Part shown: in pieces, positions 1-24,000 of the stretch
Position numbering within the stretch: the first letter of the stretch is position 1
How the letters are laid out: each line of letters begins with the position of its first letter
NCBI GenBank assembly: GCA_963515865.1
Contig: CAUPZH010000006.1
Coordinates: 18,609 to 42,608 of the forward strand
DNA length: 24,000 nt
Direction: 5' to 3'
Origin: an uncultured Veillonella sp.
Lineage (GTDB): Bacteria; Bacillota; Negativicutes; Veillonellales; Veillonellaceae
Translations under genes and position numbers: made by a program
Notes under the pieces: generated by a model
Database searches by the model: none
The model's input: only the letters and a program-made list of their open reading frames with translations
What the model was told of the DNA's origin: nothing

Positions 1-2
1 AT

Positions 3-677
3 TTTACTGATGAGCTAGCTTTAGTAGAAGCTTGGGAAAAAAGATATTTCTCACCAGATGGGGAACCACTGCTTACGCATGCAGTAGCACCACATGAAGG
101 ATGTATCACAGGGACTATGCACATAGATATGTCTCAGTTTATTGAAGAGGAGGTAGAGGAAATGGTTAGAGTAGATCCAGCTATAGAATTTACAGGGGAA
201 GATATTCATGATTTGATTCCACAATATCTTCAAAATAGTTACGATATTTTGTATTCTATCTTGCCAGGTACATATCATCGGGTATATCTATATGTAGAGA
301 ATGATGGAACGGTATGTCGTCAACTAGGGTATATCATTGTCGATGGTGAATACCTTACTTTTGAGGAGATGGTAGACCGTAAGGTGGTTTCTAAGGCAAC
401 TTATGATGCTACGATGGAACAACTAGCGCTGTGGTCGAATTACATGCGAAATGCATTTATTGCTTGCCATCTTGAACCGTGGACGGTGTTCTCCTATATG
501 TTAGATGAAGAAATGCATATTTCCAATAACTTTGGTTACGATGTATTAGCAGAGCAAGCCTATGATAATGAGCTCTTTGACCTTTGGTCCTATGAAAAGT
601 TAGGCATTAAGAGTTCTAACTTACCTGAGGATAAGATAGCAACTATTGTATCAGAAAATGAATATGCCAAATTTTAA
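3..677 (+). CDS. hypothetical acidic protein, 5' end outside the window
   Basis: The frame of the listed 117..677 ORF stays open back to position 3 (FTDELALVEAWEKRYFSPDGEPLL...), so the gene starts upstream of the window. I recognise no family motif. Confidence 0.55.
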   Translation, partial: FTDELALVEAWEKRYFSPDGEPLLTHAVAPHEGCITGTMHIDMSQFIEEEVEEMVRVDPAIEFTGEDIHDLIPQYLQNSYDILYSILPGTYHRVYLYVENDGTVCRQLGYIIVDGEYLTFEEMVDRKVVSKATYDATMEQLALWSNYMRNAFIACHLEPWTVFSYMLDEEMHISNNFGYDVLAEQAYDNELFDLWSYEKLGIKSSNLPEDKIATIVSENEYAKF

Positions 678-779
678 TATGAAAGAAAATGGGATTGATA
701 GTGAATAAAGTAAGGCCATCTTATAAGTATAGTATACAGATTAATACAGTGGTGTATCCATAAAGAGGAAGGTATAGAT

Positions 780-1286
780 ATGATTGGATATATTAAGAAA
801 TATGGTGTAGAGATTATTTTAATACTTGCCTATATAGGCATTATGTCATTAGTGGCACTAGTAATGTATACACCAGATAGCAACCCTCCAGACTTAAATG
901 TTAAAAAAAATACGATAACTGGAAAATATGTAGCTGTCATGGAATCTGGAAATTACTCAAGAGTGATAGACCCTTATGTGAAGGCACAGTATTTTACTAG
1001 AAGTTTTCAATATACGTACGGATCAATTGGATTTATGAGTCAATTCGTATTTAATGGTGATACTACTGTGGTATTAAATAAAAATATGACAGATGAGGAA
1101 AAAGAAAAGTTCCTTGAATTCCTAAAGGATATACGGGAGGATAAAGAATTAGGCTATCCTAGAATTTCTATTATTGAAGAAAAAGATTTGGATGAACGTA
1201 AGTATGAAATTATGAAAAAATTAGAAATTCAGGCACGAGAGAAGTCATTAGAAAATCGTTCCGAGAGATATAACAGTTTGTTGTGA
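780..1286 (+). CDS. hypothetical membrane-anchored protein (one N-terminal TM helix, charged Lys/Glu-rich C-terminus)
   Basis: 168-aa ORF. The hydrophobic segment VEIILILAYIGIMSLVALVMY lies near the N-terminus. An AGGAAGG-like RBS (aaagaggaagg) sits upstream of the ATG at 780. No family recognised. Confidence 0.55.
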   Translation: MIGYIKKYGVEIILILAYIGIMSLVALVMYTPDSNPPDLNVKKNTITGKYVAVMESGNYSRVIDPYVKAQYFTRSFQYTYGSIGFMSQFVFNGDTTVVLNKNMTDEEKEKFLEFLKDIREDKELGYPRISIIEEKDLDERKYEIMKKLEIQAREKSLENRSERYNSLL

Positions 1287-1461
1287 TGTAAAGGAGTATA
1301 GGATTGACAGTGCATAAAATATTTGTAGGTCTCTTTACTAGCGATGATCTACGGTGGAAGCATGTAGTACATAGGAATAGCCAACAGATTACAGAATTAG
1401 TGTAAGGTCTTACACATAAGACAAGGAATTCTTATGCTGGCATTTATTTTTAAGTAAAATA

Positions 1462-1501
1462 ATAGAGGAACGTTGAGTGTTAGATATCAACGTTCCTCTA
1501 T
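1462..1501. terminator. bidirectional intrinsic terminator; copy 1 of a repeated palindrome (stem ATAGAGGAACGTTG)
   Basis: Perfect 14-bp arms: atagaggaacgttg (1462-1475) and caacgttcctctat (1488-1501), with a 12-nt loop. An A-rich run lies upstream and a T run downstream. It sits between convergent genes and abuts the LysR stop codon (1502-1504). Confidence 0.8.
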
Positions 1502-2386
1502 TTAGTCTATATTATTTTTTATATACGAAATAAATGTTTGAACAGCTCTACGTTGTAGGGCATTTGCTTGATAATAAAGCTTTGTTTCTCGCAATAGAGG
1601 TGTACCATCTTCCCATAGTAATGGTTCAAAGGTAAATTCATCAGAGAACCTGCCCAATCCCGTTTCTGGGAGGACAGACCATCCTAAATTTTTTCTGATG
1701 AATTGTCGACATGTAGCCATGGTATCAACTTTTATACTATCGTTGGGAGGGACTTGGTAATGCTGTTTCCACCATTTATCGATGATAGTATATAAATCAT
1801 GGGCTGTTGCATATCGTATAAATGGCAAAGTCAAGATATCTTCTCTGGGCATAGGTTTAGAGGGTAAGGATGTATTGGTTACTAAACCGATGCGATCTGT
1901 GTGAATTAACAATGATTCGTCGTCAATGGATTGAGGACCGCGAATAATAGCAACCTCTACTTCATTAGATTGAAATAATTGAGCAATTTTGGAACTAATG
2001 CCAGTATAAACTTCTAACTTTACCTTTGGATAGACTTGTGTAAATCCTGACAAAATATCAGGTAACATATAATTGGCATAGATGCTCGAGACGCCAAGCC
2101 GTAATGTCCCCGTTATTTCTTCACTATAATTAGATAGAGTGTTTTCAAATTCACGTTTTCTATGTAGCATATCTAAGGCATAGTGATAATATAATTCCCC
2201 CGTTTCTGTTAAGGTAACGCCACGAGATGTACGTATAAATAAAGGTTTATTGAACTGTTTTTCTAGTTGCTGTAAACGATACGATAACGCAGGCTGAGAG
2301 ATATATAAACGATTGGCGGCCTTTGTCATATTACCTTCTTCTGCGATAGCAATAAAAAAATGCCAATCTTTTTCCATAGTTTCCAT
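1502..2386 (-). CDS. LysR-family transcriptional regulator
   Basis: N-terminal wHTH MTKAANRLYISQPALSYRLQQLEKQF, and a length (294 aa) typical of LTTRs. It is divergent from the aconitase/PrpF operon. Confidence 0.9.
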   Translation of the reverse strand: METMEKDWHFFIAIAEEGNMTKAANRLYISQPALSYRLQQLEKQFNKPLFIRTSRGVTLTETGELYYHYALDMLHRKREFENTLSNYSEEITGTLRLGVSSIYANYMLPDILSGFTQVYPKVKLEVYTGISSKIAQLFQSNEVEVAIIRGPQSIDDESLLIHTDRIGLVTNTSLPSKPMPREDILTLPFIRYATAHDLYTIIDKWWKQHYQVPPNDSIKVDTMATCRQFIRKNLGWSVLPETGLGRFSDEFTFEPLLWEDGTPLLRETKLYYQANALQRRAVQTFISYIKNNID

Positions 2387-2401
2387 GGTAGCCCTCCTTT
2401 A

Positions 2402-2416
2402 ATAAAAATATTTTAT
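2402..2416. promoter_or_regulatory. candidate LysR T-N11-A box in the divergent promoter region
   Basis: ataaaaatattttat is the inverted repeat ATAAAA-ATA-TTTTAT and contains TAAAAATATTTTA (T-N11-A). The surrounding DNA is very AT-rich, so a chance match is possible. Confidence 0.3.
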
Positions 2417-2529
2417 CATATAAGATAAATGTAATCTATTTTATTTATTTACTTACAACATATATACTTAAACTATAAAGGCCTTCAAGTAAGGTAAAAC
2501 CGTAGTTAGTCATAAGTAGGAGGACTAAG

Positions 2530-4464
2530 ATGGCAGGAAAAAGTTTAATCTATAAAATATTAGAAACTCATTTAGTAGAGGGAACACTGGTTGCAGGTGA
2601 AGATATTGCTGTTGCCATAGACCAAACGTTAACACAGGATGCCACAGGGACTATGGCATATTTAGAATTTGAATCTTTAGGGTTAGATAGAGTAAAGACC
2701 CTATCTGTATCCTATGTAGATCATAATACATTACAAGATGGATTTGAAAATGCAGACGATCATAAATATTTACAAGATGTAGCAAGTAAATATGGTATTT
2801 ATTACTCAAAAGCAGGTAATGGGATTTGCCATCAAGTACATTTAGAACGATTTGCTAGACCAGGTCAAACTTTAGTAGGTGCAGATAGTCATACTCCAAC
2901 TGCTGGAGGCTTAGGAATGTTTGCTGTCGGTGTTGGGGGTATGGATGTGGCGGCATCTATGGCAGGAAAGCCATTCCATTTAACTTGTCCAAAAGTTACT
3001 AATATTAAATTAAATGGGCGTTTACAAGCTTGGTGTGCAGCAAAAGATATCGTGTTAAAAGTATTAAGTATTTTAACCACTAAAGGAAATGTAGGAACAG
3101 CCATCGAGTATACAGGAGAAGGCGTAGCATCTTTAACAGTACCGGAGCGTGCAACAATCACAAATATGGGGGCAGAAATGGGGATTACTACATCCATTTT
3201 CCCAAGTGATGCAAAAACAAAAGAATTTTTACGAGCTCAAGGTCGTGAAGATGTATGGGTAGAATTGCAGCCAGATGAAGATGCGCAGTATGATGAAGTC
3301 ATTGAAATTGATCTAAATGCATTAGTGCCTATGATTGCATGTCCACACTCTCCAGATAATGTAAAAACAGTAGCAGAATTAAAAGATGTTGTAGTAGACC
3401 AAGTACTAGTAGGAAGCTGCACCAATTCCAGTTATCGAGATTTAATGATGGTAGCAGCAATGTTGAAAGGACGTAAAATTCATCCAGATGTGAGTTTTGG
3501 GGTAGCTCCTGGATCCAAGCAAGCATTAGCAATGATTACAAAAAATGGAGCCTTAGCAGATATACTTGCTTCTGGAGCACGTTTGTTTGAAAGTGCCTGT
3601 GGATTCTGTGTAGGTTGCGGACAAGCGCCACGAACAAAATCTATTTCTTTACGTACAAATAACCGTAACTATGAAGGTCGTAGTGGGACTAAAGATGCCT
3701 TAGTGCATTTAGTTTCAGTAGAAACAGCGGTAGCCTCTGCTTTAATGGGAACGATTACAGATCCTCGTGAAATAGGGATAGAAGTACCAACAATTGAGCT
3801 TCCTGAGGTGTATGAAATTGATGATTCCTTGATTGTTGCACCAAAATGTGATGTAAACCAATCTATTTTACGAGGTCCTAATATTGGAGAGCCTCCTAGC
3901 AATATTGCGTTACCAGAAATAATTTCTGCTAAAGTGACGATCAAAGTAGAAGATAAAATTACAACAGATCATATTATGCCAGCTGGACCATATTTGAAAT
4001 TTAGATCGAATGTACCTAAATATAGTCAATATGTATTTAGTCCTGTAAAACCAGATTTTGCAGAAGAATGTAAAGAAAATGTTGAGCATGGATACTATAA
4101 TGTGATTGTAGCTCGTGAAAGTTATGGACAAGGATCTTCTCGTGAACATGCCGCACTTTGCCCAATGTATTTAGGAGTAAAAGCAGTGATTGCAAAATCT
4201 ATTGAACGGATTCATATGGATAATCTTGTGAACTTTGGTATTTTGCCTTTATTATTTGAAAATGATGCAGATTATGAGAGTATTCAAGAAGGTGATGAAT
4301 TATTCTATCATTGTGATGATGCTTCCTTTGCAGCTGGTGTATTTACCGTAGAGAATAAAACAAAATCTACTATGTATAGATTAAGAACACCATTAAATGA
4401 ACGACAATTAGAAATTGTTCGAGCGGGAGGTAAATTGAACTTCTTGCGTAATGGTGGGCAATAA
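2530..4464 (+). CDS. aconitase-family hydro-lyase (short, ~640-aa single-chain type; substrate not assignable)
   Basis: Aconitase motifs are present: DQTLTQDATG, GADSHTP, GSCTNSS, CGFCVGCG (Fe-S cysteines), and the swivel-domain motif YGQGSSREHAA. RBS taggagg lies upstream of the ATG at 2530. Confidence 0.9.
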   Translation: MAGKSLIYKILETHLVEGTLVAGEDIAVAIDQTLTQDATGTMAYLEFESLGLDRVKTLSVSYVDHNTLQDGFENADDHKYLQDVASKYGIYYSKAGNGICHQVHLERFARPGQTLVGADSHTPTAGGLGMFAVGVGGMDVAASMAGKPFHLTCPKVTNIKLNGRLQAWCAAKDIVLKVLSILTTKGNVGTAIEYTGEGVASLTVPERATITNMGAEMGITTSIFPSDAKTKEFLRAQGREDVWVELQPDEDAQYDEVIEIDLNALVPMIACPHSPDNVKTVAELKDVVVDQVLVGSCTNSSYRDLMMVAAMLKGRKIHPDVSFGVAPGSKQALAMITKNGALADILASGARLFESACGFCVGCGQAPRTKSISLRTNNRNYEGRSGTKDALVHLVSVETAVASALMGTITDPREIGIEVPTIELPEVYEIDDSLIVAPKCDVNQSILRGPNIGEPPSNIALPEIISAKVTIKVEDKITTDHIMPAGPYLKFRSNVPKYSQYVFSPVKPDFAEECKENVEHGYYNVIVARESYGQGSSREHAALCPMYLGVKAVIAKSIERIHMDNLVNFGILPLLFENDADYESIQEGDELFYHCDDASFAAGVFTVENKTKSTMYRLRTPLNERQLEIVRAGGKLNFLRNGGQ

Positions 4465-4542
4465 TTAGGAATAACAGTTAATAAATTAGAGTAAGTGATG
4501 GCACAGTGCAGACTGTGTCATCCTCTATATGTGAGGTGTATG

Positions 4543-5709
4543 ATGAAAGATTATATGAAATTACCCGTATTATATATGCGTGGCGGAACTAGTAAAGGAG
4601 CTTATTTATATGCTCCAGACTTGCCAACAGATTCAACAGAACGAGATGCAATGATCCTATCCCTCTATGGGAGTCCAGATGTACGACAAATTGATGGGAT
4701 TGGAGGAGCAGACCCTTTAACGAGTAAACTGGCTATTGTGGGACCTGCTTCGGTGGAAGGATGTGATGTAGACTATACATTTGCTTACGTAGGTATCGAT
4801 ACGGCAGTTGTCGATTATGAAGGTAATTGTGGTAACATTTCATCTGGAGTTGGTATTTTTGCTATGTTACGTGGTTTGGTAGAACTAGTCGAGCCAATCA
4901 CTGTAGTTCGCATACATAATACGAATACCCATAAAATTATAGAAGCTCATATCCCTGTACAAGATGGATTACCAGTGGTAACAGGAGACTTTGCCATCGA
5001 TGGAGTTCCGGGTACAGGGGCACAAATTATGCTCTACTTTCAATCCCCTAGCGGTTCTAAAACTGGGAAATTATTGCCAACGGGGAATGCGCGAGATACC
5101 ATCACTTTGGAAGTGGGAAATACGCATACAGCGAAGAATAATCATAGGATAGACGTAAGTTTTGTGGACTCTGCCACACCGGGTGTATTTGTGAAAGCAA
5201 AAGATTTAGGATATATAGGAACAGAAATGCCAAGTGATATCGAAGCAGATGCAGAGGGTCTATTAGATATATTAGAGGATATTCGTAGGACTGCCGCTGT
5301 CAGAATGGGATTAGCTACATCAAAAGAAAGCGCTAGTCCAGCCATTCCAAAGGTATGTATGGTGGGTACTGCTTCTACGTATACCGATATACAGGGCCGC
5401 GTGATTGAGGGTGCATCGATAGATATAGTAGCACGAACAAAAGCATTACAAGTGATTCATAAGGCCTATGCAGTCACTGGCGGTATTGCTACTGCAACAG
5501 CAGCACTTATTCCAGGGACGATTGTCAATGATGTGGTCAGTGAAGAGGCTAAGCGTACGAAAACCGTTACTTTGGGTCATCCAAGTGGGACTTTTACATT
5601 TAATATTGATATAGATACAGAGAGTCTATATGTTACCAAAGCTGGTGTAGCAAGAACTGCTCGTCCTATTATGGATGGCATTGCCTATGTTAAAGTTGGT
5701 AAATACTAA
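4543..5709 (+). CDS. PrpF-family isomerase (methylaconitate/aconitate isomerase-like)
   Basis: YMRGGTSKG lies near the N-terminus. TSKLAIV and EGNCGNISSGVG match the PrpF catalytic Lys/Cys regions. I moved the start to the ATG at 4543 (GAGG at 4533-4536, 6-nt spacing). The longer 4495 start has no RBS. Confidence 0.85.
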   Translation: MKDYMKLPVLYMRGGTSKGAYLYAPDLPTDSTERDAMILSLYGSPDVRQIDGIGGADPLTSKLAIVGPASVEGCDVDYTFAYVGIDTAVVDYEGNCGNISSGVGIFAMLRGLVELVEPITVVRIHNTNTHKIIEAHIPVQDGLPVVTGDFAIDGVPGTGAQIMLYFQSPSGSKTGKLLPTGNARDTITLEVGNTHTAKNNHRIDVSFVDSATPGVFVKAKDLGYIGTEMPSDIEADAEGLLDILEDIRRTAAVRMGLATSKESASPAIPKVCMVGTASTYTDIQGRVIEGASIDIVARTKALQVIHKAYAVTGGIATATAALIPGTIVNDVVSEEAKRTKTVTLGHPSGTFTFNIDIDTESLYVTKAGVARTARPIMDGIAYVKVGKY

Positions 5710-5931
5710 TAGAATATAGTAGAAACAAGTTATTGTAACAGATATAACCTGATATATGGAGCAAAGCCCATCTATAGTATGGACTTTCCTCTAATTTTAT
5801 TTTTGTAGTATGGAGGGAATCAAAAAAACATCTATTTTTGTGAATAGATGTATGTACACCTTGTAATGAAGGATAAATTATTTTATTATATAGCTATATA
5901 TACTCTGTATTTTTAAGGAGAGGTGTTACTT

Positions 5932-6657
5932 ATGAAACAACCATTAATCGGTATCTCAGGTTCTCATATGATTGACCAAGGCGGTCCATTTCCGGGATAT
6001 AAACGATCCTATGTGAATGATGATTATGTGCAGTCTGTATTAGAAGCAGGCGGCATTCCTGTGATTATTCCATTCCAAGAAGATGAAGCAACATTGAAAG
6101 CATTGGTAGAACGATTAGATGGTCTCATTCTTTCTGGTGGTCATGACATTGCCCCACAATTTTATGGAGAAGAACCAGAGCGTGGATTAGGTGCTATATG
6201 GCCAGAACGCGATATCTTTGATATGCGTTTATTAGCTTTCGCAAAAGAATGCAAGCTTCCTATTATGGGGATTTGCCGTGGACATCAAATTATCAACGTA
6301 GCCCATAAAGGATCCTTATATCAAGACTTACCTGCCTTTGCTACGATCAAGCATTCCCAAAATCAAACAGCAGGATTACCAACGCACTCTATGGTGATTG
6401 AAAAGGATTCCAAATTATTTGGTGTATTAGAATCTGAAACAGTGATGGTTAACTCTCATCACCACCAAATTGTGAAAGAAGTAGGAGAAGGCTTGCGTGT
6501 AGTAGGCCGTGCTAAAGATACTGTCGTAGAGGCTATGGAAGGCACAGACTACCCATACTTACGTACGTATCAATTTCATCCAGAAATGATGCGTCATACA
6601 GAGTTGAATGCAGCGATTTTCAAAGACTTTGTAGAGGCAGCTAAGAAAGAGGCCTAA
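5932..6657 (+). CDS. gamma-glutamyl-gamma-aminobutyrate hydrolase family protein (peptidase C26 / class I glutamine amidotransferase fold)
   Basis: IGISG near the N-terminus, GICRGHQ (nucleophile Cys), HHHQ, and YQFHPE (His/Glu of the triad). RBS aaggagagg lies 8 nt before the ATG at 5932. Confidence 0.85.
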   Translation: MKQPLIGISGSHMIDQGGPFPGYKRSYVNDDYVQSVLEAGGIPVIIPFQEDEATLKALVERLDGLILSGGHDIAPQFYGEEPERGLGAIWPERDIFDMRLLAFAKECKLPIMGICRGHQIINVAHKGSLYQDLPAFATIKHSQNQTAGLPTHSMVIEKDSKLFGVLESETVMVNSHHHQIVKEVGEGLRVVGRAKDTVVEAMEGTDYPYLRTYQFHPEMMRHTELNAAIFKDFVEAAKKEA

Positions 6658-6658
6658 T

Positions 6659-7984
6659 ATGGAACAAAAAGATAGTAAATTTGGCTTTTGGAGTATCGTT
6701 CTCCTCGGCATTAACGCTATTGTAGGAACAGGGATTTTCTTATTGCCGAATAAAGTATATGCTCTTATGGGGCCAGCGAGTTTAGGGGTGCTGTTATTTG
6801 ATGCATTCCTTGCCATTTGTATTGCCTTATGCTTTGCTGAAGTAGCGGGATTCTTCACTCGTAATGGAGGACCCTATTTATACGCAAAGCATTCCTTAGG
6901 TGACTTTTGGGGATTTGAAGTAGGTGTTCTTAAATGGATTGTTGTGCTCATCGCTTGGGCAGTTATGGCAGTAGGATTTGCGACAGCCTTGGGGGCAGCC
7001 ATTCCGGCGCTATCTGGGGATTTTATGAAAGATGTCATCGCCACGATCATCATCGTCTTATTAACGGTGATTAATATTATTGGCGTTAACATGACTAAAA
7101 TTCTGAATAATTTGATTACCGTATCTAAATTAGTGCCTTTATTTGCGTTCATTGTCATCGGGTTGTTTGCCATTAATGGAACAAACTTTACACCGTTTGT
7201 ACCAGATTTTGTGGAACTTTCAGATGGAGGCGTATCGGGAGCATTCGCAGCCACTGCGATATTGCTATTCTTTGCGTATACCGGATTTGAAGCCATTGCG
7301 GTAGCCGCAGAAGATATGGAAAATCCTAAAAAGAATTTGCCTCGTGCCATCATTACGGTCATGATCATCGTATCTGTGTTATATATGTTGGTATTGGCAG
7401 TATGTATCGGTATTATGGGTGATAGCCTTGCTAATGATAAAGCACCATTGCAAACGGCATTTGGTCAAATTATGGGACCATGGGGCATGTACTTCGTGCT
7501 AGCCGGTACGTTGTTATCTATGGGTGGTATTAACATTGCTCAGTCCTTCCTAGGACCTCGTATTGCAACATCTCTGGCAGAAGATGGTATGTTACCAAGT
7601 ATCCTAGCCAAACGTACTAGTTGGGGCACGCCAGTTGTCGCATGTATTGTGACAGGTGTATTTAGCTTATTACTAGCATGGAGCGGTAGCTTTGTTCAAT
7701 TGGCAGCCATCAGCGCCGTATCTCGGTTTACGCAGTATTTACCAACTTGTGTTTCTGTCATTATTTTCCGTAAAAAATGGGCTCATAAAGAGCGTCCGTA
7801 CAAAATTCCAGGAGGTATTATTATCCCTGTGATTGCCATCATTACATCTCTTTGGATGTTGGCACAAGCAAAACCAAATCAATTGATTTGGGGTCTTGGT
7901 GGTTGTATTATTATCTTGCCACTGTATTTCTTATATCTAAATAAGAAAAAACGAGGCTTAATCAAAGAAACAGAAGAATTATAA
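6659..7984 (+). CDS. APC-superfamily amino acid/polyamine permease
   Basis: 441 aa and highly hydrophobic, with about 12 predicted TM segments. It has the N-terminal GTGIFLLP motif typical of APC transporters. Its ATG starts 2 nt after the upstream stop, suggesting translational coupling. Confidence 0.85.
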   Translation: MEQKDSKFGFWSIVLLGINAIVGTGIFLLPNKVYALMGPASLGVLLFDAFLAICIALCFAEVAGFFTRNGGPYLYAKHSLGDFWGFEVGVLKWIVVLIAWAVMAVGFATALGAAIPALSGDFMKDVIATIIIVLLTVINIIGVNMTKILNNLITVSKLVPLFAFIVIGLFAINGTNFTPFVPDFVELSDGGVSGAFAATAILLFFAYTGFEAIAVAAEDMENPKKNLPRAIITVMIIVSVLYMLVLAVCIGIMGDSLANDKAPLQTAFGQIMGPWGMYFVLAGTLLSMGGINIAQSFLGPRIATSLAEDGMLPSILAKRTSWGTPVVACIVTGVFSLLLAWSGSFVQLAAISAVSRFTQYLPTCVSVIIFRKKWAHKERPYKIPGGIIIPVIAIITSLWMLAQAKPNQLIWGLGGCIIILPLYFLYLNKKKRGLIKETEEL

Positions 7985-7995
7985 TTGGATATGAA

Positions 7996-8019
7996 AAAAG
8001 GGTCCTTCGGGACCCTTTT
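7996..8019. terminator. bidirectional intrinsic terminator
   Basis: aaaaaGGGTCCttcgGGACCCtttt lies between the convergent permease and LysR genes. Confidence 0.85.
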
Positions 8020-8030
8020 GTATTACTATA

Positions 8031-8927
8031 TTATTCTCCAGAATGTGCTTTATAGAATTCTAGAAACTGTTGTGCCACCATGGACAAAGGTTGTCCTTTG
8101 ATGGTGATAAAGGCCTTATAGAATGTGTTGGTCAGTTCTGTTAACTTAATGCGAGTCATATCTGGATGAGATACAGTTTCCTGTCCATCCATAGGAATAA
8201 TAGCTATGGTACGTCCAGATTGAGCCCATTCAATGGCAGAACTCTTCGTGGTAGTTACAGAAATAACATTGAGAGAAGAGAAGTCATTGTGATGAGCTTG
8301 CATGAGCATGCGTACAGAACCACCAGATAAGCTGAGAGGACATTTGGCAATATCATTCCAAGAAATACTTTCTAGGTCACGATCTGTCCAAAATAAATCT
8401 TTTCGGAACAGAGCATATAAGTCCTCCGTTTGCGTATAGAGAACATCAAATTTGTTGGTATCTACCATTTGCTCATTGCATAGACCAATTTCAGCGCTAC
8501 CATTTAATAAGGATTCCGTTACATCTGTCATTAATCCTTCATAAATTTCATAACGTACTACAGGGTATTGGCGGGAAAAGAAATGCAAATATTGCTGAAT
8601 TAAGGCGGTAGACCTTGAGGCAGAGGAGGCGATACGAAGAGTGCCTTCTACTTCAGAACTAAGACGTTTTACATCAGCGTAGGTAGACTCTTCAATGGAA
8701 CACAATTGTTGTGCTTTTTCATAGAAAATACGGCCAGCTTCGGTCAGATGAAAGCTAGCTCCACGTTGACCGCGCTTGATGACTAATAGGGGGGTACCAA
8801 ATTCTGCTTCTAAGTACTTGAGTTGCTTACTTAAAGCTGGTTGTGTAATATGCAGTATCTCTGCTGCTTGCGTCATATTCCCCGTTTGTACTAAGATGAT
8901 AAAATTATAATAGTAAGATGTATCCAT
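8031..8927 (-). CDS. LysR-family transcriptional regulator
   Basis: wHTH MTQAAEILHITQPALSKQLKYLEAEF; 298 aa. It is divergent from the DAACS symporter gene. Confidence 0.9.
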   Translation of the reverse strand: MDTSYYYNFIILVQTGNMTQAAEILHITQPALSKQLKYLEAEFGTPLLVIKRGQRGASFHLTEAGRIFYEKAQQLCSIEESTYADVKRLSSEVEGTLRIASSASRSTALIQQYLHFFSRQYPVVRYEIYEGLMTDVTESLLNGSAEIGLCNEQMVDTNKFDVLYTQTEDLYALFRKDLFWTDRDLESISWNDIAKCPLSLSGGSVRMLMQAHHNDFSSLNVISVTTTKSSAIEWAQSGRTIAIIPMDGQETVSHPDMTRIKLTELTNTFYKAFITIKGQPLSMVAQQFLEFYKAHSGE

Positions 8928-9258
8928 GGTATCCTCCTAAACATACGTAGTCAGATGTCATGTTAGTTCGTTTCTATTCATGGGCGCACATCATCGTACA
9001 ATAGATCTCTTATTGTTAACCTTTACTATTCTATTGTACTATAAATTTTATAATTCGTCTCCTATATTTGTTAACTAATGCTGTTAATTATGATTTAGTT
9101 TATGATTATAATTCATGGATATAAACCTATATAAAAAGTAGGAATATTGACGTACTATATTGAGAATGATATAATTGGGTCATATTGTTGCCTGTACAGT
9201 GCAGGGAATCAAGAAGTAATTGGACTATAGTTAGGTCTGGAAAGGAAGGAGAATTTGT

Positions 9259-10647
9259 ATGGATATGCCATTTTTTACACAATTTCTCATGATTAGCGAT
9301 CCTATGACGATAGGTATACTCGTGCTATTCGTTATCGCCTTAGGATATGTATATTTTCTTCAAAAAAGAAATATTCACTTCGGTACATTAGTAATGGTTG
9401 CCACTGTAGTAGGTGCTGTACTAGGGGTTGCGGTGCAACTGATTGCAGGTTTCCCTAACAACCCGATGGATGTGGTATTCATCAAGGAAAGCACGAAGTG
9501 GTTCTCTCTTATCGGGGGAGGATTCATTGATTTAATTCGTATGCTCGTTATTCCTGTGGTATTTATTTCCATTGTTCATGTTATCTTACATATGGATACG
9601 AATGCGAACTTAAAGCGTCTTGTATCCTCCACAGGCGTGGTAGCCTTAGTCATGGTTGGTATTGCTGCTATCGTAGGCTTAGTGCTAGGTACAGTAACTG
9701 GATTAGGGGAAGGTACCTTAGCAGTGGCTGGGGATTCCAAAATGCGTGAAGTAAAACCAGTAGTAGACACATTGCGTGCCTTGATTCCTTCCAATCCTGT
9801 GAATGCTATGGCGCAAACGAATGTTATTGCTATTGTAGTATTCGGTGTTATCATCGGCGGTATTGCTAGACTGGTAAAACAACATGGTGCCAGTGATTTA
9901 GAAGTGATGACAAAACTATTTGATGAAGCCTATACGGTGATTTTCTGGGTAGCTGATTTCATCATCGGTTTGATGCCATATGGTGTCGTTGCATTGTTGG
10001 CTACTACATTGGCACAAAAAGGGTTTGGTGCTATTGCTGATATGGCCTTGTTTATCATCTTGATCTATGTAGGCGTAGTGATTATGTTACTTGTACAAGC
10101 CGTATTATTAACAGTATTCGGTGTGAGCCCTATTATGTACTTCCGTAAAGCAAAAGAGGCATTAATCTTAGCTTTCACATCTCGTTCTAGCATGGGCGTG
10201 TTGCCATTGACGGTAGAAACATTGACTAAAAAATTAGGTGTTAATCCTGCCACTGCGAATACAGTAGCAAGTTTTGGTACCACAGCAGGTATGCAAGGTT
10301 GTGCAGGTATCTTCCCAGCGTTGTGTATCATCTATATTGCTCGAGTATCTGGTGTGCCATTAGACTTTACCATGTATGTAATGAGCGTTATCGTTATCGC
10401 TTTAGGCTCCTTGGGAATTGCTGGCGTACCTGGTACAGCGACAATGGCAGCCTCTGTTTCCTTATCTGGTACCGGTATGGGTGCATTCTTCGGATCCATT
10501 TCTCCAATTTTAGCAGTAGATCCTATCGTTGATATGGGACGTACAATGTTAAATGTAAGTGGTTCCATGACAAATGCTATCGTAGTAGATCGTTTACAAG
10601 GTACTTTTGACCAAGAAGCATTTAACGATACAAAAACAATTCGATAA
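9259..10647 (+). CDS. dicarboxylate/amino acid:cation symporter (DAACS) family transporter, possibly L-cystine (TcyP-like)
   Basis: 462-aa polytopic membrane protein. The FTSRSSMGVLPLTVE motif (SSxxxLP re-entrant loop) is typical of the family. Its overall layout resembles TcyP, but I have not verified this by alignment. RBS aaggaaggag lies 7 nt before the ATG. Confidence 0.75.
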   Translation: MDMPFFTQFLMISDPMTIGILVLFVIALGYVYFLQKRNIHFGTLVMVATVVGAVLGVAVQLIAGFPNNPMDVVFIKESTKWFSLIGGGFIDLIRMLVIPVVFISIVHVILHMDTNANLKRLVSSTGVVALVMVGIAAIVGLVLGTVTGLGEGTLAVAGDSKMREVKPVVDTLRALIPSNPVNAMAQTNVIAIVVFGVIIGGIARLVKQHGASDLEVMTKLFDEAYTVIFWVADFIIGLMPYGVVALLATTLAQKGFGAIADMALFIILIYVGVVIMLLVQAVLLTVFGVSPIMYFRKAKEALILAFTSRSSMGVLPLTVETLTKKLGVNPATANTVASFGTTAGMQGCAGIFPALCIIYIARVSGVPLDFTMYVMSVIVIALGSLGIAGVPGTATMAASVSLSGTGMGAFFGSISPILAVDPIVDMGRTMLNVSGSMTNAIVVDRLQGTFDQEAFNDTKTIR

Positions 10648-10707
10648 GGTATAAGTAATGTATTAGATGCATCATGTATCTATGATGAAAGTACTAAAAG
10701 ATATACG

Positions 10708-10746
10708 GCTGCAACCTACAGATATAGCGTAGGTTGCAGCTTTTTT
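10708..10746 (+). terminator. intrinsic terminator of the symporter gene
   Basis: GCTGCAACCTAC-9 nt-GTAGGTTGCAGC followed by TTTTTT. Confidence 0.9.
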
Positions 10747-10930
10747 CTGTCATAGAGTTGAAGAAAATAGGCTATTCCTTGAGTGTGCCATGACAGATGT
10801 AAAATAAGGACCTGTATCGAGCGATAGAAATCCTTATTTGTATGGGGTATATGGTTGATATAGGGGAGGGAATATAAAAGAATATAGGTAAGGGTAGTGT
10901 AAGGCTATTTAAAGGTATATATAGGAAACC

Positions 10931-11422
10931 TTACCAGCGATCAACGCCAAGGTGTTTTTCCATGCGGCGCATCATACGTGCGAAGGCATCATCTTCCTCT
11001 TTTTTCTGGGATTTTGTCTCTTCTGCTGCAGGAATGATATTATCAGACGTGATAATCACTGTATCTCCGAAAGAATGATAGGTATGACCACCTACACGTT
11101 TAGTTTGGGAGTAACTTTCATCATAGGAGTAAGGTTCTACACGGTCTTTGTGGAAAAAGTCATCCTTGTTATATTCACGTACACCAGCATTATAAGCATC
11201 GATAGCAGCACGTTTTTTAGTAATCAACATTTGAATCACTGCATCTGTATCTGCTAAGTAATTTTCTAAGTCTTTTGTATAGGCTTTCATATCTTCAGTG
11301 GACGCCATTTTGAAAGACATAGGTCTATGATCACTTTGGAAACTAGGGTAGTTAATGGATGAAGCAAAAGTGGAAGAACTGATAGTTATGGCTAGTGTCG
11401 TTAATAGTAATGTACGTTTCAT
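10931..11422 (-). CDS. hypothetical secreted/periplasmic protein (signal peptide)
   Basis: I moved the start to MKRTLLLTTLAITISSSTFASS (the AAGGAG RBS is cgaaggagacacttATG on the minus strand). It has a typical signal peptide and a charged C-terminus. No family recognised. Confidence 0.6.
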   Translation of the reverse strand: MKRTLLLTTLAITISSSTFASSINYPSFQSDHRPMSFKMASTEDMKAYTKDLENYLADTDAVIQMLITKKRAAIDAYNAGVREYNKDDFFHKDRVEPYSYDESYSQTKRVGGHTYHSFGDTVIITSDNIIPAAEETKSQKKEEDDAFARMMRRMEKHLGVDRW

Positions 11423-11704
11423 AAGTGTCTCCTTCGTATTAGCTAGTCTATAAACGTTAATTAGGTGCACTCTATTAGTAGGTTACCCTAGAGTATATTA
11501 TATGCTGTTTCAAGGCTTTCATAGGGGGAAACTATGAATTAAGCATATAATTAGAAGTATAAGCGTTAAAACTAATGTAGTGTACTCTGTTATCTGTATC
11601 TAAAGTATATCCTACGAATATGAAGAGAAGATGATGAATACTACAATATAGTTATATCAGCTAGATAGATGGTAGCCATAAGCTTGCATAGGTTAGTAGT
11701 ATGC

Positions 11705-11733
11705 AAAAAAGCGACTGTTTTCACAGTCGCTTT
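11705..11733 (-). terminator. intrinsic terminator of rubrerythrin, structurally bidirectional
   Basis: aaaaaaGCGACTGTtttcACAGTCGCttt. On the minus strand the stem is followed by a run of 6 U. Confidence 0.85.
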
Positions 11734-11930
11734 AGTATACTTATACTAGATCTAACCCACTTGGGATAACGTATATGTAATTTGACCCACTTGGGTAGAC
11801 ATCATTACTACTTAGTATATTATTTATTTCGGGTACATACCCTTAGAACTACTTAGTTCTTATATAGATTGGTTCGTATCACTTGATACAATGTTATAGT
11901 ATTTATCTAAGAAACCACTCGGTTTACTAA

Positions 11931-12479
11931 TTAGATAAGAGTTTCTCCGTGTTGAGAGAAGAATGCTTGTGGATGAGCACATACTGGGCAAAGTTTTGGA
12001 GCTTCTTCGCCGATGTGGATGTAACCACAGTTAGCACAGATCCAAGCAACTGGTTGTTCACGTTTGAACACTTTACCGCCTTCAACAGCAGTTACAAGGT
12101 CAAGGTAACGTTCTTCGTGACGAGCTTCGATAACACCAACTTGTTCGAATAAGTAAGCGATTTTAGCGAAACCTTCTTCTTTTGCAACTTTAGCAAATTC
12201 TGGGTACATTACAGTGTGTTCGTAGTGTTCGCCAGCAGCAGCGTCTTTTAAGTTGATTGCTACGTCAGCGTTTACATCGCCACCGTGTAACAATTTGAAC
12301 CATACTTTAGCATGAGCGGATTCGTTGATTGCTGTTTCTTCGAAGTAATCAGCGATTTTGTTCATACCAGCTTTGCGAGCTGCACTTGCATAGTATGTAT
12401 ATTTACGGTTAGCTTGAGATTCACCAGCGAATGCTGCTTGAAGATTTTTTTCTGTTTGAGTACCTTTTAATTCTGGCAT
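11931..12479 (-). CDS. rbr: rubrerythrin
   Basis: N-terminal ferritin-like diiron domain (KNLQAAFAGESQANRKY, INESAH, GEHYEH, EARHEERY) plus a C-terminal rubredoxin-type CANCG...CPVC. RBS ggagg (tggaggaaag) precedes the ATG. Confidence 0.95.
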   Translation of the reverse strand: MPELKGTQTEKNLQAAFAGESQANRKYTYYASAARKAGMNKIADYFEETAINESAHAKVWFKLLHGGDVNADVAINLKDAAAGEHYEHTVMYPEFAKVAKEEGFAKIAYLFEQVGVIEARHEERYLDLVTAVEGGKVFKREQPVAWICANCGYIHIGEEAPKLCPVCAHPQAFFSQHGETLI

Positions 12480-12536
12480 TTTCTTTCCTCCATGTACTTT
12501 ACATAGCTGTAATAAAATAAATACTTATTTGTATAT

Positions 12537-12562
12537 GGGGATCACTCACTTGAGTGATTCCC
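12537..12562 (-). other. stable stem-loop in the rbr 5' leader
   Basis: ggggatcactcacttgagtgattccc is a 12-nt inverted repeat with one mismatch. It lies about 60-80 nt upstream of the rbr ATG and downstream of the predicted transcription start. Confidence 0.5.
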
Positions 12563-12585
12563 TATTGATTTCGTTACTTAACGAA

Positions 12586-12601
12586 TAATCATTGTTGATT
12601 A
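12586..12601. promoter_or_regulatory. candidate Fur/PerR-type operator overlapping the rbr transcription start
   Basis: TAATCA-TTGT-TGATTA is a perfect inverted repeat. The flanking AATAATCATT resembles the Fur-box core GATAATCATT. It lies immediately downstream of the predicted -10. Confidence 0.4.
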
Positions 12602-12602
12602 C

Positions 12603-12631
12603 ATTATAGACTATGAAAATGAGAAATGCAA
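12603..12631 (-). promoter_or_regulatory. rbr promoter (sigma-70-like)
   Basis: Minus strand reads TTGCAT (12631-12626), 17 nt, TATAAT (12608-12603). It is preceded by a long A/T-tract, UP-like region. Confidence 0.65.
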
Positions 12632-13000
12632 GTCTTTTTTTAGAAAATTTTAAAAATTTTTTATAAATGATAAGCTCTCTCAATCGGCTTTGTTATCGCA
12701 TTTGTAGCGTGTTAATTCCCCTGTTAAATAGGGGGATTACACAAAATAGAAATTGAGAATCGAACTCAAAAGGTAAAAGTGTAATGATAATACATAGAAA
12801 TACCTCTATTTATAGGCTTTGAGCGATATAGTGATATGGTAGGTGTTTTTGAGGTCTTATCAAATGATACTCGTCATCAATATTCATAGTTTGTAAGTAT
12901 TGCATAGGGAGAAACTTTCAGCAATACCCATAAGGTCCTATAGAGAAATATAAAGTTAGATGATATACTATAGACATAATCATGGAAATAGGAGGTGCCT

Positions 13001-13207
13001 ATGGGATTTGTAAAATACCAAGTAGGTGATGTGGTACAAATGAAGAAGCCCCATCCTTGTGGTAGTCAGAATTGGGAGATTAAACGAACTGGCGTTGACT
13101 TTGTAACAGTCTGTGAAGGCTGTGGGCATCAAGTGATGATACCACGACCTAAGTTTGAAAAGAATGTAAAAAAGATAGTATCCAGAAAAGAAGCAACAGA
13201 AGAATAA
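13001..13207 (+). CDS. DUF951-family small protein (YyzM-like)
   Basis: MGFVKYQVGDVVQMKKPHPCGSQNWEIKRTGVDFVTVCEGCGHQVMIPRPKFEK matches the DUF951 pattern as I recall it. RBS aggagg precedes the ATG at 13001. The family is classically found next to ychF. Confidence 0.8.
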   Translation: MGFVKYQVGDVVQMKKPHPCGSQNWEIKRTGVDFVTVCEGCGHQVMIPRPKFEKNVKKIVSRKEATEE

Positions 13208-13251
13208 GGTGTGTTCGTATATCAGTATAGTTTTCTAGGAGAGGGATATCT

Positions 13252-14280
13252 ATGGTTGATTTAACGAAATATGCAGCCAAGGGTGGTTGCGCGTGTAAGA
13301 TTGGGCCTCATATCTTAGCGGATGTGTTGCAACATATGAAGATGCCTACACATCCAGCTGTATTGACCGATGCATCTGGGATGGAAGATGCTGGAGTGTA
13401 TCAAATTAATGACAGTCAAGCCATTGTACAGACGGTGGATTTTTTTACCCCTCCAGTGGCAGATCCGAGACTCTTTGGTCGTGTGGCAACTTGTAATAGT
13501 TTAAGTGATATATATGCTATGGGGGGCACTCCCATATCAGTATTGAATATTGTAGCCTTTCCGGTACCTTTAGTGAAAGAAGGTATCCTTCGTGAGGTAT
13601 TAGAAGGTGCCAATGAGGTCTTACTAGAGACAGGAGTAGCGCTTCTTGGTGGTCACAGTATCGAAAATGAAGTGCCTGTTTTTGGAATGGCTGTGACAGG
13701 TCTTATCGATCCTCGTCATATTTGGACCAATGGGGATGCTCAAGTTGGTGATGTGTTGATTCTATCTAAACCGATTGGAACTGGAATTATGAACACGGCT
13801 GCGAAAGGTGGCGTATTTCCTGAAGGCGTAGAGGAAGCGATGCACAGTATGGGAACGATTAATAAAGGAGCTCGAGATGTGGCGGCGCAGTTTACCATTC
13901 ACGGTTGTACGGACATTACAGGATTCAGCTTGATTGGTCATGTATCTGAAATGGCAAAAGCTAGTGGAACATCTGTGGAACTCTATGCGGAGCAAATTCC
14001 TCTCTTTACCGATGTAGTAGAGGCTGCTAGCATGGGCTTAGTCCCAGCATCTACGTATGGGAATCGTAAGGCATTAGGTGATCAAGCTGAGTTTGCTGAC
14101 CATTTAGATCCAGTATGGAGCGATATTTGTTTTGATCCGCAAACATCAGGTGGTTTATTATTTGCTTGTTCTGAAAGTGAAGGAAAACAGTTACTTTCAG
14201 CGTTACAAGCAAAGGGTTTACAGGCCGCACAGATTGGCCGTGTTATTCAGGAAGGAAGGAAACAAGTCTATGTCAAATAA
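13252..14280 (+). CDS. selD: selenide, water dikinase (selenophosphate synthetase), Cys form
   Basis: N-terminal KGGCACKIGP (the SelD Cys/Lys active-site loop, using Cys codons TGC/TGT rather than TGA). It has an AIR-synthase-like fold and typical length (342 aa). RBS aggagaggg. Confidence 0.92.
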   Translation: MVDLTKYAAKGGCACKIGPHILADVLQHMKMPTHPAVLTDASGMEDAGVYQINDSQAIVQTVDFFTPPVADPRLFGRVATCNSLSDIYAMGGTPISVLNIVAFPVPLVKEGILREVLEGANEVLLETGVALLGGHSIENEVPVFGMAVTGLIDPRHIWTNGDAQVGDVLILSKPIGTGIMNTAAKGGVFPEGVEEAMHSMGTINKGARDVAAQFTIHGCTDITGFSLIGHVSEMAKASGTSVELYAEQIPLFTDVVEAASMGLVPASTYGNRKALGDQAEFADHLDPVWSDICFDPQTSGGLLFACSESEGKQLLSALQAKGLQAAQIGRVIQEGRKQVYVK

Positions 14281-15142
14281 AGAAGTAACGATAGATATGC
14301 GAGGCCAAGTATGCCCAGCACCAGTGATTGAAGCAAAGAAGGCGATGGATGCCGATGCAAATACGTATGTAAAAGTCATTGTCGACAATGATGTGAGCCG
14401 TGACAATGTGGTGAAATTAGGGGAATACCGAGGCTATGAAAACCATGTATTAGAACAAGAGGGAAATTATATCGTTGTGTTGATTCCTCCTACAGCGGTG
14501 AAAGAGGAAGTAGCTACAGCTAGTGCTGCCAACATTCAAACGTCGAATGATTTAGAGGACCTAGATTTGGAAGCTATTTTTGAAAATGAATTTGCCGCAC
14601 CCCTAGGAAAGGTTGTAACGAATACAACAATTGCTGGTGGAGAGGCCCCATTTTATATGACAAATGGAACAGGTAGCTTGGAACGTAGCATTGCAGCTTA
14701 TGAAAAAACAAAAGCAGAAAAAGCAGCAATGGGTGCACCAATTAGCCAAGATACAGTGCCACCCGAATTGATGGGAACTGCGGTACCGTCTGTATCAACC
14801 TCTTCTATGGGTGGTAAAGTGCTACTATTCACGAAGGATTATTTAGGCGAAGGTAGTGAAGAGTTAGGCCGTAACTTGATGAAAACGTTCATCTATGTAT
14901 TGACGGAAACAGATGTGAAACCCAAAGCCATCTATTGCATTAATAGTGCTGTAAAAATGCTCGTAGAAGGGTCTGAACATATTGAAAACTTCAAAGCCTT
15001 AGAAGCAGCAGGGGTAACTGTTAGTGGCTGTGGCATTTGCTTAGACTTTTATGAAGTAAAAGACAAAGTGCAAGTAGGCACCATTACCAATCTGTATGCT
15101 ATCACGGAAAGTATGATGCAAGAACCCTTTGTTACATTGTAA
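14270..15142 (+). CDS. yedF: YedF-like selenium-metabolism protein: TusA/SirA-like N-domain plus DsrE-like C-domain, with a long internal linker
   Basis: The start ATG at 14270 follows ggaaggaagg and overlaps the selD stop by 11 nt. The N-terminus has MRGQVCPAPVIEAKKAM (the TusA CP motif). The C-terminus has LGRNLMKTF...CINSAVKML...SGCGICLDFY...VGTITNLYAI, typical of YedF. Confidence 0.8.
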   Translation: MSNKEVTIDMRGQVCPAPVIEAKKAMDADANTYVKVIVDNDVSRDNVVKLGEYRGYENHVLEQEGNYIVVLIPPTAVKEEVATASAANIQTSNDLEDLDLEAIFENEFAAPLGKVVTNTTIAGGEAPFYMTNGTGSLERSIAAYEKTKAEKAAMGAPISQDTVPPELMGTAVPSVSTSSMGGKVLLFTKDYLGEGSEELGRNLMKTFIYVLTETDVKPKAIYCINSAVKMLVEGSEHIENFKALEAAGVTVSGCGICLDFYEVKDKVQVGTITNLYAITESMMQEPFVTL

Positions 15143-15262
15143 CTGGATGCTTAGTGAGATAGATAGGTATCACTGGAAAGATTGAATGAGGGACAGGGGG
15201 TGTCTGCTTTGGAAGTAATTAGTCAACAGCTTAAGATATCTATAGATAAGGTATCACGAAAA

Positions 15263-15505
15263 ATGCTTATACTATTTAGCTCTTATTATTTTGCTGACAA
15301 AGCAGATAAAACGCTAGGGCAATATAAAGTACCTCATCAGTTGATGCCAGTTCCACCAGAACTATCTAGCGCTTGTGGGCTCTCTATTGGTGTGCAAGAA
15401 GAATACATAGAAGAAGTGTTGCGTATCTTTGAAGTAGAAAAAATAACCCCTTCTCATATGTATTATTATGAAAAGGGAAAAGAACCGATAGAATATAAGC
15501 GTTGA
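15263..15505 (+). CDS. DUF3343-family small protein (putative Se/S carrier-like)
   Basis: MLILFSSYYFADKADKTLGQYKVPHQLMPVPPELSSACGLSIGV fits the DUF3343 pattern (FxS..A...E..L...xPxPxxxSxxCGxxI). The start is ambiguous: GTG 15200 and TTG 15182 are both in frame. Confidence 0.65.
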   Translation: MLILFSSYYFADKADKTLGQYKVPHQLMPVPPELSSACGLSIGVQEEYIEEVLRIFEVEKITPSHMYYYEKGKEPIEYKR

Positions 15506-15558
15506 TGTTGTCGATATAGGTACTGGGAGATATATTTGACATAGGTACATATAGAAAA

Positions 15559-15594
15559 GCTAGGTGCACTCAAAGGAGTGTACCTAGCTTTTTT
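15559..15594. terminator. bidirectional terminator between the DUF3343 gene and ychF
   Basis: aaaaGCTAGGTGCACT-caaagg-AGTGTACCTAGCtttttt, with one mismatch in the stem. Confidence 0.85.
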
Positions 15595-15607
15595 GCTATG
15601 GATAGTA

Positions 15608-16714
15608 TTATACGTTGAAACGGAAATGTGTTACATCGCCGTCTTTCATGATATAGTCTTTGCCTTCTAGGCGAACAAGACCTTTTTCTTTGGCTGCATT
15701 TTGGCTGCCGCAAGCTTCTAAATCGTCAAAGGATACAATTTCTGCGCGGATGAAACCTTTTTCGATGTCAGAGTGGATTTTACCAGCTGCTTGAGGGGCT
15801 TTTGTGCCTTCCACGATAGTCCACGCACGAGCTTCCATTTCGCCAGCTGTGAAGTAGTTAATTAAGCCCAATAAGGAGTAACTAGCTTTGATTAATTTTG
15901 TTAAGCCACTTTCTTCTAAACCGAGGTCAGCTAGGAAAGCTGTTGCTTCTTCGTCGGATAATTCAGCAATTTCAGATTCAATGCGAGCAGATACGACAAC
16001 TACGCCAGAACCTTCTTTAGCAGCATAGTCTTCTACTTGTTTGACAAATTCGTTGCCAGAGTAGTCGGATACTTCATCTTCCCCCACATTGGCTACGTAT
16101 AAAGATTTTTTAGCTGTCAATAAAGTTAGATCTTTTAAGATGTCTAACTCATCTTCCGTTAAGCCTTGAGCGCGAACAGGGATGGCATCACCTAAGGCAG
16201 CAGATACTTTTTCTAAAATAGGCGCTTCAATACGAGCATCTTTGTCACCAGATTTTGCTAATTTAGCAATACGTTGTAAGCGTTTATCTACGCTTTCAAG
16301 ATCAGCTAAACAAAGTTCAGTGTTGATGATTTCAATATCGCGAACAGGATCTACAGAACCAGCCACATGTGTGATGTTAGGGTCATCGAAACAGCGAATC
16401 ACTTGTGCAATGGCATCGACTTGGCGGATGTGGCTTAAGAATTTATTGCCTAAACCTTCCCCTTTGGATGCACCAGCCACAAGGCCTGCGATGTCTACAA
16501 AGCGCATGGCAGCAGGTAAGATACGTTTAGAACCGAACATCTCAGCCAACACCGCTAAACGAGCGTCTGGTACGTCTACCACGCCTACATTTGGTTCGAT
16601 GGTACAGAATGGATAGTTTGCCGCTTCTGCGCCAGCCTTTGTAATAGCATTAAACAATGTACTTTTTCCGACATTTGGAAGGCCTACAATGCCTACTTCT
16701 AAATTTGTGCTCAT
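15608..16714 (-). CDS. ychF: redox-regulated ATPase YchF (Obg-family P-loop NTPase)
   Basis: VGIVGLPNVGKSTLFNA P-loop, a TGS-like C-terminus GKDYIMKDGDVTHFRFNV, and 368 aa. Confidence 0.95.
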   Translation of the reverse strand: MSTNLEVGIVGLPNVGKSTLFNAITKAGAEAANYPFCTIEPNVGVVDVPDARLAVLAEMFGSKRILPAAMRFVDIAGLVAGASKGEGLGNKFLSHIRQVDAIAQVIRCFDDPNITHVAGSVDPVRDIEIINTELCLADLESVDKRLQRIAKLAKSGDKDARIEAPILEKVSAALGDAIPVRAQGLTEDELDILKDLTLLTAKKSLYVANVGEDEVSDYSGNEFVKQVEDYAAKEGSGVVVVSARIESEIAELSDEEATAFLADLGLEESGLTKLIKASYSLLGLINYFTAGEMEARAWTIVEGTKAPQAAGKIHSDIEKGFIRAEIVSFDDLEACGSQNAAKEKGLVRLEGKDYIMKDGDVTHFRFNV

Positions 16715-16776
16715 TGGTAACTCCTTTAGTGCTTGCGATACATTATCAAAATAGTATAAACGGTATGTATAATTTG

Positions 16777-16785
16777 TGATATACT
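16777..16785 (+). promoter_or_regulatory. extended -10-like box (TGATATACT) upstream of the small ORF transcript
   Basis: It matches TGnTATAAT with one mismatch. A start about 7 nt downstream would fall at the AAGAGAGC block (16792). Confidence 0.45.
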
Positions 16786-16824
16786 ATAAATAAGAGAGCT
16801 TCCAACGTGAGTTGGGCTCATCTC
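16778..16824. repeat. left arm of an imperfect inverted repeat (blocks GATATACTAT / AAGAGAGC / CAACGTG / GGCTCATCTC)
   Basis: The same four blocks occur in the same order on the opposite strand at 17001-17062. See the findings. Confidence 0.75.
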
Positions 16825-16850
16825 TTCCTACTATGGGAGGAGGTGATACT

Positions 16851-16934
16851 ATGACACCATTTGAAATCGCATCTGTATTGATACAGTTTGGAATGTTAGT
16901 TGTAGCAATTTTGTCTTACCGTAAAAGTAAGTAA
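16851..16934 (+). CDS. 27-aa hydrophobic peptide, type I toxin-like (resembles holin-like toxin 'Hol-Tox' small proteins)
   Basis: MTPFEIASVLIQFGMLVVAILSYRKSK has a short polar N-terminus, one TM helix and a basic tail. A strong SD GGGAGGAGG (16835-16843) lies 7 nt before the ATG. The anti-SD CTCTTCC (16822-16828) can pair with that SD. This ORF is below the size cut-off of the supplied ORF track. Confidence 0.55.
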   Translation: MTPFEIASVLIQFGMLVVAILSYRKSK

Positions 16935-16990
16935 AATGCCTAACGATATAAGGTTTCGCGTACCTTAACACGTTAGGCATTTCGATTTTT
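16934..16990. terminator. long hairpin directly after the small ORF, possibly a shared bidirectional terminator
   Basis: AAATGCCTAACG (16934-16945) and CGTTAGGCATTT (16971-16982) form a perfect 12-bp stem, with an inner AAGGT/ACCTT helix. On the plus strand it is followed by cgaTTTTT. On the minus strand it is followed by a T-rich tract (tttacttactttt). Confidence 0.6.
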
Positions 16991-17000
16991 GATACGTTTC

Positions 17001-17062
17001 GAGATGAGCCTAACGCCTAGTACACGTTGTGGGCTCTCTTTTTTACAGTCATAGTATACCAT
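17001..17062. repeat. right arm of the imperfect inverted repeat; includes a minus-strand extended -10-like box TGGTATACT (17061-17053)
   Basis: The minus strand reads tggtatactatgactgtaaaaaagagagcccacaacgtgtactaggcgttaggctcatctc. Compare the left arm tgatatactataaataagagagcttccaacgtgagttgggctcatctc. Confidence 0.75.
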
Positions 17063-17097
17063 AATTGCATACTAACTGCCAATAGATTTATACAAAA

Positions 17098-17137
17098 ATA
17101 GAGGAACGTTGATAGTATTTGACCAACGTTCCTCTAT
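17098..17137. terminator. bidirectional intrinsic terminator; copy 2 of the repeated palindrome (stem ATAGAGGAACGTTG)
   Basis: The arms are identical to those at 1462-1501 (atagaggaacgttg / caacgttcctctat), but the 12-nt loop differs. It has aaaaa upstream and ttttatttt downstream, and lies 66 nt from the ddh stop. Confidence 0.8.
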
Positions 17138-17202
17138 TTTATTTTGGCTATGTTATTACAGTTCCGGGTATCTTATGAAATAAGATGCTATTAACGTATA
17201 TT

Positions 17203-18177
17203 TTATAGATAATGTGCACGTAATTCTTCAGCAGATTTTGGAGACAACCAAGCTGGTGCGATATCGAATACTGTGAAAGCACCACGGCCACCATGTGCTG
17301 CTAAGCGGTGTACGCCACGAGCGAAGGCTACTAATACAGCTCCAGTAAATTCAGGGTTAGAATCTAGTTGTAACCCGAATTCGTAGATGTGTTTTGTACC
17401 TGTTGTAGTTTCGCCGCTGCGGATCACAAGACCACCATGTGGGATACCTTTATGGTTCGCATCTAATTCTTCTTGGGAAATGAAAGTTACAGTTGTTTCA
17501 TAGCCAACGAAGTAGTTAGGCATTGTTTTAATTTCATTTTCAATGCGAGCTGCGTCAGCGCCTTCTTCCAATACTACATAGCATTCACGAAGGTGAGAAG
17601 AAGTAGCTGTCACTTCTGGTGTTTCACCATTGCGGATGGCAGAGATAATTTCTTGTTTAGGCACTGTGTATTGACGAGCATCTGCTACGCCTTCGATACG
17701 ACGGATCGCGTCGGAATGACCTTGGGATACGCCACGGCCCCAGAATGTGTAGGAGTCGCCTTGTGGTAAGATACTTTCAGCGTACACACGTTGCAAGGAG
17801 AACATGCCAGGGTCCCAACCGCAAGAGATTAATGCTGCTGTGCCAGCTTCTTGTGCCACTTTGCGCACGTTTTCGAAATGTTCAGGGATGCGAGCATGTG
17901 TGTCAAAGCTGTCGATGACATTGAAATGCGCTGCTAAAGCAGGAGTTTGGTCGATTAGGTCTGTCGCACTACCGCCGCATAATACCATTACATCGATTTT
18001 GCCCTTGAAAGATTCTACTTCTTCCATTGTGTAGCTAGGAACACCACTAACAGTTTGTAAACCAGAACGGCGAGAGAATACACCTACTAATTCCATATCT
18101 GGTTGTAATGCTACAGCCGCTTCTACACCGCGGCCAAGGTTACCGTATCCAACGATACCAATACGAATGTTGCTCAT
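17203..18177 (-). CDS. ddh: meso-diaminopimelate D-dehydrogenase
   Basis: I moved the start to MSNIRIGIVGYGNLGRG (RBS aaaggaag). The protein is collinear with the Corynebacterium Ddh sequence as I recall it (GWDPGMFS, SQGHSDA, MPNYFVGYE, HGG..I..G). 324 aa. Confidence 0.93.
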   Translation of the reverse strand: MSNIRIGIVGYGNLGRGVEAAVALQPDMELVGVFSRRSGLQTVSGVPSYTMEEVESFKGKIDVMVLCGGSATDLIDQTPALAAHFNVIDSFDTHARIPEHFENVRKVAQEAGTAALISCGWDPGMFSLQRVYAESILPQGDSYTFWGRGVSQGHSDAIRRIEGVADARQYTVPKQEIISAIRNGETPEVTATSSHLRECYVVLEEGADAARIENEIKTMPNYFVGYETTVTFISQEELDANHKGIPHGGLVIRSGETTTGTKHIYEFGLQLDSNPEFTGAVLVAFARGVHRLAAHGGRGAFTVFDIAPAWLSPKSAEELRAHYL

Positions 18178-18229
18178 GTTACTTCCTTTCGTGAAAGTTG
18201 ATACTTTCAATACGATTACTATTATACGA

Positions 18230-18250
18230 ACTGTAATGAGAAATTACAGT
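18230..18250. promoter_or_regulatory. perfect 8-bp inverted repeat (ACTGTAAT-5-ATTACAGT) upstream of ddh
   Basis: It lies in the dapL-ddh intergenic region, just upstream of a minus-strand TATAAT (18226-18221). It could be an operator or an RNA hairpin. Confidence 0.35.
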
Positions 18251-18339
18251 ATATGATGACACAAAATAGGGCACTGTGTCCGCTATTTTCGCATGTACCA
18301 TTATAGCGAAAAATTCTCATAGAGAAAAGGGGGAAGATA

Positions 18340-19569
18340 TTAAAATTGTAATGTTTTAATGCGATCGACTGCACGAATGGTGTTTTCTCGGCTGCCGAAT
18401 GCAGTGAGACGTAAATAGCCTTCGCCTTCTGGACCAAAGCCAGAACCAGGAGTGCTTACAATGTGTACCTTTTCTAATAGGGTATCGAATAAGTCCCAGC
18501 TAGTCATGCCTTTTGGTGCTTGAATCCAAATGTATGGAGCATCAACACCACCAAATACAGTTAGACCAATGGCTTCTAAGCCTTCACGGATAATGCGAGC
18601 ATTTTCCATGTAGTAAGCGATGTGTTCTTTAATTTGTGCACGACCTTCTGGTGTGTAAACAGCAGCAGCCCCACGTTGAATGATGTAAGGAACACCATTG
18701 AATTTTGTGGTTTGACGGCGATTCCACATAGGGTTTAGAGGAACACGTTTGCCTTCTGCGTTCTTGGCAGTTACTTCATGAGGCACTACAGTGTAGGCGC
18801 AACGAGTGCCAGTGAAACCAGCTGTTTTAGAGAAAGAACGGAATTCGATAGCCACTTCACGAGCACCTTTGATTTCATAAATAGAACGAACTGTATCCGT
18901 AGAAGTGATGAAAGCTTCATAAGCAGAGTCAAACATCAAGATTGCTTCGTTATCTTTACACCATTGCACCCATTCTGCTAAGCGAGCACGGCTTAATACA
19001 GTACCAGTTGGATTATTAGGGCAGCAAAGGTAGACGATATCTACTCGTTCTTTTGGAAATGCTGGAGAAAAATTATTTTCTGCATTGGTTGGTAAATATA
19101 CCACTTTTTCATAAATGCCGTCGATAGCTTTGCCAGTGCGGCCGCCCATGACATTAGAGTCAAGGTATACTGGGTACACAGGGTCAGTAATAGCGATGAT
19201 GTTGTTTTCAGAGAAAATTTCCTGGATGTTGCCCACGTCAGATTTAGCGCCATCAGATACGAAGATTTCATCTGCTTGAATGGTGATGCCTAGGGGAGCA
19301 TAATCTCCTTCGGCGATGGCATTGCGTAAGAAGTCGTAGCCTTGCTCAGGACCATAACCTCGGAATGTATCGGCAGAACCCATTTCATCTACTGCTGCAT
19401 GCATAGCTTCAATGACAGCTGGTACAAGAGGGCGAGTCACATCGCCGATACCAAGGCGAATGATATCTGCCTCAGGGTGACTTTCTTTGAAAGCTTCTAC
19501 TTTACGAGCAATATTAGCGAATAAATAAGAACCTTGTAGATTTTCATAATTTGGATTTACAGTAGCCAT
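18340..19569 (-). CDS. dapL: LL-diaminopimelate aminotransferase
   Basis: I moved the start to MATVNPNYENLQGSYLFANIARKV (RBS aaggag). It has a class I aminotransferase fold with SFSKTAGFTGTR (PLP lysine) and the N-terminal NPNY...YLF signature of DapL. 409 aa. The 44-codon upstream extension in the ORF track has no RBS and reads as AT-rich junk. Confidence 0.9.
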   Translation of the reverse strand: MATVNPNYENLQGSYLFANIARKVEAFKESHPEADIIRLGIGDVTRPLVPAVIEAMHAAVDEMGSADTFRGYGPEQGYDFLRNAIAEGDYAPLGITIQADEIFVSDGAKSDVGNIQEIFSENNIIAITDPVYPVYLDSNVMGGRTGKAIDGIYEKVVYLPTNAENNFSPAFPKERVDIVYLCCPNNPTGTVLSRARLAEWVQWCKDNEAILMFDSAYEAFITSTDTVRSIYEIKGAREVAIEFRSFSKTAGFTGTRCAYTVVPHEVTAKNAEGKRVPLNPMWNRRQTTKFNGVPYIIQRGAAAVYTPEGRAQIKEHIAYYMENARIIREGLEAIGLTVFGGVDAPYIWIQAPKGMTSWDLFDTLLEKVHIVSTPGSGFGPEGEGYLRLTAFGSRENTIRAVDRIKTLQF

Positions 19570-19769
19570 AGGAGCTCCTTCTTTTACAAAATAATAAAGA
19601 TACATGTATATAAAGACATCGAAGCGGTATGTGTATTTCAGCATAATAGATATGTGTATATGCCGTGAGTTGCTTATGCAGACACGCAAGACGAGGAACA
19701 CTTATATATAGATGTAATAATTGATGATATAAAAGGGGATTGAATAGGTCCCTTAAATTACATTTCTAT

Positions 19770-19798
19770 ATTCTATAGTATTTATAACAATATGTCAA
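19770..19798 (-). promoter_or_regulatory. candidate dapL promoter
   Basis: Minus strand reads TTGACA (19798-19793), 17 nt, TAGAAT (19775-19770). This implies a leader of about 190 nt. Confidence 0.5.
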
Positions 19799-19919
19799 AA
19801 GTAAAATGGGGGTATAGCATGTTGTTATACTAGTAAATTTACCTATCGAGGTTTCGGTTGGTACCATATGTTTTGTGCCAATGATTGTGTCTAATTGCCT
19901 GTGTATGTAGTTATCACAT

Positions 19920-19949
19920 AAAAACGAGGCTGTTCATGGAACGCCTCGT
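19920..19949 (-). terminator. intrinsic terminator of the MATE gene
   Basis: Minus strand reads ACGAGGCgttccatgaacaGCCTCGT followed by TTTTT. Confidence 0.85.
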
Positions 19950-19980
19950 CATTTAAAAGGTTTAGTTTTAATTAATGATT

Positions 19981-21324
19981 TTAAAATGACATGTTCAGTA
20001 CATTGCGCTGGACTTTACGTAATCGATACATATAGCAGAGTGCAGCCGAAGACGTACTTGATAATAATCCAATCCAAACGGAGTAAGGCCCGAAGTCTGT
20101 GAATAGGTAGCAAAGGTATGCAACGGGTACGGTCACGCCCCAATAGGTGCCGATGGTAATAATAGAAACGCTAGTTACATCACGATAGGCTCGGAGAACT
20201 CCTTGTAAAGGTGTGCCTACAGCATCGATAATCGTGAAAAATACGGCGTAAGAAATGAAACTTTCAATAAGTGGAATCATGTGATCTTCCTTGGTATATA
20301 GGTTGGCTAAGAAGTCGATATGAGTGAAAGAATAGGTTCCAATGCAAAGTGCTATGAAAGCTGCTACACCACGAGTAATCCATGTGTAAGTAATAGCATT
20401 TTGATATCGTTTAGCCCCTAACTCATAGGCGATGACAATGGTAGAGGCCATACTTAAGCTGAGGGGGAAAGAAAATGTTAATCCAAGGAAACTAGACGCT
20501 GCTTGATGGGCAGCTATAATTTCTGTGCCGAACTTAGTCATAGCAATCCCAGCAGCACTAAAAATGCTGATTTCTGCAAAGATAGACAAGCCAATAGGAA
20601 TCCCTAGAGCTAATTGATCTCGAATGAGTATCCAACTAGGACCAGTAAAAGATGACCAAAACCGATACTGTTTGAAGTGTTTATGGAATGTAATGAGCCC
20701 AAGAAAACATAGCATCATATACCAATAGGCGATGGCCGTAGAGATACCAGCACCAAAGCCCCCAAGAGCGGGGATGGGGCCATAACCTTGTATGAATAGT
20801 ACATTGAAAATAGACTGAAATAACACACTACTGCCAATGATGTATAAAGAGTAGCGAGTATTTCCGTGAGCATCGACGATATATCGGAATCCAGACATAA
20901 TCATCATAGCTGGAAAGGCGACGCACATGGCGTTCATATATTGGATGCAAACAGATTTTGCCGCCGGTTCTAATCCCAATAGATCTAACAAAGGAGATAA
21001 ACCAAGTAGAGTGGCAAGTATAAGAACTGTTGCAAATGCAAGCCCTAAATAGATATTTTGCCACATAGTAGCAGCTACCGATTCAGTTTTTTTAGCCCCT
21101 AAGGCATGAGAAATAATGGGGGTCACACCAAGGAGAATTCCTGACAGACCAAAAAAAGCGGCGACCCATAAGTTATATCCCACACCGATAGCTGCTAAAT
21201 CTATAGTACTGTATTGCCCCGTTAATGTGACCGCTATAAAACTACCAACAATGATAGAAAATTGTGTAGCAATGACGGGGGCAGCTACAAGTAGGAAATG
21301 TTTAATCATAGAAACTAAAGACAT
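19981..21324 (-). CDS. MATE-family efflux transporter
   Basis: About 447 aa with 12 hydrophobic segments. The N-terminus IKHFLLVAAPVIATQF is typical of MATE proteins. The start is set at the ATG preceded by GGGAGG; the first ATG (21351) lacks an RBS. Confidence 0.85.
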   Translation of the reverse strand: MSLVSMIKHFLLVAAPVIATQFSIIVGSFIAVTLTGQYSTIDLAAIGVGYNLWVAAFFGLSGILLGVTPIISHALGAKKTESVAATMWQNIYLGLAFATVLILATLLGLSPLLDLLGLEPAAKSVCIQYMNAMCVAFPAMMIMSGFRYIVDAHGNTRYSLYIIGSSVLFQSIFNVLFIQGYGPIPALGGFGAGISTAIAYWYMMLCFLGLITFHKHFKQYRFWSSFTGPSWILIRDQLALGIPIGLSIFAEISIFSAAGIAMTKFGTEIIAAHQAASSFLGLTFSFPLSLSMASTIVIAYELGAKRYQNAITYTWITRGVAAFIALCIGTYSFTHIDFLANLYTKEDHMIPLIESFISYAVFFTIIDAVGTPLQGVLRAYRDVTSVSIITIGTYWGVTVPVAYLCYLFTDFGPYSVWIGLLSSTSSAALCYMYRLRKVQRNVLNMSF

Positions 21325-21579
21325 ACTACCTCCCAAAACTAACTTACCCATATAATATGATGTTTAATAACTTTTAATTTTACCACTATATATACTATAT
21401 GTCTATAGCTGCTAAGGGCTATTGTCTCTTAAAAGAACATAGTGTATAATGATGACAATTCAGTTATATCAATAGATATAGCTTGGTATGTTGCATGGAA
21501 AATATAGAGGTATATAATTTTTGCATACATCTATGTTTTTGGCGCAATTATTATGGTGGAGACACTGGAAAGGCGTTCT

Positions 21580-22386
21580 ATGTTAGGAGCAATCATTGGA
21601 GATATGGCGGGCTCTATTTATGAGTTTGATAATATCAAAAGCCGAGAATTTGAGTTCTTGTCAGAACGATGTGAGCCTACAGATGATTCGATTTTAACAT
21701 GTGCTATTGCACGAGCTTTAATTGATGTAAAAGGAAGGGGGACACATTTACAACGAGCTACTATCTATCGTATGAAAGAATATTTTCTTTCCAATCCATT
21801 ACCGATGGGTGGATTTGGTGCAAAATTTTTCCAATGGGGGTTATCTGATGCGACTGATCCCTATGGTAGTTGGGGTAATGGAGCAGCGATGCGTATTAGT
21901 CCTGTGGCTTACGTAGGGAATAGTGAAATGGAAGTCAAACTGTTGAGCCAAATTGTAACAGGTACCACCCATAATGATCCGGAAGGATTAAAAGGTGGAG
22001 AAGTGACGGCTTTAGCCGTGTTCAAAGCACTTCATGGAGCGACGAAAGAAGAAATTCAAGAAATGGTACGATCCTATTATCCTGGTGAGTACAGTGTGGA
22101 AGAGTTGCATAAGACTTATAGGTTTGAGCCAAGCTGTCAAAAAACAGTGCCAGAAGGAATGCAATGTTTCTTTGAAAGTGAAGACTATGAATCGGCTATT
22201 CGCAATGTAATGTATATCGGCGGTGACTGCGATACATTAGGTGCCATTGTCGGTGCTGTGGCAGGAGCCTATTACGGAATCCCAGAATGGATACAAGAAA
22301 AAGCCTTATCCATGATGCCAGATTACATGGTGGAAGACTATGAAGATTTCAAAGCCATGTATATAGACAAAGAAAAAACCCTCTAA
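21580..22386 (+). CDS. ADP-ribosylglycohydrolase-family protein
   Basis: MLGAIIGDMAGSIYEF at the N-terminus and GGDCDTLGAIVGAVAGAYYG at the C-terminus are ARH/DraG-family metal-site motifs. I prefer the ATG at 21580 (GAAAGG 7 nt upstream). The ATG at 21553 is an alternative. Confidence 0.85.
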   Translation: MLGAIIGDMAGSIYEFDNIKSREFEFLSERCEPTDDSILTCAIARALIDVKGRGTHLQRATIYRMKEYFLSNPLPMGGFGAKFFQWGLSDATDPYGSWGNGAAMRISPVAYVGNSEMEVKLLSQIVTGTTHNDPEGLKGGEVTALAVFKALHGATKEEIQEMVRSYYPGEYSVEELHKTYRFEPSCQKTVPEGMQCFFESEDYESAIRNVMYIGGDCDTLGAIVGAVAGAYYGIPEWIQEKALSMMPDYMVEDYEDFKAMYIDKEKTL

Positions 22387-22508
22387 AGCTAACGCTGGAC
22401 ACGCATATTGCCTTTGAGGGTATGATACAAGGGGCCGGAATCCCCTATGCAATTGTATTGTACCATGTGTAAGGCAATGACGATAGAGAGAAAATAGAAT
22501 ATGATAAA

Positions 22509-22548
22509 AATAGTGGAGACTTCTCTTGTGCGAGTAGTCTCCCTATTT
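22509..22548. terminator. hairpin (stem GGAGACT/AGTCTCC extended by ATAG/CTAT), first of two tandem terminator-like structures
   Basis: aatagtGGAGACTtctcttgtgcgagtAGTCTCCctattt. T-rich sequence flanks it on both strands. Confidence 0.5.
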
Positions 22549-22557
22549 ACTATTGAC

Positions 22558-22592
22558 GAAAAAAAGAACCTGCCCGCCGGCAGGTTCTTTTT
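22558..22592. terminator. strong bidirectional intrinsic terminator
   Basis: aaaaaaaGAACCTGCCcgccGGCAGGTTCttttt is a GC-rich 9-bp stem with A and T runs on either side. Confidence 0.9.
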
Positions 22593-22819
22593 AGGATGAT
22601 GATGTACGCCCATACAAAATCATGACAACTATATCAACACTTTGAGTGCTAATACCATAATGGTAGGTTCACTTGGCCATGATAAGGCGATCATCAATAT
22701 GTGACGTATCCCATACAACGCATATTGTAATAACAAAAAATCCTTTTTCTTGTGTTTTGGAGTATCAGAAAAAGGCCTTTGATTCTCCTCCCTATCTCTC
22801 GTAGGTCAAGTGGTGAATG

Positions 22820-22975
22820 ATGAATAGGCAGTTCTCCTGACTCAGCTTCAATGCGCCTCCAGCCTTCCCAGTTTCCCAGTGACATAATTGGATTTGCTCT
22901 GCTTTACAGTGGCGGGACCGTGCCAGACTTTAACTGGCTTCTCTATTATGCTTTCGCACCTATTCCCGAATGTTT
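22820..22975 (-). promoter_or_regulatory. cobalamin (B12) riboswitch aptamer
   Basis: The minus strand has the conserved elements in canonical order: GGGAAtaGGTGcGAAAGC ... GGCaCGGtCCCGCCACTGTAAA ... CACTGggaaacTGGGAAGGC ... the B12 box AGTCAGGAGAACTGCC (22842-22827). Confidence 0.88.
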
Positions 22976-22989
22976 GATTGTATGTGTGT

Positions 22990-23018
22990 ATTGTACTCTT
23001 TTGGTTTTTCAATGTCAA
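22990..23018 (-). promoter_or_regulatory. promoter driving the cobalamin riboswitch transcript
   Basis: Minus strand reads TTGACA (23018-23013), exactly 17 nt, TACAAT (22995-22990). The aptamer begins about 10 nt after the predicted start. Confidence 0.7.
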
Positions 23019-23189
23019 GAACAAGATGAATAAGTATGACTATTTTGTAATTAGAAAGGTATAATTGTGACTTTTATTACTAATTGTCATGATTGAGATT
23101 GAAGTGCGCCTTTTCTTGCTAAATAGATAGCATTAATTTATAATGAATGAAGATAATACAATATATTGTGTAATATAAAGGATGATGAG

Positions 23190-24000
23190 ATGAAGTATAC
23201 AAGTACGCGCAGTCATGAAACGGTGAGTGAAACCTTTGCGTTGCTCCATGGATTGGCAAGTGATGGCGGTTTATATGTGCCGGCAGAGTTTCCGGAACAA
23301 TGTTTGTCCTACCGCGATGTGGCGGACAAAAGCTATGAAGAAATTGCACTGGTGGTGTTGAGTAAGTTATTTACGACTTTCACAGAAGCAGAATTAGAAA
23401 CGATGATTCGTAGTGCCTATAATACGGTGAACTTTGATACACCAGATATGGCGCCTATGCATTCCTTGTTAGAGCGAGTGTCTGTGCTGGAGTTGTTCCA
23501 CGGTCGCACACAAGCCTTCAAAGATATGGCGTTATCCTTGTTCCCGTACTTATTGGTGGCAGCAAAGGAAGCGGAAAAAGAAACAAAAGAAGTGTTGATA
23601 TTGACAGCTACCTCTGGTGATACAGGAAAAGCAGCCTTAGAAGGGTTCAAAGACGTGCCGGGAACGCACATTCAAGTGTTTTTCCCAACGGATGGCGTCA
23701 GCCCTATGCAACAAGAGCAAATGCAAAAGCAAGAAGGTGCAAATGTCAATGTAACAGCCATCGAAGGTAACTTTGATGATGCGCAACAATTTTTGAAGCG
23801 TCTCTTTGTGGATGCTGATGTAGCAAAGGAAGTGGCAGACAAGGGCGTGAAGTTCTCTTCTGCAAACTCCATCAATATTGGCCGGTTAGCGCCGCAAGTG
23901 GTGTACTATGTAGCGGCCTATGCGGAGCTAGTGAATACAGGCGCTATCCATGAAGATGAAGCGTTCAACGTGGTGGTGCCAACAGGTAATTTTGGCAACA
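23190..24000 (+). CDS. thrC: threonine synthase, 3' end outside the window
   Basis: My own translation of an open frame that is not in the ORF track because it runs off the window: MKYTSTRSHE..., FHGRTQAFKDMAL (PLP lysine), TSGDTGKAA, SANSINIGRL, VPTGNFGN. RBS aaagga precedes the ATG at 23190. Confidence 0.92.
   Translation, partial: MKYTSTRSHETVSETFALLHGLASDGGLYVPAEFPEQCLSYRDVADKSYEEIALVVLSKLFTTFTEAELETMIRSAYNTVNFDTPDMAPMHSLLERVSVLELFHGRTQAFKDMALSLFPYLLVAAKEAEKETKEVLILTATSGDTGKAALEGFKDVPGTHIQVFFPTDGVSPMQQEQMQKQEGANVNVTAIEGNFDDAQQFLKRLFVDADVAKEVADKGVKFSSANSINIGRLAPQVVYYVAAYAELVNTGAIHEDEAFNVVVPTGNFGN

Follow-up and report, generated by a model that had tools for sequence, protein, structure and literature searches.

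Organization of the ychF-ddh Intergenic Locus

The module described here lies in a 24,000-nt stretch of DNA from an uncultured Veillonella sp., which was analyzed as a whole (the window), between genes encoding YchF (503 bits) on one side and diaminopimelate dehydrogenase (ddh, 437 bits) on the other. An earlier note, made by reading the letters of this DNA, had pointed to a short hydrophobic ORF enclosed by an inverted repeat, with promoter-like boxes in mirror image at its margins. These features are real. All of them were found at their coordinates by direct reading, and a repeat search independently recovered the inverted-repeat arms as four repeats. The left blocks of the repeat, AAGAGAGC (16792-99), CAACGTG (16803-09) and GGCTCATCTC (16815-24), recur as exact reverse complements at 17033-40, 17023-29 and 17001-10, respectively. 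The outer boxes are TGATATACTAT at 16777-87 on the plus strand and TGGTATACTAT at 17061-51 on the minus strand. The elements of the module are as follows.

16757..16785, plus strand: promoter of the putative toxin gene, with a weak -35-like TAAACG (16757-62) and an extended -10, TGATATACT (16777-85)
16792..16824, plus strand: 5' strand of the lock helix, the equivalent of P1 of bsrG mRNA, identified from folds and pair counts
16802-16815, plus strand: alternative local hairpin ccaac-GTGA-gttgg, with a GTGA cap (96% paired, one compensatory pair)
16818..16846, plus strand: predicted hairpin at the ribosome-binding site (RBS), formed by the anti-SD (16818-16830), the loop CUA and 16834-16846, which contains the SD
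16835-16843, plus strand: SD, GGGAGGAGG, 7 nt before ATG 16851
16851..16934, plus strand: putative toxin ORF, from ATG 16851 to TAA 16932-16934, encoding the 27-aa peptide MTPFEIASVLIQFGMLVVAILSYRKSK (one transmembrane helix and a basic tail)
16934..16982, both strands: central hairpin, directly after the stop codon, with a perfect 12-bp stem (16934-16945 and 16971-16982)
16928..17045, minus strand: predicted antitoxin sRNA of ~115-120 nt, both ends placed from promoter and terminator
17001..17044, plus strand: 3' strand of the lock helix, ending with the T-run 17039-17044, the predicted 3' end of the toxin mRNA
17053..17082, minus strand: promoter of the putative antitoxin gene, with -35 TTGGCA (17082-17077), an 18-nt spacer and an extended -10, TGGTATACT (17061-17053)

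The Encoded Peptide Belongs to the Hol_Tox Family

The peptide was assigned to Pfam family PF16935 (Hol_Tox), for which membership was taken to require that the whole protein reach the curated gathering cut-off of 23.3 bits. The peptide of the window scored 32.1 bits (E = 1.1e-7), close to the 34.5 bits obtained with BsrG as a positive control. When eight paralogue peptides were compared with the same profile, three passed, one scored 22.4 bits, just below the cut-off, and four gave no match. A weak match of 22 bits to the competence inhibitor ComI was observed in NCBIfam. Searches of a protein database, in which the queries were a 40-aa upstream-extended reading frame and a three-sequence alignment rather than the bare 27-aa peptide, returned only two relatives of the peptide. 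A Veillonella protein 93% identical to it carries the NCBI name "putative holin-like toxin". In phage and plasmid collections, tblastn gave only non-significant Hol_Tox-like matches (Brevibacillus phages and Bacillaceae plasmids), and blastn with the whole module gave no match.

A start at TTG 16812, which would yield a 40-aa ORF, was rejected because the strong SD stands 7 nt 5' of ATG 16851; the additional upstream "residues" are the SD hairpin read as protein. Loci of this family are mostly unannotated or mis-called, as exemplified by the over-extended 47-aa gene call P0001.

A Family of Related Modules in Veillonella

Sixty-six related Veillonella loci were reduced to 44 distinct modules, all with a single fixed architecture of ~300 nt. 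Counted as unique stretches there were 64 (69 copies in total), each with a short ORF or ORF remnant behind the leader; for the 26-nt leader motif, no chance matches are expected within the window. Single contigs carry at least three copies in some cases, tandem pairs are also present, and some copies are prophage-associated. The copy between ychF and ddh is syntenic in at least 16 loci, where it is 92-99% identical compared with 89-97% for the flanking housekeeping genes.

The ORF is intact, with 24-27 codons, in 39 of the 44 distinct complete modules and broken in the other five. Variable sites numbered 11/5/15 and 11/7/16 by codon position, and about half of the codon differences were synonymous, a pattern of the coding type. 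Among paralogues, very different peptides of 24-27 aa are carried by the same RNA scaffold.

Fold of the Plus-strand RNA

The predicted fold of the 257-nt plus-strand RNA has an energy of -95.1 kcal/mol (RNAfold), compared with -58.7 ± 4.6 kcal/mol for shuffled sequences (z = -7.99), and none of 200 shuffles folded as well as the native RNA. The minimum-free-energy structure comprises a helix between the 5' and 3' ends, the SD hairpin and the central hairpin, and RNAalifold recovered the same helices from 23 and from 44 sequences.

The 5'-3' helix, termed here the lock helix, consists of 29 pairs that are 96-99% paired across the 44 modules, whereas slid controls were only 32-50% paired. Its outer block (15 pairs, 96.4% paired) contains five pairs changed on both sides, and its inner block (14 pairs) is 99.5% paired. 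Given that G-U pairs outnumber A-C combinations by 110 to 6 when the helix is read on the plus strand, pairing has been selected in a plus-strand RNA, which must hold both arms. The compensatory changes mostly split a few paralogue groups, so that the number of independent events is small. Both strands of the lock can also fold locally. Beside the GTGA-capped hairpin of the 5' strand, the 3' strand (17001..17044) forms a terminator-like hairpin of -13.5 kcal/mol that is 96-100% paired and shows one compensatory pair (C-G to U-A, in three sequences).

The earlier note had also paired the SD with a CUCUUCC tract upstream (CTCTTCC at 16822-16828). The pairing predicted here is longer than the 7 bp given there; in the minimum-free-energy fold it extends to 13 bp, between 16818-16830 and 16834-16846. 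The RBS hairpin (11-13 bp) was predicted in full-length, truncated and 3'-blocked folds alike, and it is 99% paired among the 44 modules, where the only changes within it are one-sided (U-G/U-A). Neither this hairpin nor the inner block of the lock displays double covariation, since both are almost invariant. An alternative in which the 5' end pairs with the anti-SD (AAGAGA/UCUCUU) was rejected as the main state because the 5' end co-varies with the 3' arm and the anti-SD is invariant.

Convergent Promoters and the Predicted Antisense RNA

Of 44 family members, 35 carry an extended -10 on the plus strand (TGn followed by TATAAT or TATACT) at constant spacing to the leader, and transcription of the toxin gene would start near 16792. 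The promoter on the opposite strand gave 10 of 12 matches plus TG in a consensus scan, and its extended -10 (TGnTAnnnT) is retained in 43 of 44 modules. Here, the hexamers (TATACT in 35, TATAAT in seven, TACAAT and TAGAAT in one each) vary only at the tolerant positions 3 and 5, and the distance from the -10 to the CACGTTG block is 23-24 nt, with 22 and 26 nt in one module each.

The central hairpin (local fold energy of -22.2 kcal/mol for 16934-16995) would correspond to SL3 of bsrG mRNA on the plus strand and is the predicted terminator of the antisense RNA on the minus strand. Its outer stem is nearly invariant among paralogues; the inner stem and loop vary with pairing retained. The first 5 nt beyond the stem contain on average 4.07 T on the minus strand and 2.27 T on the plus strand in the family, the polarity expected of a minus-strand terminator. 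Canonical terminators were not detected on either strand by a simple scan, since the hairpins contain internal loops.

An sRNA delimited by this promoter and terminator would be fully complementary to the 3' UTR of the toxin mRNA, the stop codon and the final one or two codons of the ORF. A test RNA of 124 nt (the complement of 16922-17045) folded into a 5' hairpin and a terminator hairpin. The 5' part of the predicted sRNA resembles the toxin leader because it is the complement of the 3' arm of the lock helix. Such a layout, which the earlier note had considered unusual for type I systems, is shared by bsrG/SR4 (PMC3834814). The same note had set a toxin mRNA locked between its ends against a convergent sRNA as two alternative readings. 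The first of these is borne out by the compensatory changes and the G-U over A-C asymmetry on the plus strand, and the second, for what is still a predicted sRNA, by the retained promoter and the terminator polarity. Given that the features of the lock and of the antisense gene coexist and are both conserved, the two readings hold together and are not alternatives.

A Probable Type I Toxin-Antitoxin Module and Its Alternatives

Taken as a whole, the data make it likely that this chromosomal locus encodes a type I toxin-antitoxin module of the Hol_Tox (TxpA/BsrG) kind with a bsrG/SR4-like build. Judged from its sequence, the module is a diverged relative of bsrG/SR4 and one copy within a multi-copy Veillonella family. 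The type I reading proposed in the earlier note came through every computational test at hand, including the checks named there: the Hol_Tox profile search, folding of the RNA, conservation of the ORF in relatives and co-variation of the arms.

The following sequence of events is proposed. Transcription from the plus-strand promoter (extended -10 at 16777-85) would yield an mRNA of ~250 nt (16792-17044), whose first ~33 nt and nt ~210-249 would form a P1-like closing helix. This helix would enclose the SD-burying hairpin, the ORF, whose 27 codons specify a membrane peptide with a single helix, and the hairpin that follows the stop codon. The 3' strand of the closing helix may first act as a terminator hairpin followed by U6 and later swap partners to lock onto the 5' end, and the mature toxin mRNA would therefore be compact and poorly translated. 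From the convergent minus-strand promoter (17082-17053), an sRNA of ~120 nt ending at the central hairpin would be produced, perfectly antisense to the 3' UTR of the toxin mRNA. By analogy with SR4, the loop of the central hairpin, which is exposed and differs among paralogues, is probably where pairing begins, and the long duplex that results would be subject to RNase III-type decay while the ribosome-binding site remains sequestered.

Burial of the SD in every predicted state counts against the toxin reading: if the SD is always buried, expression may be very low and conditional. This behavior would suit a small, non-toxic membrane protein under antisense control, with a physiological or regulatory role as an inhibitor like ComI or as a holin-like accessory, in which case the locus would be no addiction or defence module. 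The weak ComI match and the stable synteny of this copy between housekeeping genes in many species also fit such a protein. On the other side stand the multiple copies, the fast-diversifying peptides, the occasional decay (five of 44 ORFs broken) and the association with prophages. Such traits are typical of toxin-antitoxin cassettes. With respect to the peptides themselves, the tested members of the TxpA/BsrG group, BsrG, TxpA and EF3263, are toxic when overexpressed (PMC3834814, PMC2887945), whereas YhzE-2, a type I-like peptide, is non-toxic in its own host according to Fozo et al. (PMC2887945). On balance, a non-toxic membrane protein is an unlikely explanation.

The module might also be built like par/Fst, with a toxin mRNA that stops at the central hairpin, the hairpin serving as a bidirectional terminator and as the only region of overlap between the RNAs. 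The outer inverted repeat would then reflect paralogy between the toxin leader and the 5' part of the sRNA. A terminator shared by two convergently transcribed RNAs has a precedent in fst RNAI/RNAII (PMC3834814), and in the window copy the plus strand after the central hairpin reads ATTTCGATTTTTG. In most paralogues, however, the plus-strand tail past the hairpin is not U-rich, and the compensatory changes together with the G-U over A-C asymmetry place both arms in a single plus-strand RNA. The repeats of par are, moreover, direct, and those of the Veillonella module inverted, which leaves this arrangement improbable. Least probable, and with very little weight in our assessment, is selection of the arms as DNA, whether as the terminal repeats of a miniature mobile or REP-like element or as the protein-binding half-sites of a palindromic operator, with an incidental ORF. 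The multiple copies on single contigs, the tandem pairs, the mirror-image boxes that bound the module and the few copies that keep the repeats despite a broken ORF are all in keeping with this idea. Against it, the ORF is mostly intact with a coding-type substitution pattern, the boxes vary in the fashion of -10 hexamers, and the position of the ychF-ddh copy is fixed across species with flanks up to 11% diverged. A DNA-level palindrome was rejected on the G-U versus A-C asymmetry, as tolerance of G-U on one strand only is a signature of RNA and not of DNA. The earlier note had itself named a repeat found in many copies without an ORF as a sign of a MITE or REP element; the family is indeed multi-copy, but with 39 of 44 ORFs intact it does not consist of many ORF-less copies.

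Implications of the Veillonella Family

Beyond the type I assignment, it is possible, although we regard it as less likely than the assignment itself by a wide measure, that Veillonella possesses a lineage-specific type I toxin-antitoxin "chassis" that combines four properties. A near-invariant scaffold (leader, lock helix, outer central stem and antisense promoter) is proposed to carry swapped peptides of 24-27 aa; the variable loop of the central hairpin is proposed to set cognate recognition; paralogous antitoxins may cross-talk via the invariant blocks; and the toxin mRNA is proposed to mature by a terminator-to-lock swap, with no dedicated terminator.

Veillonella is an abundant genus of the mouth and gut. 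No type I system in Veillonella was described in the searched literature. If confirmed, the module would extend experimentally tractable type I biology to the Negativicutes, the Firmicutes with an outer membrane, and the chassis would be the first characterised type I system in a diderm Firmicute. With at least 44 variants that share one RNA scaffold and differ in their peptides, RNA-level constraints could be separated from peptide-level constraints. The module could also be used to ask how an antisense RNA at the 3' end acts on a ribosome-binding site that is sequestered and whether a terminator hairpin is able to refold into a 5'-3' lock, and a covariance model would repair the annotation of such loci. 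The concept of type I systems is unchanged by the Veillonella module.

Comparison with Known Type I Systems

The par system (fst RNAI/RNAII, E. faecalis pAD1) resembles the module in its convergent promoters around a gene for a small hydrophobic peptide, with a hairpin between. It carries direct repeats at both 5' ends and a truly bidirectional terminator. In Veillonella, by contrast, the repeats have inverted orientation, and the predicted plus-strand RNA continues past the central hairpin.

In hok/Sok and AapA/IsoA (PMC6733600), a long-distance 5'-3' interaction keeps the full-length toxin mRNA inert, as is proposed for Veillonella, and conserved alternative local hairpins are likewise compatible with co-transcriptional folding. 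No sign of 3' processing as an activation step was seen for the Veillonella module. The antisense RNAs of those systems act at the 5' region or ORF start (T1TAdb), whereas that of Veillonella is predicted at the 3' end, and the peptides are unrelated.

The TxpA/RatA family, which includes E. faecalis EF3263, is described in PMC2887945 as Firmicutes-wide, with small hydrophobic peptides, some named "holin-like toxin", and an antisense sRNA of ~110 nt over the 3' UTR. In the searched text of that paper (Fozo et al. 2010), no member from Veillonella or other Negativicutes is mentioned, and the RNA sequence and lock architecture found here are not described there.

The closest counterpart is bsrG/SR4 of the B. 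subtilis prophage SPbeta. According to Jahn & Brantl 2013 (PMC3834814), nt 1-35 of bsrG mRNA pair with nt 232-262, SL1 contains the SD, and the 3' end is the region covered by antisense SR4. Membership of the Rfam family BsrG (RF01412) was defined as a covariance-model score at or above the gathering score of 55 bits. The window remained below this, with 20.3 bits (E = 0.006 for 306 nt) for a match that spans the whole model (16792-17067), and other Veillonella modules scored 20.6-23.6 bits. Given that the Bacillales controls scored 110-210 bits (SPbeta 210, Brevibacillus phage Emery 121, Terribacillus plasmid 110.6), homology to bsrG at the RNA level is remote at best. Elsewhere in Rfam, only chance-level matches were obtained (ncr1015 on the ddh terminator and several miRNA families).

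Several differences from bsrG/SR4 are evident. The peptide has 27 aa rather than the 38 of BsrG, the predicted SD hairpin has 11-13 bp rather than 4 bp, and the host is a diderm Firmicute. The predicted sRNA (~120 nt) is fully overlapped by the toxin mRNA, whereas SR4 (~180 nt) is overlapped in part. The Veillonella module has no separate terminator stem-loop (SL4); its U-run directly follows the closing helix, and the only candidate terminator hairpin for the toxin mRNA is the 3' strand of the lock itself. Both peptides are Hol_Tox members that start with MT-x-(Y/F)-E, and the leaders share GCUCAUC-C...G-GGUGAU-CU-AUGAC. A long helix between the first ~35 nt and a 3' segment closes both mRNAs, with the SD, by prediction in Veillonella, in the first stem-loop and the stop codon at the base of the stem-loop that follows the ORF. 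In both systems, a convergent antisense RNA, predicted in Veillonella, covers the 3' part of the mRNA.

Features and Predicted Fold of the Window Copy

All of the features that the earlier note had listed were confirmed by direct reading of the sequence, as follows:
16777-87 (+) and 17061-51 (-): mirror-image TG-n-TATACTAT boxes
16792-99, 16803-09 and 16815-24: left blocks, with exact reverse complements at 17033-40, 17023-29 and 17001-10
16802-16815 (+): GTGA-capped hairpin
16822-16828 (+): CTCTTCC
16835-16843 (+): SD, GGGAGGAGG
16851 (ATG) to 16932-16934 (stop) (+): putative toxin ORF, encoding MTPFEIASVLIQFGMLVVAILSYRKSK
16934-45 with 16971-82: perfect 12-bp stem (central hairpin)

The inverted arms were recovered independently by a repeat search, and the flanking genes encode YchF and diaminopimelate dehydrogenase (ddh). 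When the fold was checked, as the note had proposed, RNA 16790-17046 (257 nt) gave -95.1 kcal/mol and z = -7.99, with 0 of 200 shuffles as good; thus, the fold of this RNA is not due to chance. On sequence grounds, the interpretation of this region as a putative type I toxin-antitoxin module is supported computationally.

Back to back with the toxin promoter, at 16740-16780, the minus strand has promoter-like hexamers (ATCACA-16-TATACT and TATACA-18-GATAAT). These are candidates for the ychF promoter, so that overlapping signals may drive divergent transcription of toxin and ychF. A perfect 17-bp stem, AAAATAGAGGAACGTTG / CAACGTTCCTCTATTTT (17095-17140), separates the module from the end of ddh; it has A/T runs on both sides and looks like a bidirectional terminator that would insulate ddh from the module. 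This stem also caused a match to Rfam ncr1015, which was rejected as spurious.

Distribution of the Module in Veillonella

A genome scan revealed 23 Veillonella loci. Orthologues of the window copy account for 13 of these (92-99% identical over 331 nt, or 165 nt for the incomplete contig L013), and the other 10 carry a paralogue that is ∼77% identical across the whole module; both occur together in three genomes. A metagenome scan with the invariant leader returned 43 further stretches. Single contigs carry at least three copies, and tandem pairs exist. Removal of near-duplicates left 44 distinct complete modules (alignment A3), which share one parts list, with a CAACGTG to CACGTTG spacing of 217-228 nt.

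Parts common to the 44 modules
1: plus-strand TGnTATAAT/TATACT box
2: variable 5' end, ∼11 nt
3: invariant leader, CAACGTGAGTTGGGCTCATCTCTTCC...GGGAGGAGGTGATACTATG
4: ORF, 24-27 codons
5: central hairpin, GCCTAACG...CGTTAGGC
6: TGAGATGAGCCTAACGCC...ACACGTTG, then a variable ∼11-mer and T-run
7: minus-strand TGnTATACT box

Synteny of the ychF-ddh copy extends to at least 16 loci, and the copy is conserved above its flanking genes; at locus L004, the module is 98.2% identical, ychF 91.4% and ddh 90.9%. Two module copies are present on one viral contig (IMG/VR contig L071), where they flank a gene for a YadA-like trimeric autotransporter adhesin. The arrangement lies ∼1.5 kb downstream of the gene for an N-acetylmuramoyl-L-alanine amidase (features at L071:1542-2060, 3575-3870, 4163-5782, 5915-6210). 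This setting implies that some copies reside in prophage cargo regions.

Predicted Pairing of the 5' and 3' Ends of the Plus-strand RNA

RNAalifold, applied to 23 and to 44 sequences, returned a long-range helix identical to that of the single-sequence fold. In A3, the outer block of this lock (15 pairs) is paired in 96.4% of cells and has 5 pairs changed on both sides, in stepwise series such as C-G / U-G / U-A; the independent covariation events are small in number, since the majority of these two-sided changes distinguish a few groups of paralogues. The inner block (14 pairs) is paired in 99.5% of cells, with none changed on both sides and one-sided G-U changes only. When partners were slid by 1-3 columns as a control, only 32-50% were paired. 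The deciding control was strand asymmetry: over the 29 lock pairs, G-U was counted 110 times and A-C 6 times, which implies selection on pairing of the plus-strand RNA rather than on a DNA palindrome. One plus-strand transcript must then hold both arms and read through the central hairpin. Together, these data support the first reading in the earlier note, a 5'-3' lock of the toxin mRNA.

Each of the two local hairpins, 5' and 3', is ∼96% paired in the family and shows a single compensatory pair; the lock 3' strand can fold locally at -13.5 kcal/mol. This pairing is compatible with a possible refolding from local hairpins to lock. Given that the SD hairpin (11-13 bp) persists in full-length, truncated and 3'-blocked folds, the activation step would not be explained by these predicted states.

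There are two copies of GCCTAACG, either of which can pair with the complement CGTTAGGC or with leader GTTGGGC (16938-16945, 16971-16978, 17008-17015, 16811-16817). A "swapped" fold is thus possible, in which the leader would pair with the post-stop copy and CGTTAGGC with the distal copy. This fold corresponds to the helix by which the Rfam BsrG model joins the leader to the post-stop region.

A Predicted Convergent Antisense RNA

A consensus scan of the minus strand identified TTGGCA-18-TATACT with an upstream TG at 17082-17053. TGn + TAnnnT is present in 43 of the 44 modules, 23-24 nt from the CACGTTG block (22 nt in one module and 26 nt in another). The -10 hexamers are TATACT (35), TATAAT (7), TACAAT (1) and TAGAAT (1), with variation confined to positions 3 and 5 and the "n" after TG varying freely; the box varies as a real extended -10 does. 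A TTG-type -35 is also kept in most subfamilies. Over the first 5 nt past the central hairpin, T = 4.07 on the minus strand versus 2.27 on the plus strand, and this one-sided U-tract identifies the hairpin as the predicted sRNA terminator. Promoter and terminator thus favor the note's other reading as well, a convergent sRNA:
∼17045 to ∼16928 (-): predicted sRNA, ends placed from promoter and terminator; folds as a 5' hairpin and a terminator hairpin

The outer stem of the central hairpin is invariant. The loop and inner stem (16946-16970, A3 columns) vary by paralogue group yet stay paired (AAGGT/ACCTT, AAGTA/TACTT, GAGG/CCTC) and may determine cognate sRNA-mRNA recognition. At L060:2553-2600 and L066:3560-3607, unrelated sequence (TTTGATTATAAACG) replaces the plus-strand -10 of otherwise intact modules, which may be toxin-promoterless copies still expressing antisense RNA.

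The Peptide and Its Coding Signal

The window peptide scored 32.1 bits against Pfam Hol_Tox (cut-off 23.3), in agreement with the "holin-like toxin" resemblance noted earlier; a weak ComI resemblance was also observed. Only two relatives were found in a large protein database, one of them (27 aa, 93% identical) named "putative holin-like toxin [Veillonella sp. CHU732]" by NCBI; the family annotation is already present in NCBI records. As a query, BsrG gave a 100% match in prophage SPbeta, and BsrG is itself a Hol_Tox member (34.5 bits).

Peptides behind the common leader differ widely (MTPFEIAS..., MTPFEFFS..., MTLFEVLM..., MTKYEKIS/T..., MKKFRKIY..., MKKLAIAF..., MTEFEKFY..., MTAYEKLS...), and only some paralogue peptides retain a Hol_Tox score. 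In paralogous copies (L025-L067, L071), the coding part is less conserved than the non-coding parts, a near-invariant RNA scaffold accompanying very different 24-27-aa peptides such as MTKYEKITLVISIISLAIQIIDLVK, MKKFRKIYRLILILKLIVQLIDLFK and MTEFEKFYLIILALELLIHFIDLLK (e.g. L058:1447-1781, L031:1270-1604, L050:5541-5875).

Conservation of the ORF as coding, a check raised in the note, was borne out by an intact frame in 39 of the 44 modules. Variable sites per codon position number 11/5/15 and 11/7/16, and synonymous changes make up about half of the codon differences. The ORF is frameshifted or stopped early in five modules (L040:9085-9419, L044:7757-8091, L051:610-944, L064:1415-1749, L056:4704-5038), all of which keep the leader, lock and antisense promoter; an MRNF-stop variant recurs on two separate contigs. 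Either these five copies are decaying or their assemblies are in error. A 47-aa public gene call, P0001 (L001:370-513), is the 27-aa ORF over-extended, its surplus N-terminal residues being the SD hairpin translated. L001 lies in another genomic context and has a further variant of the leader (GAAGGGAC); its contig ends at the stop codon.

Comparison with Known Type I Systems

A literature search found no type I system in Veillonella or Negativicutes, neither of which is mentioned in the T1TAdb and Fozo et al. texts. In Enterococcus faecalis, a ∼110-nt sRNA lies over the 3' UTR of the family member EF3263 (Fozo et al., PMC2887945). In bsrG mRNA, helix P1 joins nt 1-35 to nt 232-262, SL1 contains the SD, and the 5' part of SL3 contains the stop codon. 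The antisense RNA SR4, which is complementary to the 3' end of this mRNA, promotes its decay by RNase III and lengthens the helix that sequesters the SD, from 4 bp to 8 bp (PMC3834814).

The predicted Veillonella arrangement is the published bsrG/SR4 layout. Because the sRNA is antisense to the lock 3' strand, a resemblance between its 5' part and the toxin leader is inevitable. Lock and convergent sRNA, offered in the earlier note as alternatives, are instead parts of one known layout, and an sRNA 5' part that is a paralogue of the leader, not its complement, is not unusual. With the Rfam BsrG model, Veillonella modules reached only 20-24 bits, below the gathering score of 55, compared with 210 bits for SPbeta, 121 for a Brevibacillus phage and 110.6 for a Terribacillus plasmid. 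Unlike bsrG, the module lacks a separate terminator stem-loop, its T-run directly following the lock 3' strand, and the length of its SD hairpin also differs. The Veillonella module is a diverged relative within a known type I kind, and its mechanism would, by analogy, be that of bsrG/SR4.

Follow-up and report, generated by a model that had tools for sequence, protein, structure and literature searches.

What does a cobalamin riboswitch control when no gene follows it? This question is raised by a locus on the minus strand of the 24,000-nucleotide stretch of Veillonella DNA analysed here (the window, to which all positions refer). A preliminary description had left two readings side by side, a B12-responsive regulatory RNA and the relic of a deleted gene. 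To our knowledge, only a few riboswitches control a non-coding RNA (EutX/Rli55, AspocR), all of them tied to eut/pdu metabolism and found in Bacilli; the present locus would add a case from a diderm Firmicute that lies away from any B12 gene, with a proposed effector domain that matches no Rfam family and is constrained to the same degree as the aptamer. In Veillonella, a commensal of gut and mouth, the central propionate pathway is B12-dependent, and methylmalonyl-CoA mutase needs cobamides. An RNA made under B12 scarcity could tie cofactor supply to central metabolism in this abundant human commensal.

An orphan riboswitch on its own transcription unit

According to a search with the Rfam model RF00174, the aptamer matches over the full length of the model (positions 1-189 of 189) with 98.9 bits, compared with a gathering score of 31.5 (E 6.6e-24), and the B12 box AGUCAGGAGAACUGCC is aligned within this match. 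The cobalamin aptamer with its B12 box, first recognized from conserved blocks, is thereby confirmed, and RF00174 is the only Rfam family found in the 24-kb window. The aptamer begins about 5 nt after a transcription start predicted near 22983. The promoter TTGACA-17-TACAAT ahead of it, correctly placed before, agrees with the consensus at 11 of 12 positions and is the top-scoring site of the scanned region. Across 22 Veillonella loci both of its hexamers are invariant and the spacer is variable, and 5' of the promoter, beyond about 23025, the sequence diverges or carries insertions. The transcript is closed, as had been proposed, by the GC-rich terminator T2 (AAAAAGAACCTGCC-GGCG-GGCAGGTTCTTTTT followed by a T-run), a 14-nt perfect inverted repeat with invariant stems and a GGCG loop that is free to vary among species. 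T2 lies between an A-run and a U-run and looks bidirectional; the terminator scan missed it, probably because its stem runs into the A and T runs. The 60 nt past T2 are hypervariable or deleted across species, so that the conserved tract extends from just 5' of the -35 hexamer to T2, and the predicted transcript from 22983 to T2 comprises about 425 nt. The “structured transcript” of the preliminary description holds for the whole transcript (fold z = -2.6) but not for its 3' domain alone, which is not unusually stable (z = -0.65).

Table 1. Features of the locus, in window coordinates.
Feature	Position	Strand	Details
Sigma-70 promoter	22990-23018	minus	-35 TTGACA 23018-23013, 17-nt spacer, -10 TACAAT 22995-22990
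Cobalamin (AdoCbl-type) riboswitch aptamer	22810-22978	minus	RF00174; B12 box AGTCAGGAGAACTGCC
Predicted apo-state antiterminator	22764-22840	minus	B12 box/P1 3' strand against T1 5' arm
P13-like platform helix (predicted)	22782-22818	minus	AUUC (22818-22815)/GAAU (22785-22782)
T1, candidate riboswitch-gated intrinsic terminator	22735-22780	minus	Inverted repeat and U6
Hairpin H1	22695-22727	minus	CAAUAUG...CAUAUUG, variable apex UGUAUGGGAUACG
Hairpin H2	22679-22694	minus	AUGAU-CGCCUU-AUCAU hexaloop
Invariant 3' core	22593-22659	minus	H3, H4, H5 and single-stranded tail UCCU
T2, strong terminator	22559-22592	minus	14-nt perfect arms, -22.2 kcal/mol

The unit occupies a single locus in one Veillonella clade, in the order MATE-ADPRH-RNA-thrC, in more than 36 genomes and contigs. 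The convergent neighbour is an ADP-ribosylglycohydrolase (ADPRH), an assignment made earlier and supported by a match to PF03747. Does the unit encode a protein? No reading frame is conserved across species, in agreement with the earlier statement that the sequence past the aptamer has no ORF with a plausible start, and the ORFs of 63 and 74 amino acids run, as claimed, through the aptamer and the terminator, respectively. A protein search with the spurious 74-residue ORF across T2 returned one match, from within the clade. The longest ORF 3' of the aptamer (35 amino acids, 22736-22629) was rejected as a conserved gene because its TTG start is lost in most species, and in several species indels of 1 nt disrupt each of the three frames.

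A very small protein would have to come from a frame such as the 9-codon AUG ORF MVLALKVLI (22658-22629), or from a non-canonical start after the sequence GGGAGGAG. The micro-ORF falls in an invariant block of 67 nt and GGGAGGAG resembles a strong Shine-Dalgarno sequence, but the micro-ORF has no Shine-Dalgarno sequence before it, and 67 fully invariant nucleotides without a synonymous change are not a coding pattern. Nor is there a start codon in range of GGGAGGAG; an AUC start after it was tried and rejected, its frame being shifted in 7 of 22 loci. We therefore regard translation of such a protein, which is also at odds with the origin of GGGAGGAG described below, as highly improbable. The earlier proposal of an orphan cobalamin riboswitch on an ORF-less unit with its own promoter is thus borne out by the aptamer, promoter and ORF analyses, and we give about even odds to the proposal that this Veillonella clade carries a protein-free RNA gene transcribed on its own, with a cobalamin riboswitch as its 5' half and a conserved effector domain as its 3' half.

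A platform shared with the mutA riboswitch

If GGGAGGAG does not serve translation, what is it? The sequence (22792-22785) sits inside the segment of the P13-like helix, which encloses ACUUGA and a small hairpin, CCUA-CGAGAGA-UAGG (22805-22791). This platform aligns with the one in the V. parvula mutA riboswitch, ACCTACGAG[A/C]GATAGG[G/A]AGG[A/G]GA, in which the purine tract lies about 250 nt ahead of the mutA gene. The same P13-like helix is predicted there, as AAUC/GAUU in mutA and AUUC/GAAU here, which amounts to one compensatory exchange. We therefore reject GGGAGGAG as a ribosome-binding site, even a disabled one. Of the earlier remarks on this sequence, its coordinates and the lack of a start in range were right and the ribosome-site reading was not, the sequence being part of the platform helix shared with mutA; the hairpin GGAGAATCA/TGATACTCC that overlaps it had been positioned correctly. 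A block of 40 nt in this region (22817-22778) is invariant in 30 distinct sequences.

Selection and distribution

The identity values in this clade speak to the choice between a functional RNA and a relic. Pairwise identity across species is 0.985 in the aptamer, 0.979 in the platform and 0.982 in the 3' core, and the 67-nt block 22659-22593 has no variable column in 30 distinct sequences from 37 loci. Taken together, the roughly 220 nt after the aptamer show a pairwise identity of about 0.98, compared with about 0.75 at the third-codon positions of ADPRH (0.746 in the same genomes, with 192 of 278 positions variable). These comparisons indicate purifying selection of equal strength on the aptamer and on the sequence after it. 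The conservation could partly reflect shallow divergence, because the RNA is found at one locus and in one clade only. The relic of a deleted gene is rejected, because the selection on the post-aptamer sequence matches that on the aptamer while neighbouring synonymous sites are about 25% diverged. With conservation equally strict in the sensor and in the approximately 220 nt past it, the locus is most likely a B12-controlled regulatory RNA.

An nhmmer search over 104 loci found the RNA only at the MATE-ADPRH-RNA-thrC locus, and a search with a 22-mer of the core returned 14 metagenome contigs, all with this same locus. The Veillonella that carry it are human-associated bacteria, among them Veillonella sp. 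CHU110, VA142 and DNF00869. In V. parvula-like, other Veillonella and V. montpellierensis contigs, the region upstream of thrC is occupied by different genes and lacks the RNA, and no riboswitch adjoining ADPRH relatives outside Veillonella was found with a B12-box pattern. Matches of the 3' domain to plasmids or phages were not obtained.

Within the clade, convergence of the riboswitch with ADPRH is seen in each of the 21 GTDB Veillonella species found and in all 14 of the metagenome contigs. This geometry is that of the Listeria AspocR/pocR pair, and there is no other adjacent candidate for a target in cis. Without B12, transcription could accordingly read through past T2 into ADPRH and repress it by antisense pairing or transcriptional interference. 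On the other hand, up to three minus-strand terminators intervene, with T3 (-17.7 kcal/mol) and T4 (-18.6 kcal/mol) following T2 (-22.2 kcal/mol) ahead of the ADPRH coding sequence, and plain read-through needs no invariant block of 67 nt. The RNA region moreover remains intact in two contigs in which the ADPRH cassette (984 nt) is deleted, L110 and L113, and in L023, where ADPRH is frameshifted; ADPRH is also not known to be linked to B12. An antisense role toward ADPRH is therefore unlikely.

The two contigs without ADPRH, whose RNA-thrC stretch is 95.5% and 99.2% identical to the window, bear on a further reading: a decaying leader of a lost gene, or a long 5' leader of MATE, a transporter gene in the same direction, split by an inserted ADPRH cassette. 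In both contigs MATE follows the RNA on the same strand at a distance of about 250 nt, and cobalamin riboswitches are commonly found ahead of transporter genes. The ADPRH-less state looks derived, however, because it retains an ADPRH-facing promoter-like site (21422-21450) and has its breakpoint within T3. The RNA is still parted from MATE by T2 and the T3 stem, MATE has a promoter-like site of its own (21405-21377), and relatives of MATE with 62% and 53% identity are not syntenic and have no riboswitch nearby. With selection equal to that on the aptamer, which is not the mark of neutral decay, we consider a leader of either kind quite improbable.

A candidate internal terminator

The candidate terminator T1 lies about 60 nt past the aptamer. 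Its stem CCUUUUUCU (22775-22767)/AGAAAAAGG (22750-22742) encloses a 16-nt loop and is followed by A-UUUUUU (22741-22735); the arms of the whole inverted repeat (22737-22750 and 22767-22780) measure 14 nt and are 86% complementary. The inverted repeat at 22780-22737 had been overlooked in the preliminary description. The energy of T1 is -8.0 kcal/mol for the core and -10.4 kcal/mol for the extended stem, and 8 of its 9 pairs are invariant. T1 is the minimum-free-energy fold when the nucleotides of the aptamer and P13 are made unavailable. As a terminator it is weak and atypical, being AU-rich with a 16-nt loop, and the hairpin GGAGAAUCA/UGAUACUCC competes with it at nearly equal energy.

In the minimum-free-energy fold of 22840-22722 (-22.5 kcal/mol), UCAGGAGAA..GCCUAUUC (22840-22822), comprising the B12 box and the P1 3' strand, pairs instead with GAAU..AGGC.UUUUUCUGA (22785-22764). 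RNAalifold over 20 species selects the same antiterminator pairing, without covariation. In this model, pairing of the B12 box would sequester the 5' arm of T1, and the two structures would be mutually exclusive. The folding results suggest that the riboswitch most likely acts on the internal terminator T1 instead of the final terminator; two isoforms, one short and one long, are therefore predicted for the unit.

The 3' domain

What lies beyond T1 is a domain of about 140 nt (22734-22593). The hairpins CAATATG/CATATTG, ATGAT-cgcctt-ATCAT and TGTA-tgggcg-TACA noted previously are all at the correct coordinates. Conservation of the RNA is lowest at 22749-22671 (pairwise identity 0.934), the stretch that contains H1; at two H1 pairs a change on one side leaves a wobble, A-U having become G-U in 4 species and C-G having become U-G in 1. 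H2 has one wobble change and one mismatch, as well as a 1-nt deletion in 3 species; in the alternative that the minimum-free-energy fold prefers, it would instead pair over long range as the 5' strand opposite GGCG..AUCAUC of H5. The 3' core is the proposed effector domain. Of its predicted hairpins, H3 is UACCA-UUA-UGGUA, H4 is UAUUAGCACU-CAA-AGUGUUGAUA and H5 is UGAU-UU-UGUA-UGGGCG-UACA-UC-AUCA. Two folds of the domain are thus predicted to compete, one with local hairpins and one with the long-range helix.

By our own count, 6 of 8 changes at stem positions keep pairing through wobble. The ORF-less arrangement is kept at one locus across the clade, whose sequences resemble each other too closely to show covariation: not one of the 122 predicted or 64 proposed pairs is compensatory. 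Against Rfam the 3' domain gave no match even at E values up to 10, no tRNA-like element was found, and no repeat common to the RNA and the region upstream of MATE was significant.

Could this domain act in cis? As a second ligand-sensing domain it would control T2 in the manner of a tandem riboswitch, or it could be a stabilizing or processing module. A highly conserved domain of about 140 nt directly before a strong terminator, with an invariance like that of an aptamer core, is what one would expect, and tandem riboswitches with separate terminators exist. However, in most species there is no coding sequence on the same strand 3' of T2, the next gene being convergent, and the domain lacks an Rfam match. 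In addition, no conserved pairing competes with T2; the sole T2-like segment, GAACCUACC (22669-22661), is the most variable part of the domain. We consider a cis element rather improbable.

Proposed mechanism and search for targets

We propose that the locus encodes a trans-acting RNA under cobamide control. Transcription would start near 22983 at the near-consensus promoter. With cobamide bound, the aptamer would hold the B12 box and the P13-like helix, leaving CCUUUUUCU free to pair with AGAAAAAGG; T1 would form and end transcription near 22735, so that the product measures about 250 nt. In the absence of cobamide, the B12 box would pair with the segment containing CCUUUUUCU as an antiterminator; polymerase would continue through 22734-22593 as far as T2 at 22559 and yield a transcript of about 425 nt. 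Only when B12 is scarce would the 3' domain then be made, and we infer that it acts in trans, either by base pairing with mRNAs or by titration of an RNA-binding protein. Gating at T1 and the two isoforms are inferred in the same way.

When the 3' domain was scanned for duplexes with 18 translation-initiation regions from the window, it scored no better than shuffled sequences, and complementarity to the V. parvula mutA leader did not rise above shuffles either. A possible target was thrC, since the RNA segment UCAUCAUCCU complements its ribosome-binding site AGGAUGAUGA in the window; it was rejected, as most members of the clade carry AGGAUGAAAG at that site while the RNA is invariant. The B12-responsive regulatory RNA of the preliminary description is upheld insofar as a functional RNA is favoured over a relic, while no target or partner was found in the window or in the mutA leader. 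We assign a probability of roughly 0.4 to the locus being a riboregulator gated by cobamide that acts in trans through an effector domain of some 140 nt not described before, either by pairing with mRNAs or through titration of an RNA-binding protein from outside the ANTAR/eut system. This reading predicts two RNA sizes, a defined stop at T1 and a core of 67 nt, and natural strains with and without the neighbouring gene exist.

Comparison with known riboswitch-controlled RNAs

Among systems regulated by cobalamin, EutX of Enterococcus faecalis and Rli55 of Listeria monocytogenes resemble the present unit in having an ORF-less transcript with its own promoter and a 5' AdoCbl riboswitch. They also share a B12-stabilized terminator just past the aptamer, predicted here, which leaves the effector part to be made only without B12. 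EutX is a sponge RNA controlled by an AdoCbl riboswitch, with its mechanism summarized in PMC5821096. The host, by contrast, is a Negativicute, and no ANTAR regulator, eut, pdu or histidine-kinase/two-component gene is present among the 19 annotated ORFs of the 24-kb window, so that the link to ANTAR regulators and eut/pdu loci considered before is not borne out there. By its lack of an Rfam match the 3' domain, too, appears distinct. An ANTAR element consists of two hairpins of at least 3 bp with hexaloops carrying A at position 1 and G at position 4, joined by a linker of 5-12 nt (PMC3369931). No convincing canonical dual hairpin of this kind was seen in the proposed effector domain, whose stable hexaloops, CGCCUU and UGGGCG, are 58 nt apart. 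In a weak alternative register, an ANTAR-like pair with A1/G4 loops can be drawn from UGAU-AUAGUU-GUCA (22636-22623) and UGU-AUGGGC-GUA (22616-22605) with a 6-nt linker; 4.6% of shuffles yield such a pair. Its second stem contains only U-G, G-U and U-A pairs and is out-competed by the register UGUA-UGGGCG-UACA, and neither loop fits AANGRR or has a closing C-G pair. If the proposal is true, the principle of EutX/Rli55 extends to a new phylogenetic group and to a regulon other than eut.

The V. parvula mutA riboswitch is the closest comparison for the sensor, with an aptamer paralogous to the orphan aptamer and the first 45 nt or so of the platform in common, including the purine tract GAUAGG(G/A)AGG(A/G)GA and the P13-like helix. 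It is listed as transcriptional among the riboswitches tested in a B. subtilis reporter (Kennedy et al. 2022, PMC9600662, Table S1). The mutA leader differs in that it runs into mutA-mutB-meaB, whereas no gene follows the orphan unit, and it shows no similarity to the terminator of the orphan unit or to any of its 3' domain.

Two further systems come from Listeria. AspocR, reportedly an antisense RNA to pocR under the control of a B12 riboswitch, with short and long isoforms that depend on B12, shares the arrangement of an orphan cobalamin riboswitch convergent with a neighbouring protein gene. Here, however, about 430 nt separate the aptamer from the convergent gene, an interval that contains two to three strong terminators as well as a domain under strong conservation, and the RNA persists where the neighbouring gene is deleted. 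SreA and SreB are said to be SAM riboswitches that also act in trans, and like them the present locus would provide a riboswitch-derived RNA that regulates in trans. SreA and SreB are terminated leaders of real operons; this locus has no operon, and the part made by read-through, not the terminated aptamer, is the proposed effector.

Promoter, aptamer and terminator of the unit

The preliminary description of an ORF-less unit composed of a promoter, a cobalamin riboswitch and a terminator was confirmed. The near-consensus promoter, the cobalamin aptamer, the strong final terminator (T2) and the convergent ADP-ribosylglycohydrolase gene (ADPRH) that it named are all present (see the table), its coordinates for the Shine-Dalgarno-like tract and the hairpins are correct when rechecked against the sequence, and its ORF list matches the ORF listing of the region. 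The aptamer begins about 5 bases past the predicted transcription start, and the predicted transcript is about 425 nt long (from about 22983 to 22559). An Rfam search of the 24-kb window returned no match other than the cobalamin aptamer, and none of the 19 annotated ORFs is B12-, eut- or pdu-related. Two further gene groups of the window have no evident B12 link, namely an aconitase-family gene adjoining a PrpF-family gene (2530-5709) and a SelD-like AIR-synthase-family gene followed by TusA-like and Se/S-carrier domain genes (13252-15505).

Features of the RNA and its surroundings (window positions), with mean pairwise identity among the Veillonella genomes compared
Feature	Position	Strand	Evidence	Identity
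Promoter TTGACA-17-TACAAT	23018-22990	minus	11/12 consensus positions; best site of scanned region	
Cobalamin aptamer, full-length	22978-22810	minus	RF00174, 98.9 bits, E 6.6e-24, model positions 1-189	0.985
Platform	22809-22750	minus		0.979
Linker	22749-22671	minus		0.934
3' core	22670-22593	minus		0.982
T2, AAAAAGAACCTGCC-GGCG-GGCAGGTTCTTTTTTT	22592-22559	minus	14-nt perfect inverted repeat, -22.2 kcal/mol	
60 nt past T2				0.33, or deleted
ADPRH, convergent with RNA	21553-22386	plus	PF03747	
ADPRH third-codon positions			192/278 variable (same genomes as RNA)	0.746
MATE transporter gene	beyond ADPRH			
Threonine synthase gene (thrC), divergent from RNA	starts 23190	plus		

Conservation argues for an RNA gene

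A search with ADPRH identified 21 species-level Veillonella genomes carrying the protein at 89-95% identity, the next-best matches being about 50% identical and in other phyla. The intergenic RNA unit is common to all 21. A 22-mer of the 3' part was found in 14 metagenome contigs, every time at the MATE-ADPRH-RNA-thrC locus, and a profile search over the loci collected for comparison placed the RNA nowhere else. The RNA is absent upstream of thrC in Veillonella with 74-83% identical ThrC (V. parvula-like, others, V. montpellierensis), where different genes lie directly upstream and leave no space for it; the more distant MATE relatives (62% and 53% identical) showed no synteny with the window locus. 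Because the sole genome-wide scan was anchored on ADPRH, other species may carry copies at other loci.

The absence of a downstream ORF extends across species: the 35-aa TTG ORF of the window has lost its start in most of them (G22734A), all frames after the aptamer are disrupted by single-base indels in several lineages, and seven loci shift the frame that would open at AUC right after GGGAGGAG. In 30 distinct sequences from 37 loci there are no variable columns at 22659-22593 (67 nt) and 22817-22778 (40 nt). The conserved block begins just upstream of the -35 hexamer, where a three-gene insertion abuts it in six species, and stops at T2, whose stems are fixed across species while its loop varies freely. 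These edges and the T2 pattern argue that the unit is a discrete RNA gene with a function and not a decaying leader. The suggested relic of a deleted gene is rejected, with the 3' core at 0.982 identity vs 0.746 at ADPRH third-codon positions, and the strong constraint bounded by the promoter and T2 excludes a leader left to decay neutrally after the loss of its gene. Judged from these alignments, the unit is an RNA gene that is conserved, lacks an ORF and is headed by a riboswitch, and we put the probability that the post-aptamer RNA is functional at about 0.85.

The inserted genes (L009 6560-7587; L021 6655-7679; L118 937-1808) lie between the RNA promoter and thrC and encode a rhodanese-like protein, an 86-aa Cys-rich protein with a predicted signal peptide and a DUF4236 membrane protein. 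They share the orientation of the RNA, and about 30-50 nt separate the end of these genes from the -35 hexamer downstream. On the other side, a 60-nt segment (22500-22558) bearing a further terminator, T3 (GGGAGACU..AGUCUCC plus a U-rich tail, -17.7 kcal/mol), is hypervariable where present and lacking from 8 of 22 aligned loci, in sharp contrast to the invariant RNA upstream.

Relation to ADPRH and MATE

Could the RNA act on ADPRH as AspocR, the B12-riboswitch-controlled antisense RNA of Listeria, acts on pocR, or be the leader of MATE? In two close relatives of the window (L110 and L113) a 984-nt cassette (21531-22514: ADPRH, downstream block and T3 tail) is precisely absent, and the RNA region is intact, its stretch to thrC being 95.5% and 99.2% identical to the window, respectively. 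This absence looks like a deletion, because a promoter-like site facing ADPRH (21422-21450) is left behind and the breakpoint cuts T3. The RNA is likewise intact in L023, where ADPRH is frameshifted near codon 64, and up to three strong minus-strand terminators separate the aptamer from the ADPRH coding sequence. Together these observations argue against both the antisense role and the MATE leader, and MATE has a promoter-like site of its own.

In the cassette-less contigs (L110 2380-2720, and L113) the RNA and MATE share a strand, with the RNA about 250 nt upstream. L023 is a metagenome-assembled genome, and its frameshift (5001-5840) reflects either an assembly error or a pseudogene. The probable start of ADPRH is its second Met (21580; region 21553-21582); in L015 the longer frame is interrupted by a stop at codon 9 (5001-5030). 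Past T2 and T3 lies a second small minus-strand unit (22373-22465; pairwise identity 0.948 across species), with an extended -10 (TGgTACAAT, 22465-22457), a GGGG..CCCC hairpin (22445-22431) and a strong terminator (CCCUCAAAG/CUUUAGAGGG plus U6, 22420-22373, -18.6 kcal/mol); the 3' arm of this terminator shares bases with the stop codon of ADPRH. The unit may be an antisense sRNA (about 78 nt) to the 3' end of ADPRH or, equally, ADPRH 3' UTR structure.

A candidate gated terminator

Similarity to the V. parvula mutA riboswitch extends through the aptamer and the ~45 nt that follow it, ACCUACGAG(A/C)GAUAGG(G/A)AGG(A/G)GA included. Kennedy et al. 2022 (PMC9600662, Table S1) list the mutA riboswitch as transcriptional and had it among those assayed in their B. 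subtilis reporter. For each of the two RNAs, folding predicts that the purine tract pairs back with the segment just past P1, and the helix AUUC/GAAU here corresponds to AAUC/GAUU in mutA, one compensatory exchange. This shared helix argues that GGGAGGAG serves, in the predicted fold, as one strand of a P13-like helix and is not a stranded ribosome-binding site.

The inverted repeat T1, which the preliminary description did not include, pairs CCUUUUUCU (22775-22767) with AGAAAAAGG (22750-22742), followed by A-UUUUUU. When the B12 box and the P1 3' strand are available, the MFE fold pairs them with GAAU..AGGC.UUUUUCUGA as an antiterminator (-22.5 kcal/mol), and RNAalifold on 20 species chooses the same pairing; when the aptamer and P13 nucleotides are withheld, T1 is the MFE fold (-8 to -10.4 kcal/mol). 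T1 is atypical, being AU-rich with a 16-nt loop, and is nearly isoenergetic with the previously described hairpin GGAGAAUCA/UGAUACUCC; no covariation was seen. On balance we lean slightly towards T1 as the gated terminator, and the predicted folding is consistent with standard OFF-switch logic. Bound cobamide would cause termination at T1 near 22735 and yield an RNA of about 250 nt, while without cobamide read-through to T2 would yield the RNA of about 425 nt.

The 3' domain and possible targets

Rfam holds no match to the 3' domain (22734-22593) even when thresholds are relaxed, and the domain has no tRNA-like element and no counterpart in plasmids or phages. Two folds compete, one of local hairpins (H1 to H5) and one long-range, pairing GAUGAUCGCC with GGCG..AUCAUC and AUCAUGGC with GUCAUGAU; by itself the domain is not unusually stable (z = -0.65). 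Across 20 species 99.8% of cells in the proposed helices are paired. Compensatory changes in the downstream hairpins did not appear, no pair having changed on both sides, and by our own count six of the eight stem-position changes are wobble-compatible transitions, which lends the helices weak support (about p = 0.02 by a rough calculation of our own) short of proof.

Neither of the stable hexaloops, CGCCUU and UGGGCG, is of the ANTAR type. Within the invariant core a loose ANTAR-style pair can be drawn (22605-22636, minus strand: UGAU-AUAGUU-GUCA, a 6-nt linker, UGU-AUGGGC-GUA, with A1/G4 hexaloops). Its stems are weak, one having only three pairs (U-G, G-U, U-A), a stronger competing register exists, 4.6% of dinucleotide shuffles yield such a pair, and neither the AANGRR loop nor the C-G closing of ANTAR sites (PMC3369931) is present in it; we regard it as no more than a lead.

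In duplex scans none of the window's translation-initiation regions did better than shuffles, and the V. parvula mutA leader has no meaningful complementarity to the RNA. The thrC ribosome-binding site was rejected as a target: its 10-nt match to the pre-terminator tail is not kept in the clade though the RNA is invariant there. Of the B12-responsive regulatory RNA proposed earlier, the conserved riboswitch-headed gene stands, and the regulatory role in trans is what we infer; that the long form acts in this way seems to us a tentative proposition, at slightly under even odds.

Comparison with EutX/Rli55

The AdoCbl-riboswitch-controlled sponge RNA EutX/Rli55 is defined by a eut context, which the 19 ORFs of the window do not offer, and by an ANTAR site, for which the loose pair is the one candidate here. 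The likeness is one of architecture: in EutX a B12-gated terminator controls the making of the effector domain (PMC5821096), and here such a terminator is predicted to decide whether the effector domain is made.
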